DNA of 64,000 bases from Candidatus Bathyarchaeota archaeon (GTDB lineage Archaea; Thermoproteota; Bathyarchaeia; Bathyarchaeales; Bathycorpusculaceae). A model generated the notes under the pieces. That model saw only the letters and a list, made by a program, of their open reading frames with translations. It was not told where the DNA came from and made no database searches. Made by a program: the position numbers and the translations under genes. Where the stretch lies: NCBI GenBank assembly GCA_963833575.1, contig CAWHXY010000006.1, positions 32,001-96,000 on the forward strand. Direction: 5' to 3'. Of this stretch, positions 1 through 64,000 are shown piece after piece. Positions within the stretch are counted from its first letter, which is position 1, and the number at the start of each line of letters is the position of its first letter.

Positions 1-102
1 TACCTCAATTAATCTTAGGATTTCAGCTCCAAATGCAGACAAAATAAGTAGAAATGTGTGAGAAAGCAAAATCTAAATAACTTAACTTACAAAAGAGAAA
101 AC

Positions 103-372
103 ATGAAACTTCTGCTCGATGAAATGTACGCCGGTTTGAAAGAGTACTTTGAAACCTTAGGCTATGAAGTATTAACAGCTCAAGAAGCAGGCTTAAAAAG
201 CGCAAAAGACCGAGATGTTGTAGAATACGCAGGCAAACACAATTTGATACTCATTACCCAAGACCAAAAATCCGCTGAATTAACAGAGTTGCTGGGTGTC
301 AAATGTATTTTCATTTCTAATTTGATGATTGCCAAGCTAGTTGACGAGAAAATCAAACTGATGTTTAAATGA
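103..372 (+). CDS. DUF5615-family PIN-like protein
   Basis: MKLLLDEM...GLKSAKDRDVVEYA...ILITQD pattern typical of DUF5615/Mut7-C PIN-like domain; ATG at 103 preferred over GTG at 58. Confidence 0.75.
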   Translation: MKLLLDEMYAGLKEYFETLGYEVLTAQEAGLKSAKDRDVVEYAGKHNLILITQDQKSAELTELLGVKCIFISNLMIAKLVDEKIKLMFK

Positions 373-919
373 GGATGTGGCGAAGGTATTTGTTCCACAG
401 GTATGAGGCTGCGTAACCAGCTACGATGCCAGTTACTGGACCCATAAACAGTACCATCGCATCTAGCATGGTGCTTCTTTGAATGAACAAGCCGATGCCT
501 GAGAACTCTTTTGCAAAAGGAATAAACTGAGGAAATAGGGCAAATGCCGAGTAGCTCAATATTCCAATTAGCATTGTGCTAAGTGCCATTACAGCCATCA
601 GCCGGTTGCGATTTACACCTTCGCGGGAACCATTGATTCTGAAAATATACATGAAAGCATCGACCAAGATTCCGAATATAAGTGTGAAGAAAAATGTGAA
701 TGGCCCTAAAGCCGGGTTTCCGATTGCTGTTAGAAGCCCTCCAACAGCACCGACGTATGTGGCACCTACTTTTCTGATGAATAATCCGCTGAGGGCAAGC
801 AGAACTGCTTCAACCACAATTAATACATAATTTAATGGAGGCGGTAAAAAGACGTTAACGACAAAGATGATTGAGCCGAAAAGCGCAGTTAAAATTAATT
901 GGTTAATCTTATGCGTCAT
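365..919 (-). CDS. multi-pass membrane protein, ECF S-component-like
   Basis: 184 aa, about 5-6 hydrophobic helices, 'ILTALFGSIIF' start and 'GIVAGYAASYLW' end typical of S components. Confidence 0.5.
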   Translation of the reverse strand: MTHKINQLILTALFGSIIFVVNVFLPPPLNYVLIVVEAVLLALSGLFIRKVGATYVGAVGGLLTAIGNPALGPFTFFFTLIFGILVDAFMYIFRINGSREGVNRNRLMAVMALSTMLIGILSYSAFALFPQFIPFAKEFSGIGLFIQRSTMLDAMVLFMGPVTGIVAGYAASYLWNKYLRHILI

Positions 920-1097
920 TTGCCCCTCTTTGTATAGGATTCCACTTTGCTCTCTAAAAAGCGTAATGCAAAAAATGTTGAAAATTTGGGTTAACCCGCA
1001 AAGAGCAATGCAGTTAGAGCGACATTTGTTTTAAACAGAAAAGCATAAATTGCAAGGCTGCAATAATGAGTTAACATCCAATATTTGACTTATTAGT

Positions 1098-1871
1098 GTG
1101 AAAAAAGGGGAGTATAGATTGAGCACTCACGCGGAAGATTTGAAACTTCGTTTAATGACAATCGAGCTGTTGCGAACAGCAAAATACAAACGAAATATTA
1201 CTTATCGCGAATTAGCTTCAAAAACAGGCTTGCCAGTCACAGTACTTAGTCGTTACGCAAAAGGCCATGTGCTGCCAAACACAACAAGAGCTAAACAACT
1301 TTGGCGAGTTCTAACCAAAATGGTAGGTTTAGAAGCCGAACTTCGTAGCAGAATAAAATTTGATGACAATGGATACTTTGACAACACAGAAATTGTAGGT
1401 GATTACAACATCCTTTCGCAAGCAGCGAATCATGCACTTGCAAATTTTGCAGGCAAAAGAGTTACCAAAGTTTTGACGGCAGCCGTTGATGGAATTCCGT
1501 TAGCCACCATGGTAGCTAACGCGTTAGGCGTTAACCTTATCGTGGCAAAGCGAAACAAAGAAGTCGGCGTAAAAGCTTTCCTAGACGAAACATTTGTTCT
1601 AGGAAGAGATTCAGGAGTAACAGTAACACTCTACATTCCTAAAGAAGCAATAAAGAAACGCGACAGCGTCCTAATCGTAGATGACATGATTAAAAGCGGC
1701 GAAACACAAGAAGCACTCGTAACGCTTGTCAAGAAATCGAAAGCTGAAGTTTCCGGCATCTTCTCGCTCATCGCTGTCGGAGAAGAATGGAAGAAACGCC
1801 TAAAATCAGGCGAAGATTCCCCAGTTGAAGTAGTTACCGCACTCAAATCGCCCTTAGACTCTTCCAATTAA
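1098..1871 (+). CDS. HTH + phosphoribosyltransferase domain protein (PurR-like/APRT-family regulator)
   Basis: N-terminal HTH (TYRELASKTGLPVTVLSRY) and PRPP-binding motif VLIVDDMIKSGET. Confidence 0.8.
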   Translation: MKKGEYRLSTHAEDLKLRLMTIELLRTAKYKRNITYRELASKTGLPVTVLSRYAKGHVLPNTTRAKQLWRVLTKMVGLEAELRSRIKFDDNGYFDNTEIVGDYNILSQAANHALANFAGKRVTKVLTAAVDGIPLATMVANALGVNLIVAKRNKEVGVKAFLDETFVLGRDSGVTVTLYIPKEAIKKRDSVLIVDDMIKSGETQEALVTLVKKSKAEVSGIFSLIAVGEEWKKRLKSGEDSPVEVVTALKSPLDSSN

Positions 1872-1928
1872 ACCACAAGCCAACATTTTTCTTTTAGTTT
1901 TCTATCAGCCATTTGGAAGCATTATAAA

Positions 1929-2321
1929 TTGAAAATAGGTCATATAACTTTACTAGTCAAAGATTTTGATGAAGCCATAAATTTTTATGTTAAAAAATTG
2001 GGTTTTCAGAAAATCCGAGACGACAAGTTCGAGGGAAGTATGCGTTGGGTTACTGTCTCGCCAAAAGATCAACCGGACATAGCGTTAACATTCGTCTTAG
2101 CAGACACTGAAGAGAAGCTCAAAGCTTTGGGAAAGCAGGCAGGAGACCATGTTTTTATGACTCTATTGACGAATGACTGCAAACGAGATTACCAAACAAT
2201 GAAAGCTAAGGGAGTAAAGTTCTACGGTGAACCTACAAAACAAATGTGGGGCATCGAAGTTGTTTTAGAAGACCTCTACGGCAACCTATACGATTTAGTC
2301 CAACGAGAGTTTAAGCAATAA
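1929..2321 (+). CDS. VOC/glyoxalase-family protein
   Basis: HITLLVKDFDEAINFY...WGIEVVLEDLYGNLYDL. Confidence 0.85.
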   Translation: MKIGHITLLVKDFDEAINFYVKKLGFQKIRDDKFEGSMRWVTVSPKDQPDIALTFVLADTEEKLKALGKQAGDHVFMTLLTNDCKRDYQTMKAKGVKFYGEPTKQMWGIEVVLEDLYGNLYDLVQREFKQ

Positions 2322-2386
2322 CTATCGAAAATCTTTAACACTCCCTTTCAACCTAAGTAAGCCAATAACATTAACAGCTGAGAGTA

Positions 2387-3412
2387 TTGAAAATGCGGAT
2401 GATAAAGTGGCAAAACGGAACCGTCATAACACCAGACCAAACCAAACTTCCCCTTCAAGAAGTGACTTTGGAAATTAATACTGTTGCTCAGATGGCTGAA
2501 GCGATAAAAACTCTTCGTGTTAGGGGCGCTCCATTGCTTGGGGCGGCAGCAGCGTTTGGAGTAGCCTTGGCAGCTTATAATTCAAAAGCAATAAACAAAG
2601 AAAAACTGTTATCTGAGCTTGAGGATGCAGGCTCAATTATTAAGAGTCAACGGCCAACAGCTGTGAACTTGTTTTGGGGCACAGACCGCGTTCTAAACAA
2701 GGCTCGAGCATTTTCAGGAAATGTTGAAGAACTCAAAGCAGTGGTCATCGAAGAAGCAAAAAAAATTGCGGATGAAGATGCGGCTCAGAACCATGCAATT
2801 GGTAAAAACGGTGCCGAGCTCATTAAAGATGGAGATACAATTTTGACGCATTGTAACGCTGGCGAATTGGCAACTGTTGAATATGGCACTGCTTTGGGTG
2901 TTGTTCGTGCGGCTTGGGAACAAGGCAAAAAAATCAAAGTTGTTGCCGACGAAACCCGACCTCTATTGCAGGGTGCGAGGCTCACAGCTTATGAACTTAA
3001 ACGCGACGGTATACCCATCACTTTGATAACAGATAACATGGCTGGTTACTTCATGAGCAAAGGACTTGTCAACAAAGTTATTGTGGGCGCCGACCGCATC
3101 GTTCAAGACGCAGTAGTTAACAAGATTGGCACGTACTCTGTAGCGGTATTGGCTCATGAGCACGGGATACCGTTTTATGTTACAGCGCCAAAATCAACCT
3201 TTGACTTAGCACACAAAGCGTCTGACGTTATTATTGAAGAGCGCAAACCCGAAGAAGTCACCCACATCGGCTCCCAACAAATCGCTCCCGACGGCGTCAA
3301 CGTTATGAATCCGGCATTTGACATTACGCCCTTAAAGTATGTGTCTGCGATAATCTGCGAAACTCAAGTTTACTACAACAAAAATTTTGGTTTGTTCAAA
3401 AAACAGCGTTAA
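2387..3412 (+). CDS. mtnA: S-methyl-5-thioribose-1-phosphate isomerase (eIF2B-alpha family)
   Basis: VRGAP, RPTAVNL, THCNAGELAT.YGTA, ETRPLLQGARLT, GADRI, NKIGT, NPAFDITP motifs. Confidence 0.88.
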   Translation: MKMRMIKWQNGTVITPDQTKLPLQEVTLEINTVAQMAEAIKTLRVRGAPLLGAAAAFGVALAAYNSKAINKEKLLSELEDAGSIIKSQRPTAVNLFWGTDRVLNKARAFSGNVEELKAVVIEEAKKIADEDAAQNHAIGKNGAELIKDGDTILTHCNAGELATVEYGTALGVVRAAWEQGKKIKVVADETRPLLQGARLTAYELKRDGIPITLITDNMAGYFMSKGLVNKVIVGADRIVQDAVVNKIGTYSVAVLAHEHGIPFYVTAPKSTFDLAHKASDVIIEERKPEEVTHIGSQQIAPDGVNVMNPAFDITPLKYVSAIICETQVYYNKNFGLFKKQR

Positions 3413-3444
3413 TTAAGAAAAACCCGGGAAAATTCTTGCGGAGT

Positions 3445-4698
3445 TTATTCCGCTTTTCTATATCTTAAGAGAGCAGCAAAACCGCCCAAAGCCGTAAGCT
3501 GCGCTTTTTCTTTAGAATCAGTAGATATTACCTCGACTCTTGCGTTTGTCTGTGAAGTCGCATCTTCTAACACGTCTATTATGTCTTTCTCCTCCAATTC
3601 ATAATCAAGGGCGCCGCATTTCTCGCAAGGGCTTGAAATCATTTCCTGCACCGCATGAACTTTATCCGATGTACGAAACATCTGCTCTTTTGATAGCCCG
3701 CATTTTTTACAAACTGCAACAGTTTCGACCATATCTATGGTATCTGTCACTAAAGCAACCTCCACTTCACCCTTTTTAATAGCCATCAACACTGGATCAA
3801 ATCCGTAAATGGCTAAGCCGTCCTGCTTGCCAATAGCTGCCATTAGCCGCTGCACAATTCGCCGCTCATCAGGCGAACACATATTTTGCCGTATCTCAGC
3901 TGATTTATCCAGCATCTCCCTCACGCCATCTTTGCCCGCGGATTGCGTATCAACTACAGTCACAACCGAATTTTGAAGCTCATAATTTAGGTAATCGCCC
4001 CTCAAGAAATCTTCTTTAGTGGTGCCTGGACCACCAACAATTAACGCCGTAACTTTATGGTCTTCGAGAAACGCCTTTGCTGCATGCTCCGCAACCCTGT
4101 GGAAAAAATAGGTGACTGACATATCGCGTTCTCTTTCGTATCTTCTTTGGCTTGACCCGCCTTTACCTGACTTTCCATGAATGCCCGAGGCTATATTTTC
4201 AATTAATTCGAATTGTTCACCTTTGATTATTCCGAAACTGGCCTCCTTTGAATCCACGGCAACAAATCCCACATCTTTTTGGTTTCTCAACATTTCTCGC
4301 AGTAGTTCTAAATGGAAGTGGTCGTCAACTTGGTATAGATAAGTGGTTATTGGCGCTGGCGGGATAACTTCTTCGATACTCAAAACATTGTTTTCTAACT
4401 CACTTGCGAATACCCCAGCAAATATCGCTAGCCCATTGGTGGGAACTTGTTTCTGAAGCTTCAGATACTGAAGTAAATTTTTGGTTGCGTCTTCTATGCG
4501 ATTCTTAACGACTTTAACATTTTGAGAAGTTGTAGAGACGCAGTCAAGCTCTTTTTTGAGGGATGCCACAACCTCATCTATGAACGTCTCATGGGGTATA
4601 TATAACGAAATAAACTCGATTCCTCTTCCCTTTTGCTCAGATATGCATGCTATGAGCTTCCTCAGTTTGTGCTGTTTCACGGAATCAGAAGTTGCCAT
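3445..4698 (-). CDS. peptide chain release factor aRF1 paralog, divergent (GGSSQ, no NIKS), C-terminal Zn ribbon
   Basis: GRGIEFISLYIP, NGLAIFAG, YLY...FH, IVGGPG.TK, LGGFAALLRY; ATG at 4698 preferred. Confidence 0.85.
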   Translation of the reverse strand: MATSDSVKQHKLRKLIACISEQKGRGIEFISLYIPHETFIDEVVASLKKELDCVSTTSQNVKVVKNRIEDATKNLLQYLKLQKQVPTNGLAIFAGVFASELENNVLSIEEVIPPAPITTYLYQVDDHFHLELLREMLRNQKDVGFVAVDSKEASFGIIKGEQFELIENIASGIHGKSGKGGSSQRRYERERDMSVTYFFHRVAEHAAKAFLEDHKVTALIVGGPGTTKEDFLRGDYLNYELQNSVVTVVDTQSAGKDGVREMLDKSAEIRQNMCSPDERRIVQRLMAAIGKQDGLAIYGFDPVLMAIKKGEVEVALVTDTIDMVETVAVCKKCGLSKEQMFRTSDKVHAVQEMISSPCEKCGALDYELEEKDIIDVLEDATSQTNARVEVISTDSKEKAQLTALGGFAALLRYRKAE

Positions 4699-4941
4699 CT
4701 GGCATCCATGAAAATGCAGTATTTCGTTAGCCCCCAAAATTTTACACCTTAACATTCAGTTATAGCGGAACCTAATTTATTAGTTTTCCAGAATTAGAAC
4801 CAATTGTTTTTAACATTAAAGAAATTGCAAACTGGTTTCTTGCAGACTATATTACTATATTATGTGTAAATGGTTTCCATCCAAGCATAATGTTAAAGAG
4901 TTAACAAGTCCAAAAAGAAGCCTATTGCGGTTGTTTTGTTA

Positions 4942-5493
4942 ATGAGCGACACCAAAAAAACCCAACCTCCAGAATTCAGGACCAGCGGTACTTTAGCGAA
5001 AAAAGGCGTTGTTGTGGCTGAGCAGAGCAGTATTGATGCACTTACCGCTCGAGGATATGGCACGTTAGAGGATAAGATTTTCAAGCTTACTTTCTTCGAA
5101 GCATTGTACCTAATAGATAAGGGAATGCTTGAAGTCAAAGATGAAAATGGCAAAATTGAAGATTTTCAAAGTTTGCTACACTGCTATGAAACGCAGAATG
5201 AGAATGCTTGGGTAAGCTACATGGTTTACCGTGATTTGAGGAGTCGTGGTTATGTTGCACGGGAAGGGTTTGGAGCTGGAATTGACTTCCGAATGTACGA
5301 ACGTGGAGCTTATGGAAAGGATACTGCGCCGTATTTGGTTTTAAGTATGCAAGAAGGTAAACCTCTCGGCATAGATGAATTAGCAAACGCTACTCAGCAG
5401 TGTCAAAACCAAAAGAAAGAGCTAACCTTAGCTGTCATGAACCGTCGAGGCGAAATAGTCTACTATTCAGTCTCCCAATTAACGTTCAAATAA
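4942..5493 (+). CDS. endA: tRNA-splicing endonuclease subunit, probably structural
   Basis: LTFFEALYL, VYRDLRSRGY, DFRMY, ELTLAV...GEIVYYSV; catalytic Tyr and His positions not conserved. Confidence 0.8.
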   Translation: MSDTKKTQPPEFRTSGTLAKKGVVVAEQSSIDALTARGYGTLEDKIFKLTFFEALYLIDKGMLEVKDENGKIEDFQSLLHCYETQNENAWVSYMVYRDLRSRGYVAREGFGAGIDFRMYERGAYGKDTAPYLVLSMQEGKPLGIDELANATQQCQNQKKELTLAVMNRRGEIVYYSVSQLTFK

Positions 5494-5504
5494 AGGTGAA
5501 AAAC

Positions 5505-6305
5505 ATGGTGCATATAGGGTATAATTGGAATGCTCAGGATTACGCCAAAAACAGTCAAAACCAGTTCCAATGGGCTCAAGAGCTAATTCCAAAACTAAAA
5601 CTTAAAGGAAACGAATCATTGCTAGACATCGGTTGTGGCGACGGAAAAATCACTGCCGAACTAGCTCGTTGCCTACCCAAAGGCAGGGTAATCGGAATTG
5701 ACAGCTCAGAAAAAATGATAAATCTAGCAAGAAACAATTTTCCCAAAAAAGATTACCCAAACCTTACTTTCCAAGTAATGGATGCGCGAAAACTAACTTT
5801 CCAATCTGAATTTGACAGGGCATTTTCTACCGCCGCATTACATTGGATTCTTGACCAAAAAGCAGTCCTTGCCGGCGTACAAAAAAGCCTAAAATCGGGC
5901 GGCAGGCTGCTGTTTCAGATGGCTGGAAAAGGCAACGCTAAAGACATACTCAGCCTCATAAACGAACTAATAATTGTAGAGCCATGGAAGGGATTTTTCC
6001 AAGGCATGACGTTTCCCTATGGCTTCTACGACCCAGAAGAATATAATGCGTACCTGCAGCAAGCGGGTCTGTTGACAGAACGGGTTGAACTTTTTCCCAA
6101 AGACATGAAATTTAATGACGCAGAAGGCTTAGCTGGATGGGTACGGACGACATGGTTACCTTTCACCGATCGAATTCCAGCAGAGCTTAAACCAAAATTC
6201 GTAGAACTAATCGTTAACAGCTATCTCCAAAAGCACCCAGCTGACGCGGCAGGCATCATTCATGTTGGAATGATGCGCATAGAAGTACAAGCACACAAAC
6301 CGTAA
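5505..6305 (+). CDS. class I SAM-dependent methyltransferase (Tam-like)
   Basis: WNAQDY, LLDIGCGDG, FSTAALHW. Confidence 0.85.
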   Translation: MVHIGYNWNAQDYAKNSQNQFQWAQELIPKLKLKGNESLLDIGCGDGKITAELARCLPKGRVIGIDSSEKMINLARNNFPKKDYPNLTFQVMDARKLTFQSEFDRAFSTAALHWILDQKAVLAGVQKSLKSGGRLLFQMAGKGNAKDILSLINELIIVEPWKGFFQGMTFPYGFYDPEEYNAYLQQAGLLTERVELFPKDMKFNDAEGLAGWVRTTWLPFTDRIPAELKPKFVELIVNSYLQKHPADAAGIIHVGMMRIEVQAHKP

Positions 6306-6321
6306 AACCAATCTCTGTTTC

Positions 6322-6921
6322 TCATGCACGTTGGTTTTTGTTTTTTCCATTAAAATCGTTTAAGAGGGTTAGTTCGTTTTCTGTGATGCCTGCTTGTCGC
6401 AGTTTGGCGATGCATACGTGGTATTGTTTTTCTGTGAATTTTGTAGGCTTGACGGCTTCACTTGTGGTTGAGCTGGTGAAGTGGTAGGTTTCTTTAGCAG
6501 TTCTACCCTTCTTCAACGTAGAACGCTGTTTTTTGAATCGAATCAGGGAAGGGCAGTCTTCAGTCAGCATACCAAAGGTAGTGTTGGGGAAAAGCCGACA
6601 GCCCTCAGGTCGGATCTCGTAGATGGAGCAAGCCTTGTTAACCAGAAACGGGCATGATACTTGCGCAGTGTGTCGGTCATATTTTGTTTCGTCTGCTTCC
6701 CACATTTTGCCAAGCTCTTCAAATAGGGCTTTTACTTTGGCGTGGACTTGTGGTTGCTCTTCAGGTTTGGCAGAGATTTCCCCCGCAGTCAAGAAATCTT
6801 CCAATTTACAACAAACGCCACATTTGATGCAGGAAAAAGGCAAGTTAATCGACCATTTACTTTTCTTATTTTTGAATTCCAAATGCACATAGAACGTGTC
6901 AATCATGGTCAAACTCCTCAT
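6322..6921 (-). CDS. YkgJ-family Cys-cluster protein
   Basis: CIKCGVCC...CPFL...CSIYEIRPEGCRLFP. Confidence 0.85.
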   Translation of the reverse strand: MRSLTMIDTFYVHLEFKNKKSKWSINLPFSCIKCGVCCKLEDFLTAGEISAKPEEQPQVHAKVKALFEELGKMWEADETKYDRHTAQVSCPFLVNKACSIYEIRPEGCRLFPNTTFGMLTEDCPSLIRFKKQRSTLKKGRTAKETYHFTSSTTSEAVKPTKFTEKQYHVCIAKLRQAGITENELTLLNDFNGKNKNQRA

Positions 6922-7042
6922 CCTATCTTAGTCGGTTAATAATTGTCAATTACTAATTATATAGTTGGTAGATTTTAGCGATAGTTTAATAGAATAATTG
7001 TACCTTCTTAATTGAAGTTTAACAGGCAAGGAGAAAAATTGC

Positions 7043-8317
7043 ATGCCCGCTTTCCAAACGGTTCGTGGAATGAGAGATTTAATCGGTGAAGAAGCACAAA
7101 CCTTCACGTTCATTATCGCTAAAGCGCGAGAAACTGGCCTGCTTTACGGTTACAAAGAAGTAATAACGCCAGTAGTTGAACCGCTTGAACTTTTATCTGC
7201 GAAGTCAGGTGAAGAAATTCGTCAGCGCATGTTTATTTTCAAAGACCTCGGCGACCGCCAAGTAGCTTTGCGACCAGAATTTACTGCTTCAATCGCACGT
7301 CTAGCTACGACAGCTCTAAAAAATGAGCCCAAGCCGCTCAGGCTTTTTTCTGTTGGAAGCGTTTATCGCTATGATGAGCCTCAACGTGGGCGATATAGGG
7401 AGTTTTGGCAGTCAAATTTTGAAATAATGGGTTCGAACAGGCCTGAAGCTGATGCAGAGATCGTTTTGTTAACTAACAGTTTGATGAAAGGTTTAGGCTT
7501 GCAAGGCTATGCTTTCAAAATCGGGCACATAGGTGTTGTACGAGGCATACTTTCCCAAGAGAACGTGGATGAAAAAACCCAGAATGCAATTCTCCAACGG
7601 ATGGATAAGAAGGAGTATGAGGAAGCGTTTAAGCTAGCGCCGACCGACAATTGCCGGCTTGTGCTGGAAGGATTACTGAAACTAAAGGGCAACGATTGTT
7701 TTGAGACAATTGAAAAAATAAAAAACTATGTCGCTGGTTACGAGAAAGCTAAGGCTGCCGCAGAAAACCTTGGCGAAATCCTCAAGCTAATAGTCGAGAG
7801 TGGCTGCCCCGTTCAAGTTGTTGAACCCGCATTTGCCCGTGGCTTAGAATATTATACAGGGATGATTTTTGAAATCTACATTCCCCAATTAGACATTGCA
7901 CTTGGCGGTGGAGGCAGATATGATAGGCTTATCGAATTATTTGGCGGGGAACTGACGCCGGCGGTTGGTTGTGCACATGGGATTGACCGTGTTGCACTTG
8001 CCCTGCAAACGCAAAAAACAGAAATCGCAACTAAGGGCGAAAAGAGAATTCTTGTTCTCTCGGTGAATGATGCTTTAAAAGTTCAGGCACTAAAGATTGC
8101 TCAAATACTCAGGGCCTCGGGAGTTATTGTGGAGTTCGAAATTATGGGTCGAAAGATGGCGAAGGCGCTGGAAGATGCGGATAAACGAAAAGTCGACTAT
8201 GCCGTGATTGTTGGCGAACGGGAGTTAAAAGAAAGCGGTGTGATGTTGAGGAATTTAGCGAAACGAGAACAAACAATTGTTCCGATTAAAGAATTATCAG
8301 AAAAAATCAAAAGTTAA
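7043..8317 (+). CDS. hisS: histidine--tRNA ligase
   Basis: RGMRD, LRPEFT, YRYDEPQRGRYREFWQ, ARGLEYYTG, GGGRYD. Confidence 0.96.
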   Translation: MPAFQTVRGMRDLIGEEAQTFTFIIAKARETGLLYGYKEVITPVVEPLELLSAKSGEEIRQRMFIFKDLGDRQVALRPEFTASIARLATTALKNEPKPLRLFSVGSVYRYDEPQRGRYREFWQSNFEIMGSNRPEADAEIVLLTNSLMKGLGLQGYAFKIGHIGVVRGILSQENVDEKTQNAILQRMDKKEYEEAFKLAPTDNCRLVLEGLLKLKGNDCFETIEKIKNYVAGYEKAKAAAENLGEILKLIVESGCPVQVVEPAFARGLEYYTGMIFEIYIPQLDIALGGGGRYDRLIELFGGELTPAVGCAHGIDRVALALQTQKTEIATKGEKRILVLSVNDALKVQALKIAQILRASGVIVEFEIMGRKMAKALEDADKRKVDYAVIVGERELKESGVMLRNLAKREQTIVPIKELSEKIKS

Positions 8318-8349
8318 AAAACGATTAGACTGCACAAAATATCCAGCTG

Positions 8350-8658
8350 CTACTTTAGCTCCACAACAAGCAGATCAATTACTGTGCCACCGATGTTTGT
8401 AACTTCATGGTCTTGTTCATCTAAGAAAACCGCTTTGCCTTCTACTAAATTCATTTCTTGAGTTTTTCCCTGAGAAGTAAATTTCGCGATACCGCCTTTC
8501 AGTACATACGCCATGTGTTGCGGATGATGATGCATTTTAGCAGTGTCACCTGGGTTGAAAGTGACTTTTAGCACACGCATTCGGTCATTTTCATTAATAA
8601 AAGCGTAAACGTTTGGAGCGGCAACTAAAGGGTCAGATTGCTTTTTCATTTCCGTCAT
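8350..8658 (-). CDS. cupin-domain protein
   Basis: ENDRMRVL...PG...MHHHP...HEVTNIG...VVELK. Confidence 0.8.
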   Translation of the reverse strand: MTEMKKQSDPLVAAPNVYAFINENDRMRVLKVTFNPGDTAKMHHHPQHMAYVLKGGIAKFTSQGKTQEMNLVEGKAVFLDEQDHEVTNIGGTVIDLLVVELK

Positions 8659-8770
8659 TAAAATTACCTCTAATCAAAGTTAAGTATTCTACGAAATAAG
8701 ACATTGTGACTGCATCTTGAAATAACATTAAACAGATAAAAACAAAGAAAGAAAAATAAGCCGTTTGGGC

Positions 8771-10135
8771 TTAGAGTCGTTTTATGTAGCGGTTGACTTC
8801 CCACTCGGTCACTTGGGTGCGATAGAGATCCCATTCTCTACGTTTTTCAGTCAAGAAGTTGATATATGCTGTTTCGCCAAGTGTTTCGCGTATTAAATCG
8901 CTGGTTTCCAACTCATCTAGCGCTTCTTTCAGTGATTCTGGCAACGAAACGATGTTTCGTTCCTTACGTTCTTCATATGTCATGTGGTAAACGTTTAGCT
9001 CCACTGGATCGCCTGGGTCAATTTGGTTTCTAATACCATCTAACCCAGTTGCTAGTAACACTGCAAATTGTAGGTATGGGTTTCCTGCGCCGTCTGGGCA
9101 TCGGATTTCGCATCTTGCTGCATTTTTTCTTCCGCCAAAGTTTGGAACACGAATAAGCGGTGAACGATTTTTGTGTGCCCAAGCAAGATATACTGGTGCT
9201 TCGTAGCCGGGGACTAATCGTTTGAAGCTGTTTGGCCATGAATCAAGGATTGCGCACATTTTTCGACCGTGAGCTAGTTGTCCACCGATAAAGTTTCTTG
9301 CCAAATCTGAAAGGTATCCGTTCTTTTCATCGTCTTCATAGAAGAGGTTTTGAGATACATTTTTGTTCCAAAGGCTCATGTGAGTATGCATACCTGAACC
9401 ATTTATGCCCGCAAATGGCTTAGGCATGTATGTGGTGATGTAGCCGTTTCGAGCACCGACTACTTTTCCACACATTTTCATTGTAATCGTTCTGTCAGCT
9501 GTTTTCAATGCTTCGTCATATTTGAAGTCAATTTCGTTTTGGCCAAGTGCAACTTCGTGATGTGAAATCTCTATTTCTATTCCGAAAGCTTCGGCAGTAT
9601 CAGCAATTTCTCGCCGCAAGTCGTCTGTTAAGTCACCTGGGTGAAAATCGAAGTAGCCAGCCATGTCTATTGGTGTGGGCAAGCCGCCAGTTTCGCTTTC
9701 TTTTACTATGAAGAATTCTAGTTCAGGAGCGCAGATGAATGTGTAACCTGCTTTTGCTGCTTTCTCTACAGCTCGTTCAAGAACGAATCGTGGATCTCCG
9801 TCAAAGCGTTTATTCTGCGGAGTGTAGATGTCGCACAGTAACCTTGCGGAAGATTTTTCTTTTGGTCGCCAAGGTAAAACCGCAAATGTAGTTGGGTCTG
9901 GGTACAGCACCATGTCTGATTCTTCAATTGGTCTATAGCCTGTTATAGAAGAACCATCGAAGGATTGGCCATTTTCAAAAATGGTTTCAATGTTTTTTGC
10001 GCTTACTGCTAAATTCTTTAGCATACCATTAATGTCGGTAAATTGAAGTCTGATGAATTTTATTTCTTGTTCTTGTATTTGCTGAATTACTTTTGTAACA
10101 TTTTCTTTCCATGTCGCGTCTTTGAAATTTTTCAT
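8771..10135 (-). CDS. glnA: glutamine synthetase type I (alpha-like)
   Basis: FDGSSI, ELEFF, HHEVA.GQNEI, MPKP, GSGMHTH, RLVPGYEAP, NRS, EIRCPD. Confidence 0.88.
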   Translation of the reverse strand: MKNFKDATWKENVTKVIQQIQEQEIKFIRLQFTDINGMLKNLAVSAKNIETIFENGQSFDGSSITGYRPIEESDMVLYPDPTTFAVLPWRPKEKSSARLLCDIYTPQNKRFDGDPRFVLERAVEKAAKAGYTFICAPELEFFIVKESETGGLPTPIDMAGYFDFHPGDLTDDLRREIADTAEAFGIEIEISHHEVALGQNEIDFKYDEALKTADRTITMKMCGKVVGARNGYITTYMPKPFAGINGSGMHTHMSLWNKNVSQNLFYEDDEKNGYLSDLARNFIGGQLAHGRKMCAILDSWPNSFKRLVPGYEAPVYLAWAHKNRSPLIRVPNFGGRKNAARCEIRCPDGAGNPYLQFAVLLATGLDGIRNQIDPGDPVELNVYHMTYEERKERNIVSLPESLKEALDELETSDLIRETLGETAYINFLTEKRREWDLYRTQVTEWEVNRYIKRL

Positions 10136-10370
10136 TTTCTTTCACCTAACGTTAAGCGTTTGATTAACTGTTTAGTTAATAGGGCTCTTTGGGTAAATAT
10201 ATCTAATGTTTAGCAACCGTCTCGGAGAAACTCATATTTTTACAAAATATCTTATTTTCTTCAGACGCGCAATGTAGCCATTTTCTAAAATTACGAATTC
10301 AACTCGAAATAGCAAGGCTTAAAGAGGAAACAGCTGTTAGAGAGATAACTGGTGAAGACAAATAAGTTAC

Positions 10371-10685
10371 TTGAAAATTATACAAAAAATCTCTTTAATC
10401 TCAGGGATTGTGTTCATAATATTTGCAGCGATCGTTGCAGTCTTAAGTTACGAAATAGATATTCTTCAGTACACTTCTGCTGCCCCCGCCAACTTCATTC
10501 GACTAAGCGTCGTCGGCACAATGATGCCTTACCTGGTTTCTGCTGTTGTGTCATTCGTAGTTGCATTTTTGACGGCGAACGCAATAAAACCTGCAGATGA
10601 AAAAATACTAGAAACTCAGATGGAAACTAAGCCCAAACAAGAAACCGACCCCGAAAAGACAGCCCAAGAAATTGAAACTGCCTAA
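10371..10685 (+). CDS. small membrane protein
   Basis: two hydrophobic helices and charged tail; TTG start. Confidence 0.55.
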   Translation: MKIIQKISLISGIVFIIFAAIVAVLSYEIDILQYTSAAPANFIRLSVVGTMMPYLVSAVVSFVVAFLTANAIKPADEKILETQMETKPKQETDPEKTAQEIETA

Positions 10686-10781
10686 ACCTCTTCAATTTAT
10701 TTTACTTTTTTTAGAAAGCGCTACATTATTTTTGTCCTTTTATCTTTTCCTAAAAGAAAGAGAAGAAGAGAAATACTCGAC

Positions 10782-12257
10782 TTAGTAGTCGAGGTACTTC
10801 ATTATTTCCCAAGGTGATACGTATAGACAGTATTGGTTCCAATCATTCGTTTTTAACTCAATAAACGCCTCGAACACATGGTTGCCAAGTGTTTCTTTAA
10901 TGAGTTCGTCGCCTTCCATTTCATCTAGTGCGTCTTTGAGTGTAGTTGGAAGTTCTTGTATGCCTAATTCTTTGCGTTTTGCCTTGCTGAGTTTGTAAAC
11001 GTCTTCGTCTACTGGATCGCCTGGGTCAAGTTTCTTTTTGATTCCGTCAAGACCAGCTTTCATGATGCATGCGAATGCTAAGTATGGGTTGCATGATGGG
11101 TCTACGCCTCTGTATTCAACTCGTTTCTGTGCAGCAAAGCCTGCTCCCTTGTAGTACAAGGGTATTCTTGCGAGGGATGATCGGTTGCGTCGACTCCACA
11201 TAACGTAGATTGGTGCTTCAAATCCTGGTACGAGTCGTTTGTAGCTGCTTACGGTTGGGCAACATATTGCGGTTAATGCTTTTGCATGGGCTAAGATTCC
11301 GCCTACGTAGTACCTGCCAATTTGGCTTAGTTCTGCGTATTCGTCTTTTCCATCGTACATAATGTTCTTTCCGTCTTTCCAGAGGCTGGAATGGACGTGC
11401 ATACCGCTTGCGTTATCTAAGTAAATGGGTTTAGGCATGAATGTAGCGATTAAACCATACTTTTTCGCAATGTTTTTGGCAACGAACTTGAAGAATAAAG
11501 CTCTGTCCGCTGTTTCCAGAAGTTCACCGTATTTATAGTCAATTTCAACTTGGCCAACTGTGGCAACTTCATGGTGGTGCTTTTCAATTGTTAATCCAAA
11601 GTTATCTTCCAATACTTGAGAGACTTCATTTCTGTACGCAACAGTTGTGTCTTCTGGTGGAGTCCTGTAGTATGCTTCTTTGGGTCTTAAGATGAAACCG
11701 CCTGGTTTAATTTCTGGCGATTCAGGAACAACGCGTGGTGCTCCCCATGCGTCGCCTTCACCGCTTTTTGGCGCAGCCCAAAGATCCCATGTTAATTTGG
11801 TGGGGTCGATTGAAGTGAAAACGAAGTGTTCTAGTTCAGGTGCGAATATGCCTGTGTAGCCCATGTCTTTGGCTGCTTTTATTGCTCGTTTTGCTACGTA
11901 GCCTCTTGGGCAGGTAACAGAGGGTTCTTTTCCGCCGAATGCTTCTTGGGCATCGCCTAATATTATTGCGCTTTTCTGTAATTCATCGGTTACCCATGGC
12001 ATAATTGAGAGTGTTTTTGCATCAGGCATAAAGATCATGTCTGATTCTTCGATAGATTTGAAGCCGCGAACTGAGGATCCGTCAAAGCCTATGCCTTCCG
12101 TAAAGGCAGCGCCGCTTAGATATTCTCTAGCTGGAAGAACCATATCTTGGAGGATTCCTCGGACATCGACAAATGCTGAGTGCACCCATCGAATATTGTT
12201 TGATTTGAGAGTTTCAATTGCTTTCTTTACTTGTTCATCCACCATGACTTTCACCAT
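10782..12257 (-). CDS. glnA: glutamine synthetase type I (beta-like insertion)
   Basis: FDGSSV, HHHEVAT.GQ.EI, MPKP, ASGMHVH, RLVPGFEAP, NRS, EYRGVDPSCNPY. Confidence 0.9.
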   Translation of the reverse strand: MVKVMVDEQVKKAIETLKSNNIRWVHSAFVDVRGILQDMVLPAREYLSGAAFTEGIGFDGSSVRGFKSIEESDMIFMPDAKTLSIMPWVTDELQKSAIILGDAQEAFGGKEPSVTCPRGYVAKRAIKAAKDMGYTGIFAPELEHFVFTSIDPTKLTWDLWAAPKSGEGDAWGAPRVVPESPEIKPGGFILRPKEAYYRTPPEDTTVAYRNEVSQVLEDNFGLTIEKHHHEVATVGQVEIDYKYGELLETADRALFFKFVAKNIAKKYGLIATFMPKPIYLDNASGMHVHSSLWKDGKNIMYDGKDEYAELSQIGRYYVGGILAHAKALTAICCPTVSSYKRLVPGFEAPIYVMWSRRNRSSLARIPLYYKGAGFAAQKRVEYRGVDPSCNPYLAFACIMKAGLDGIKKKLDPGDPVDEDVYKLSKAKRKELGIQELPTTLKDALDEMEGDELIKETLGNHVFEAFIELKTNDWNQYCLYVSPWEIMKYLDY

Positions 12258-12413
12258 GATAATTCATATGTTTGAGAATCCACTTAAAACATAAACATAT
12301 ATAAGTTTATCCCTCAAATGTTTGAATGAACGTTCACTCAATAAAACTGATTTTTATGACAATAAACACATATCAAAAGTAGACACGTGAAAAAAAATCC
12401 AAATTTGAAAAAG

Positions 12414-12887
12414 CTAAAACCTGTCTCTTGTTTCTCTGCGCAAAAAGTCGCCTGCATCCAACACGTTCTTAATTGCAACTTTCCCTTCAGACACATTTGA
12501 CCCAGCAAGTATCTTTCCAAAGCCCAGACATTCTCCAAACTCATTTAGCACCAAAGTATCATCACCTTTCCGTTTGGAACCCATTACTTTAACTATGCCT
12601 GTTCGAAAAACATCTCTTCCGCAGATAAAGAGCCAGGCTGCTTTTTGGTCAACAACGATTTTGTTAGCTGCTACACTAACAAGCATGTTGAGCAGATTGA
12701 AGCTTGGAAAGAACATACCGTTTTTTACTTTGCCAAGGTATAACCCAGCATAATAATAGTTAACTTGCAATTCCTTCTTTAGACGTGGGCTCAAAAGATA
12801 ATAACGTTGATTCTTTTCAACAACCAATTCAGAATTAAAGGCAACTCCGCAACCGAAACGGGAGGCAAAAACTTCATACGGCTTCAT
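12414..12887 (-). CDS. NIP7-like PUA-domain ribosome biogenesis protein
   Basis: YAGLYLG, LFICGRDVF, VLNEFGECLGFG, DAGDFLRRE; 4-nt overlap with upstream methyltransferase. Confidence 0.75.
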   Translation of the reverse strand: MKPYEVFASRFGCGVAFNSELVVEKNQRYYLLSPRLKKELQVNYYYAGLYLGKVKNGMFFPSFNLLNMLVSVAANKIVVDQKAAWLFICGRDVFRTGIVKVMGSKRKGDDTLVLNEFGECLGFGKILAGSNVSEGKVAIKNVLDAGDFLRRETRDRF

Positions 12888-13771
12888 TGTGCTTCGACCT
12901 TTTTTAGTTTACACACAAAGAAGCCCTGCGTATCTTTTGGCCAGATTCGTCTAGAAAATCCTACTTCGGAATCAAGTTTTTTGCCGAAAACCTCGGTAAG
13001 CCCGTCCACGCCTAAGCAATTAGTTTTCTGAACTTGTAGCCCCAGGTTTTTGACTGCCCAGTCTATGTTTAACTCGTCTTCTTCGGGCTCTAACGAGCAG
13101 GTAGAATAAACAATTTCGCCATTCACGGCTAAACACTTGACTGCTTCTGCCAGAATTTCCTTTTGTACCTTTGCATTTCTCTCTACATCTGCAAGGGTTC
13201 TTCGGCTGAACCATTCACTATCGGAAGCAAAGTTTCCTGAGCAGGGAACATCCAACAATATACGATCAAATGTGCGATTTAGCTTTGTAGCTTGTCGAGC
13301 ATCCAAATTGTAAACGATTGTGTTATTGATGTGGCATCGTTCTAAATGGTTTGCCATGACGCCCAAGCGCTCCTTATTAACATCTAAGGCTGTTATGACT
13401 CCGCTGTTTTCCATCAAGTCGGCCAGTTGAACGGTTTTTCCTCCTGGCGCTGCAGAGTCATCCAGAACCATTTTGCCATGCAAAGCGGTGAAAAGTGTGG
13501 CGGGAATTTGAGCGGCAGCTTCCTGAATAGAGTACAGTCCAAGCAGATATTCGGCTGTTGCTCCTGCTGAAGCTTTTGATTTAACTACCCAATATCCTGC
13601 TTGCAAAAAAGGCACTTTCTCAAGCTCAACACCTAAACTGCGAAGCCTTTCAGGGATTTTTTTGGCTTTTGCGTTAATTTGGTTTACCCTAATTGAAAGT
13701 TTGGGCTTAGGTTCTTCGAAGTCCCAACCAAGTTGGACATAACGATCTAGGAAAAATTGTTTGCCAGACAT
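12884..13771 (-). CDS. RsmB/NOP2-family RNA m5C methyltransferase
   Basis: IQEAAA, AAPGGKT, LLDVPCSG, YSTCSLEPEE. Confidence 0.92.
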   Translation of the reverse strand: MSGKQFFLDRYVQLGWDFEEPKPKLSIRVNQINAKAKKIPERLRSLGVELEKVPFLQAGYWVVKSKASAGATAEYLLGLYSIQEAAAQIPATLFTALHGKMVLDDSAAPGGKTVQLADLMENSGVITALDVNKERLGVMANHLERCHINNTIVYNLDARQATKLNRTFDRILLDVPCSGNFASDSEWFSRRTLADVERNAKVQKEILAEAVKCLAVNGEIVYSTCSLEPEEDELNIDWAVKNLGLQVQKTNCLGVDGLTEVFGKKLDSEVGFSRRIWPKDTQGFFVCKLKKVEAQ

Positions 13772-13879
13772 CAACTCTACATTGCGATTAACGTAATAAA
13801 AACCTTTCAACAAAGATTTAGGAAAGTTCAGAACTGAAGTAAAATTGATTGCCGTCTGATTTTGCCGACATCACAAGTT

Positions 13880-16678
13880 TTAAGTGTGATCATGAATTCT
13901 TAGCGATTCAGAGCCAGTTTTGGTGAATTTTCGGCTGAAAAACTTTCGAATTTCCTCAGCCAATACAACGATTACAGCCAGCGACAGCAAAAATGCCCAA
14001 TCGGCAAGTCCTAATGGTTGTGTTCCGAATACTGTGTTCATTATTGGAACGTAAACTAGAAATGCCAATATGGAAAGTTGAGCAACAATGCCAAAGATTA
14101 TCCATTTGTTGTGTTTAAGGCTTGTTTTGAGAATTGATTGCTTCGATGTTCTGCATGCGAGAACGTTACCAGCTTGAGCTACAACTATACCTGCAAACAT
14201 CATTGTAACTCCTTTGAGATAGATAGGATTGTTGTTGGGTAAGCTTCCTCCGAAATGCCAATCTGATGGAACAGGCATTCCAATGTGCCAACCGCCGGTG
14301 GCCCAAACGTTTAAGCACCCAATTATGGCGCCAACTGCAATAATCACTCCGATGAAAACCGAGCGTAGAAGGACTTTGCGCGTAAACAACCTCTCTTTAA
14401 TGCTTCTTGGTGGCTCTTCCATGATTCCAAGTTCAGCTGGTTCCCTACTTAGCGCCAATGAGGGGATTACGTCTATTGCAAGATCTATGGATAAGACCTG
14501 AACAACAAGTAATGGCAACGGAAACCCTAAACCGGCATACAACACGAAGGGGATGAGTTCTGCCCAGTTGTGCGAAAACACGTAAACGATGAACTTGCGA
14601 ATGTTCTCATAAATTGCTCTGCCCGATTCTATTGCTTTAACGATTGATGCAAAGCTGTCATCAAGCAAGACTATATCTGCGGCTTCACGTGCAACGTCAG
14701 TTCCAGAAGCGCCCATAGCAACACCAATGTCTGCTTCCTTAAGGCTTGGAGCATCATTTGCCCCGTCGCCTGTAACTGCAACGATCTCTCCACTCGATTT
14801 GAGCGCCTTGACTATGCGAAGTTTCTGCTCAGGCGCAACACGGGCAAAAATTACATTTCCTTTTCGAACTTCATCAATTACTGCTTTATCGCTTAAATCA
14901 TCCAAATCTATACCGCGAATAACTTGACAGCAGTCTCGGTCGACAATTGCAACTTCTTTAGCAATTGCCTCCGCAGTTGGACCATAGTCTCCAGTAATGA
15001 TGACCGTTTTTACTCCAGCTTGCTTTGCCTTCAAAACAGCGTCTTTAACTTCCATTCGCGGAGGGTCTCGCATTGCAGCTAACCCAACGAAAACAAGTTC
15101 AGACTCAAACCCTGCGTCTTTGCTGTACTCAGTTTTCAACATCTGCTTGTATGCGACGGCAATAACCCGCAAGCCTTCGCGGGCAAACTCATGAATTCGT
15201 GATTCTATCCACGTCATTTTTTCCGAATTTAACTCTTCGACTTTCCCGTCCACAAGCACTTTAGTACATAAATCCAAAATGTTTCTCGGTGCGCCTTTAG
15301 TGTAAATTAAAATATTGCCGTTCAAACTGTGAACTGTGCTCATCCGTTTGCGCTCAAAACTGAAGGGCAAAACGTGAATAATCGGTTTCTCTTCCAATGC
15401 ATTTGGAACGTTAACGTTGGATTTAAGTGCGGCAACAAGTAAGGCACCGTCGGTTGGATCGCCTATCACGCTCCAATTTTTGTTTCTATCTGATGGGGGA
15501 TCAAGTTTTGCACCATTGCAAAGAGCAGCAATTTCAAGAAGTTTTTCCAAAGTGCCTGTTTGGCCTTGCTGCAATGGCTGACCGTTTACAGTGAAATCAC
15601 CTTCAGGCTTATAGCCTAAACCGGAAACGTCGGCTACGTAGTCATAAACCCAAAGCTTGTTTACGGTCATTTCTCCTTTAGTTATTGTGCCTGTCTTGTC
15701 AGTGCAAATTACGGTGACACTACCTAAAGTTTGCACGGCTGATAACCGTTTTACCAAAACGTTTTGTTTCACCATCTTCAGAACGTTGATAGCTAAGGCG
15801 CTGGAAACGGTGACTTGCAAGCCTTCAGGTACGCAGGCGACCATTACACCAATCATGAACAAAATAGCAGTGCCGAGACCGACATGCAAGAAGAGAAAAC
15901 TTGAGATAAAGAATGCAGCTCCCACAGCAATAGCAATTATGAAGTCATATTTTGCGGTTAAAGCGATTTCTTTTTGGAGCGGGCTCTCTTCTTCACGAAT
16001 TGTCTGAGTTAAGTTAGCGATTTTCCCAAACTGAGTACTCATACCAGTCGCGTAGACAATTGCTTTACCTTGACCTTTCGCGACGCTAGTGCTCATGAAA
16101 ACCAGGTTAGGTGCGTACAAGTAAGCTTTCTCAACAATTTTGACCGTTTCAGCTACGCGTGGTTGCGGTTCAGATTCTCCTGTTAATGGAACATTATTTG
16201 TCCACAAATCAAAAGCTTCGATTAAGCGTCCATCCGCAGGTACTCGATCACCTTCCTCAAGAGCAACTATGTCACCTGGGACAATTTCACTAACTGAAAT
16301 CTTTTTGAGTTCACCATCACGCATTACTTTTGCAAATTCTGGCATCCAGCTTCTGAGTGTTTCTATGGCTTTTTCTGCGCGTGACTCTTGAAACATTGAT
16401 ACGAAAATGTTGACAAAAACAACTGTAAGTATGATTAACGCAAGTTCTGGACTGCCGCTAATGTAGGATAAAATAGCTGCAACAAGCAGCAGTATTCCAA
16501 ATAAATCTCGAAGGTTACGAATAAATTTGTGAATAAGGGGGGTTTGACGTTTTTCTGTGAGTTTGTTGTAGCCATATTTCTTCAGACGAAGTTTAGCCTC
16601 TTCAGTAGTCAAACCATTAATTGATGTGTTTAAGTCATCGAAGACCTCATCAACAGGCAAAGAAGAAGCTTTTTCCAA
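13880..16678 (-). CDS. cation-transporting P-type ATPase (P2, Na/K- or Ca-type)
   Basis: TGES, VPEGL, DKTGT, KGAP, TGD, GDGAND. Confidence 0.92.
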   Translation of the reverse strand: MEKASSLPVDEVFDDLNTSINGLTTEEAKLRLKKYGYNKLTEKRQTPLIHKFIRNLRDLFGILLLVAAILSYISGSPELALIILTVVFVNIFVSMFQESRAEKAIETLRSWMPEFAKVMRDGELKKISVSEIVPGDIVALEEGDRVPADGRLIEAFDLWTNNVPLTGESEPQPRVAETVKIVEKAYLYAPNLVFMSTSVAKGQGKAIVYATGMSTQFGKIANLTQTIREEESPLQKEIALTAKYDFIIAIAVGAAFFISSFLFLHVGLGTAILFMIGVMVACVPEGLQVTVSSALAINVLKMVKQNVLVKRLSAVQTLGSVTVICTDKTGTITKGEMTVNKLWVYDYVADVSGLGYKPEGDFTVNGQPLQQGQTGTLEKLLEIAALCNGAKLDPPSDRNKNWSVIGDPTDGALLVAALKSNVNVPNALEEKPIIHVLPFSFERKRMSTVHSLNGNILIYTKGAPRNILDLCTKVLVDGKVEELNSEKMTWIESRIHEFAREGLRVIAVAYKQMLKTEYSKDAGFESELVFVGLAAMRDPPRMEVKDAVLKAKQAGVKTVIITGDYGPTAEAIAKEVAIVDRDCCQVIRGIDLDDLSDKAVIDEVRKGNVIFARVAPEQKLRIVKALKSSGEIVAVTGDGANDAPSLKEADIGVAMGASGTDVAREAADIVLLDDSFASIVKAIESGRAIYENIRKFIVYVFSHNWAELIPFVLYAGLGFPLPLLVVQVLSIDLAIDVIPSLALSREPAELGIMEEPPRSIKERLFTRKVLLRSVFIGVIIAVGAIIGCLNVWATGGWHIGMPVPSDWHFGGSLPNNNPIYLKGVTMMFAGIVVAQAGNVLACRTSKQSILKTSLKHNKWIIFGIVAQLSILAFLVYVPIMNTVFGTQPLGLADWAFLLSLAVIVVLAEEIRKFFSRKFTKTGSESLRIHDHT

Positions 16679-17256
16679 ATTAATTCCGCCAAAACCTCGC
16701 GATTAACTAGTTAGGAACAACCTCAAACGAAGGGAATCTGAACGTCAAAATAGGATATGTGAATGAAGAATTATAGTTTGAACCGGAATTAACTAAAGGT
16801 GTAATCATATTCTCAGCATTTTTAACGTAAATATTAGACATAATTGTTATTTTTTGTTAAATTGTTGCTTGCTGAATTTAAACCAATCGGATAGAAAGAT
16901 ACTTTCAACATTGAATTAGCAAACTTTAAGCAAGCGATGTTCTTCTTATTCATTTAATTCTTTTCACCTTTAAATTTAATATTTGCATATAAACAAAATT
17001 GTTCTTTTATCCTTTCTTGCGAACTGGGCTTAACCAACTTGCAAAGCAAAATCAACCGCTTAATGTAAAATACAGAAGCGGAAAACGTCAGAAATCAAAG
17101 TTATTTAAAGACAGAAACATGTTTGCGGTTGTTTGCATAGATATTGCTTTTCCAAGTTTTTCAAAAAAGGATGCCATAAAGTTAATAGGACACAAATTCA
17201 CTTTCCATGTAGTTTCAAATAATAAATATCATTAAAAAAATGGAGAATGTATAGTT

Positions 17257-19473
17257 ATGGCTCGTTATAGGCAAACTGACGAAATAGTCAAACTGATGGA
17301 AACTCCGACATTCATCAGAAATACTAGCATTATTGCACATGTTGACCATGGAAAAACCACTCTTGCCGACAGTTTACTTGCAGCAGCAGGAATTATCAGC
17401 ACCCAAACTGCTGGGCAAAAACTTTTCCTCGATTCGTGGGATCTTGAGCAGAAACGTCAAATGACAGTTTTCGCCTCAAACGTTAGCCTAGTCCATACAT
17501 ACCAAAACCAAGATTACCTCATCAACCTGATTGATACGCCTGGACACATTGACTTTTCAGGCGCCGTTACAAGAAGCCTCCGTGCTGTCGACGGAGCCCT
17601 TGTAGTTGTCGACGCTGTTGAAGGCCCCATGACTCAAACAGAAACCGTTTTGATGCAGGCCCTTCGAGAACGCGTTAAACCAATTCTATTCATCAATAAA
17701 GTTGACCGATTAATAAAAGAAATCAAACTAACACCTCAAGAGATCCAAAAGAAATTTGCCAAGATTCTCATGAGAGTAAATAGTTTGATTGAGAGGTATG
17801 CGCCTGCAGAGCACAAACAAGACTGGCAAGTAAAAATTGAAGATAGCCGTGTCGCATTTGGCTCAGCGCTACATAAATGGGGATTGAATCTTGATCACAT
17901 GAAAATGAAGAAAGTCACTTTCCAGGACATTATCGACGCTTACACAGGCGATCCAATAGAAGTTGGAAGAAAAGTTGATGAATTAAGTAAAAAAGCGCCA
18001 CTACCAGAACCGATTTTGGATATGTTCGTTAAACACTTACCTAATCCTTTCGAAGCACAGCCATACAGGCAGCCACAGATTTGGCCAGGAGATGTTAGTA
18101 GTCCGACAGGTCAAGGAATGGCGAAAGTTGATCCGAAAGCTCCTTTGCTGATGTGCATATCGACCATTGAAGTTGACCCACACAGCGGAACAGTTGCAAT
18201 TGGCAGAATTTTCAGCGGTTCAGTTGTGCGAGGAAAAACAGTCCAACTTTTAAGCAGTAACCAGAAAGGCACTATTCAACAGGTTTTTATGAGTATGGCA
18301 ACTGACCGTGTTCTTATTGACCATGTTCCAGCAGGGAACATTGGAGCAATCTCAGGTTTACCATCAATACATGTAGGAGAAACTATTGCAGAAGAAGGCG
18401 CAGACGTACATTCGTTTGAAGGCTTAAGATACGTTTCTGACCCAGTCGTAACCGTAGCTGTCGAACCCGAAGACGTCAAAGACCTACCTTTATTCGATAA
18501 AGTAATGCACAAGCTCACAACAGAAGACCCCAACCTGCATTTCGTTATGAATAAAGAAAGCGGCGAATTCCTCTTGTCAGGAATGGGCGAACTCCACCTT
18601 GAAATCACTGCTTACCGAATGCAAGAAGCAGGCTTAAAAGTAAAACTTAGCAAGCCAATAGTCATCTACAGAGAAACCATAAGTCATAATTACATGGGTC
18701 CAGCTATTATGGGAAAAAGCCCTAACAAACACAACAAACTCTGGATAACAATTGAGAGGCTGTCAGATGAAGTTATTGATGCTATAAAATCTGATAAAAT
18801 TAGTGACATGCAGAGCAAAGATGAACGAACGAAAACTTTGCGTTCTTTAGGATGGGAAGCAGATGAAGCTAAAGGCGCAGTAGCTGTTGAAGAAAACTGT
18901 ATTCTTGTTAACCGCATTAGAGGAAGACAATACGTCGAGGAAATTCTCGATCACATTAAAGGCGGATTCCGAGAAGCAGTCCACACATCGCCGTTAGCTA
19001 AAGAACCAGCTTACGGCTTAAAAATCAACCTAGAAGACATTGTACTTCACGAAGATCCAGTCCACAGAGGTCCAGCACAAGCTATCCCAATGACCTGGAG
19101 ACCAATATACTGCTGTATACTACTAAGCGATCCAAAACTGCTTGAGCCACTCATGAGTTTCGAATGCAAAGTTCCAAGCGAATTCGTCAGCGCAGTAATC
19201 ACAATGCTTAACAAGAGACGAGGAAAAATCCTTGACATGCCATCTGAAGAAGACATGATCACCGTTAAAGCTGAAATGCCAGTTTCCGAAAGCTTCGGCA
19301 TTGCTGACGAACTGAGAGGTTCAACTTCAGGCAGAGCATTTTGGGCAACACAGTTCAGCAGATGGGCACCAGTTCCAGAACAAATGCAAGCAGACACTAT
19401 CAAAAAGATACGCGAACGCAGAGGATTACCACCAATTCCGCCAAAACCAGAAGAATACTTCGAGAAAGAATAG
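17257..19473 (+). CDS. translation elongation factor EF-2 family GTPase, probably the paralog aEF-2p
   Basis: AHVDHGKTT, DTPGH, NKVD, GMGELHL, HEDPVHRGPAQ; switch I reads RQMT instead of RGIT. Confidence 0.9.
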   Translation: MARYRQTDEIVKLMETPTFIRNTSIIAHVDHGKTTLADSLLAAAGIISTQTAGQKLFLDSWDLEQKRQMTVFASNVSLVHTYQNQDYLINLIDTPGHIDFSGAVTRSLRAVDGALVVVDAVEGPMTQTETVLMQALRERVKPILFINKVDRLIKEIKLTPQEIQKKFAKILMRVNSLIERYAPAEHKQDWQVKIEDSRVAFGSALHKWGLNLDHMKMKKVTFQDIIDAYTGDPIEVGRKVDELSKKAPLPEPILDMFVKHLPNPFEAQPYRQPQIWPGDVSSPTGQGMAKVDPKAPLLMCISTIEVDPHSGTVAIGRIFSGSVVRGKTVQLLSSNQKGTIQQVFMSMATDRVLIDHVPAGNIGAISGLPSIHVGETIAEEGADVHSFEGLRYVSDPVVTVAVEPEDVKDLPLFDKVMHKLTTEDPNLHFVMNKESGEFLLSGMGELHLEITAYRMQEAGLKVKLSKPIVIYRETISHNYMGPAIMGKSPNKHNKLWITIERLSDEVIDAIKSDKISDMQSKDERTKTLRSLGWEADEAKGAVAVEENCILVNRIRGRQYVEEILDHIKGGFREAVHTSPLAKEPAYGLKINLEDIVLHEDPVHRGPAQAIPMTWRPIYCCILLSDPKLLEPLMSFECKVPSEFVSAVITMLNKRRGKILDMPSEEDMITVKAEMPVSESFGIADELRGSTSGRAFWATQFSRWAPVPEQMQADTIKKIRERRGLPPIPPKPEEYFEKE

Positions 19474-19581
19474 TAAACTCTTTTCTTTTTTAGTTTTTTC
19501 TTTTTAACATATCTAGCTAAGTTTAAGCAAATATTTTTTGGTGTAGTAAGGCTTTAATGCAAATTAGCGGTTAACCTTTCA

Positions 19582-20187
19582 GTGAGGCTTATGATACTGG
19601 GAATTTGTGGTAGCCCAAGAGAAGATCAAGCTACTGAATACGTTTTAAAAGAAGCTTTAAGAATGCTTAGTGAAAAAGGCTTCGAAACCAAGTTTTGGAG
19701 CGTTAAAGGAAACTGGATTGATTATTGTACACATTGTGATTACTGCCTCAAAAACAAGGAATGCTCTATCCAAGATGATATGCAAGAGCTTTACGTTTTG
19801 CTTACTGAAGCAAAAGGAATTATCTTTGCAACTCCCGTGTATAACGGCGGAGTAAGCGCACAAATCAAAGCAATAATGGATAGAACACGCGCATTAGTTG
19901 CTGCAGACAAAAATGTTTTCAAAGGCAAAGTTGGCATGGGCATAGCGGTTGGCGGAGACAGAAATGGCGGGCAAGAATTCACCCTAATGCAAATTCACAC
20001 ATTTTACATAATAAACGGAATGATACCTACAGGGGGAGGATTTTTCGGGGCTAATTTAGGTGCAACTTTTTGGAGCAAAGACACCTTAGAAGGGGTTAAA
20101 GCGGATGAAGAAGGCTTCAGAAGTTTAAAAAAGACGATTAAACGGTTTGTTGAATATTCAGAGAAGTATGGCGAAACAAAAGGTTGA
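19582..20187 (+). CDS. iron-sulfur flavoprotein (Isf)/flavodoxin-family protein
   Basis: GSPR, CTHCDYC.....C..QDDM, TPVY, GGDRNGGQE. Confidence 0.88.
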   Translation: MRLMILGICGSPREDQATEYVLKEALRMLSEKGFETKFWSVKGNWIDYCTHCDYCLKNKECSIQDDMQELYVLLTEAKGIIFATPVYNGGVSAQIKAIMDRTRALVAADKNVFKGKVGMGIAVGGDRNGGQEFTLMQIHTFYIINGMIPTGGGFFGANLGATFWSKDTLEGVKADEEGFRSLKKTIKRFVEYSEKYGETKG

Positions 20188-20771
20188 ATGTTATGGCTGA
20201 AGATGTTAAGGTTAAGAAGCGTAAAGTGGCGTGGGGAATAAGCGGCGCCGGCGATAAAATCGCTGAAATAGTCGAAACCATGAAGGAATTAAAAGCTCAG
20301 TCAGAAGACAAAGTGGAGATTGAGGTTTTCATCTCCAAAGCCGCCGACACTATGCTCAAATTCTACAGGTTGGACGAGGAAGTCAAAAAGAGCTTTTCCA
20401 AAGTCACGGTTGAAGTCAACGCGAACTCGCCATTCCTAGCGGCGTGGATGCAAAGCGGCAAATACGAGCTCCTGCTTATCGCACCTGCGTCATCAAATAC
20501 TGTCGCTAAAATCGCCAATAGCATAAGCGACACCATGCTTACCAACGCCGCCCTAATGGCTCTTAAAGCCTTCCAACAAGTCTACATCCTACCCACAGAC
20601 TACAGAGAAAGCATAGTTTACACAAAACTGCCCAACGGCAAAGAAATGAAATTGCGAGTACGCAAAGAAGAAGCCGACCAAGTTCGACGGCTCGAAGCCA
20701 TGGACGGCATGCACGTGCTGGAAAACCCCCAAAAAATGAAAGAAATATTATTGGAGAGGCTAAAACCGTGA
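20184..20771 (+). CDS. afpA: archaeoflavoprotein AfpA-like flavoprotein
   Basis: VAWGISGAG, IAPASSNTVAKI, ILPTD, TKLP.G. Confidence 0.75.
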   Translation: MNVMAEDVKVKKRKVAWGISGAGDKIAEIVETMKELKAQSEDKVEIEVFISKAADTMLKFYRLDEEVKKSFSKVTVEVNANSPFLAAWMQSGKYELLLIAPASSNTVAKIANSISDTMLTNAALMALKAFQQVYILPTDYRESIVYTKLPNGKEMKLRVRKEEADQVRRLEAMDGMHVLENPQKMKEILLERLKP

Positions 20772-20796
20772 AAGCCTAACTCGTTTTTTCTCGATA

Positions 20797-21402
20797 TTAT
20801 AGCTTTTTTTGGGTGAAGATGGCGTTCCATTCCGTATCAGCCTTGGTAAATAATTGAACATCTACAAAACCGACCGATTGCAATGCATTTTGAATTTCCT
20901 CGAGAGGCAAAAGCCTCACATGTGTTTCTTTAATAATGTTGGCTGGCGTAACCCCGTGTAGCAGTTCATTTACCAACAATAGTTTGCCTCCAGGTTTTAG
21001 CACACGGTTTATTTCTCTCAAAGCTGAAGGGAAATTGGTCCAAAAATAGTAAGTTTCAAAAGCAGTCACCAAATCAAAGAAGCCATCTTTAAAACTCATT
21101 TTTTCAACTGATTCTTCAATTATTTCTACTCGGTTTTGAGTGATCAACGTTTTGTTAATTTCTTTGGAGAATTCTACCATGTCAGCAGAATAGTCAATGC
21201 CAAAAACTTTTCCTTGGGGTGCCATTCTGGCTAATTTGTCGATAGTTTTGCCGCCACCGCAGCCGATATCTAAAATCACGTAGTCCGATCCAACGGTAAC
21301 CTTTCCTAGTCCCCACAAAGTTAGCTTCTCATGATGAAGGTTCATCCTTCTAGCAACTAATCTGCCAACTGGACCTTTCGGGCATTGATATTGATCTCCC
21401 AA
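20797..21402 (-). CDS. class I SAM-dependent methyltransferase
   Basis: ILDIGCGGG, FDLVTAFETYYFW, RVLKPGG. Confidence 0.88.
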   Translation of the reverse strand: MGDQYQCPKGPVGRLVARRMNLHHEKLTLWGLGKVTVGSDYVILDIGCGGGKTIDKLARMAPQGKVFGIDYSADMVEFSKEINKTLITQNRVEIIEESVEKMSFKDGFFDLVTAFETYYFWTNFPSALREINRVLKPGGKLLLVNELLHGVTPANIIKETHVRLLPLEEIQNALQSVGFVDVQLFTKADTEWNAIFTQKKL

Positions 21403-21462
21403 GTCTAATTTTTTAACGGGCGTTAGATCTTAACCTCTTAGCCTGTTAAGGCAATCAAGGCT

Positions 21463-21666
21463 TTATTTCTTTAAGGCTTTTTTAAAAATTGCTTCTTCAG
21501 TTAATGCTTTTTCCATAAGGTTTTTTATAGCTTCATCCATATTGCCTTTGAAGTAAGGTTTAACAATTTTTAGGGTAAACTCTTTGAGTAAAACTGTTGA
21601 AAAATTATGTATAGTCAAATTCACTGACAACTTTTCCTCAGCCATAACTGAAGATTTCTCAACCAA
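21463..21666 (-). CDS. small hypothetical protein, possible ribbon-helix-helix
   Basis: 67 aa ORF filling the gap; beta-helix-helix pattern. Confidence 0.45.
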   Translation of the reverse strand: MVEKSSVMAEEKLSVNLTIHNFSTVLLKEFTLKIVKPYFKGNMDEAIKNLMEKALTEEAIFKKALKK

Positions 21667-21800
21667 ATGTTTTCAACTCCAACCAATAGCAAGGAAAAAA
21701 ACGCTAAAAACATGTGTGCGCACCAATAGCACATACAGAAGAATGAGTAATTATTGGTCAGGCTGCAATCTTCAGTTTCAGAAATAATTTCTTCAAACTG

Positions 21801-24038
21801 CTACGGTTCCATGTCCTCACTCAAATAATCTAGCTGATTAGTCGGAGTTGTGTTAACTTGCTGTCTTTTCTTTCTTTTTCGTTGATATGAATAGCCTATT
21901 AGAGCAGCGGCGGCAGCTACCCCGACTGCCGAAACGGCTAAGGGTACTGCAATTGAGCTTTTTTGGGTTACTTTGTAGGGACGCATCATCTCGTTGTCCT
22001 CGTGCTCGAGCAGATGACAATGCCACACATATCCTGGCCCAGCAGTGGCGTCAAAAGGAAAGCTGGAGCCATCTTGTTGTGCAAACCGCACTCGGATAGT
22101 TACGACTTCTCCCGCGTTAACTGTGATTGTGTCTTTCCAGCATTGCTCATTCGGTTGAAGTGCGATTTTCAAGTTAGATAGATACGAGTTTAGGTTGACA
22201 TTTTTTGTCGGTTGGCTAAAAGGAGGAACACCGTTGTAGGATTCCCAAGCTTCAACGTAGGAAGTTGAATCAAAGGTTTCTCTTTGGACCAATTGGAATT
22301 GAATAAGATGCAGATGTATCGGATGCGGATTCATGGTTGGGTTAACTATTATCCAATCTTCGGTTGTTCCCACTTCTGGCGTTTCAGATATTGGAGCATC
22401 CCACATTTGCCCATCAAGTAGTGCAACTTTAGTACTATTTTGACCTGAAACTTCAAACAAAGTGAGAATTCTTTTCGCTGTGGGTTCTGGCAAGGTAGGA
22501 AAACTGGAAGCTGCAAGTGTTGGATTAAATGGGTTTGGCGCCTGAGGAAGGCTGAAGGGTGTTGGTGCCGTTTGGTTGGTGACAGTAAATTGAATAATTT
22601 GACCGACGGTTTGTCTTTCACTACCTGTATTGCTCGTTAAGGCGGTGTTTTTAAGAATCACTTTTGTTCCTGAAGCCAGAGACGAGAAATCTACTACTAT
22701 GTCTGCTCGTTCTGCAGGTGCTATGAGAAGAGATGTTAGAGAGACTGGTGCTTTGAGGTAGCCTCCGTCGCTTCCAATCTGAAAGAAGCCCATTCCATTT
22801 GAAAAACCTATTTGGTAAAAACGAGAATTTGATCCATTTAAGATCCGGAATCGATATTGCCCTCTATCTACGTTCATGTTTGGCCAAACTTTTCCATTAA
22901 CCATGATAGTGTTTCCCAAGAAACTGTTAACCCAATACGGATGAAAAGTAGGCTCAACTCCGACAGTGGGATAATTCAATGATCCATCATTATTGAAAGA
23001 TCTATCCTGAATCACAAGCGGCATCTCATATTTTCCGGTCGGCAAAATTGCAGCAACCTTATCATCACCGCCTTGGGGTTCTCTCAACAAATAGAAACCC
23101 GCCAATCCTGACATTACATTAAGACGTGTAACGCCTAGGCCATGATCATGATACCAAAGTGTTGTAGGCTGCTGTGCATTAGGATAATAGTAAACTGCTT
23201 TGTTTGAATCGGTTTGTGTGTATGTGCTGTACTGAGAGCCGTGTTTTCCGTTTGCGGTGAACCATTGGTTTGGTCCTCCATCATAATAAGATTGGTTTTC
23301 ACCACCATGAAGATGTGTCACAAGAGGAACAGGACTTTGGGCATATGGATATCCTGGCGGATAAACAGGGAAGGATGAAGTGGGCTTCGAAGTGTTATTA
23401 GGGTTTGCCCAGTGTATGGTCGGATCAACTGCAAACATGTAATGCGAAGTAATGGTGTTTTGCCATTCCACTTGAATGGGGATTCCTCTGACAGCTTCAA
23501 ATGTGGGACCTGGGCTGCTTTGAACAAAACCTAAAGACGACCCAGTTATAGCATCCATTGCGGTACCGCCATAACCCCAAACCTGCGTATTTAGATTCAT
23601 CGAAGGAGGAAGAATTTGTTCCGAGAAACTAGCCATTGCTACCGTGTATTCATGTCGAATCACATTACCTTGGGCAGTTACCACTTTTGGCACATACACG
23701 GGTGGCGGAGAAGTCAACTGGTTTTCAAACATCGGAATACTCAGCGGATCCAAAAGGGCAGACCCAGAAACTGCAATGGGTTGAACCACCCCCGTTTTTA
23801 TGTTTGCCAGCTGAGGTCGACCTGCTGCTGTAGTAATTAGATTAAAGGGTTTTAGGTAGCTTTCCAAGGCAATAGTAGCTAAAGTTCCACCCGCCATTAG
23901 GGCTGATAGCTTCATGAAGTCTCTTCGCTTCAGTTCGTGAGGGTTAATTTCAAGCCCAGTTTTATCAGCCGATATATGCGCTGATTTTCCGTTCAAAAGT
24001 TTCTTGTTTTGATGTGATCGACGAAAATTTTTTTTCAT
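21801..24038 (-). CDS. multicopper oxidase (CotA/bilirubin-oxidase-like) with Tat signal and C-terminal membrane anchor
   Basis: KRRDFMK Tat motif; HLHG, WYHDH, HPIHLH, HCHLLEHEDNEMM copper motifs. Confidence 0.92.
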   Translation of the reverse strand: MKKNFRRSHQNKKLLNGKSAHISADKTGLEINPHELKRRDFMKLSALMAGGTLATIALESYLKPFNLITTAAGRPQLANIKTGVVQPIAVSGSALLDPLSIPMFENQLTSPPPVYVPKVVTAQGNVIRHEYTVAMASFSEQILPPSMNLNTQVWGYGGTAMDAITGSSLGFVQSSPGPTFEAVRGIPIQVEWQNTITSHYMFAVDPTIHWANPNNTSKPTSSFPVYPPGYPYAQSPVPLVTHLHGGENQSYYDGGPNQWFTANGKHGSQYSTYTQTDSNKAVYYYPNAQQPTTLWYHDHGLGVTRLNVMSGLAGFYLLREPQGGDDKVAAILPTGKYEMPLVIQDRSFNNDGSLNYPTVGVEPTFHPYWVNSFLGNTIMVNGKVWPNMNVDRGQYRFRILNGSNSRFYQIGFSNGMGFFQIGSDGGYLKAPVSLTSLLIAPAERADIVVDFSSLASGTKVILKNTALTSNTGSERQTVGQIIQFTVTNQTAPTPFSLPQAPNPFNPTLAASSFPTLPEPTAKRILTLFEVSGQNSTKVALLDGQMWDAPISETPEVGTTEDWIIVNPTMNPHPIHLHLIQFQLVQRETFDSTSYVEAWESYNGVPPFSQPTKNVNLNSYLSNLKIALQPNEQCWKDTITVNAGEVVTIRVRFAQQDGSSFPFDATAGPGYVWHCHLLEHEDNEMMRPYKVTQKSSIAVPLAVSAVGVAAAAALIGYSYQRKRKKRQQVNTTPTNQLDYLSEDMEP

Positions 24039-24211
24039 AGTCTCAACCAATAAAATGCTTATAACGCAGATTAGCGCCCTCAAGGCTGCCTAAATAATGA
24101 CACTCTGAATTCTTATAAATATGTGACTGTGAACTCACACAAACAATTATCCAGTGTAAATGCTGGATATTTTTAATTAAAGAGAATTTTTGGATTGTAC
24201 GATTTTTTACG

Positions 24212-24409
24212 CTATGGTGCTACTTCTTTTGCTTTTGGAATTACACGTTTTATCCAGTCTATTTTTGTATTGTAAGTTTCATGCATTTGTGGCTGAGCAT
24301 AATAAACTCTTTCTTTAGCCATTGAAGCCAAACGACTTTGTGCCCCAGTAACTTTGCTTACTTTTTTTGGCTGTCCTTTTCTTTTGGTTTTATAACTTTC
24401 GCGGTTCAT
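24212..24409 (-). CDS. small basic hypothetical protein
   Basis: 65 aa ATG ORF in a gap, no motif. Confidence 0.35.
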   Translation of the reverse strand: MNRESYKTKRKGQPKKVSKVTGAQSRLASMAKERVYYAQPQMHETYNTKIDWIKRVIPKAKEVAP

Positions 24410-24515
24410 ATTTTCGATCTCCGCTAGAAGCTTAAAAACCTGACATATAGAAGTTTCGTAGTCTTTTTGTCTGACTCTACACTTTGAGCTGATGCAGATA
24501 CAGCGGTAATGACTG

Positions 24516-24929
24516 CTATTGTTGATTGTGTGATTCGTTTTTCTGTAGATTTGGCTGTTCGATAAGCAGTGCCACTAAGCTCATGAAAGTTCCGCTTGCA
24601 AGAATTAAACCTGTAAAGCTCAATTTTAGTGCAATCTCAAAATTATTGGAAATCAAAAATAAGAAAGTGATAATAATAAAGAAAGAAGACAGCCCAAGAA
24701 AACCTAGAATAATTTTCGGATGATTTTTCTTTTGAAGTTCTAACCACTTATTAGAACATCCCAAACTGAAGAAAATACCTGTGAAAATTATTGCAGTTGA
24801 AGTAGCAATAACAATTCCATTGACTATCGTTGGGATAAGATCGGTTTGGACAGAGACATTGATCAGCCAAGCAAAAACAAGCGCCAATGCGCCGGCTATT
24901 GATAAGATTGTGTTAAATTGCCGCGACAT
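24516..24929 (-). CDS. membrane protein (4 TM)
   Basis: four hydrophobic segments. Confidence 0.6.
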   Translation of the reverse strand: MSRQFNTILSIAGALALVFAWLINVSVQTDLIPTIVNGIVIATSTAIIFTGIFFSLGCSNKWLELQKKNHPKIILGFLGLSSFFIIITFLFLISNNFEIALKLSFTGLILASGTFMSLVALLIEQPNLQKNESHNQQ

Positions 24930-25042
24930 ATTAATTTCCTTTTGGAATAAGCCCTGTTTGCTTTAAAAGCATTATCTCTATTGATCTTTGGGGCAGCAGA
25001 CTTAGTTTTTAGAAGCCGATCTAACGACAATGACATTTAACC

Positions 25043-26626
25043 CTATGTAGAGGCGATTGTTTGGGATTGGTCTCGGAGAAAATTAAGCAGATAATGTGTT
25101 CCGCATACACCTCGACCTGTTGCGCCGCTGGCGTTCCAGCCTGTGAAGGATTGGGCACCTGGCCATGCTCCCGTGGTTGCTCCACCGCTTCGATTCGCGT
25201 ATAGAACGCCGAACTGCACTTGGTTCATGAAGGTTTGCACTTCTTTTTGGTCTTCTGAGAATATGCCTGCTGTCAGTCCATACTCGGTATCGTTGACTTT
25301 GGCGATAGCATCGTCTAATGTGTTGAATGCAGAGACTACACTGAGGGGCATGAATAATTCATCTCTGAACAACCTGTGAGTAGTTGGCAAATCAGTTATG
25401 ACAGTTGGCGAAAGGTAATACCCATTCTTGAATTTCCCTTCCGTGAGCACTTTTCCGCCAATAAGAACTTCGCCGCCAGCTTTCTTTGCATCTGCCAATG
25501 CTCCGTTGAATTTCTCGATCACAGCTTGATTGATCACAGGCCCCACGAAAACATCTTTTTCTCTTGGATCTCCCACTACTATCTTTTCGACTCGTTCAAG
25601 CAATGCTTCTAAGAATTTTTGTCGAACCGTACTCTGAACGTATATTCTTGATGCTGCACTGCACTTTTGCCCCCCGTAGCCGAAAGCCGATCTGACTATG
25701 CCTTCGACTGCTTTGTTGATGTTAGCAGATGAAGTTACGACCACTGGGTTTTTGCTCCCCATCTCAAGCACCATAGGCTTGGGGTACGGTTGCTGAGTCA
25801 AAAACTCCCGATAAAGCCTCATTCCAACATCTCTTGAGCCAGTAAACGCGATTCCTGCCACATCTCTGTTTGAAACAAACTCCTCCTCGAAATTAGGACC
25901 AGGACCTGTAACATAACTGATTGCGCCCTCGGGAACCCCAGCGTCTTTCAATACTCTGTAGAGCAGCAGACCTGTGAGTGGAGCTTCACTAGTCGGCTTT
26001 AAGATGATAGTATTACCCGTAATAAGCGCACCAAGAGCCATTCCATTAGCCAACATGAAGGGAAAGTTGAAGGGCGAAATCACAGGCCAGACGCCAAAGG
26101 GTTTTGAAACTATTGTGCAATCTTCGCCTGGACCGCCGCCATCCAACTTCTCGATGTAGCCGCTGTTTTTCTCCATGATTTTGGAATAGAATTTTATTGC
26201 GTCAATTGCTTCCCAACATTCAGCTAACGCTTCAAGTCGATTCTTCCCAACCTCATAAGTGACAGCTGCAGCGATGTCAAATTTTCTCTCATCAATCAAA
26301 TTAGCAGCGCTAAGCATGATTTTGACGCGTTCTTGCCAGCTTTTTTCGCTCCACTGTGGAAACCCTTTCTTGGCTGCCGCGATTGCAAGTTTAGCGTGGT
26401 CTCGCGTGCCGACTTGGAATCGGCCAACTGTTACTGAGGTGTCAATGGGGCTTTCATGTTCGAATTCGCCGCTTTCTGACCACAACTCATTTTCCCCGAT
26501 GTACATGGGGTAACACTTTCCGAGTTCCTGCCTGAACCTTTCTAAGGCAGCCTCATATTTTGGGTGAATACGCTCATCCGCAAACAAAGTAACATAAGTA
26601 ATTTTGGGAAAAGCAGCTTTTGCCAT
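25043..26626 (-). CDS. aldehyde dehydrogenase, P5C/L-glutamate gamma-semialdehyde dehydrogenase-like
   Basis: ISPFNFP, FTGS, LEMGSKN, GQKCSA, ELF.P, YGLTAG. Confidence 0.88.
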   Translation of the reverse strand: MAKAAFPKITYVTLFADERIHPKYEAALERFRQELGKCYPMYIGENELWSESGEFEHESPIDTSVTVGRFQVGTRDHAKLAIAAAKKGFPQWSEKSWQERVKIMLSAANLIDERKFDIAAAVTYEVGKNRLEALAECWEAIDAIKFYSKIMEKNSGYIEKLDGGGPGEDCTIVSKPFGVWPVISPFNFPFMLANGMALGALITGNTIILKPTSEAPLTGLLLYRVLKDAGVPEGAISYVTGPGPNFEEEFVSNRDVAGIAFTGSRDVGMRLYREFLTQQPYPKPMVLEMGSKNPVVVTSSANINKAVEGIVRSAFGYGGQKCSAASRIYVQSTVRQKFLEALLERVEKIVVGDPREKDVFVGPVINQAVIEKFNGALADAKKAGGEVLIGGKVLTEGKFKNGYYLSPTVITDLPTTHRLFRDELFMPLSVVSAFNTLDDAIAKVNDTEYGLTAGIFSEDQKEVQTFMNQVQFGVLYANRSGGATTGAWPGAQSFTGWNASGATGRGVCGTHYLLNFLRDQSQTIAST

Positions 26627-26769
26627 AAAATAACTGGAGATAAACCAATACTTAATGATTTAGTATATGATTCCAAGCCATTTTTTGAACAGATAATTTC
26701 TTAAAATCAAATTAGTCTATTTGGAGAAGACTTATAGGGAAGAGTGGTTAAGGTTTGTCGGTTTTAAAA

Positions 26770-26856
26770 ATGGTAATGTACCAATTTGTTAGAGAAGAAG
26801 AAGACGAAGACTGCGAAGACGAATGCGACTGTGAAGACTGCGAAGACGAAGAATAA
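26770..26856 (+). CDS. 28-aa acidic Cys-rich peptide (MVMYQFVREEEDEDCEDECDCEDCEDEE)
   Basis: hand translation; followed by a T-rich tract; absent from the ORF track. Confidence 0.55.
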   Translation: MVMYQFVREEEDEDCEDECDCEDCEDEE

Positions 26857-26928
26857 ACATTCTTCCACTTTCTTTTTTCTAAAACTTGATTTACCATTAA
26901 AAAAAGAATAATCAAAAAATTGATTTCT

Positions 26929-27183
26929 TTAGGTTTTTCGCGATTCAATTATGCCTCGACATTTGTCGGCGTATTGGCAGTATTCTAGGCATGCGGCTGA
27001 TTTGTCTGGTCGTTTCCATTCGGCGCCACATGATGGACAGGTAGTTTTGTCTTCATCGCTCCAGATCTCGAGGTCGCCGCCGCATACGTGGCATTTGATG
27101 TAAGACGGTTTAGGTTGAAGTAGGTCCCGGAGTCCGGGGCATGTTTGAGGGTTCTTTTCCGCTGGTTTGTCTTTAGAGCTCAA
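26929..27183 (-). CDS. small Cys-rich Zn-ribbon/Fe-S protein
   Basis: CPG, CHVCG, CPSCG, CLEYCQYADKC. Confidence 0.75.
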   Translation of the reverse strand: MSSKDKPAEKNPQTCPGLRDLLQPKPSYIKCHVCGGDLEIWSDEDKTTCPSCGAEWKRPDKSAACLEYCQYADKCRGIIESRKT

Positions 27184-27814
27184 CTATTTCACCTCCAATT
27201 TTGACTTCTAATTCTTTAACTGGGATTTGCTTGCCTGAGGCTTCAAGTGCCTTGTTTACTGCCCATTTTAATCCTGTGCAACAGGGTACTTCCATATGAA
27301 CAACAGTTACAGATGCAATATTGTTTTGTTTGAAAATTTCAGTTAGTTTTTCAGCATATGCTCTGGCATCGTTGAATTTTGGGCAACCTATTATGACTTT
27401 TTTTCCAGGCATTAAATCGTGAAAATTTTTGAGTGCAATTGGAGCGCAATCAGCAGCGAATAACAGATTTGTGTTTTCGAAGAACGGAGCCTTAAATGGA
27501 ACAAGATCTAGCTTGACGGGCCACTGAGGCTTCTGGGGGGCAGTGTTTGCAGAAGCTGTTGCATTTGTGGTTTTGGTTTTGAGGTACTCATGCGCTTCAG
27601 CTTGGTTGAAAGCGTCAGCCTCACGCTCAGTAACTGTAATTGCCCCTTGAGGACACTGACCAAGACATGCACCAAGTCCGTCGCAATACGTATCTTTGAC
27701 GAGTTTTGCTTTTCCATTAACAATTTGTAGGGCGCCTTCCGCGCATTTTGGGATGCAGCTTCCGCATCCATTACAGAGATTTTCATCTATGTTAACTATT
27801 TTTCTTTTTATCAT
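27173..27814 (-). CDS. 4Fe-4S dicluster ferredoxin-domain protein
   Basis: CNGCGSCIPKC, CDGLGACLGQCP, AADC, GCPK, MEVPCC. Confidence 0.88.
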   Translation of the reverse strand: MIKRKIVNIDENLCNGCGSCIPKCAEGALQIVNGKAKLVKDTYCDGLGACLGQCPQGAITVTEREADAFNQAEAHEYLKTKTTNATASANTAPQKPQWPVKLDLVPFKAPFFENTNLLFAADCAPIALKNFHDLMPGKKVIIGCPKFNDARAYAEKLTEIFKQNNIASVTVVHMEVPCCTGLKWAVNKALEASGKQIPVKELEVKIGGEIVEL

Positions 27815-28137
27815 GTATAGTTTTCTCCTCTTAGGCATTTTCCGCCGGTTGGGCAGAATTTTTCTGCGTGGTTTTCGATTGCAGCAAAGATTGGGCGCAT
27901 GGTTTCTTCATTGATGTTGTAAATATGCTGTTTTCCTTCTTTTTTGATAGTGATCAGGTTGCATTGTAGTAGGGGTTTGAGGTTGTGTGAGATCATGCTT
28001 TGTTCTTGTCCAAGCAAGCGTGCTAGTTCGTTTACGCTCATGGGTTTCTCCATTAGTTGTTCGAGTGCGGCTAGTCTTGTGGGGTTGGCTAGGTTGGTGA
28101 AGAAGTGGTAGCAGATTTTTGTTAGGCCTGTTTTCAT
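27811..28137 (-). CDS. ArsR/SmtB-family transcriptional regulator
   Basis: LANPTRL, MSVNELA, QSMISHNL. Confidence 0.9.
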   Translation of the reverse strand: MKTGLTKICYHFFTNLANPTRLAALEQLMEKPMSVNELARLLGQEQSMISHNLKPLLQCNLITIKKEGKQHIYNINEETMRPIFAAIENHAEKFCPTGGKCLRGENYT

Positions 28138-28161
28138 TTTTTATCTTGCCTTTGTTAATCG

Positions 28162-28196
28162 TATGAATTATATTTCATATGAATGATTATTCATAT
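28162..28196. promoter_or_regulatory. tandem ArsR/SmtB-type operator
   Basis: ATATGAAT-gatt-ATTCATAT (28177-28196) overlapping TATGAA-ttatat-TTCATA (28162-28179), both TGAA-N6-TTCA, just upstream of the ArsR gene. Confidence 0.65.
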
Positions 28197-28715
28197 AAAC
28201 ATGTCGGTAAAAGCCGCTTATTAATCGCCAACAATAATCAAAAAGAGAAGAAAAAGAATAGTGATTCGATAAACTACGAAAATAGATAGAAAAAAACGCG
28301 GCAAAGCACCCACAAATCATCGACACTTACGGCAATAAGCACGAATATTTCATTTTTTTTCTCTAAGTCACAATACGCAAAAGAAAAAATCTCAATGGCA
28401 AGTTAATCTCTATCGCCTAATCACACTACCTTCTCTGTGCCCTAAAATTCATTAAACTTCGAAGTACAAAAAAACCATCAAAAAACCCTTTATCAACAAA
28501 CGAAAGTACAGATTAAAAAGGGAAAAATGTCCCCTTAGAAGGAAACGTTTGGTTGGGTCAACATTGGCAAGACACGGAGGCTACTTAGCCCAACATAATT
28601 AGCCCCTTGCGCGTCTGAGCCAAAACGTGCTTTGGCCTCCCAAACATATTACCCCCTTTTTTTAAGGTAGAGTTTAGCTAAAAGTTAATATTTGCTGTTT
28701 AGTCTATTTGGAATT

Positions 28716-29207
28716 ATGTCTTCTTTTCATGTTAGGCGTAAAGACCGAGAAATTACTGACTCAAGTGAGATGCGACAGGTGTTGAAAGTTACTAAATTTG
28801 TTACTGTCGCCCTTTGCATGGATGATGAGCCGTATCTGGTTTCGCTTAGCCATGGGTACGACGAAGCCAAGAATTGCCTATATTTCCATTGTGCGCCCGA
28901 AGGCAAAAAACTCGCTTACCAAAAAACCAACAATAAAATATGGGGACAAGCAGTGTTGGACTTTGGCGTAACCGAAGAATGTGACTATGCATATAAGTCA
29001 GTTCATTTCAGCGGCAAAATGCACCTAATCGAAGATTTAAGGGAAAAGCAACATGCAATGGAAGTGCTTGTGCGTCAGGTTTCTCTTAACCCTGAAGCAA
29101 AGCTTGCTAAGATTAAGGCTGAAAGACTAAGCAGTGTAACGATGGGCAGAATTGATATTAATTACATGTCCGGCAAGAAACATTCGAGCCCTAAAAGACA
29201 AGACTAA
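28716..29207 (+). CDS. pyridoxamine 5'-phosphate oxidase/NimA-like FMN-binding protein
   Basis: RRKDREI, PYLVSLSHGY, YFHCAPEGKK, YKSV. Confidence 0.85.
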   Translation: MSSFHVRRKDREITDSSEMRQVLKVTKFVTVALCMDDEPYLVSLSHGYDEAKNCLYFHCAPEGKKLAYQKTNNKIWGQAVLDFGVTEECDYAYKSVHFSGKMHLIEDLREKQHAMEVLVRQVSLNPEAKLAKIKAERLSSVTMGRIDINYMSGKKHSSPKRQD

Positions 29208-31048
29208 GTGCCCATCTTAACGGTATCAACTTGGTAAATTCTCAGGTTTTGATTGGTGTAAACGGGTTCTAGCCAGCTTATGCTATCAAAGTGCGCTGTG
29301 CAATTGGGGTAATTGCTTAGTTCATCGTAGCCCACGTAAACGTATGAGACTTTGTATGTTGTGATTACTTGTCGTAAATCGTTTGTAGTGCCGTTGAAAG
29401 CTCTGTCAATATCGTTTTGCCTCTGGTAAACCTGGTCAAGTGGTATTCCCCAGCCGTAAGGCCAATTAATGTATGAGGATACCGTTAGCCGTCCGCCGAT
29501 GAATGCTGGAGGGCAATGAATAGAATAATAGGTCAGAAATACTGAACGCTCAGGGGTGTTGTTTTGGACCCAGAGCCCCAGTTGATATTCATTCCAATTC
29601 GCGGCTGTATAATTTGTTCCGATATTATAGACTATGACGCTTGCTGAAGTTATGATAGAAAGCAAAACCAATGTTACAATCAGGATCTTTTTTGTTTTAG
29701 CCAACATTATACCAGCTAACACGGCTATTGGTACCCATGCAAACATGAAAAACTTGTACATATCCCATGGATTAGGTGTCAAAAGCAAGATGTTTGGAAT
29801 CAAAACAAGGAAAAGAAATGTGCCTTTCAGAAGTTCGTGCCCAGGCTTAACAAATGAAATAATAGCAATAACAAATGGGATGCCAAGGTTCAAAAAGTAA
29901 TAAGTAAAAGGATTTTGCGCGAAATTAGCAATCCAAACTGTGCTTAAAGAAATAGTCAATGGAGGCCCGTTGTGGAAAATAAAGGGCAATGCTAAAGCTG
30001 TAGGTGCTAAAAAGTATATGCAGTTGGCGAGGTTGAAGCGTTTAAGATTAAACAAGATGGCGACAACAAAGGCTACGTAGCAAGCGAAGAATGCGACATT
30101 ATGAAATTGGAAAACTAAACCAGTTATGACTCCCGCTAAGAGTAATCGTTTCTTGTCATCCATGTCTCGTAGTAACGCTAAGACCAGTGCGAAAGCGGGT
30201 AAACCAAGCAGAAGTGGGCGTTGCTGAAGCAAATTATCAAAAATCGAAGGCAAACCAAACGTTTGGCCGTACTGAAAAATGTAATTTGTGGACGGGCTAA
30301 ACGTGCCATTAAACAAGGCTGAAAATAACCCAAAGTAACTCAACCCCCAACCGAAAGTGGCTATAACGGTTGCGATGATTGCTGCTCGTCTGCCGATGGG
30401 TCTTGCAAGAGCGTAAATTGCAAGTGCAAAGACAACAATGAAAATAGTATTTAGAAAAGGCAGAAGTGTGGGCAGATACCCATAGACCTTCTCTATAATT
30501 GCAGTGTGAAAATCAACAAAATAATGATAAGTTAACGGTTCTCCCGCATAATTTGGCATCTGAGGCGGAAAGTTGCCATGGTTTATGCTTTCAATTATTT
30601 CGTAGTGCAGCGGCGTATCTTGCCAATTAGAACCTGTTAAAACTATGCCATATTGGTTGCCAACCCAAACGCTCCTTGCTAAAACGACAAATGAAATAAG
30701 AAAAATAATTGTAAATAGCAAAAGGCTTGTTTTCTTAATTTGCTGAAGTTTTAGAAATTTTGGAGGATTTAACGGTTCTCCCTTCTTGTAAACCACGATT
30801 GCGTAGACGGCTGTTAGGGCGAGAAAGCTTGCAATTATTGTTTCACGTGAATAGCCAATCGCCAACGATAAATAGTAAATCAGGCTCACAGAGAACAAAA
30901 CGCTGAAAATGGGAACGAAAGCCCATACTTCATGCGATTTTAGCCTGAAAAATCTGTAGAAGATTAAGCCTGGAACTAAAAAAGTGAATACTAAAGCAGC
31001 GAAGAGCGCGACATAGCTTGACGCAAACGAGACTAAAGCCAACAGCAA
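29204..31048 (-). CDS. GT-C-like multi-pass membrane protein; 5' end possibly frameshifted
   Basis: many TMs, DTPLH...FPPQMPNY...YHYF, C-terminal YKVSYVYVG..E; frame stays open upstream to ~31117 without an ATG. Confidence 0.65.
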   Translation of the reverse strand: MLLALVSFASSYVALFAALVFTFLVPGLIFYRFFRLKSHEVWAFVPIFSVLFSVSLIYYLSLAIGYSRETIIASFLALTAVYAIVVYKKGEPLNPPKFLKLQQIKKTSLLLFTIIFLISFVVLARSVWVGNQYGIVLTGSNWQDTPLHYEIIESINHGNFPPQMPNYAGEPLTYHYFVDFHTAIIEKVYGYLPTLLPFLNTIFIVVFALAIYALARPIGRRAAIIATVIATFGWGLSYFGLFSALFNGTFSPSTNYIFQYGQTFGLPSIFDNLLQQRPLLLGLPAFALVLALLRDMDDKKRLLLAGVITGLVFQFHNVAFFACYVAFVVAILFNLKRFNLANCIYFLAPTALALPFIFHNGPPLTISLSTVWIANFAQNPFTYYFLNLGIPFVIAIISFVKPGHELLKGTFLFLVLIPNILLLTPNPWDMYKFFMFAWVPIAVLAGIMLAKTKKILIVTLVLLSIITSASVIVYNIGTNYTAANWNEYQLGLWVQNNTPERSVFLTYYSIHCPPAFIGGRLTVSSYINWPYGWGIPLDQVYQRQNDIDRAFNGTTNDLRQVITTYKVSYVYVGYDELSNYPNCTAHFDSISWLEPVYTNQNLRIYQVDTVKMGT

Positions 31049-31250
31049 AAGCAGGATGGATACCCAATATTTTTGCAGAACCGCATTGAAGTCTATGTTG
31101 ATCTGTACCTTTCTTCACCCATCCTGCCATTATCTGTCAGTGAATACTTGTATTAAAATTACCGATAAATCATTTTCTAACCTCAAGGTTGAACTGGATT
31201 TCCGAGAAAGATTAATTAGTTGAATTATGATGTATTGTTGCGGCGCTTGT

Positions 31251-31328
31251 GCCCAGGTAGTATAGTTCGGTCCAGTATATGCGGCTGTCGCCCGCAGGAC
31301 CCGGGTCCGAATCCCGGCCTGGGCGCCA
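31251..31328 (+). tRNA. tRNA-Asp(GUC), CCA encoded
   Basis: acceptor GCCCAGG/CCTGGGC, anticodon arm TGCGG-CTGTCGC-CCGCA, T arm CCGGG-TCCGAAT-CCCGG, discriminator G, then CCA. Confidence 0.93.
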
Positions 31329-31682
31329 AAACCTTCTATTTTGCCTTATTTCACAAAATAGAGTTTGTTTTCGCCTTATGTTCAACAATCTTTTCGGATT
31401 TTCAACAAAAAATAGTTCATAGAGAAGAATTTATGCCCGGGTCTGAACCTGTAGCAGCATAAGGCACATGAGATAGGATAAACCGTTTTCTCCAACTCAG
31501 TACTTAATTTCTTGTGAAGGCAACGTGTGATTTCTTGAACAGTTGATCATTGAAACTCGTAGGTTATGAAAATTAATTTGAAAATTTAAGGTAAAATCTT
31601 TTATAGTGTTTCCAAGCTACAGCTAAGAGTTAGCTTGCAAGTATCAAGCGCATGCTACAAAATGAAAGGTTAAGGAATACGC

Positions 31683-32791
31683 ATGAAAAACAAAATTTGG
31701 AAACTCGCAGCTTTAATGTCAATTATGATATTGTTGTGTCGGCAGCCAACACAGTTCACGCTCAAACAACAATTACGACAGGAATAGGAGTCTACCCCAG
31801 CGGGGTGGCGTACGACCCAAATATGCATGAAGTGTACGTAGTTAATCCTGACGCTGGCCCGCTTTCGGTTATCTCAGACAGCTCTAACACCGTCGTTCAA
31901 ACTGTAAACGGGTTGTCATCCCCTCCTTTCGGTTTAGCTTACGATTCAGGCAAAAGTGAAATATTCATTTCCGAAAGTGGCGGAGTTGACGTAGTATCGG
32001 ACAGTTCTAACTCAGTTGTTGCCACTATACCTGTCGCGCGAGGTTGCACAGGCATAGCCTATGATTCAGGAAAAGGGGAAATATTCGTTTGTGATTCCTA
32101 CACACAAACAGTCTCAGTTATTTCAGACACATCCAATACCATTGTCGCAAATATCACCATAAACTCTTACCCAGGTTCATTAGTCTATGATTCAGCGAAG
32201 AAGGAAGTCTTTGTTTCTGTGACAATAGGCGTCGACGTTTCTATTATATCCGATAATTCCAACTCTGTTACCAAAACCATAAAGGTGTCTTCAAACCCCT
32301 ATGAGTCCACAGGGAGCCTAGCCTATGATTCTGCCAAAGGCAGGATATACGTGACAAACAGCACAGATGTATCGGTTATTTCAGACAACAACAACGCGAT
32401 TGCCGCAGTGGTCCACAACGTGTCTTCGGGCAACTTAGTTTATGATTCCAGTGACGGCGAAATAATAGGCAGCAGTGGCAAGGTCATCTCTGACAGCACT
32501 AACACTGTTAAAGCTACCCTTAACGTTGGAACTGATCCAGCTGGCATAGCTTACGATTCAGGCACTGGCGCAATCTACGTAACTAACAATGACAACCCTG
32601 GCACAGTAACTGTGAAGCCAGTTTCCTCAGGCACACCTTCAAGTCCAACCAGTTCCGCTTCATCTACTCCAACGCCAAACATTCCAGAGTTCAGCAGCGC
32701 AGCCCTAATTTCAATTGCAGCAGCCGTGATCACATTGACTGTTTCCGCAGTCACATTAAAAGCAAGAAAAAGCAAAACCTTCACAAAGTGA
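31683..32791 (+). pseudogene. YncE/YVTN-type beta-propeller surface protein with PEF-CTERM, frameshifted in the signal peptide
   Basis: repeats AYDSGKGEIFV...VSVISD.SNTVV, IPEF + TM + basic tail; signal MKNKIWKLAALMSIMILL starts at 31683 in a different frame from the body. Confidence 0.7.
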
Positions 32792-32941
32792 CATAGAAGA
32801 AACTGTTGTAGAATAAGAAAATTCCTTATTTCCCCTACTTTTTTGTTTTTCTTTTCAAAGCATTAACTCCTGGAAAACAGTCTGCCATTCATGCTCTAAA
32901 TTCATGTGCACATAGTAAAAAGAAAAGCCACATACCCAGAA

Positions 32942-33694
32942 TTATTGCGTACTTTCTTGCATATTTCCTCGGGTCATTTGTTTTATCCAGTCATGAGCGA
33001 AAATTTCTGCTTCTCCGCTTTCTATGCCTTCAACAATTTTTTGCGCTGCGTAATCTGCTGTGTCAGGTGGAAATGGGCCGTGTGGCTCTAACTCGTCCTC
33101 AGGCACTGGGATATCTCGAATTGTGTTTCTTTCAAAATCGGTAAGGGTAATGTAAGGATAGACCACGCTTATTGTTATATTGTCTTTTTTCATTTCTTCT
33201 CTAGCAGTTAGGCTCATGAGGGCAAGGGCTCGTTTTACTGAAGCGTATGGTCCATTGTTAGGCAGAGTCATTAATGCCACTGCAGAGCTTACGTTAACTA
33301 TTGTACCGCCACCCTGCTTCCTCATAAGTGGAATAACCTGTTGCATAGCAACAACAGGACCAATCAAGTCAAGATCAAAAATGTAATGAAACGTGTCAAC
33401 ATCAATTTTTTCAACAAGAGCATCATAACCGACGCCAGCATTGTTAACCAGAAGATCAATCTTGTCAAAGCGGTCAGCGACTTCCTTGACCATTCTTTTT
33501 ACTTCAAAAACTTTAGACATATCAGCAGGAACTGCGATTGAGTTCGGAATTTCACCTAAGAGTTTTTCTAGCTTTTCTTTTGAACGGGAAACAAGAGCTA
33601 CTTTCGCACCTTTTTGAGAAAGAAGTTTTGCTGTTGAAAGACCTATTCCTGAGGAGGCCCCAGTTACAATCGCAATTTTACTTTTTATTTCCAT
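32942..33694 (-). CDS. SDR-family oxidoreductase
   Basis: TGASSGIG, NNAG, YASVK. Confidence 0.92.
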   Translation of the reverse strand: MEIKSKIAIVTGASSGIGLSTAKLLSQKGAKVALVSRSKEKLEKLLGEIPNSIAVPADMSKVFEVKRMVKEVADRFDKIDLLVNNAGVGYDALVEKIDVDTFHYIFDLDLIGPVVAMQQVIPLMRKQGGGTIVNVSSAVALMTLPNNGPYASVKRALALMSLTAREEMKKDNITISVVYPYITLTDFERNTIRDIPVPEDELEPHGPFPPDTADYAAQKIVEGIESGEAEIFAHDWIKQMTRGNMQESTQ

Positions 33695-33868
33695 AAAAAA
33701 ACCTTCAATTTAACGACAGAAACCAAGTTTCTACCAGACACAGAGATTGATGCAAGTATAAAAAAATTCTTCTATTCTTTACACCTCAACCTGTTCTGCA
33801 TTGAACCTTAAAAATCTGCATTTCCACAGTAAGTTCTATAGCTCTCGATGGAATGCACTAATTGATCG

Positions 33869-34867
33869 GTGTCAGCGTTGACTGGACTAATTGAGCCTTT
33901 GAAAGTGAAAGGTTACACTCTTCGAAACCGTATTGTGTTGCCGCCTATGCAGACGGGCAAAGCAACGTTTGAAGGCGCTGTAACTAACAAGTTGATCAAC
34001 TTTTATGTTCGCCGCTCATCAGCGTTAGGTTTACCTATTGTTGAGCATGCTTATGTTTCGCCTACTGGGAAAATAGGTCCAAAACAACTTGGGATTTACG
34101 ATGACAAATTAATTGGTGGTTTTGAGAAGCTTGCAGAGCGTATACATGAGGTTGGGGCTCCCGTAGTTGTACAGATTTCACATGCTGGCGGGGTTACAAA
34201 CAAAAAAGTGATCGGCACCGAACCTGCTGGACCTTCGGCAAGACCCAAAACACGCATGTTAGAAATAAACGAGATGGAAGCTATTGCCGACGATTTTGCC
34301 CGGGCGGCTGAACGCGCGGTCAAAGCTGGTTGCGACGGCGTTGAGCTTCATGGAGCCCACGGTTACTTGCTAAACCAGTTTTTCTCACCACTACTAAACA
34401 AACGCGACGACAAGTATGGTGGTTATTTAGAAAATCGCATGCGTTTTCCCCTTTTGGTTGTCGGAAAGGTACGTGAACGCCTGAAAGGTAAACTTTTGCT
34501 ATATAGATTAGGCTCAGACGATTTAGCGGCCCAAGGAACGCATATAGAAGATTCAGTTGTTTTTGCCAAGAAGCTTGAGGCGGCGGGAGTAGATATTATT
34601 GATGTTTCCGGAGGCATGTGTGGAAGCGAACCCAAGCAACTAAAGCATGTAAAAGGCTATTTCATCCCCCAAGCAAGCGAGATTAAGAAAGCCGTTAGCA
34701 TTTCAGTTATCGGGGTTGGGGGAATCACTGATGCTCAATTTGCCGACAAATTAGTACGTGAAGAAAAAGTAGATTTGGTCGCTATAGGTCGAGCGTTTTG
34801 GCGAGATAACAGATGGGCAGAAAAAGCCATCGAAACACTAAAACAAACAATTAGCTCTGCAAATTAG
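33869..34867 (+). CDS. NADH:flavin oxidoreductase (old yellow enzyme family)
   Basis: LRNRIVLPPM, ELHGAHGYLL.QF.SP..NKR.D.YGG..ENR.RF. Confidence 0.92.
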   Translation: MSALTGLIEPLKVKGYTLRNRIVLPPMQTGKATFEGAVTNKLINFYVRRSSALGLPIVEHAYVSPTGKIGPKQLGIYDDKLIGGFEKLAERIHEVGAPVVVQISHAGGVTNKKVIGTEPAGPSARPKTRMLEINEMEAIADDFARAAERAVKAGCDGVELHGAHGYLLNQFFSPLLNKRDDKYGGYLENRMRFPLLVVGKVRERLKGKLLLYRLGSDDLAAQGTHIEDSVVFAKKLEAAGVDIIDVSGGMCGSEPKQLKHVKGYFIPQASEIKKAVSISVIGVGGITDAQFADKLVREEKVDLVAIGRAFWRDNRWAEKAIETLKQTISSAN

Positions 34868-37455
34868 TTTCGCTTTTTAAGCGCAAAAGTTTGCTCCAGG
34901 CGATAAGAATACCGTTTGAGGAACCATTTCTTGACAACCTCAACCAGGAGCAAGTATCCAACTATTAGTCCAGCAAGAGCTAGATAGAATGTTGGAGGGG
35001 GCGGCGTGAAATTGAATATGGCGCCAAGCGGCGTGTAGGGCAGTGCCAATGCAACCGCAATTACAGTAAAGCAACTTATCACTAAGTATCTGCCTGGTTT
35101 GCTCTTCCAAAACGGTGTTTTTCTTGTTCGCAACACAAAAACCACAAGCGTTTGTGTAATAATTGACTCTATGAACCATGCGGTTTGAAAAACATGTTGC
35201 TGTTGAAGCCCAGTTACAGATGGCAGAAAGACAAACAACAACAAGAAGAATGTTAAGTAATCAAATATTGAGCTTACAGGCCCCATGGTCACCATGAATC
35301 TTCTTATGTAGGAAATGTCCAGTTTTTTGGGTTTTTGAATGTACTCGTCGTCTACGTTGTCTGTCGGTATGGTCGCTTCTGAAAGGTCGTATAAAAGGTT
35401 GTTTAGAAGAATTTGGATTGCTGTCATAGGCAGGAAGCTAAGGAACAGGGATGCTCCGGCTACGCTGAACATTGTGCCAAAGTTTGAGCTTACACCCATC
35501 ATTATGTATTTCATCGTGTTGCCAAAAGTTTTTCGACCTTCCAACACACCTTCATCAAGCACTGTCAAGTCAGGCTTCAACAAAATGAGGTCGGCTGATT
35601 CCTTAGCTACATCAACAGCATTCTCAACCGATATGCCTACATCCGCTGTTTTCAAAGACGGCGCATCATTAATGCCGTCACCCATGTATCCTACAACGTG
35701 ACCGTTAGCTCGCAAAGCAGTGATTACTCTGTCTTTTTGAGCCGGGTTAACACGGGCAAAAATATTGTTTTCTTCCACAACTCGAGCCAAGGCATCATCT
35801 TGGAGCTGCGCGATGTCATACCCAGTAATAATACCCTTGATACTGAAGCCCAATTGCGTGCAAACTGTTTTTGTAACTAGCTCGTTGTCGCCCGTAACTA
35901 TTTTTAGTTCCACCCCGTCTCTAGCCAATAAACTGATGGATTCTTTAGCACTTTCTTTAGGCGGGTCAAAAAAGGAAAGGAATCCAAGAAAAACCATTTG
36001 GGATTCTTCGTCTATTGAATAATGAATTTTGTTATCTTGAACTTTTTTGTAGGCTACTGCTAAAACCCTGTATCCTTGAGAGCTGAGCTCATTGTATTGC
36101 TTCAAAAATTTTCCTTGGTAAACACTTGTAAAATCGGTTAAGATTTCATTTGTTTCGCAGAAAGTACAGATTTTCAATATTTCTTCAGGAGCACCTTTTG
36201 AAATTACTAGCCTTTCCCCTTTGACTTCGATTACTACTGAAACACGTCTTCTTATGAAATCAAATGGAATTTCATCAACTTTGTTTATTCCCGCCACGTC
36301 AAACTGCTTATGCTGAAGGACTGCATCGTCGAGCGGACTTTTCAATCCTGTCTCAAAAACACAGTTGAAATAACCATACGTTAGTACTTTCTGATCTTCT
36401 TTTCCTTCTAAATCCTCATACTCGTTTAATGTAAGTTTGTTTTCGGTAAGGGTGCCTGTTTTGTCAGTGCATAAAATGTCCATATTGCCAAAGTTTTGGA
36501 TGGATGCCAACCGTTTAACAATAACGCCTTTTTTTGACATTGCAACGGCTCCTCGAGACAGGTTAATAGACATGATCATCGGCAAAAGCTCAGGCGTTAG
36601 ACCTACTGCAAGAGCAACAGAGAAAAGCAAAGAGTCCAAGATGCTTCTTGACCCCGAATAGAAAAATGCATTCACAAAAAAGACGAAAACGACGAGGAAA
36701 AGCGTAACTTCAGTCATTAACGCTCCAAATCGCCGTAACCCCTTCTCAAACTCAGTTTCAGGCGACTTAGATACAAGTGCCTTAGCGATTTTTCCATATT
36801 CCGTTAATTTCCCCGTATTTACAACGGCTACTGTTCCAGTTCCACTAACCACAGAAGTTCCTAAGAAAACGTAATTGTTCCAACCGGTCATCTCGGTTGT
36901 AACGGTTAAAAGTGCAGGAGAATTTTTTTCAACAGGAAATGCTTCGCCCGTCAATGCTGACTGGTTAACATTCAAATCCTTTGATGCGATCAATCTGCCG
37001 TCAGCGGGAACAAGGTCTCCTGCTATCAGATACACTATGTCGCCTGGAACAACTTCCGAGATTTTCACATCTTGTTTCACGCCGTCTCTCAGAACGGTTG
37101 CTTTTGTGGTTACTCTTTCTTTGAGTGCTTCAGCTGCATTTTGAGCCTTAGATTCTTGATAAACGTCAAGGCTGATGCTGAGGAGCACTATGAAGAAAAT
37201 AATAACTGCGTCTGTAGTGTCTCCAACAAACCCAGAAACTAAACCCGCAATCAAAAGGATAAGAACAAGCGGATTTCTTAAGTGATAAAGAATTTCGACG
37301 AATCCAGTTCGTTTTTGCTTGTCTGCTAATTCATTAGGGCCGTATGTCGCAATGCGGCGTTGGACTTCTTGTGTTGACAAACCAGTTTGGGATGTGTTGA
37401 GCTTTGTTAAGACTTCTTCAACGGGTTTAGTTAAAATTTCTGGGGTATCCGCCAT
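34864..37455 (-). CDS. mgtA: magnesium-translocating P-type ATPase
   Basis: TGEAFPVEK, AVGLTPELLPMI, DKTGT, SSNFG..FS, QILLNNLLYD. Confidence 0.9.
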   Translation of the reverse strand: MADTPEILTKPVEEVLTKLNTSQTGLSTQEVQRRIATYGPNELADKQKRTGFVEILYHLRNPLVLILLIAGLVSGFVGDTTDAVIIFFIVLLSISLDVYQESKAQNAAEALKERVTTKATVLRDGVKQDVKISEVVPGDIVYLIAGDLVPADGRLIASKDLNVNQSALTGEAFPVEKNSPALLTVTTEMTGWNNYVFLGTSVVSGTGTVAVVNTGKLTEYGKIAKALVSKSPETEFEKGLRRFGALMTEVTLFLVVFVFFVNAFFYSGSRSILDSLLFSVALAVGLTPELLPMIMSINLSRGAVAMSKKGVIVKRLASIQNFGNMDILCTDKTGTLTENKLTLNEYEDLEGKEDQKVLTYGYFNCVFETGLKSPLDDAVLQHKQFDVAGINKVDEIPFDFIRRRVSVVIEVKGERLVISKGAPEEILKICTFCETNEILTDFTSVYQGKFLKQYNELSSQGYRVLAVAYKKVQDNKIHYSIDEESQMVFLGFLSFFDPPKESAKESISLLARDGVELKIVTGDNELVTKTVCTQLGFSIKGIITGYDIAQLQDDALARVVEENNIFARVNPAQKDRVITALRANGHVVGYMGDGINDAPSLKTADVGISVENAVDVAKESADLILLKPDLTVLDEGVLEGRKTFGNTMKYIMMGVSSNFGTMFSVAGASLFLSFLPMTAIQILLNNLLYDLSEATIPTDNVDDEYIQKPKKLDISYIRRFMVTMGPVSSIFDYLTFFLLLFVFLPSVTGLQQQHVFQTAWFIESIITQTLVVFVLRTRKTPFWKSKPGRYLVISCFTVIAVALALPYTPLGAIFNFTPPPPTFYLALAGLIVGYLLLVEVVKKWFLKRYSYRLEQTFALKKRN

Positions 37456-37657
37456 TAAATCAACAACGCTGGAAGGTATTCAAAATCATAGTTTACCGAG
37501 CAGCTATTAAATGTTAAGCGCTTGACACGAGCTGGCGCTAAAAACTAAAAGCAGTGTTCATTATGTTAGTGACTCGGGTTAGAACCAAACTAGATATTGT
37601 TGGTGTGTTTTCGCAATCACAAATCTAAAATTACCAGAAAAGTCTTTTCATAGACTT

Positions 37658-38242
37658 GTGAAATTCAAGTCGTTGCATGAAAAAGCTAAGCATATAGATG
37701 ATTTGTTAGATGACTATATAAAAACCAAAGAAACGAGCTTTGTTCCCATGGGAACCTTGCAGGAGATTGTTCCAACAGTTTTTTCTGATTGTGTTATGGT
37801 TAATTTTGGTTTGCATAAGCTTGTTTTCCATTTAATACATAAAAGCCATGAGTTAGCGTTAAAAATCGGGAAGCCCGAAGCAATTGAGGTTGATCACAAA
37901 TCTTACAAACAACTACCACATAACTTAAGGCATGTTTATTTTGCTAGAGTTTTTTGGCACACCAAGTATTGTCTTTTGCAAGAATATGGTGTTGAAGTAG
38001 AAGTTTCAAATGAAGAGCTGGAACAGCTTAGGACTATAGCCTCCGAGTACGGCTTGCTAGATATAACATGCGACAATGTTAGGAAAGTGAATGGAAACTT
38101 GAAGATCATAGATGCCAGTATTGCCCCTCCTGGATTTTTTAGCCTTTGGAAGACAGCTGACGTAATTAAACTTGGGTTGCCCCAGCCCATTAGGAAAGCA
38201 ATACGAAAAGCGCGGATGCTCCTCTCCTCTAAAGACCGATAA
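37658..38242 (+). CDS. hypothetical protein with minimal protein-kinase-like motifs
   Basis: NFGLHKLVF, LALKI, LLQEY, DITCDNV, KIIDAS in kinase order. Confidence 0.55.
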   Translation: MKFKSLHEKAKHIDDLLDDYIKTKETSFVPMGTLQEIVPTVFSDCVMVNFGLHKLVFHLIHKSHELALKIGKPEAIEVDHKSYKQLPHNLRHVYFARVFWHTKYCLLQEYGVEVEVSNEELEQLRTIASEYGLLDITCDNVRKVNGNLKIIDASIAPPGFFSLWKTADVIKLGLPQPIRKAIRKARMLLSSKDR

Positions 38243-38324
38243 TTTAATAGCAAAATATCGGGTTAATGCGTTAAATTTGTTGGAAAAACATATCAAGCCG
38301 TCTTAATCATCATGAAAGTATAAC

Positions 38325-39659
38325 ATGACTACCACAACTCCACTCCCAAGTATTCGGGCTTCAGATAATTGGTTAAAAGACATTTTAAAAAGCCACAGAT
38401 ATTTCGATGAAAGCCAAATTATTACTCGAAGTCGACAAGACAGCTTATGCGTAATATGTAAAGGGGCAAGGTTTCTCTGTGGCAAAACGCGCTGTCCAAT
38501 AATGCTCAAAGTCAACTATTTTCTCAAAAGTGTACCGTTAATGGGTGAAGACATCGCAGGCATGTCTCCGCCAAGCGTTTTCATCGGAAGAATCGGCTAC
38601 CCCAACGTTTACGCCGGACCCCTTGTGCCGCCTATTTATGAAGACACGGGAATTTACGATTTGCCTGAGCATTGGTTTGGGAAATCCATGGATGAAATTG
38701 TTGGTTTTCGCAGTTTGCTTGTGCGAGGTAAACATAGGGTTAATGTAACAAAGTTTATGGATGCAGGCAAAATCTTGGATCAGACGCGCGAATTAGCCCT
38801 CGCTGACAGCTGTGTAGACATTGAATTGAACCTTACAAAAAAGCCCCGAGGCTCAATTTTTCTCGACGATGATATTCAGCCGTTTGGTCCTTCAGCGCCC
38901 ATTCGGGACCTGCATGTTGGTAATGCACGTTATGACGATAAGATTGAGAAGGCGTATTATGACACGGATTTGAAAGCAACTAATGCAGTGTTGGACCTAT
39001 TCAATCGGGGTGTTATGGTTTCGAAGATTCAGAAAGCCTTCAGCGTTGGCGCTTTCGGTGTGGAAAAAAACAGACGCCTTGTTCCGACACGCTGGAGCAT
39101 TACCGCAGTAGATGACATTATCTCCAAAAACCTCAGGGAAAAAGTAAAAACCTTTCCTGAAATCAACGAATTTCGGGTTTACGAGTCAATTTATATGGAT
39201 AATGTTTTTGAAATCTTGATGATTCCTCAGCAGTACAGCTACGAGTCAATGGAAGCCTGGTACCCAGGTACCGTTTGGAACCCGACCGGAAAGAGCATAG
39301 CAATCTATTCTGATTGGGAAGGCAACAGTGGACGAACAACATACGCCCAGATTGGCGGCTGCTACTATTCTGCCCGACTTGCAACTTGTGAACAATTAGT
39401 TCGGGAACGTCGCCAGGCCACCGTCATCGTACTTAGAGAAGCAAGACCCGGCTACATCATGCCAATCGGCGTCTGGCAAGTAAGGGAAAACGTCAGAAAC
39501 GCAATGCATCAAAAACCTTTCCTTTTCAAAAGTCTCGCCGAATCGCTACAGTTCATCAGCGGCAGATTCGAAATTCCAATTCAACGTTGGACACTGCAGA
39601 GCGAATTGCTAAAGAAGGCGTTATTCCAAAAGAAAATATCGGATTTCTTCAATTCTTAA
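38325..39659 (+). CDS. nreA: Nre-family DNA repair protein
   Basis: C..CKG...LCG...CP, PPSVFIGRIGYP, LVPTRWSITAVD, GGCYY..RLA, GVWQVRE, C-terminal PIP box QKKISDFF. Confidence 0.9.
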   Translation: MTTTTPLPSIRASDNWLKDILKSHRYFDESQIITRSRQDSLCVICKGARFLCGKTRCPIMLKVNYFLKSVPLMGEDIAGMSPPSVFIGRIGYPNVYAGPLVPPIYEDTGIYDLPEHWFGKSMDEIVGFRSLLVRGKHRVNVTKFMDAGKILDQTRELALADSCVDIELNLTKKPRGSIFLDDDIQPFGPSAPIRDLHVGNARYDDKIEKAYYDTDLKATNAVLDLFNRGVMVSKIQKAFSVGAFGVEKNRRLVPTRWSITAVDDIISKNLREKVKTFPEINEFRVYESIYMDNVFEILMIPQQYSYESMEAWYPGTVWNPTGKSIAIYSDWEGNSGRTTYAQIGGCYYSARLATCEQLVRERRQATVIVLREARPGYIMPIGVWQVRENVRNAMHQKPFLFKSLAESLQFISGRFEIPIQRWTLQSELLKKALFQKKISDFFNS

Positions 39660-39718
39660 CTTTGTTTTGATAACAAATTTTAAGAAAGCCGTTCTTTATA
39701 CACTGATATCTGAAACCC

Positions 39719-41350
39719 ATGTTAAACTCTGCAACTAAACGTTTCATTTTACCTTTTTCGCCGCAAAAAAACAAAGAATCAAATTATGAATGTGAATTAG
39801 CCGCTATTTACGCAGTTGCAGAGCTTGAAAGAGCCAAAGGCGGCGGCTTAATCATAAAACAGCCTCGCGAAAAAATTTTATTCATGTCTAAAATTGGCTA
39901 TCCACTTTGGCTGTTTCCAAAAAACGAAAATATCTACATTTTTGACGGCTTAAACGATTCTAACTTCGCAATATCTTACAGTGAGTTACCTGTAGCTAAA
40001 ACATTCATGGAAAGCCTTGAGCGAAATTCCAAGACAAAAGAAGAATACCTAACTTTTCTTTCAGCTAACTCTAATTACTTTCAGCAAGTCGACAAAGAGA
40101 AAGAAATTCCCCTTAAAGGCTTAATTGCAAATGAAAATTTTACTAAAGAGCTTGGGATTTACCGCAAGGAAGCCATAGAAATAACAGAAAAGCCTCCAAA
40201 TTTAGCCTTGATTTCTCCAATGCTGGAAGCAATTACAGTTTTTTCGGCAATAGCTGAAATGGACAGCGCACAGTCACTCTTTAAGGAAAACACTGATAGA
40301 CTGCCAGAATGCCTAAAACAATTAAGCAAAATAACTAGCCAATACGTGACGGAGCTCGATTATGCAGCAGAAGCCGTAAAGGACGAGGCGAACGCTAAAA
40401 TCAAAGCTCAAGAAGAATTTGTAAACCCAAAAATTGCCAAATTAAACACCACTTACAAACAACAAATAGCAAATGTGACAAGAGGCTTCAATGAAGAGAT
40501 AGAAAGAGTTGAAAAACTCAAATCAAAAATTTTGAAATCTATAGAAAGTAATGAAGAAAAAATCAAGCTTTATGAAAGTGAAGCGAAAATCCAAGCCGAA
40601 CAGAATCATTCAATTTATGAGAAGAGATGGAAAGAAAAAAAGAATCAGACCAAAAAAGAAAATGATGGTCTCAAAAAAGAATTGAAACGTGTTGAAAACA
40701 GCATTAAGAATTTAAACAAACAAAAAACTGAAAAAACATGGAAGCTACAACAGGAGCTTGAAACTGAAATTAAATTGGCTCGCCAGCCCATGATTGACCT
40801 CGAAACTTCACGTGATGCGAAGGTTCTCGCTTTCAAATTGGAAGCTGAACAATTGTACAAAAGACAAAAACCTGTAATTGACGGTTTGAATGACGCAATT
40901 AAATTAGGAGAGGCGGTTAACGCTAGATTTGAAAGCTTAGGCATTAGAGAGCAACAGTTGAAAGTTCCCGCGTTGTTCTATGTGCCTCTCTATGTGACCT
41001 GCTATCAATCAGGATCGGCTACACGGTACATTTTTCTATCGCCATCAGTCACAAACACGGCTGGTCTAGCTGGCAAACTTAAAAGTGCATTGGGCATGTC
41101 CAAAATTAAAGAGCGCTTTACACCAAGGTTTCAGACAATCAACGCTTCAATCGACAAAATCCAAATCCTCATAAAGCAAGACTCTTTCTTGGAAAAACAA
41201 ATTTTAGATTTGGGTGAAAAAAATAATCTCTTGACCACAGACATGGCTCGCAAAAATATGGGAAAAGGCTTAGTTAACCTAAAATATGAAGGCTGGCTTT
41301 CAGACAAAGAATACCAAGAATTAAGTAACAGTTTAACATCGGTTTATTAG
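39719..41350 (+). CDS. hypothetical protein with long central coiled coil
   Basis: 543 aa, K/E-rich heptad region between globular ends. Confidence 0.65.
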   Translation: MLNSATKRFILPFSPQKNKESNYECELAAIYAVAELERAKGGGLIIKQPREKILFMSKIGYPLWLFPKNENIYIFDGLNDSNFAISYSELPVAKTFMESLERNSKTKEEYLTFLSANSNYFQQVDKEKEIPLKGLIANENFTKELGIYRKEAIEITEKPPNLALISPMLEAITVFSAIAEMDSAQSLFKENTDRLPECLKQLSKITSQYVTELDYAAEAVKDEANAKIKAQEEFVNPKIAKLNTTYKQQIANVTRGFNEEIERVEKLKSKILKSIESNEEKIKLYESEAKIQAEQNHSIYEKRWKEKKNQTKKENDGLKKELKRVENSIKNLNKQKTEKTWKLQQELETEIKLARQPMIDLETSRDAKVLAFKLEAEQLYKRQKPVIDGLNDAIKLGEAVNARFESLGIREQQLKVPALFYVPLYVTCYQSGSATRYIFLSPSVTNTAGLAGKLKSALGMSKIKERFTPRFQTINASIDKIQILIKQDSFLEKQILDLGEKNNLLTTDMARKNMGKGLVNLKYEGWLSDKEYQELSNSLTSVY

Positions 41351-41432
41351 GTTTTTAGCCTTCCAAAGAGCTATTATATTTTGCCACATTCTGTTTTTAA
41401 GAGTGAATTGAACAGTTTAGTTGGGGCGAAAC

Positions 41433-41846
41433 ATGAAGAAATACACCGGCAAAACTGCAACAGCAATAGTTCCCTTTCCAGAAAACAAGATTTTGCTCAT
41501 CAAAAGAAACACCATTCCCTTCAAAGGTTATTGGGGATTGCCCGGGGGCAGAATGGATCCCGGCGAGACAATAGAGCAAACAGTAGTGCGAGAGGTAAAA
41601 GAGGAAACAGGCCTCGATGTAGAGGTAGTTCGCAAAATTGGCGAATACATCGAGAAGGGAGTAAAAGATGATGTGGAATACGAGTACTACCCAACTTGCT
41701 TTCTTGTTACTATAGTTGGCGGAGAAATCAAGAGACAAGAGAGTGAAATTCAAGATATCAGGTTATATAGCCTAAAAGAATTGCCTGAGCCCTTGGGCTT
41801 TGAACATGACAAAATGATTAATGATTATATGGCTAACAAAAAATAG
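41433..41846 (+). CDS. NUDIX hydrolase
   Basis: PGGRMDPGETIEQTVVREVKEETG Nudix box. Confidence 0.92.
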   Translation: MKKYTGKTATAIVPFPENKILLIKRNTIPFKGYWGLPGGRMDPGETIEQTVVREVKEETGLDVEVVRKIGEYIEKGVKDDVEYEYYPTCFLVTIVGGEIKRQESEIQDIRLYSLKELPEPLGFEHDKMINDYMANKK

Positions 41847-41892
41847 CAAGAACAACTGCTCACCGCGGTCGTTAAATCGCAAGATTTTAGCA

Positions 41893-42066
41893 CTATTCGT
41901 CATAATCCAAACTTTCTAAATCTACTACAACAAGTTGTCCTTGCTGGTCCAGTTTCAGCTCTGTGTGACAAACTGGGCATTCAATTATTTCTCCAGCAGC
42001 AGAGTACTTTGCGAAATCGTCTTTATCAGAAAAATTATAACCACATGCAGGACATCGTGTTGTCAA
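41893..42066 (-). CDS. LysW/ArgW-like Zn-ribbon protein, 57 aa
   Basis: hand translation MTTRCPACGY...GEIIECPVCHTELKL...DLESLDYDE; TTG start after GGGTGA; absent from the ORF track. Confidence 0.7.
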   Translation of the reverse strand: MTTRCPACGYNFSDKDDFAKYSAAGEIIECPVCHTELKLDQQGQLVVVDLESLDYDE

Positions 42067-42248
42067 GTCTCTTACTCACCCAATTTATTTACAATAGCAA
42101 TCTCGCTAAAAATAAAGCTATTCAATTCATTACACGCAAAGGTAAACAAAAAGCGAATGGTCAATAGAGTACACATAATGGTCAAACTGCTAAACTAGTT
42201 TTTCCAACAAAGCAGCAAAATAAAGACAAACTACCTATTCGAATATGA

Positions 42249-42659
42249 TTACTGCTTTTCCAATATTTTCTTTATTTCGTCCATAATGTTTGAGAAATCT
42301 GTTTCTTTTTCGGGTTTCATGCCTTTCTTGGAGACTTTCGCGATTGTTTCATAGCCTTTTCCTGATAATCTTTTTTCCATATTTTTCATAGTTCGTTCGT
42401 TTCCGAAAGCGCGGTATGTACAGAATAAGATAACTTTTTTGCCTTGGGTTTGAGGCATATTCTCTATGAAAGCTATGGTTTCTTTTGCTGGGCTGGCGCC
42501 TTCCACGGGAGTGCCCAGGATTAGGAGGTCACAGTTTTCGATTGTTGGAGGCTGGGTTGAGGCTAAATCATAGATTGGAGTTTTTGTTGCGTCAGCTATC
42601 GCTTGGGCTAGTCGTTTGGTGTTTCCAGTTCTTGAAAAATAGATTATGCATGAATTCAT
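42249..42659 (-). CDS. flavodoxin-family protein
   Basis: YFSRTGNTKRLA, LILGTPV. Confidence 0.88.
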   Translation of the reverse strand: MNSCIIYFSRTGNTKRLAQAIADATKTPIYDLASTQPPTIENCDLLILGTPVEGASPAKETIAFIENMPQTQGKKVILFCTYRAFGNERTMKNMEKRLSGKGYETIAKVSKKGMKPEKETDFSNIMDEIKKILEKQ

Positions 42660-42845
42660 ACTCTGAGATTGGTTTTGCCAAGATAAATAACCTTCTATAT
42701 AGTTGTTCTACTATGTTTTCCGTTTGTATTTGGTTTTGATCTGGAGAAAGTAAGCCAACGGTTGTTTCTCTGTTGCTTAATAGAAGAGTTTCGAAAGTCC
42801 ACTACAATTAGAAGCGAGATGCGCCAACTCTACTATTTACCTTTG

Positions 42846-42889
42846 AAAAAACGTGGAATGGTGATGTCTCCACTCGATGGAGGGTTCAA
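42846..42889 (+). repeat. dispersed ~40-bp repeat, copy 1
   Basis: aaaaaacgtggaatggtgatgtctccactcgatggagggttcaa. Confidence 0.65.
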
Positions 42890-42977
42890 CTGCACCAAAT
42901 GGCACATTAACTAAATTATTTGTAAGGTAAAAGTCGCAATACTTAAAAATCATTTTAGTTAAAAAGCCTCTACCCAG

Positions 42978-43325
42978 GTGAATACTATGGATTTCTGCCC
43001 AGAATGCGGATCGATACTTCAAACAACAAAAAAGGGCTCTTCCACACTTAGATGCCCAAAATGCAAATACGAAAAAACAATGGAACATAAAGAATCAAAC
43101 AAAAAAATAAGCCTACCACTTGGCAAAGCAGCTGAAATCGCCATAATAGACCAAAGCAAAGAAGCAATGCTTAGACAACTCCCAACAATCCATATGGTCT
43201 GCGAAAAATGCGGAAACACCGAAAGCGAAACTTGGAACGTCGAGGCTGCAGACGAAACTATCCATTCAACAATTACATTCTTCAGATGCACAAAATGCAA
43301 AACCACCAGAAGAGAATCTGGATAA
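42978..43325 (+). CDS. transcription factor S (TFS/RPB9-like) paralog
   Basis: FCPECG...CPKC, CEKCG...AADE...FFRCTKC. Confidence 0.82.
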   Translation: MNTMDFCPECGSILQTTKKGSSTLRCPKCKYEKTMEHKESNKKISLPLGKAAEIAIIDQSKEAMLRQLPTIHMVCEKCGNTESETWNVEAADETIHSTITFFRCTKCKTTRRESG

Positions 43326-43363
43326 ACCAAATAACTCACTTATAAGATAGGGCTGATTTTAAG

Positions 43364-43406
43364 AAAAAAGCATGCGCGGGGATGTTTCCACTGGAGTGGG
43401 GGTCAA
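43364..43406 (+). repeat. dispersed ~40-bp repeat, copy 2
   Basis: aaaaaagcatgcgcggggatgtttccactggagtgggggtcaa. Confidence 0.65.
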
Positions 43407-43490
43407 TCCGATTCCCTGCTTAGATTGCTAGAGGATTTGAGTTCAACCCAATCCAAAAATATTGAGTCAAGAAACGTGGACTAATTGCAG

Positions 43491-44732
43491 TCAAGAGATT
43501 CTTTTTAGAAGTAATAGTGTTGCTGTAACCGCTATCAGTAAGATGATTATTGTTATTGGAGCTATTTCAGGTATTGTTGGAGAAGGCAAAGGTGGGGAAG
43601 GTTGAGGAACTGTAATTGAACCAAACGCATAAACGTTGTTATAATCTGACCCAATATAGAGTACGCCGTTGGCGATGGAGGGAAAAGACTCCACAGGGCT
43701 GCCAGTTGTGTAGCTCCACATTTTGCTACCTTTTGCAGCATCCAAAGCATACACATTATTATCGCATGAGCCAACATAGACCACACCGTTTGCAACAGTG
43801 GGGCTTGAATCGATCTTATCGCCAGTCTTGTAGCTCCATACTTTGTCACCGGTTGCGGCATTAAAAGCGTAGAGGTAGCCATCATCAGACCCAATATACA
43901 CCAAACTGTTGGCGACCGCGGGAGAAGACTCTACGGTGCCACCTGTTAGGTAACTCCACATTTTATTGCCCGTTTTGGCGTCTAATGCATAAACCGAGTC
44001 GCCTGACCCAAAATAGACGATGCCGTTTGCAACAGCAGAAGAAGAGTACAGAGGACCAATCGTTGTAAAATTCCATAATTTGGTACCGGAGGCAGCGTCT
44101 ATGGCATAAGCGGTGTCATACGAGTTAACATAGAGCACGCCGTCAACAAATGCTGGATTAGTGTACACAAAGTTGCTAGTTTTAAAGCTCCATGTCATAG
44201 AGCCCGATGAAGCGTCCAAAGCATACACATAGTGGTCATTTGACCCAAAATAAACCACGTTATTGACGACAATAGGCGAAGAATACACCTCGCCTCCAGT
44301 TGTAAAATTCCATTTTAAGCTACCATTATCAGCGTTTAACGCGTACACATCATGATCACGTGAACCAAAATAAATCACTCCATTACTAATCGATGCAGAA
44401 GACTTTATCGGACCCGCAGCCGTGTAACTCCAAATTTTGGCGCCGGTTGCCGCATTCAAAGCGTAAAAATTGGAATCTTGAGAACCCACATATACTACTC
44501 CATCGACTACTGCGGGAGAACAGTATTCTATTGAATTGCCTGTCGGGAAAATCCACAGAGATTGGTTTGTGAGCGGCCCAGTTGATGTAGTATAGCCTGT
44601 GTGAGCTAAATCATGATGGAATGTGGGCGTCCAATCTACGGTAGATTGTTGAGCCATAATTTTTGGTGCAAAAGCTGAAAACATCAATAAACCTAAAGTT
44701 CCCAGAAGGATTATTGATTTTTTGTGGTAAAT
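43491..44732 (-). CDS. PQQ-like (BamB-type) beta-propeller surface protein with PEF-like sorting signal
   Basis: about 8 repeats SSP.V.NG.VY.GS.D..VYALDA..G...W; IPEI + TM + KR tail; full signal peptide needs an ATT start at 44732 (track start 44687). Confidence 0.88.
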   Translation of the reverse strand: MYHKKSIILLGTLGLLMFSAFAPKIMAQQSTVDWTPTFHHDLAHTGYTTSTGPLTNQSLWIFPTGNSIEYCSPAVVDGVVYVGSQDSNFYALNAATGAKIWSYTAAGPIKSSASISNGVIYFGSRDHDVYALNADNGSLKWNFTTGGEVYSSPIVVNNVVYFGSNDHYVYALDASSGSMTWSFKTSNFVYTNPAFVDGVLYVNSYDTAYAIDAASGTKLWNFTTIGPLYSSSAVANGIVYFGSGDSVYALDAKTGNKMWSYLTGGTVESSPAVANSLVYIGSDDGYLYAFNAATGDKVWSYKTGDKIDSSPTVANGVVYVGSCDNNVYALDAAKGSKMWSYTTGSPVESFPSIANGVLYIGSDYNNVYAFGSITVPQPSPPLPSPTIPEIAPITIIILLIAVTATLLLLKRIS

Positions 44733-44829
44733 TTTTTCCCTCTCCTTTAGCTGGTTGGATTATCCAACCATTAATATAAGTTTTCTCCAAAAACCCCCAC
44801 CTACTTTTACGATTCACACTTTGTGATTG

Positions 44830-44869
44830 AAGGGAGATGTGGACGTGTCTCCACTGATGTGTGTGTTAA
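44830..44869 (+). repeat. dispersed ~40-bp repeat, copy 3 (degenerate)
   Basis: aagggagatgtggacgtgtctccactgatgtgtgtgttaa. Confidence 0.5.
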
Positions 44870-44927
44870 ATTCAATTTCCTGCCAAAATTACCAGAGAGC
44901 GGGAATCAACACTGAGCAGCAGATCCT

Positions 44928-44969
44928 TGTTCCATAATAGGAACAAAATGTTCCATGAGTAGAACTAAA
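44928..44969 (+). promoter_or_regulatory. tandem palindromic operator upstream of a surface-protein gene
   Basis: TGTTCCataataGGAACA then TGTTCCATGAGTAGAACTAAA. Confidence 0.65.
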
Positions 44970-45012
44970 GAGTAGCCAATCATTTAGTTATTCATTAGAG
45001 AGAAACGATAAA

Positions 45013-45639
45013 ATGCGCAATTGGGGAAAAGCTATCACTTTACTGCTTGTTGCCTTCTTCTTAACATTTGCACTCTTAATTCCTTCAATGGCTAATGCAC
45101 AAACAACGAGCCAATACAGCGGACGTAGTTTTATGAGCAATAGTCCTGTGTCCTTCACTCTAACAATGAATAGCCCAACTGACCAAGATACTTATTCCAA
45201 TAAGATGATTCTTGACTTTACCATCAACTGGACAGCGGCTCCTGAGTTACTACCAATTGACAATTGGACTTTTGATGAAAAATGCGCCTACAGTATAGAT
45301 GAAAATTCAGCTATTGCTGTACCACCAAATAGTTCCTTTATTGCTATCCCCTTCCCGTGGAGTTATTGGTTTTCAACTTCTGTTGACATCTCTAACTTAA
45401 CAAATGGTTATCACAAAATATCAATCCTTGCTCTCATGTACTTTGGCCCAAACACTCTTTTCAATCAGTCCTCAATTCCAGTTGCATTCTTAGTCCAAAA
45501 CCCAACTCATAATTCAACTCCTACTCCTGCTGTTCCAGAGTTTCCAACATTAATTCTAATAATCATATTTCTTCTCACCACAACTTTACTGGCTACAATT
45601 ATGATTGAGAGAAAACAATCAATAGGATGGATAATTTGA
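45013..45639 (+). CDS. secreted Ig-like protein with PEF-CTERM
   Basis: signal peptide ending ANA, SNLTNGYHKI, PTPAVPEFP + TM. Confidence 0.8.
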   Translation: MRNWGKAITLLLVAFFLTFALLIPSMANAQTTSQYSGRSFMSNSPVSFTLTMNSPTDQDTYSNKMILDFTINWTAAPELLPIDNWTFDEKCAYSIDENSAIAVPPNSSFIAIPFPWSYWFSTSVDISNLTNGYHKISILALMYFGPNTLFNQSSIPVAFLVQNPTHNSTPTPAVPEFPTLILIIIFLLTTTLLATIMIERKQSIGWII

Positions 45640-46020
45640 ACAAAAAAGCACTTTTAGCACTTGTAATCATTACAATTGTAGTTGTGAGTGTGTTTGTTTA
45701 CGGTAACATTATCTTAAACAAGTTCCCCAATATCCTTTTTCACAATCACAGTCATCACCAAATCCAGCATCGTCGTTAAGCCCTACTCCAACACCTTTAG
45801 CATATATAGTTTTAAATCCAAACAATCAAATTGTTAATTTATCCCTGAATCAGCAAACAGATTTTAATGTTACAATTGCCGAGAAGGGATATTACAATTT
45901 ACAATTTCCATGCACTATAACAGTTATTTCCAACACTGGTAGTTCAACTGAGTTAGGTCCCTATTCAAGTTACGGAACATATACTATTAATTTTGAAGGA
46001 TATCTGTACATTATTTTGTT
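45636..46020 (+). pseudogene. frameshifted, apparently truncated membrane-anchored secreted protein
   Basis: TTG-NKKALLALVIITIVVVSVFVY; shift at T5 run 45736-45740; then SQSQSSPNPASSLSPTPTP...; runs into the convergent HTH gene. Confidence 0.55.
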
Positions 46021-46332
46021 TTACTCTTTGCTTTGCAATTTATCGTTGTTGAGAATTCTTAGTGCTTGTAGCAGCAGTTCTGTCTTTGAATTCTCTCTAT
46101 TTAGCCAAATAAGTCGCACGTTCCCGTAGCGTTTTTCTTGAATAATGTCTTCTTTTACTAAAACAAGCAAATTAGCATTAACCTGATTATAAGTACTGTT
46201 TACCTTGCGAACAAGCTCCATAACATTAGCTGAATGAACAGTCAAGAGAAATCTTATGATTTTGCGTCTGCACGAAGAAGAAATTAACTGTTCAAGCTCC
46301 AAATAGTTCCTCCCAAAGTTACTGACCGTCAT
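46021..46332 (-). CDS. winged-helix (ArsR-like) DNA-binding protein
   Basis: SSSCRRKIIRFL, NVMELVRKVNSTYNQV...L...II.E...G.VRLI.LN. Confidence 0.75.
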   Translation of the reverse strand: MTVSNFGRNYLELEQLISSSCRRKIIRFLLTVHSANVMELVRKVNSTYNQVNANLLVLVKEDIIQEKRYGNVRLIWLNRENSKTELLLQALRILNNDKLQSKE

Positions 46333-46618
46333 TGGCGTTTTTGCTTATAACTCTCAGCACGAAACAGCTGTATTTCATAGTAGAGGGATGAGTGTAAGTG
46401 ATCAACATTAAAATAAACCAATTTTGTTTGATCATAATCGTTTATTTTCCTAAACTGTAGTTTCACTTTAAGTCACCTCTCTGTTTCCGAAACTATTCGT
46501 CTTCCTTTAATGTCTAATCCGTGAATGTGCTGCATAACTAAAGCTACCTGCTTTAGAGGCGTGTCACCGCCTAGCCCTAAGGGAAGGGCAGAAAGAGAAC
46601 AAGAAAGGCAAAGGAAGC

Positions 46619-47347
46619 GTGGTTCAAAAATTGAATAAAATACAAATCACAATATTTGCGGTTGCACTTGGTGCATTAATGTTAGCAAGTCCAATGGCTT
46701 TACAGATCGTATCTGCAGGACAAGGTTATGCTGATCACAAATACGGGGTTAGCTACAGTTATGAAGATTGTTCACAGCCTAATAATGAACCAAGTTACAT
46801 GGAGTGCGTGCACACTGACCTCTATGCTCCTGATGACATGATGGTCGGAGTTTACGTGAATACCAACTACCAACTCTACAATAGCAACGATTATAATTAT
46901 GGAAACTTTTGGTTTAGTGCGCAAGCAGGCTACAACTCCGCCACAGTGAGTATCATGCCACCGATGGGAATGACATTTGATCTTGACTACAGCAAATCCA
47001 CTGCATATCGCCTCATTTATTATGATTATTCTTCCGGAACATGGACAAATGGCTACTTGTTCAATGGAAAATGGGCATATCTCAAAGATGATAACCAGAA
47101 TATTTACAGTGCTTATGTCGTCAGCGACCAGTATAACAGCGCGCAGAACAATTTGAATTTTGGTCTTCGCAATTCAGCCGCAGGCATGACTCAGGAAGCA
47201 TTCTACTATAACAACAATCATAACACAGTATACTATCACTATGCTCAGACTCAAGTTCCTTCGGGCAACAACCCCCCTCCAGCGGGAATTTTGGGTTATA
47301 ATTTCCTGACCGCCCATCCATATAGTCAAGGTGGCGATTGGAGTTGA
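46619..47347 (+). CDS. secreted Tyr/Asn-rich hypothetical protein
   Basis: signal peptide, aromatic/Asn-rich beta-type body. Confidence 0.7.
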   Translation: MVQKLNKIQITIFAVALGALMLASPMALQIVSAGQGYADHKYGVSYSYEDCSQPNNEPSYMECVHTDLYAPDDMMVGVYVNTNYQLYNSNDYNYGNFWFSAQAGYNSATVSIMPPMGMTFDLDYSKSTAYRLIYYDYSSGTWTNGYLFNGKWAYLKDDNQNIYSAYVVSDQYNSAQNNLNFGLRNSAAGMTQEAFYYNNNHNTVYYHYAQTQVPSGNNPPPAGILGYNFLTAHPYSQGGDWS

Positions 47348-48192
47348 CAAAACGAAAGAAACTCAGCGAATCTCTATTTTCCAATAATAAAGGAAAGATT
47401 GCGCTAAGCTTGATTATTGCACTCATGCTTACCATTCCAATCTCGCTCGCTTTAGCCACAACTTCTCCTCCATCTACTACCCAAACAGACATGCCCACTG
47501 CCACTCATGAAGTTGCATCCTCAAATACACAGTTCCAAATACACGTTGCATATGCGTATGTGGGGCCGGCTCCATCCAACGTAAGCTCGTATTTCGACCA
47601 AGCAAGGAACACTACAATGCGACTGATCAGCCAATATCCAACTTCAGTTCTATTGAATATCTCATGCTTACCGAGTGCTCAAATTGCTGGTTGCGATGCT
47701 GTAGTTGAAGTTTATGGAGTCAAAATTGGCACTGACACTGGGCATTCGGAATATGATGCTTATTTTATAGGAACCAACTATAATCCCTCGTTTTCAAATG
47801 CATCCTTATCATCCTTGATCCAATATGTACCCAGCTCGTATAACGCTAGTCTTTACACCACTATTGCAGGCAACTTTAAATTCAATTGGAATAGCAATGC
47901 ATCATTCTTAACCGACCCTATTGGTACCAGTACGTTGTATATGGCTTCTGACACCAGTTCATTAGGACTATTCGGTGCAGGAGAGCCAAATGCTGTCTCA
48001 GTTACTGTATACAGAATTGGTTACATAACGATAGCAAACGGATCAGTTACCGTCTTTGAAGACCCCTTAAACAAAACTCCCACAGACATGGTACTGCTTG
48101 GCAATTATAACAACGGTTTTCTCTATAACAATCTTATGCCCTCAGCTCAACTTCCACAAGAAAACTTATTCAAGGCCATTGCACATCCGTAG
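47338..48192 (+). CDS. secreted or membrane-anchored hypothetical protein
   Basis: N-terminal TM/signal, S/T linker; overlaps the upstream gene. Confidence 0.7.
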   Translation: MELTKRKKLSESLFSNNKGKIALSLIIALMLTIPISLALATTSPPSTTQTDMPTATHEVASSNTQFQIHVAYAYVGPAPSNVSSYFDQARNTTMRLISQYPTSVLLNISCLPSAQIAGCDAVVEVYGVKIGTDTGHSEYDAYFIGTNYNPSFSNASLSSLIQYVPSSYNASLYTTIAGNFKFNWNSNASFLTDPIGTSTLYMASDTSSLGLFGAGEPNAVSVTVYRIGYITIANGSVTVFEDPLNKTPTDMVLLGNYNNGFLYNNLMPSAQLPQENLFKAIAHP

Positions 48193-48306
48193 GACGGAAT
48201 CCTATGGTTTCAAAATATCCCTTTTTTGTTTGTTAATCCTATTGACTGTTGAGATTTTCAATAAACTAAAAAGTACTAACAATATAATTATCGAGCAATT
48301 TGGATG

Positions 48307-48358
48307 TGTTCCAGCTTTTAAACAATCGTGGGTTCTCTGTTCCATGAATAGAATTAAA
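48307..48358 (+). promoter_or_regulatory. tandem palindromic operator, copy 2
   Basis: TGTTCCagcttttAAACA then TGTTCCATGAATAGAATTAAA. Confidence 0.6.
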
Positions 48359-48393
48359 TACCTTGCTAAGATGCTAATAATCTAAGGATAGGT

Positions 48394-49095
48394 ATGGCTA
48401 GTGCGAATTTCTCCAAATTTTTCGTCTACGCCTTAATCGTTTCAATGGCGGGCCTGCTTTTGGTTGGGTCTGCAAATGCTGAAACTGTTGAAACTGCTCC
48501 GCCAGCAAGTAATATTCCTGTACCCTCTGTTCCACAGTTCATAGTTATGTTTTTTGAAATGGGTTTCTCACCGATGACAGGCGGCGACAAAGTGCCAGTG
48601 ATAAACTTTACCTTTAAAAGCCAACCTTTTACCTCTTACACTGACAAAAACGCAAATAAGATTAATCTATATTATCTCATAGATTGGAAACGCCCTTCTG
48701 ATAATTCATGGATAGAATACCCAATTTCTCTCTCTTCAAATACTTCAAACTATTTTCAACAATTAGAAGGCACAACATATATGATTACTACTTTTTCGAT
48801 TTATTGGAATGACCCGGTAATTCTGTCTCAAGGTGGTCCGGTAGAATTTAAAGTCGCAGCTCTTATAGGGTACCAAACACCAGGTACCCCCTCGATCATA
48901 GGCGAAACAAGCGGTTGGACTGGCACACAAACAATAATCGTCCCTGTAAGTTCAAGTTCGCCAACACCAATAGCCAACGGTAGTTTAGCCTTAACACTTG
49001 CAATTTCTATCATTGTTGCGATTATAGCACTTGTCATTACTCTGTTAATTTATAGAAGGCATCGAAAAACCGCTAATGTACCTAAAGTAATCTGA
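48394..49095 (+). CDS. secreted protein with C-terminal membrane anchor
   Basis: signal peptide, PSVPQF, QPFTSY, ETSGWTGTQTI, TM + RRHRK. Confidence 0.75.
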   Translation: MASANFSKFFVYALIVSMAGLLLVGSANAETVETAPPASNIPVPSVPQFIVMFFEMGFSPMTGGDKVPVINFTFKSQPFTSYTDKNANKINLYYLIDWKRPSDNSWIEYPISLSSNTSNYFQQLEGTTYMITTFSIYWNDPVILSQGGPVEFKVAALIGYQTPGTPSIIGETSGWTGTQTIIVPVSSSSPTPIANGSLALTLAISIIVAIIALVITLLIYRRHRKTANVPKVI

Positions 49096-49107
49096 TAGAT
49101 TCTTTGG

Positions 49108-49160
49108 TGTTCCAACTTGGAACAACCTATTAGCTACCTGTTCCATGAATAGAACTAAAA
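49108..49160 (+). promoter_or_regulatory. tandem palindromic operator, copy 3
   Basis: TGTTCCaacttGGAACA then TGTTCCATGAATAGAACTAAAA. Confidence 0.65.
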
Positions 49161-49208
49161 GGTTAGTCACTTGTAGTTATTTGAGGGTAAACTGGAACGA
49201 AGAAGTCA

Positions 49209-49949
49209 GTGAGCTTAGTCCTAATCTTTCTATTGCTAACAGTTGCAAGTTCTTTTTCACTATTAGCAAATGCTCAAACAGCTACTTCCATACCGTCTAC
49301 ACCTACATTATCAGTTCCAGAATTCACCATTAACTTTGTTAATTTTTCCTATTTTACTCCACCAATTGCCTCCTTCAATCCTTATACAGGAAAAAATGTT
49401 GTACAATCAGGCTATTATGTCGAAAATGACAGTATAGAGTTGATAATTAAAAATCAGCCGTTTATTTCCTATATCTCAAATGGTCAAAATATTTCACTAT
49501 ACTATAATGTCCGCTTCAAAATGCTTAACTCTGAAAACTGGATAAACATATTTAATGGAGCACCATACCCACCCCAATCAAACGCAAACTTCACGGCACA
49601 TGACTTCTTTGGGTCAAATTACACTTACCAAATCGGCAAACAACAGATGAGTCTTTTCCCCAATGATTCAGTTGATTTTCAAGTTCAAGCCCAAGCAGGA
49701 TACTTCAAGTTAGAACCCTATATGGTCGCAGGAAACACCTCACCGATGGGATTCATCGATGCTTTTACTGCTGTAATATCAAGCGGTTGGAGCAACACAC
49801 AAACAGCAACCATACCTTCAAGTTTTGGTACTTCAAATCTCATAATTCCAGAATTATCATGGCTGATAATTTTGCCAATGTTTATCTTCATGCTCTCTGT
49901 TGCAATTGTACTAAGGTATCAAAAAACATTAAGTTCTAAAATCTTTTAA
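49209..49949 (+). CDS. secreted protein, paralog of 48394-49095, PEF-like signal
   Basis: SVPEF, NQPFISY, VDFQVQA, SSGWSNTQT, IPEL + TM. Confidence 0.75.
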   Translation: MSLVLIFLLLTVASSFSLLANAQTATSIPSTPTLSVPEFTINFVNFSYFTPPIASFNPYTGKNVVQSGYYVENDSIELIIKNQPFISYISNGQNISLYYNVRFKMLNSENWINIFNGAPYPPQSNANFTAHDFFGSNYTYQIGKQQMSLFPNDSVDFQVQAQAGYFKLEPYMVAGNTSPMGFIDAFTAVISSGWSNTQTATIPSSFGTSNLIIPELSWLIILPMFIFMLSVAIVLRYQKTLSSKIF

Positions 49950-49968
49950 GCGTTGTAGCTTATGAAAG

Positions 49969-50259
49969 GTGACCAGAATGACGATAATTATCAAGATTGG
50001 TAGACCCACTATACAGATTTTTTGGGCAATAATTGCTTTATTAGGTGTTGTTTTAATAAGTTCTGGATTTTTCAATGCCATTAATGGGTTAACTAATTTT
50101 GGCAGCATAACTTTAGCTAACACGGGGGCTCTTTCACATGTAAGCGGTGGCATTGTCATATTTATTCTTGGGTTGGTAGTCGTAGCGGCAGGTTATCTTG
50201 GAATTCGAGGAAGAATAATAATAACTACGAGCGAAGACACAAAACAGAACCCTTCTTAG
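49969..50259 (+). CDS. small membrane protein (2 TM)
   Basis: two hydrophobic helices. Confidence 0.5.
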   Translation: MTRMTIIIKIGRPTIQIFWAIIALLGVVLISSGFFNAINGLTNFGSITLANTGALSHVSGGIVIFILGLVVVAAGYLGIRGRIIITTSEDTKQNPS

Positions 50260-50263
50260 AACT

Positions 50264-50310
50264 AAAAAAAGGGAAATGCGGATGATGTTTCCACGGGAGA
50301 GAGGGTTCAA
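50264..50310 (+). repeat. dispersed ~40-bp repeat, copy 4
   Basis: aaaaaaagggaaatgcggatgatgtttccacgggagagagggttcaa. Confidence 0.65.
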
Positions 50311-50641
50311 GTCTTACCTATGTAATGAGAAATAGTTGTTAAAAACTTCTCCATAAGGTACACAAGTACCTACAGAGCGATACCGAGGTACCTCAATAAT
50401 GGAAGTCACGAATAATCCATTACAAAAGCGCCAACAGGATTTCAAACTAATCTTGTAAATCCTTAAAAAATACGGCTAAACTAAAATCTAAACGAATACC
50501 TGAATAAACCCTAAATCAAAAATGCAATCTGAATCGCAAAGTAAGAATTGGCCAGAAATGCTATCAATAACAACTTCTGTCCAAGGCAACAAGATCTAAT
50601 TTTAATAGCTAGAAATTAGTATTTGTTTTGAGCGAAAAAAT

Positions 50642-52411
50642 ATGGATTACGATGTTATCGCTGAAGCTTACGAGAAAATTGAGGCAACAACGAAACGCTT
50701 AGAAATGACAGATTTACTTGTTGAGTTGCTGAAAAAAACGCCTAAAGACGTCATTGCAAAGGTTGTTTATTTAACTCAGGGCAAATTGTACCCAGATTTC
50801 ATGGGTGTGGAAATGGGCATAGCTGAAAAACTTGCGGTAAAAGCCCTAGCCCGAGCGTCTGGACAAAGCGAAAGCGTTATTCTAACTGAGCTGCAGAAAA
50901 GCGGGGACATCGGCGAAACATCAGAGAAACTTTTGATTAAACGCAAACAATCCACTTTCTTCACAAGAAAGCTCACGGTTGAGCATGTTTATGAGACTCT
51001 TGATAAGATGGCTAAAACCTCCGGTTCAGGCGCTGTAGACACGAAAATGGCGCTTCTCTGTAGCCTATTAACTGATGCGTCGCCTAAAGAGGCAAAATGG
51101 ATTATTCGCACCGTAACAGCCAACCTGCGGCTAGGCATCGCAGACATGACTGTCCTCGATGCATTAGCAATAGCGTATGCCGGTGGAAAAGAGGCTCGCG
51201 AACTCGTCGAACGTGCTTACAGCATTTCTTCTGATCTAGGCAGAGTTGCAGACGTAGTTGTCGAGAAAGGTTTGGAAGGAATTAAAAAGTTTCAAGTCAT
51301 AGTTTTTGAGCCTATAAGACCAATGCTTGCAGAACGGTTAGCTTCGCCAGAGGAGATTTTAGAGAAATTCGGCGGCAAATGCGTAGCTGAATACAAATAC
51401 GATGGCGAACGGGTGCAGGCCCACAAAAAAGACGGCAAAGTGATGCTGTTTTCGAGGCGTTTAGAGAACATTTCCAGCCAATATCCTGACGCAGTTGACT
51501 TAATTAAAGAAAAATTTTCTGCGAAAGAATTGATCTTAGAAGCTGAATGCGTGGCGATGGATTTAGAAACGGGTGATATGCGCCCCTTCCAAGAGTTAAT
51601 GCATCGAAGACGCAAATATGGCATTGAAGACGCCATAGGACAATATCCCATCTCACTATTTCCATTTGACTTACTATATGTTGACGGTAAAGATCTGACT
51701 CTTGAACCTCTGCCTCTACGACGCAAAGCGCTAGAAAAGATAGTGCAGAAAAGTGACCGCGTAACTCCTGCAGTTCAAAAACTGGTTAAGAGTCCAAAGG
51801 AACTTGAGGATTTCTTTGAGGAAGCCATTGCGGAAGGCTGTGAGGGCTTGATGTGCAAATCCGTCGCTAAGGATTCAGTTTACCAGGCGGGAAGTCGAGG
51901 TTGGCTTTGGATAAAATATAAGCGTGATTATAAAAGCGAAATGACTGATACCGTGGATCTTGTGGTTGTTGGAGCGTTCCATGGTAGAGGAAAACGTGTG
52001 GGAGCATATGGGGCTTTACTTTTAGCTACTTACAACGATGAAAAAGACACCTTTGAAACCGTAACTAAATGTGGCACAGGCTTCACAGATAAAGACCTTG
52101 CAACTCTGCACGAAACGCTTCAGAAACACATTATTCCCAAAAAGAACTCCCGTGTCGTATCAATGTTAGAAGCGGATGTTTGGTTTGAACCCAGCTTGGT
52201 GCTTGATATTTTAGGCGCCGAAATCACCCTAAGCCCTATTCACGCATGCGCCATGGATTCCATACGCAAAGGAGCCGGATTGGCGATCCGTTTTCCACGT
52301 TTCACAGGCAAATACCGAACCGACAAAAGCGCAGAAGACGCGACCACTTCAAAAGAAATCGTAGAAATGTACCAAGGACAACTCAAAAAAATTAGCACAG
52401 AATCAGCATGA
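50642..52411 (+). CDS. lig: ATP-dependent DNA ligase
   Basis: EYKYDGER, EGLMCK, WIKYKRDY, RFPRF...R.DK. Confidence 0.96.
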   Translation: MDYDVIAEAYEKIEATTKRLEMTDLLVELLKKTPKDVIAKVVYLTQGKLYPDFMGVEMGIAEKLAVKALARASGQSESVILTELQKSGDIGETSEKLLIKRKQSTFFTRKLTVEHVYETLDKMAKTSGSGAVDTKMALLCSLLTDASPKEAKWIIRTVTANLRLGIADMTVLDALAIAYAGGKEARELVERAYSISSDLGRVADVVVEKGLEGIKKFQVIVFEPIRPMLAERLASPEEILEKFGGKCVAEYKYDGERVQAHKKDGKVMLFSRRLENISSQYPDAVDLIKEKFSAKELILEAECVAMDLETGDMRPFQELMHRRRKYGIEDAIGQYPISLFPFDLLYVDGKDLTLEPLPLRRKALEKIVQKSDRVTPAVQKLVKSPKELEDFFEEAIAEGCEGLMCKSVAKDSVYQAGSRGWLWIKYKRDYKSEMTDTVDLVVVGAFHGRGKRVGAYGALLLATYNDEKDTFETVTKCGTGFTDKDLATLHETLQKHIIPKKNSRVVSMLEADVWFEPSLVLDILGAEITLSPIHACAMDSIRKGAGLAIRFPRFTGKYRTDKSAEDATTSKEIVEMYQGQLKKISTESA

Positions 52412-52429
52412 GATAAAAACATTGAAGAC

Positions 52430-52512
52430 ATCGTGACATCATTTAAGCCGAAGCACACGTATTCTCTTTTCTTTAACTATGAGAAAATGTTTTCGTCAGC
52501 AAGAAACTTTAT
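52430..52512 (-). pseudogene. eroded DUF5615 PIN-toxin remnant
   Basis: IKFLADENIFS*LKKREYVCFGLND overlapping the DUF433 stop codon. Confidence 0.55.
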
Positions 52513-52742
52513 GGTAATGGATAGACCTTCTCTTCTTTGACCATCTCAGCAGCATGTTTCAGGACTGCCATTATGTCTTCATGCTGTAATTGAGGATAGT
52601 CCTCCAGAATACGTTCAGTAGTCCAACCATCAGCAAGAAGATCCAAAATAAACTCAACTGAAAGCCTAGTCCCTTTAATGACAGGTTTTCCAACTAAAAT
52701 TTTTGGGTCAGCAACAATTCTTTCTTGCCAATCATCCAGCAT
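52509..52742 (-). CDS. DUF433-domain antitoxin-like protein
   Basis: IVADPKILVGKPVIKGTRLSV...G...ILEDYPQL..EDI. Confidence 0.9.
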   Translation of the reverse strand: MLDDWQERIVADPKILVGKPVIKGTRLSVEFILDLLADGWTTERILEDYPQLQHEDIMAVLKHAAEMVKEEKVYPLP

Positions 52743-52883
52743 AGTTTTTTCAACCCGCCTCAACTTAAAACATGCAAGAATATTAAAACTTGTGTTTATT
52801 CATGGCTAAACTACTAGAAAAATCCGTTTCCTGTTTGGAAAAGCTAAAACTGATAAGCATCAACCGCTAAAATAAAGGCAGGC

Positions 52884-53501
52884 GTGAATGCTTTGGCTCA
52901 AGATACAGAAAAAATGAAATCTCTCATCGCTTTCAAAAAGCGAATGGAAGATCAACTGGAAAAATTATGCGCGGAAACTAAAGAGGTGCAGGCTGCGTTA
53001 GACACGGTTAACGGTATTTTACTTGACAAAGGCTTCAAGCGTGGAGACATCAAAGAAGTTCCTGAAGTAATTGTGGTCAAAGATGTTGTTTTGCCAAAGC
53101 AAGAGCCAGAAGCACCAAAACATGTTACTCAACCTATGCCTGAACCAGAAAGCGTCATACCTCTCAAAACCATGGCGGATGAACCCTTAGCATTAATTTA
53201 TTTTGAGAAACAGGCTATCCATGTTTTACCTGATGAAAGCAAAAACTTTACCGTCAACACGCCACCTTTTACTAATTTTCTTGTTGAAAAGGTATTGAAC
53301 AAAATGCAGGAAAAAGATGCTGAACTTGTTAGAGCAAAACAGTTAGCAGCTGATAAAATGTTCGCATACAACGTTATACGCGAAGGTGACTTGATAAGAG
53401 AAATAATAATTAAAAATGTTGATGAAGAACGGCTTAAAGAACTGAAATCGAGCATCCGCTGGACTTTTGAGAAAATGTATGAAAAAATGAAAGGCGCATA
53501 G
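52884..53501 (+). CDS. hypothetical protein
   Basis: 205 aa, N-terminal coiled coil, TPPF..FL, RWTFEKM. Confidence 0.7.
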   Translation: MNALAQDTEKMKSLIAFKKRMEDQLEKLCAETKEVQAALDTVNGILLDKGFKRGDIKEVPEVIVVKDVVLPKQEPEAPKHVTQPMPEPESVIPLKTMADEPLALIYFEKQAIHVLPDESKNFTVNTPPFTNFLVEKVLNKMQEKDAELVRAKQLAADKMFAYNVIREGDLIREIIIKNVDEERLKELKSSIRWTFEKMYEKMKGA

Positions 53502-53828
53502 CTACATTAAATGTTTCTGTATGGTATCAGCGATTTTGTTTTTTGCGCATAATCCTACGAGTCTTTCTGCTTCAGAACCATCTTTGAAGACTATCATTGT
53601 TGGGATGCTGAAAACTTGGAAGCGTTCAGCCGTTTTTGGGTTTTCGTCAACGTCAAGTTTGCCAATTAAGACTTTGCCGCTGTACTCTTTCGCCAATTCA
53701 ACAATTGTTGGCGCTAAAGCCCTGCAGGGTCCACACCAATTTGCCCAAAAATCAACGAAAACCAACTTGTTTTTCTTAACCGTATCTTCAAAATTTGCGT
53801 CTGTTACATGAAAAGGTTCAGCACTCAT
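53502..53828 (-). CDS. trxA: thioredoxin
   Basis: DFWANWCGPC, SIPT. Confidence 0.93.
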   Translation of the reverse strand: MSAEPFHVTDANFEDTVKKNKLVFVDFWANWCGPCRALAPTIVELAKEYSGKVLIGKLDVDENPKTAERFQVFSIPTMIVFKDGSEAERLVGLCAKNKIADTIQKHLM

Positions 53829-53981
53829 GAATAATTTCTCCAAATAAGTGATATTAAGTTAAAGATTTGTTTGATATAAAGTTTCTCAGGCAAAAAACGC
53901 CCGTAGGTAGCTTGTTTATGAAGTGGCTTGTTTGCTCCCTTCATGCAGCTGTTTTTTCTTTGCGCTTGCGGGTTTCAGAAA

Positions 53982-54413
53982 TTATCTGCAGGGTTTCATT
54001 TTTTCCAATAAAGCCTTGAAAATTGAATAGGCATCTTTGGGGTCAGATATGCCCTCAGCTGCCTTTTCAAACGGACACATATTGGTTTTAGTTAAATCTA
54101 AAACGTTATCCACTAGCTGCTTCCACTGGCAAGCTACATTATTTTCTTCGAAAAGGGCTTGGGCTTTCTTGCTTAGAACATCTGCGTATACCTCATTTAT
54201 CTCAGCGTAAACGCATAAGAGCGCCAAGGCTTTTCCAGCTACTCGATCCGCCACTGAAGCACCATTCAGTTGAGTGCCTAATGTGTCAATTGCATATATG
54301 AAACCAGAGATTCTGTGAGAATCGGTTTGAAATATTATTTGACCGTTTTTAGCTATGGCAAGAGTTAATTCTTTGTCATTTAGTTGTTTTTTTGCTATTT
54401 CAAGGTCCTGCAT
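53982..54413 (-). CDS. DUF1893 (TM1506-like) protein
   Basis: ADRVAGKA.A, VYADVLS..A, MCPFE. Confidence 0.8.
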   Translation of the reverse strand: MQDLEIAKKQLNDKELTLAIAKNGQIIFQTDSHRISGFIYAIDTLGTQLNGASVADRVAGKALALLCVYAEINEVYADVLSKKAQALFEENNVACQWKQLVDNVLDLTKTNMCPFEKAAEGISDPKDAYSIFKALLEKMKPCR

Positions 54414-54476
54414 GATTCTTCATTAAATTCAACGCTGGGACGCTAAAAACATTATTGGTTTAGCACCAAATATCCA

Positions 54477-54914
54477 CTATTCAATATTAATTGCGAAGAG
54501 TTTGTTCTCAGACAGCCCCGCTATCCCCCAAGCATGCGCCTCATCCAGCTGATTTTGTAAATGCCATTGTTTCAATTGTTCGCTGAATTGCTTTGTGAGT
54601 TTTATTTTGACTATCTTTGAGTCATTTTCTTTTGTGAAAGTTGCTTGAATGGATTTTGCGTTTTTGATGCTGAGTCTTTGGTTGCCGATGGTGCATGTTG
54701 TAGAAACTTGAATGCCGTCAAGCAAGCAGGAGAACGGAGGATAAAGTGGAACCGCTACCTCCGCTCTAAGGTGCGTTGATTCTATTTCAGAAATGTTCAG
54801 AGCTTTTTTAGCCGCAGCACCCATTTTTAAACCGATAACTAAGTACGGTCCTATGTGTCCGTGAAGTTTGCGAGCGAATTCTATTGTTGCTTTGAGGTCA
54901 TTTGATTCTGTCAT
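54477..54914 (-). CDS. FmdE-family metal-binding protein
   Basis: LHGHIGP...IG, CLLDGIQVSTTCTIGN. Confidence 0.85.
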   Translation of the reverse strand: MTESNDLKATIEFARKLHGHIGPYLVIGLKMGAAAKKALNISEIESTHLRAEVAVPLYPPFSCLLDGIQVSTTCTIGNQRLSIKNAKSIQATFTKENDSKIVKIKLTKQFSEQLKQWHLQNQLDEAHAWGIAGLSENKLFAINIE

Positions 54915-54930
54915 TTTCTTCGGCTTCAAG

Positions 54931-56007
54931 TTAAGCGCTGGTGTCTATTTTAGGTTGTTGGTTTTGATTAAATGGGTCCAGTTTATTGTATTTTTTGTAA
55001 TTCCAGTATCCGAAAGAAGCCAGCCACGATATTATGAAAATGCCAATTATTCCGAAACCAATCATTTCAAAATTGAGAGCCTGTAGCCAACTCCAGAACA
55101 ACCCGGTAAGGTTCAGTTCGCTTGAAAGCACTTGCAACAGCTCTATAGTGCCGATTGCCCATGCAACAAGCACGGATATGACTGTGACGGTGAGGTTATA
55201 GTATATCTTTCGCACAGGGTTAAGGAAAGCCCAGCCGTAAGCTACTCGCATAGCAACCCCATCTGCAGTGTCAACAGTAACCATGCCACAAGTGAATAAT
55301 AAAGGAAGAACAAGAACATAATAAAGAGGAATGCTAGTGGAAACGCCAATACCTACACTAATAGCGATCAAGGCAATTTCGCTTGCAGTGTCAAATCCCA
55401 AACCAAAGAGCACACCAACCGGGTAGATATGCCAAGGTTTGTTTATGACTTTGAAGAGTGGGCGGAAGAAGTGGTTCATAAATCCACGATTTTCGAGAAG
55501 ATGATCTAGTTCACCTTGATTTAATTTGCCCTGCTTTAAAGTTTGGAAAATCTTGTACAAGCCAATAACTATCACGGCGTTTATGAACCCAATTATCCAA
55601 AGAAAGCTTCCTGAAACAAGAGTACCTACTACGGCACCGGCACTTTGCAGAGCAGGAATATTTGTCGCAACTGCGCGTGTTGCAAAGATTAAGCCGACAA
55701 TGAGGGCAACCACAACTGTGGAGTGCCCAAGAGAGAACCACAATCCAACGGTATAGGGACGCTTGCCTTCCTGCATTAGCTTTCTTGTCGTGTTATCGAT
55801 GGCTGCTATATGGTCAGCATCCACACCGTGGCGTAAACCAAAAACGTAAGCGACTATGCCCAAACCGCCTAATACAACGGCGATTTTTCCTATGATAAAG
55901 GCTGCGGAGAAACCGACTGCAGTGACGATTATGAGTGTTGTGAAGATGATGGCGATTTGTATTTTTTCGTTGCGTGAAAGACTGAAGGCACCAGGTTTTG
56001 CCGTCAT
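54931..56007 (-). CDS. NiCoT-family (HoxN/HupN/NixA) nickel/cobalt transporter
   Basis: GLRHGVDADHIAAIDN, FSLGHSTVV, LFGLGFDTASE. Confidence 0.93.
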   Translation of the reverse strand: MTAKPGAFSLSRNEKIQIAIIFTTLIIVTAVGFSAAFIIGKIAVVLGGLGIVAYVFGLRHGVDADHIAAIDNTTRKLMQEGKRPYTVGLWFSLGHSTVVVALIVGLIFATRAVATNIPALQSAGAVVGTLVSGSFLWIIGFINAVIVIGLYKIFQTLKQGKLNQGELDHLLENRGFMNHFFRPLFKVINKPWHIYPVGVLFGLGFDTASEIALIAISVGIGVSTSIPLYYVLVLPLLFTCGMVTVDTADGVAMRVAYGWAFLNPVRKIYYNLTVTVISVLVAWAIGTIELLQVLSSELNLTGLFWSWLQALNFEMIGFGIIGIFIISWLASFGYWNYKKYNKLDPFNQNQQPKIDTSA

Positions 56008-56009
56008 GC

Positions 56010-56037
56010 GTAACACTCTTTTTGGTTTTAGTGTTAC
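56010..56037. promoter_or_regulatory. putative NikR operator
   Basis: GTAACACT-N12-AGTGTTAC, 28 bp, between the TATA-like box and the NiCoT ATG. Confidence 0.7.
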
Positions 56038-56088
56038 TAAGGATATAAAAGCTTTTAGGCACAACACTCATTTTTTACTTGATCATAA

Positions 56089-56496
56089 ATGTCAAAAATC
56101 GTTCGAGTAGGCATAACGTTCCCACCTGAACTCCTCAAAGACTTTGACGAAATAACAGGCAAAATGGGCTACGAAAGCCGCAGCAAAGCCATACAAGACG
56201 CCGTGACACTTTTTGTTTCCGAGCGAAAATGGATCAAACAAGAAAACACCATCCAAACAGGCGTAATTCTAATGGTTTACGACCATGACGCAAAGGGACT
56301 GGAAAGCGAACTAACAGAAACTCAGCACGAACACTCCTCAATCATCACCTCAACCCTCCACATCCACATAAGCGAACGAGACTGCCTAGAAGCCATAGCT
56401 GTTAAGGGCAAAGCCTCAGAAATACATCATTTAAGCGACGAACTTACAACCAGAAAAGGAGTAAAAATCGTCAAAACCACAATCGTGACCGTTTAA
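56089..56496 (+). CDS. nikR: nickel-responsive regulator NikR
   Basis: RVGITF..ELL..FD...GY.SRSKAI, YDH, TQH, HIH...CLE. Confidence 0.92.
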   Translation: MSKIVRVGITFPPELLKDFDEITGKMGYESRSKAIQDAVTLFVSERKWIKQENTIQTGVILMVYDHDAKGLESELTETQHEHSSIITSTLHIHISERDCLEAIAVKGKASEIHHLSDELTTRKGVKIVKTTIVTV

Positions 56497-57398
56497 ACCT
56501 CAAACATTCGTTCTAATGAGGCGCGAGCCTTCTTCGCAACTGCTTCAGGAACTTTAACAACATTCTTTTCTTCTTTTAGCGCAGTATAGAGTCTATCAAG
56601 CGTCGTGAGCTTCATATTTGGGCATATTGCCCCTTCGTAAGCTAAGTAGAAGTTTTTATCTGGGTTCTCTTTGCGTAAGCGGTGTAGGATGCCTTCTTCA
56701 GTGCCAACTATGAAGTTTTTAGCGTCAGATTCTTTGGCAAAGCGGCACATTTTTGATGTGCTGCCCACGTAGTCAGCTACTTTTCGCATTTCGGTGCTGC
56801 ATTCAGGATGAACCATGACTGTAGCGTCAGGATGCTCCATTTTTAGGACCATTACGTCTTCGGGCTGGAAAAGCAGGTGTGTTGGGCAGAACCCGTTTTC
56901 AGGAATTGGAATTAGTGTTTTGCCTGTTTTTGCGCTAACATATTCTGCAAGGTTCTTGTCTGGACCAAACAGGATAGTTTCTGCATCAAGAGAATTGATT
57001 ACCTCTACAGCGTTTGCGCTTGTACAACAAACGTCACAGTGGGCTTTGCATGAAGCCAAGGTGTTAACGTACAAAACTACTGGAGCGCCTGGGTACTGGG
57101 CTTTAGCCCGTTTTATTTCGTCAACCGTGAGCATCTGAGCCATGGGGCATCTTGCGCCTAAGCATGGCAAAAGCACCTTTTTGTCTGGGTTGAGTATTGC
57201 GGCTGATTCAGCCATGAAATCTACCGCTGAAAACACGATTATCTCAGCGTCTTTTTCCTGTGCTGCTTTGCGGCTTAGCTCTATGCTATCGCCGACGTAG
57301 TCAGCTATGTCCTGGATTTCTGACCGCTGGTAATTATGAGCTAAGATTAAGGCTTTTTTTTCTTTTTTGAGTCTGAGAATTTTTTGGGCTAAATCCAT
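56493..57398 (-). CDS. nadA: quinolinate synthase
   Basis: LAHNYQ, GDS..L, FMAE, CPMA, YVNT, HPEC, GST, CPNMK. Confidence 0.95.
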   Translation of the reverse strand: MDLAQKILRLKKEKKALILAHNYQRSEIQDIADYVGDSIELSRKAAQEKDAEIIVFSAVDFMAESAAILNPDKKVLLPCLGARCPMAQMLTVDEIKRAKAQYPGAPVVLYVNTLASCKAHCDVCCTSANAVEVINSLDAETILFGPDKNLAEYVSAKTGKTLIPIPENGFCPTHLLFQPEDVMVLKMEHPDATVMVHPECSTEMRKVADYVGSTSKMCRFAKESDAKNFIVGTEEGILHRLRKENPDKNFYLAYEGAICPNMKLTTLDRLYTALKEEKNVVKVPEAVAKKARASLERMFEV

Positions 57399-57532
57399 AT
57401 TTTCGCCAAGTACGCCTTAAGTTGAAAATTAAAGAGGACAAGTCAAGAGATATATGCTTTTACCCTAATACGTAAAGTTTCACCCTTAAGAATGGGAAAT
57501 ATAAAGGCGAGAAGCATATCTTTGGCGCTAAC

Positions 57533-59224
57533 TTAACCAGTGAAGTTTAAGATCAGGATTCTTCGCGGGTTGGTGCCAAATGTTGCTTGGTTTGAAATTC
57601 CTGAGAAGTTGCCTGAAGCGTATATTTGCTCGTAGATTTGTTGCAGGTTCAATGTTGTGTTGAAGTAAGTTGCGGTGCCTCCGTTTTCGTAGGTGAAAAC
57701 GAATTTTACGTTGTCTTGTTTGCATAAGTCAATGAATTCAGTTATGTTGAAGGTTGGCGTGTAGGTATCGACTGGCAGTTGGGGGTATTGGTAGGTGTGG
57801 ATTTGCGTTTGGTCGTTTGCTAAGAGGTAGAAGTTTACCATGTCTTGGCTGAAAAAGTTGAAGGGGCAAAGAACCATTATTGACTGGTTCGCGGTGTCGT
57901 GGGTGATTGCATAATTGGTTGCGTCTTGGATGTGAATTTGAATATTAAAGTTTGAAACGATAGTGTAGTTATCATTTATGCTGATAGCCATTGCAATTCC
58001 CAAAAATACTATAAACAGTCCCGCAGCAACTTTAGTGGCTCGCTTCTTGTTTAGGCTTGCGTGCCCCTTCCAAGTGCTTTGAGCCTTACCATAAACAAAT
58101 AAGATTAGGACTGAAGCTGAGATTGCCAACGTTGGAAACAATGTAAGGACATAACGCCATTCTCTATTCCCTATTAGAGTGAAGAAAATTAGAACGCTTG
58201 CAAACCAGACAAAAAGAAACTTATCTTCTTTTTTGCGTCTCCACGCAAACAAGCCCAAACCAATTAGACCAACAATGTAGAGCAGAAGCGAAATAGGATG
58301 AATATTATAGTATGGCCAAGTCATTTCAACTAAATAAAATATTGGAAACGGAAGACGGGTGCTGTAAAGTGATCGTCCAGGATTGCCCATCTGTATAGCG
58401 TAGAACCATTGAGTTAAAAAATGAGAAGCATAAACATCATAAACGATGACAACCCACGGAACAACAACAATTACGGCAGTAACTATCAAAAGCGTAAACC
58501 TAGAAAATAATCGTTTAAGCCGACCCCTCCCTAAAAAGACTAAGCTAACGATCATTACTGCTCCAGCGACAAGAACTTGATACTTTGTAAGAAAACCTAA
58601 GCCCAAGGCTAATCCGCTTAAAACCAGCATCTTGTTCTGATAACTATTAAGCCAACGGTAAAAGAAAAACAATGATAACGTAAAGAAGAAAACAAGCATA
58701 ACTTCAAGCAGTGCCATCCTTGATAACCAAAAATAACCTGGCATAACCGCCAAAAGCACAGCTGAAAGCAACGCTATTTTTCCGCCATACATACTGTAGG
58801 CGAGTTCAAACACTACCCAAAGTGTAAGAACAGAAAAAACCGCGGACACCAACCGTGCAGAAACTAAGCTTACGCCAAAAACATTAAAGAAACCAAAAGT
58901 GACGGAGTCGAAGAGCGGCGGATAAAATGAGTTGTTAACAAAATTTGTGTATAATCCATGTTTTAGAAACAAGGCACCGTTGAGATGTACGATTTCATCC
59001 CAGTTCATGGGCATGTTAGAAAGATTTAGCACAAGCAAAACTAGGTAAGATAAAGCCAAAATCAAAAAGGCTAAGCGCCACTTGTTTAAAGTTGCCTTTA
59101 ACTGCTCTAAATGAGATATCGAATTTGATTCATCAATCATAGTTGCCAGCGCGACAAAGCCAATTGTCCAAACTATGGAGAAGAGCAGATATAAAATCTT
59201 CCCATACAGCTCTTTTTCTTTCAA
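57533..59224 (-). CDS. GT39/ArnT-like (GT-C) glycosyltransferase
   Basis: WDE, YPPL, SARL, TKY, RY..P; many TMs. Confidence 0.82.
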   Translation of the reverse strand: MKEKELYGKILYLLFSIVWTIGFVALATMIDESNSISHLEQLKATLNKWRLAFLILALSYLVLLVLNLSNMPMNWDEIVHLNGALFLKHGLYTNFVNNSFYPPLFDSVTFGFFNVFGVSLVSARLVSAVFSVLTLWVVFELAYSMYGGKIALLSAVLLAVMPGYFWLSRMALLEVMLVFFFTLSLFFFYRWLNSYQNKMLVLSGLALGLGFLTKYQVLVAGAVMIVSLVFLGRGRLKRLFSRFTLLIVTAVIVVVPWVVIVYDVYASHFLTQWFYAIQMGNPGRSLYSTRLPFPIFYLVEMTWPYYNIHPISLLLYIVGLIGLGLFAWRRKKEDKFLFVWFASVLIFFTLIGNREWRYVLTLFPTLAISASVLILFVYGKAQSTWKGHASLNKKRATKVAAGLFIVFLGIAMAISINDNYTIVSNFNIQIHIQDATNYAITHDTANQSIMVLCPFNFFSQDMVNFYLLANDQTQIHTYQYPQLPVDTYTPTFNITEFIDLCKQDNVKFVFTYENGGTATYFNTTLNLQQIYEQIYASGNFSGISNQATFGTNPRRILILNFTG

Positions 59225-59256
59225 GATCTCTCAAGAGATTAAGAAAAAGGGGTTAT

Positions 59257-60069
59257 TTAGTCCATTCCATTTTTTCTTTCTTTTGTTTTTATCTTTTGGG
59301 CTTTTTGCCATAATAAGTCAAAATAGTTTTGTGATAGATCAACTATGCTTCTGTTGTTTGACCATAAGGTTGGGTATGGAAAAGGCGTATCAATCACAGA
59401 AGTACTAAGTAGCATTTCTTTCCGATCCCATACACTAAAACCTACTGTGGGAGACTGCTGAGTTAGTTTTAGGGCAAAATTTGGGTATTTCATTAGCATT
59501 TCAATTGGTTCTCCCAAATGTTCGTTCCCCTCTGGTTTTGGCATGATTATTCTAAAAGCTACTTTTCTGGCAAGTGCCTCTTCCAAAATAAGTGAGTAAT
59601 TTGAGACCCAAGCAATCAATCTCTTTCGTAATGCCAGAAAGCAAATTATTTTCTTGGCATTTATGACCATTTTTTCAGCTTTGACGTAAACAGCTTCTCT
59701 GTTTTTGATAAGCAAGAACTGAAATTCTTCAGAAAGCTCCTCGTTTTCACTGTTTCGTTGGAAGTTTTGAGTTAAAAAGTATGCTTTCTGTTGAAGTTCC
59801 GCGGTTTTCGCTATTCTTATTTGCATTAGATTGGAAACGCACTTTTCTATGGATATTGCATGGAACTGTTCGGGCTTTGATATTGTTTTCTCAACGAGTC
59901 CGGCCTCCTCTAACTGGATCAGCACTCTATAAACATCCGGTCTGGCAACTCCTGAAACTAAAGATATTTCCTGTGCTTTTAGATTGCGAGATTTTACTAG
60001 TGACAGGTAGACTTTTGCCTGTGAAGTAGTCAAACCAAGTTCTGATAATGTGGAAACATTATCGTCCAA
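59257..60069 (-). CDS. TrmB-family transcriptional regulator
   Basis: LGLTTSQAKVYLSL, RPDVYRVL..L...GLVE, WDRKE, YFDLLW; TTG at 60069 (track start 60126). Confidence 0.85.
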   Translation of the reverse strand: MDDNVSTLSELGLTTSQAKVYLSLVKSRNLKAQEISLVSGVARPDVYRVLIQLEEAGLVEKTISKPEQFHAISIEKCVSNLMQIRIAKTAELQQKAYFLTQNFQRNSENEELSEEFQFLLIKNREAVYVKAEKMVINAKKIICFLALRKRLIAWVSNYSLILEEALARKVAFRIIMPKPEGNEHLGEPIEMLMKYPNFALKLTQQSPTVGFSVWDRKEMLLSTSVIDTPFPYPTLWSNNRSIVDLSQNYFDLLWQKAQKIKTKERKNGMD

Positions 60070-60136
60070 ACGTTTCACATTAGTTCCTCGGAATGCGACA
60101 ATTACATATAGGATTTTTTTATTCATAAATTTATTG

Positions 60137-60161
60137 TTGTAAGTGTCTGCTCAACTTACAA
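60137..60161. promoter_or_regulatory. inverted repeat between the TrmB gene and the large surface-protein gene
   Basis: TTGTAAGT-N9-ACTTACAA. Confidence 0.5.
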
Positions 60162-60236
60162 GCTGTTAAATTCAGAATAAATCATACACAGTTAAACGTG
60201 CACAGTAATGTGCATTATTCTTAGGAGAAAAGAAAA

Positions 60237-62972
60237 ATGAAAATATCGCATAATAAAATTGCAGCTATGACGATTGTTATACTCTTCATACTTTCAATGA
60301 CAGCTTCAATGACGCTTGTACCAAATGCTAAGGCACATTCGCCACCATTGAATATTCCAACTTATGCTTACATTAACGCTTCACCAAATCCCGCAGGTCT
60401 CGGCCAAACAGTTACCCTTGGCTTCTTCATCAACGATCCGCCACCCACTGCAGCAGCGCAGTTTGGCGATAGATGGCAAAATTTTAAAGTGACAGTTACG
60501 AAACCTGACGGAACCACTGAAAATCTGGGACCGTTTACATCTGATGATACAGGAGGAACGTCTACTCTGTACACGCCCAGTCAACTTGGCAATTACACCT
60601 TTGTGTTTAGCTTTCCAGGACAAACATTAGCAGGAAATAATCTCGCTCCGGGAACAGCAACTAATCCGTTTGTTGGGGACTATTATGGACCTAGCACGGC
60701 AAAGACAACGCTTACAGTGCAACAGAACGCAGTACCAACTATTCCTGAAAATCCGCTTCCAACAAGTTATTGGACTCGTCCAATAAACTCAGTGAACGAC
60801 TTGTGGTCTACTATTAGTGGGAATTGGCTTGGGCTTGGTGTGTCGACATTTGCCAACACTGGACAGTACAATTCTAGTGGAAACTATAATCCCTATACAC
60901 TAGCTCCAACGACTGCCCACATTCTGTGGACACAACCCGCAGCGCCTGGAGGCCAAATAGGAGGAGAATTCGGTGGAGACTCTCTAACTCATTTCTATGC
61001 ACCCGCACAGTATGAACCCAAATTTGCACCAATAATATTAGATGGTGTCCTCTACTACGAAGTTTATCCCGGATCTTCAAGTGATCCTACGGGATGGGCT
61101 GCCGTAGACTTACACACTGGACAAACACTATGGGTGAAGAACACAACTGTCGGATCAACATTGGGACCAATTTTACGATGCGGTCAAACTCTAAATTACG
61201 TATCACCCAACCAATATGGTGCATTTGCTTACTTGTGGGCTACAGGAAACCCATTTGGAGTCCCAACATTAACTGGCAATATGCTTACTGTTCCTGCGGC
61301 GAAGCAGACCATCTTGAATCCTGGAGCTTACGCTCCGGTCACTACAACTCTCACTGGAACCACATACAGTATGTATGACGCGGTGAGCGGAGGCTACATA
61401 CTTAGCATTGTCAACTGCACTGCAATGACGCTTGTTGAAGATAATTCGGGAGACTTGATCGGGTACTACGTTAACGCTGCCAATCCAAATGCGCCGACGC
61501 TCAACATGTGGAACTCAACCCGAGCAATTCTTTTGAACCAACCAGCCCAATATTATGGTCAAACAAGCGCGAATGCTTGGTTCTGGAGACCTCCAAGCAA
61601 CGGTATCATTCCCTTCGCAGATGGGATACAATGGACCGCACCATTAGCTACCAACATTTCAGGTGTTGCTTTTCCTCAAACCTTTGCCAATAATCTTTAC
61701 CTAAATACAACTCTAGCAATCAGCGGCAACTGTATCGAGAATGGCGTAGTATTGATGACTGACTCAAGCGGCATCGCAGGAGGATTCCAGGCAGGCTTCA
61801 TAATTGAAGCAGGCTACAGCGCGGATACGGGGCAACAGCTATGGATAACTAATCGGACGGAAACACCCTACACAAGGACAACCACTATTCCGGCTACAGC
61901 TGGAGTCTATGCTGAAGTCAACTATAATACGGCTGTAATTACAGGCTACAGTATGACGACAGGCACGCAAGTATGGGGTCCAGTTTCACTTCCAAACCCT
62001 AATCCTTACGACAGCATTGGTGGCTATCAATATGTTTCTGCTAATGGCACATGTTACTTGTGGGGCTTCGGAGGAACCATATACGCTATTAACATGGCAA
62101 CAGGAGCTATCGTATGGGCGACAACTACCGAACAAATAAGCGGTCCCTCTGGCACTGACACTCCTTACGGCGTATGGCCACTATGGACCTTCTCAGTGGG
62201 GACTGTTGCTGACGGAATACTATTCGTTCCTGAAGGTCACCAGTACAGTCCGCCTATGTTCCGTGGATCTAGTTTTCTTGCCCTAAACACAACAAATGGA
62301 ACCCCAGTGTGGAGCATACTTGGATTCAACATTGAAAGCCCTCCAGCTATTTCAGACGGCGTTATGACAACGCTAAACTGCTATGACAACCAAATATACG
62401 CTTATGGCATGGGACCAAGCAAAGTAACTGTTACAGCACCTAGCATTGGGGTAACAACTTCTACACCAATAACGATCAGCGGCACCGTTACCGACATCTC
62501 TGCCGGTTCACAGCAAAATGCAGTAGCAGCAAACTTCCCCAATGGACTACCATGCATTTCTGACGCTAGCATGACACCGTTTATGGAATCAGTTTATGAA
62601 CAGCAAGTAATGCCACACAAAATCACCGGAGTTCCAGTTACAATATCCGTCACAGACTCTAACGGCAACTACAGAGATATCGGCACAACCACGAGCAATG
62701 CCTATGGCACCTACAGTCTAACTTGGACGCCAAATATTTCAGGTGACTACTCAGTTACAGCAACCTTCGCAGGCACTCAATCCTATTATCCATCGTCAGC
62801 AGCAACAGCCTTCTACGCTAGTTCCACACCAGCAACACCTGCTCCAACCACTGCACCAGCATCAAACTTTGCAACAACGACTGACTTCATGATAGGAGTA
62901 GCCGCAATCATAGTTGTGATAGTAATAATAGGCGCTATACTGGCAATGCTGATGCTTAGAAAACGGCCATAA
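60237..62972 (+). CDS. large secreted PQQ-like beta-propeller/Ig-domain surface protein, C-terminal TM
   Basis: signal peptide, D..TG..LW repeats, Ig-like termini, TM + RKRP. Confidence 0.82.
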   Translation: MKISHNKIAAMTIVILFILSMTASMTLVPNAKAHSPPLNIPTYAYINASPNPAGLGQTVTLGFFINDPPPTAAAQFGDRWQNFKVTVTKPDGTTENLGPFTSDDTGGTSTLYTPSQLGNYTFVFSFPGQTLAGNNLAPGTATNPFVGDYYGPSTAKTTLTVQQNAVPTIPENPLPTSYWTRPINSVNDLWSTISGNWLGLGVSTFANTGQYNSSGNYNPYTLAPTTAHILWTQPAAPGGQIGGEFGGDSLTHFYAPAQYEPKFAPIILDGVLYYEVYPGSSSDPTGWAAVDLHTGQTLWVKNTTVGSTLGPILRCGQTLNYVSPNQYGAFAYLWATGNPFGVPTLTGNMLTVPAAKQTILNPGAYAPVTTTLTGTTYSMYDAVSGGYILSIVNCTAMTLVEDNSGDLIGYYVNAANPNAPTLNMWNSTRAILLNQPAQYYGQTSANAWFWRPPSNGIIPFADGIQWTAPLATNISGVAFPQTFANNLYLNTTLAISGNCIENGVVLMTDSSGIAGGFQAGFIIEAGYSADTGQQLWITNRTETPYTRTTTIPATAGVYAEVNYNTAVITGYSMTTGTQVWGPVSLPNPNPYDSIGGYQYVSANGTCYLWGFGGTIYAINMATGAIVWATTTEQISGPSGTDTPYGVWPLWTFSVGTVADGILFVPEGHQYSPPMFRGSSFLALNTTNGTPVWSILGFNIESPPAISDGVMTTLNCYDNQIYAYGMGPSKVTVTAPSIGVTTSTPITISGTVTDISAGSQQNAVAANFPNGLPCISDASMTPFMESVYEQQVMPHKITGVPVTISVTDSNGNYRDIGTTTSNAYGTYSLTWTPNISGDYSVTATFAGTQSYYPSSAATAFYASSTPATPAPTTAPASNFATTTDFMIGVAAIIVVIVIIGAILAMLMLRKRP

Positions 62973-63234
62973 AAACCACAAAACCAAAATTCACTTTCCC
63001 CTTTTTTAGTTACCTAAAAAGCAATTGAGAAAAGATTAGGGCTGAGTAGGTTCTGGTTAAAATTCACGATACCTGCCATAGTTTCGTGATAGAGCATTTT
63101 TATTTGCTCGTTTTTCTCCTATTTTCTGTGCCAGAGCCTCAGCAAACCCTAAAAGAAAATAAACTATTGAAACAGATTTTAGCTTCGCACCTCTCTACGG
63201 TGTTGGACGCTTGCCCCACAACTTGGGTTAAAGG

Positions 63235-63485
63235 CTATTTCATATGCTGAAGTTTGCGTTCCAATCGTCGAATCTCTTTTGTTAACCTAGTAGAACATCA
63301 TAACCATAGGTTCAAAAACTACCGGATTGCAGTTATTTCCAGCCACAGCATTATTTTCGGTATAAATCAATTCATCATCAAACGCTTGCTTGTCCTCATC
63401 ACTCGTCAACGAATCCCTGAAGGATTTCCAGCGATACATTTCAGACTATGGAGTCTATACGATAAGAAGGAACAGTTTTAACCAT
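63235..63485 (-). pseudogene. degraded small archaeal coiled-coil protein gene
   Basis: MVKTVPSYRI / SEMYRWKSFRDSL..EDKQAFD...CNPVVFEPMVM / IRRLERKLQHMK, split by two frameshifts. Confidence 0.5.
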
Positions 63486-64000
63486 TTCATTTTCACTTAG
63501 GAAGCCGCATTTATCAACCTCTATTCTTAATAGTGAAGTTTGGAATGACTCTCCCGTGTAGCAGAGTGCCCCAAGTTAAAGTGAAGCCTTATGTGCACCC
63601 AATAGAAATGTCTTTTGAAATTCTTTGTGCGTGGTAGAATGCTGAAATTTATTCCGTCACGAACGCCCTTACATTAAGCCTTCGCTGGTCGTATTTTCTG
63701 TTCTTGAGCACGTGCGTGCTCGCAGAAGACCTTATGCAGAGCAACCGACGCTTCGTCTATTTTGACAGTATTACTAACCGTCTCCTTTCCCCTATGAACT
63801 CAAAGCTTCGACTCGATTTAAAGCAAATTCCGCGTTCATTAATATGCAAAAAATAGAAATACTATGCTGAGCGTCATAACATCTACTGCTTCACACGAAT
63901 GGCGGAACAAATTTGTCAACATAAGTAACTTATCTTTGAATTCTCCTTTGTGCGATAAAAAACTGAAACAAAAATTAGAAATGCAGACTTTTATTAATTC

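Follow-up and report, generated by a model that had tools for sequence, protein, structure and literature searches.

The window analyzed here, a 64,000-nt stretch of contig CAWHXY010000006.1 (C6) from a Candidatus Bathyarchaeota archaeon in which coordinates are C6 coordinates minus 32000, contains a strain-specific island of ~7.9 kb (42705..50594, with approximate edges read by eye from the alignment) that harbors four copies of a repeat. The island is bordered on the left by a flavodoxin gene on the minus strand (42249..42659; PF12641, PF00258) that is syntenic in relatives, and on the right by a plus-strand gene for an ATP-dependent DNA ligase (50642..52411) whose orthologues, present in 24 of 25 genus genomes, are 73-92% identical. 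The ligase promoter box TAATTTTAATAG is situated at ~50595 and the promoter region aligns with relatives. In 10 of 14 ligase-upstream loci from relatives, where the island is missing, flavodoxin is followed by no further substantial gene before lig, and none of the 14 relatives examined carries a repeat copy in the flavodoxin-ligase interval (0/14). No tRNA gene adjoins the island.

Profile searches recovered all four repeats described in an earlier note on this DNA as co-oriented (plus strand) and intergenic, while the length of ~40 bp given there proved too short: copies 2 and 3 extend to ~43462 and ~44927, respectively, and the full composite measures ~105 nt. Copy 1 (42838..42901; nhmmer C6:74838-74901) consists of an A-run, an arm and a T-loop, and its 3' part, TTCAA-CTGCACCA, resembles, on comparison by eye with the tRNA list, the acceptor end of a tRNA-Leu that has suffered an internal deletion. 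In copy 2 (43356..43462; nhmmer span 43356-43430) the A-run is followed by a diverged arm, a core reaching to 43430 and a second conserved module, GAGGATTTGAGTTCAACCC. Copy 3 (44830..44927; nhmmer C6:76830-76894, E 3e-10) comprises arm, core and second module; its arm, GACGTGTCTCCAC, is the most diverged of the four, and the promoter-like region downstream is homologous to that at C8:159352. Copy 4 (50252..50323; nhmmer C6:82252-82323, E 2e-13) again features A-run, arm and T-loop, with the A-run starting directly after the stop codon of a 96-aa ORF and no recognizable tRNA 3' part after the T-loop. Some 400 nt upstream of it are 100% identical to C7:628.4k, and this identity stops at the A-run. 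The similarity also stands out against shuffled sequence, a point on which the earlier note had made its reading depend: a degenerate core pattern (at most one mismatch) matched three of the four copies and an unrelated site at 60050 on the minus strand, i.e., four matches in total with 0.50 expected, and none of 100 shuffles reached four. Copy 3 is too diverged for this pattern and was recovered by the profile. As the four window copies are among the profile seeds, their own E-values are partly circular, and independent support comes from non-seed copies genome-wide and from matches to a sequence-only model.

As noticed before, the genes in the blocks between the copies are unrelated and lie in mixed orientation. 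Block 1 encodes a TFS/RPB9-like zinc-ribbon protein of 115 aa (42978..43325, plus strand; PF02150, E 5.9e-06) and block 2 a PQQ-type beta-propeller protein of 398 aa (43491..44687, minus strand; PF13570, PF13360, PF01011), so that Pfam bears out both of these earlier assignments. It does not do so for the winged-helix-turn-helix protein proposed in block 3 (46021-46332): at E<=1e-4, none of the seven ORFs listed for this block (45013..50259) matched a Pfam family. Several of them have signal-peptide-like N-termini, a C-terminal hydrophobic segment and a basic tail, and one ORF of 103 aa resides on the minus strand. An RNA-library contig spans 46569-47205 within block 3. All three blocks are bounded by copies and are devoid of PF00589 or transfer genes, which is the flanking arrangement of CIMEs.

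The repeat family is found well beyond the window. Iterated nhmmer retrieved 27 copies at E<=0.01 from the source genome (2.75 Mb), and the sequence-only model R1 found 29. The scan of relatives suggested in the earlier note gave R1 matches in 30 of 41 genomes of the same order, source genome included, namely in 20 of 24 further genus genomes and in 9 of 16 belonging to the order's other families (29/40 other genomes). Each copy is made up of an A-run, an arm with the sequence GGGAAATGCGGGTGAyATCTCCAC and a tRNA T-loop with a variable 3' part. Among 97 distinct copies, A-run and arm (conserved arm length 45 nt) are conserved at 80-99% per position, the A-run being the most conserved feature (90-99%), and the T-loop heptamer is missing in 24. 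The previously described inverted repeat G[CT]GG[AG]-N6-11-TCCAC is indeed present and lies inside the most conserved stretch, GCGGGTGAyATCTCCAC (97 copies). Its proposed role as crossover core is not upheld, because it sits in the conserved arm and most breakpoints fall further right, in the tRNA-derived core. An observation that speaks against the attachment-site explanation given below is that orthologous copies differ more in the arm (~60-65% identity by eye) than in the adjoining cargo (~87-93%). A MITE-type transposable element was rejected by inspection: the left end (A-run GGGG...) is not an inverted copy of the right end (...GAGTTCAACCC), and no flanking target-site duplications were seen in the 27-copy alignment.

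The boundary between conserved and variable sequence falls in the tRNA-derived core, which spans T-loop to acceptor 3' end, and in relatives the 3' parts are identical to the 3' ends of genuine tRNAs (Leu, Ala, Ile, Pro and Cys-like). Over the positions that follow the T-loop, agreement is complete (13 of 13) for L044 and L070_2436 with tRNA-Leu(tag), for L022 and L074_7239 with tRNA-Ala(tgc), for L021_2191 with tRNA-Leu(cag) and for L025_1491 with tRNA-Pro(ggg); L078_1208 corresponds to tRNA-Cys at 12 of 13 positions. Most copies in the source genome have the 3' part TTCAATCCGATTCCCCACC, for which the best match among its 37 tRNAs reaches only 9 of 13 positions. ARAGORN detected tRNAs in 8 of 63 relatives' loci scanned, and in six of these (L028, L064, L067, L071, L076 and L077; tRNAs given as Ala, Leu, Leu, Leu and Ile) the tRNA is followed by one to five co-oriented copies. 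These arrays begin at the tRNA genes and extend downstream in tRNA orientation, and each of the six loci contains at least one copy with the 3' end of its own tRNA, the match being exact for 24-25 nt at L067 and L077. In the source genome, tRNA-Leu(tag) is followed by a Leu-like copy after 2674 nt and tRNA-Ala(tgc) by a decayed copy after 323 nt. The combination of an intact tRNA and a displaced direct partial copy, by which tRNA targeting is recognized, thus occurs at six relatives' loci and at two places in the source genome.

A search of 76 proteins with Pfam revealed no integrase within the window's island or beside it, and none in the arrays scanned for ORFs; the five PF00589 genes found in the source genome all reside elsewhere. 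The occurrence of the repeat beside a tyrosine recombinase, which had been named earlier as a check, was encountered twice in other contigs. L089, a contig of 4198 nt, contains the 5' part of tRNA-His, a 39-nt direct repeat, a PF00589 integrase gene with five small ORFs, the arm and then the direct repeat again (38 of 39 positions matching). In the IMG/VR contig L176 a copy is located immediately upstream of a PF00589 integrase gene that is neighbored by ParB-like and HerA-like genes and whose product is 34% identical to the L089 integrase (E 8e-57). One arm-integrase pair belongs to a 4-kb repeat-flanked element and the other to a 13-kb mobile-element contig. Flanking repeats were clean only in L089, and none turned up for L090, L091 or the G000 C6 element. 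Across genomes, the integrase family and the repeat co-occur only weakly, with 28 of 40 genomes concordant, and these genomes are kin and hence not independent.

Several loci differ between genomes in a manner that points at mobility of the blocks. Apart from the flavodoxin-ligase site, which is empty in relatives, an empty and an occupied site are seen at tRNA-Leu(tag): in G012 the tRNA borders directly on a flank which in G021 is found beyond a copy ~710 bp farther along, the intervening stretch holding a GNAT gene, and the joints have ACCATTATG in common. The TFS unit (42861-43370) recurs in G020 (87.5% identity over 511 nt) and G009 (86.4% over 515 nt), where the TFS-like gene is also preceded by orthologues of copy 1. 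The left flank of copy 2 is 88-90% identical to both genomes up to the A-run and its right side is unrelated, such that G000, G020 and G009 show three different right-hand sequences and the change falls inside the repeat. At this unit the copy thus marks a breakpoint, in line with a check named in the earlier note; the island edges do not follow suit, since they lie ~140 nt outside copy 1 and ~280 nt outside copy 4. Copy 2 is absent from one DNA contig of a ~90%-identical relative, in which 43335 is joined to 43434, a weak observation from a single contig with 30 nt on one side. Assembled contigs of four runs placed on the window listed no circle junction and showed no excised form.

Taken together, these findings make it likely that a tyrosine recombinase made the repeats as attachment-site junctions of integrative cassettes that target tRNA genes. 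The central idea of the earlier note, namely that mobile gene blocks are delimited by recombination sites and served by a recombinase encoded elsewhere, is supported by tRNA-seeded arrays, the empty and occupied site, the change of partners and the arm next to an integrase. The most serious competitor, which we nevertheless deem unlikely, holds that the copies are inert scars: old integrations into tRNA genes would have left partial tRNA copies and element ends that were later scattered by segmental duplication, gene conversion and rearrangement, with no recombination now and blocks that are not individually mobile. The decay of many copies, be it loss of the T-loop heptamer or the mutated arm of copy 3, fits this explanation, and so do the arrays without integrase and the island edges that do not coincide with copies. 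Furthermore, paralogous gene clusters on C6, C7 and C8 have repeat-containing flanks in common, so that duplication explains some copies. Yet the conservation of the arm in 97 copies, which stem from several of the order's families, is hard to square with neutrality, and both the TFS unit with its three partners and the single ~710-bp unit by which G012 and G021 differ exactly at the tRNA end argue against mere scattering.

Two further explanations invoke RNA. A structured RNA resembling tRNA and encoded on the A-run-first strand, serving as a processing or stability signal whose T-loop and acceptor-like end are read by tRNA-processing enzymes, appears very improbable. Comparable signals, the t-elements, are known from plant mitochondria and Haloferax. 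The perfect T-loop (TTCAAAT/TTCGAAT), the ending of some copies in ...CTGCACCA, a CTCC-loop-GGAG hairpin that recurs by eye, 5'/3' complementarity seen by eye in a few copies (L039, C7_60660) and the location of about half of the copies after a co-oriented gene (crude ORF calls) would agree with it. However, the T-stem is paired at only ~3.0 of 5 positions in the 73 copies with a T-loop heptamer vs 4.9 of 5 in 30 real tRNAs, because its 5' strand is constant and its 3' strand follows the source tRNA; ARAGORN and Rfam report neither a tRNA nor another family at the copies, RNAalifold yields no consensus structure for the 97 copies on either strand, z-scores for single-copy folding range from +0.08 to -1.5, and overall orientation relative to neighboring genes is mixed. 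On grounds of the poorly paired T-stem and the silence of ARAGORN and Rfam, assignment to tRNAs or tRNA-like RNAs (Rfam RF00005, t-elements) was dismissed. At least as improbable, and in our estimate slightly more so, is a small RNA gene or terminator on the opposite strand, the alternative offered in the earlier note, with transcripts ending in the U7 tract that corresponds to the reverse of the A-run. Oligo-T is an archaeal termination signal, the A-run is the best-conserved part of the repeat, and where neighboring genes converge it would terminate the one on the opposite strand. Folding lends no support to an RNA on that strand, and no conserved promoter is discernible by eye upstream on it. 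In 8 of 27 contexts both neighbors are encoded on the A-run-first strand, leaving nothing to terminate, and neither the tRNA identity of the 3' parts nor the tRNA-seeded arrays are accounted for. A terminator role of the A-run could coexist with a function as attachment site.

If the repeats are attachment-site junctions, an element-borne arm consisting of the A-run, GGGAAATGCGGGTGAyATCTCCAC, a few variable bases and a GAGGG-type half-stem would be fused to a core that duplicates the 3' portion of a tRNA gene (T-loop, 3' strand of the T-stem and 3' strand of the acceptor), and in some copies another element-borne arm would follow beyond the core. Circular DNA units with such a site would recombine with a tRNA gene or with an existing chromosomal site, and repeated events would stack units in tRNA orientation, with one junction between neighbors and the original tRNA 3' end displaced to the far end of the array. 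The candidate enzyme is the tyrosine integrase family adjoining the arm in the two mobile elements, and it would presumably bind the arm. Breakpoints in homology occur all along the repeat, from the A-run to past the T-loop, and the only common junction of G021 and G012 is the very end of the tRNA, a pattern that singles out no one point of strand exchange. Most units are without integrase and may be moved in trans, possibly to this day, or may be remnants after decay. Given that the window's island is situated away from a tRNA gene and its edges are off copies 1 and 4, its arrival would require a second event or a secondary site.

A system of this kind is not undescribed, as the earlier note had it, but belongs to the known tRNA-targeting tyrosine-integrase and tandem-accretion type that includes tycheposon-like islands and cis-mobilisable elements. 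The review 'Archaeal tyrosine recombinases' belongs to the literature on this subject. For iMGEs of Thaumarchaeota, one study describes attL/attR direct repeats (PMC6563490). Archaeal tRNA-targeting elements with tyrosine integrases share with our arrays the entry at a tRNA gene, the direct tRNA repeat at the far end, re-use of the site into arrays and a PF00589 enzyme; they differ in that most units here are integrase-free and only 0.3-8 kb in size, one 45-nt arm is combined with several tRNA cores (Leu, Ala, Ile, Pro, Cys-like and the tRNA-His 5' end), and up to 29 junctions occur per genome, many of them far from a tRNA. Work on Prochlorococcus tycheposons reports islands built at tRNA genes and a separate integrase clade for each tRNA (bioRxiv 10.1101/2020.12.28.424599). 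With the islands outlined there, the Bathyarchaeia arrays have in common tRNA seeding, scattered partial tRNAs, older material pushed distally and mostly integrase-free cargo, while a single arm family occurring with several tRNAs and the archaeal host set them apart. Integron cassette arrays and integrase-less attC clusters, including archaeal ones, are likewise rows of small unrelated cassettes, each with its own site and often with the recombinase off the contig (PMC9668308). Assignment to integrons was rejected, since the R''-L''...L'-R' boxes and a consensus fold on either strand are lacking; inspection of the consensus agrees with the earlier statement that attC ends (RYYYAAC/GTTRRRY) are absent. 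Unlike in integrons, the core is tRNA-derived, entry occurs at tRNA genes instead of attI, the cargo lies in mixed orientation and the arrays seen are not headed by an integrase. CIMEs and tandem accretion at attachment sites are familiar from ICESt1/ICESt3-type elements. Like CIMEs, the units described here are integrase-less DNA with functional-looking attachment sites, arranged in tandem; the arrays greatly exceed those of CIMEs in length while the units are far smaller, mobilization is putative, and we know of no conjugative partner element for Bathyarchaeia cassettes. Overall, the arrays of Bathyarchaeia are much as in known tRNA-seeded genomic islands and do not constitute a new class.

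The four copies of the repeat are intergenic, share one orientation and reside at positions 42838-42901, 43356-43430 (with a module extending to 43462), 44830-44894 (to 44927) and 50252-50323 of the plus strand, in agreement with the positions in the earlier note. A degenerate pattern for the core, allowing up to one mismatch, matches three of the four copies and one unrelated site, and these four matches compare with 0.50 expected and were reached in none of 100 shuffles. When a profile started from nine copies was iterated over the complete genome (2.75 Mb on eight contigs, C1 to C8, with the window at C6:32001-96000), 27 copies were found at E<=0.01. The window copies were among the seeds and their own scores are thus partly circular, so that independent support comes from the non-seed copies and those of relatives. 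Clusters are present on contig C6 (74.8-82.3k, the four window copies), on C8 (21.9-27k, 77-80k and 157-164.5k) and on C7 (627.7-631.8k), and seven copies are singletons. When genomes were searched with a covariance model of 25 copies that used sequence alone, 30 of 41 gave matches at E<=0.01, with 29 matches in the genome studied here and up to 17 per relative genome. Matches occur in 20 of the 24 other genomes of the genus and in nine of 16 genomes from the order's other families, some of the latter matches being single and weak. The relatives of the ligase gene lig are without exception labeled Bathyarchaeia or Bathyarchaeota and are Bathy-6-like. In IMG/VR, an exact 17-mer of the conserved arm retrieved 16 loci, of which four score E<=0.01 against the model, three of them along most of its length; an exact 21-mer retrieved none. 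No description of the motif was found in the literature searched.

In an extended alignment the full composite is about 105 nt long and consists of an A-run, the conserved stretch GGGAAATGCGGGTGAyATCTCCAC (together with a few variable bases and the half-stem before the T-loop, the arm of ca. 45 nt), about eight variable bases, a T-loop (GGGTTCAA), a variable 3' part and, in about half of the copies in this genome, a second conserved module, …AAATyGCCGGAGGGTTTGAGTTCAACCC. Among 97 distinct copies (27 from this genome and 70 from relatives), per-position conservation is 80-99% in the A-run and the first conserved stretch, and there is none behind the T-loop. The inverted repeat G[CT]GG[AG]…TCCAC, proposed in the earlier note as the crossover core, does exist as part of the conserved stretch and is not supported in that role. 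The half-stem 5' of the T-loop is near-constant (GAGGG, GGAGG, GTGGG) irrespective of the 3' part, and the T-stem is therefore often unpaired: the 73 of 97 copies with the T-loop heptamer form five (3 copies), four (23), three (22), two (19) or one (6) pairs, on average about 3.0, compared with 4.9 of five in 30 real tRNAs. This places the boundary between constant and variable sequence at the T-loop. Between orthologous copies the arm, as judged by eye, diverges faster than the adjoining cargo.

Several further sequence elements accompany individual copies. Left of five copies (copy 4, at about 50225-50262, as well as C7:628400, C7:360443, C8:161869 and C8:157452) some 35 extra bases are conserved (…AGCAAAGAAACAAAACAGAACCCTTCTTAGAAC), even behind unrelated upstream ORFs; in three of the five cases they correspond to a shared C-terminus, …KETKQNPS, plus stop codon. 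A promoter-like module, AAGTCAAGAAAnnTTGACTAA…CAGTCAAGrAA…CTTTTAT, is conserved downstream of copy 2 (43463-43520), C8:157452, C7:627791 and C7:631772, where it precedes surface-protein genes; at copy 2 it also overlaps the convergent PQQ gene at its 3' end. Two relatives' loci have another T-loop-like fragment (GGTTCAAATCC…) at a distance of 30-35 nt behind the copy, at ca. 2480-2510 in L067 and on the minus strand near 3560 in L073; it looks as though scars of additional recombination events had been stacked.

In copies from relatives the variable 3' part is sharper and equals the 3' end of real tRNA genes. Scored over the 13 positions after the T-loop against the 37 tRNAs of this genome, the 3' parts of L070_2436 and L081_2474 are identical to tRNA-Leu(tag), those of L022 and L074_7239 to tRNA-Ala(tgc), that of L021_2191 to tRNA-Leu(cag) and that of L025_1491 to tRNA-Pro(ggg) (13/13 each), and L078_1208 agrees with tRNA-Cys at 12 of 13; by eye, locus L044 agrees with tRNA-Leu(tag) over 24 nt, GTTCGAAT through CCA. 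ARAGORN detected tRNAs in eight of the 63 relatives' loci scanned, and in six of these, co-oriented copies lie downstream of the tRNA. The seeding tRNA is Leu(tag) in L064 (genome G021, four copies), L071 (G013, two) and L076 (G012, five), Ala(tgc) in L067 (G003, two) and L028 (G001, one) and Ile(gat) in L077 (G029 of another family, three). At least one copy of each of the six arrays contains the 3' end of its own seeding tRNA; in L067 and L077 the agreement is exact across 24-25 nt, and in the other four there are one to three differences. The two remaining tRNA-bearing loci fall outside this pattern, with a convergent tRNA-Lys in L024 and a tRNA-Asp without copies in L051. In the genome studied here, a copy with a decayed Leu-type tail is situated 2674 nt downstream of tRNA-Leu(tag) and a decayed copy 323 nt downstream of tRNA-Ala(tgc). 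No tRNA adjoins most of its arrays, including that in the window. The tRNA-Asp at 31251 was considered as seed of the window's island and rejected, because it is 11.5 kb upstream and syntenic core genes lie in between.

We compared the region upstream of lig in 14 relatives from the genus. In ten of them no other substantial gene intervenes between a flavodoxin gene (42249-42659 in the window) and lig, and none of the 14 has a repeat copy between the two genes. The spacer measures about 110 nt in G003; in the genome studied here the interval amounts to ca. 7.9 kb (roughly 42705-50594) and encloses all four copies, reaching about 140 nt beyond copy 1 on the left and about 280 nt beyond copy 4 on the right. 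A comparable case is provided by G012, in which one flank directly follows tRNA-Leu(tag), and G021, in which the same flank resides behind a repeat copy some 710 bp farther downstream. The extra stretch holds a GNAT gene and both joints carry ACCATTATG. The TFS-like unit (42861-43370, which starts within copy 1 and reaches the A-run of copy 2) was found again in G020 (87.5% identical along 511 nt), with the tRNA-Pro(ggg) tail at the end of the next junction, and in G009 (86.4% along 515 nt), with a tRNA-Cys-like tail at that place; in the window the unit runs on into the second module, followed by the PQQ gene. Positions 49860-50262 are 100% identical over about 400 nt to C7:628390-628800, between two surface-protein clusters. 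The identity spans the entire gene for a 96-aa membrane protein before copy 4 and stops where the A-run of the repeat begins, a pattern suggestive of recent gene conversion or cassette exchange. A DNA contig from a relative with about 90% identity skips 43336-43433 (copy 2), which is no more than a hint, given that one contig alone shows it and that one of its sides spans 30 nt. Breakpoints in comparisons of this kind are scattered along the repeat, between the A-run and positions past the T-loop, and define no single point of strand exchange.

A Pfam search of 76 proteins from the window's blocks and eight relatives' arrays revealed no integrase. The array cargo includes GNAT, HicA, DUF4258/DUF2283, flavodoxins, nitroreductase, ABC transporter, Kelch/PQQ propellers, TBP, Alba and glycosyltransferase. 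The genome encodes five PF00589 proteins, none beside an array; two of the genes adjoin tRNA-Cys and tRNA-Gln at contig starts. At the latter (L087, C2:256-1686), a 476-aa integrase ORF runs into the opposite-strand tRNA-Gln (c1631-1704), an SSV-like layout with the att site within the int gene. The former (L086, C1:152-1276) is a 374-aa zinc-ribbon integrase that appears to stop before the catalytic tyrosine. The last ca. 90 nt of C8 encode the C-terminal end (…GFEYVC…FRKRK) of an integrase from the arm-associated family, and several contigs of the assembly appear to break at mobile elements.

An arm next to a tyrosine recombinase occurs in other loci but not in the window's blocks or the arrays scanned. 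In L089, a 4198-nt contig of G031, the 5' part of tRNA-His, on the minus strand, is followed by a direct repeat of 39 nt, then by a PF00589 integrase of 430 aa together with five small ORFs (ASCH, PadR-like), by the arm and by the direct repeat once more (38/39). Its core consists of the 5' end of tRNA-His plus the upstream flank and has no T-loop; one arm thus serves different cores. In L176, a 13.3-kb IMG/VR contig with ParB-like and HerA-like genes, a copy lies directly upstream of a 315-aa PF00589 integrase, which shares 34% identity with the L089 enzyme (E 8e-57) and 27% with the integrase at C6:132750-133925. The latter belongs to an arrangement in which the integrase is antisense and 1.3-3 kb upstream of the arm (L090, L091 and C6:129.69k/132.75k). 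No direct repeats of at least 14 nt surround the C6 element, and no flanking direct repeats were found for L090 and L091. In a phyletic profile that took in two integrase families, integrases of the L085 type and repeats were concordant in 28 of 40 genomes, a figure to be read with the broad superfamily matched by the queries and the kinship of the genomes in mind.

Rfam yielded nothing at the copies, either at the gathering threshold or at E<=10, and ARAGORN predicted no tRNA there. RNAalifold returned an empty structure for both strands of the 97-copy profile alignment and essentially none for a crude 12-copy alignment, and the four window copies fold no better than mononucleotide shuffles (z from +0.08 to -1.5). 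Orientation relative to neighboring genes is mixed, as judged from crude longest-ORF calls. The sole RNA library found (X2, contigs) covers 46558-48081, outside all four copies. The opposite-strand T-run possibly serves as a terminator alongside att function. Coding from the conserved (G)TGATG as the start of a short ORF was rejected: in the copy with the best score the frame is ATG TCT CCA TAG, and in others the ATG is missing. A C/D-box sRNA and a K-turn were rejected by eye, the box spacing and D box not being conserved.

Within the region covered by RNA, a stretch of about 45 nt (GGCGTGTCACCGCCTAGCCCTAAGGGAAGGGC…, 46558-46607) is located just upstream of a 242-aa ORF and is common to several RNA-library and DNA contigs that diverge on both flanks; paralogous surface-protein genes may share it as a conserved leader or promoter-proximal motif. 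A spurious mir-34 match drew attention to a near-perfect palindrome, TTAGCTGGTTGGAT-TA-TCCAACCATTAA (44747-44774), between the start of the PQQ gene and copy 3, which could be an operator.

Taken together, we consider it likely that the repeats are att-type junctions. The reading as recombination sites in the earlier note was largely right, and it is the crossover region and the claim of novelty that need correction. A broader proposal, which we put forward tentatively and regard as rather doubtful, is that Bathyarchaeia of this order run an integron-like chromosomal gene-cassette platform built from different parts. Small integrase-less cassettes, each with a site of about 105 nt composed of two conserved arms around a tRNA-derived core, would be captured, stacked and reshuffled by a dedicated tyrosine integrase family acting in trans, and several different tRNA genes as well as existing junctions anywhere in the genome would be the entry points.

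Bathyarchaeia are abundant, uncultured archaea of sediment and peat and, to our knowledge, their ways of acquiring genes are largely unknown. A single recognizable junction motif, found across an order and reaching 29 copies in one genome, offers a practical marker for delimiting imported DNA in their genomes, for cataloging mobile cargo such as surface propellers, flavodoxins, GNATs and toxin-antitoxin-like pairs, and for choosing integrase and DNA substrates for a first biochemical test of site-specific recombination in the class. Should integrase-less units prove to move in trans, archaea would possess a counterpart of integron-like cassette capture, with tRNA tails as the recombination core.

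Anatomy and genomic behavior of the junctions agree with tyrosine-recombinase integration at tRNA genes with tandem accretion, of the kind described in integrated elements of Thaumarchaeota (PMC6563490) and in islands built by tycheposons (bioRxiv 10.1101/2020.12.28.424599). Archaeal integrons, in contrast, have canonical attC sites, which are absent from the repeats studied here, and the term tRNA does not occur in the main text of the respective publication (PMC9668308). Distinctive features of the present system are the single, sequence-conserved arm of about 45 nt across an order in combination with cores from at least six tRNA species, and the occurrence of junctions far from any tRNA. 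The integrase-less att-flanked units, which correspond to cis-mobilizable elements, are equally distinctive in being small and numerous.
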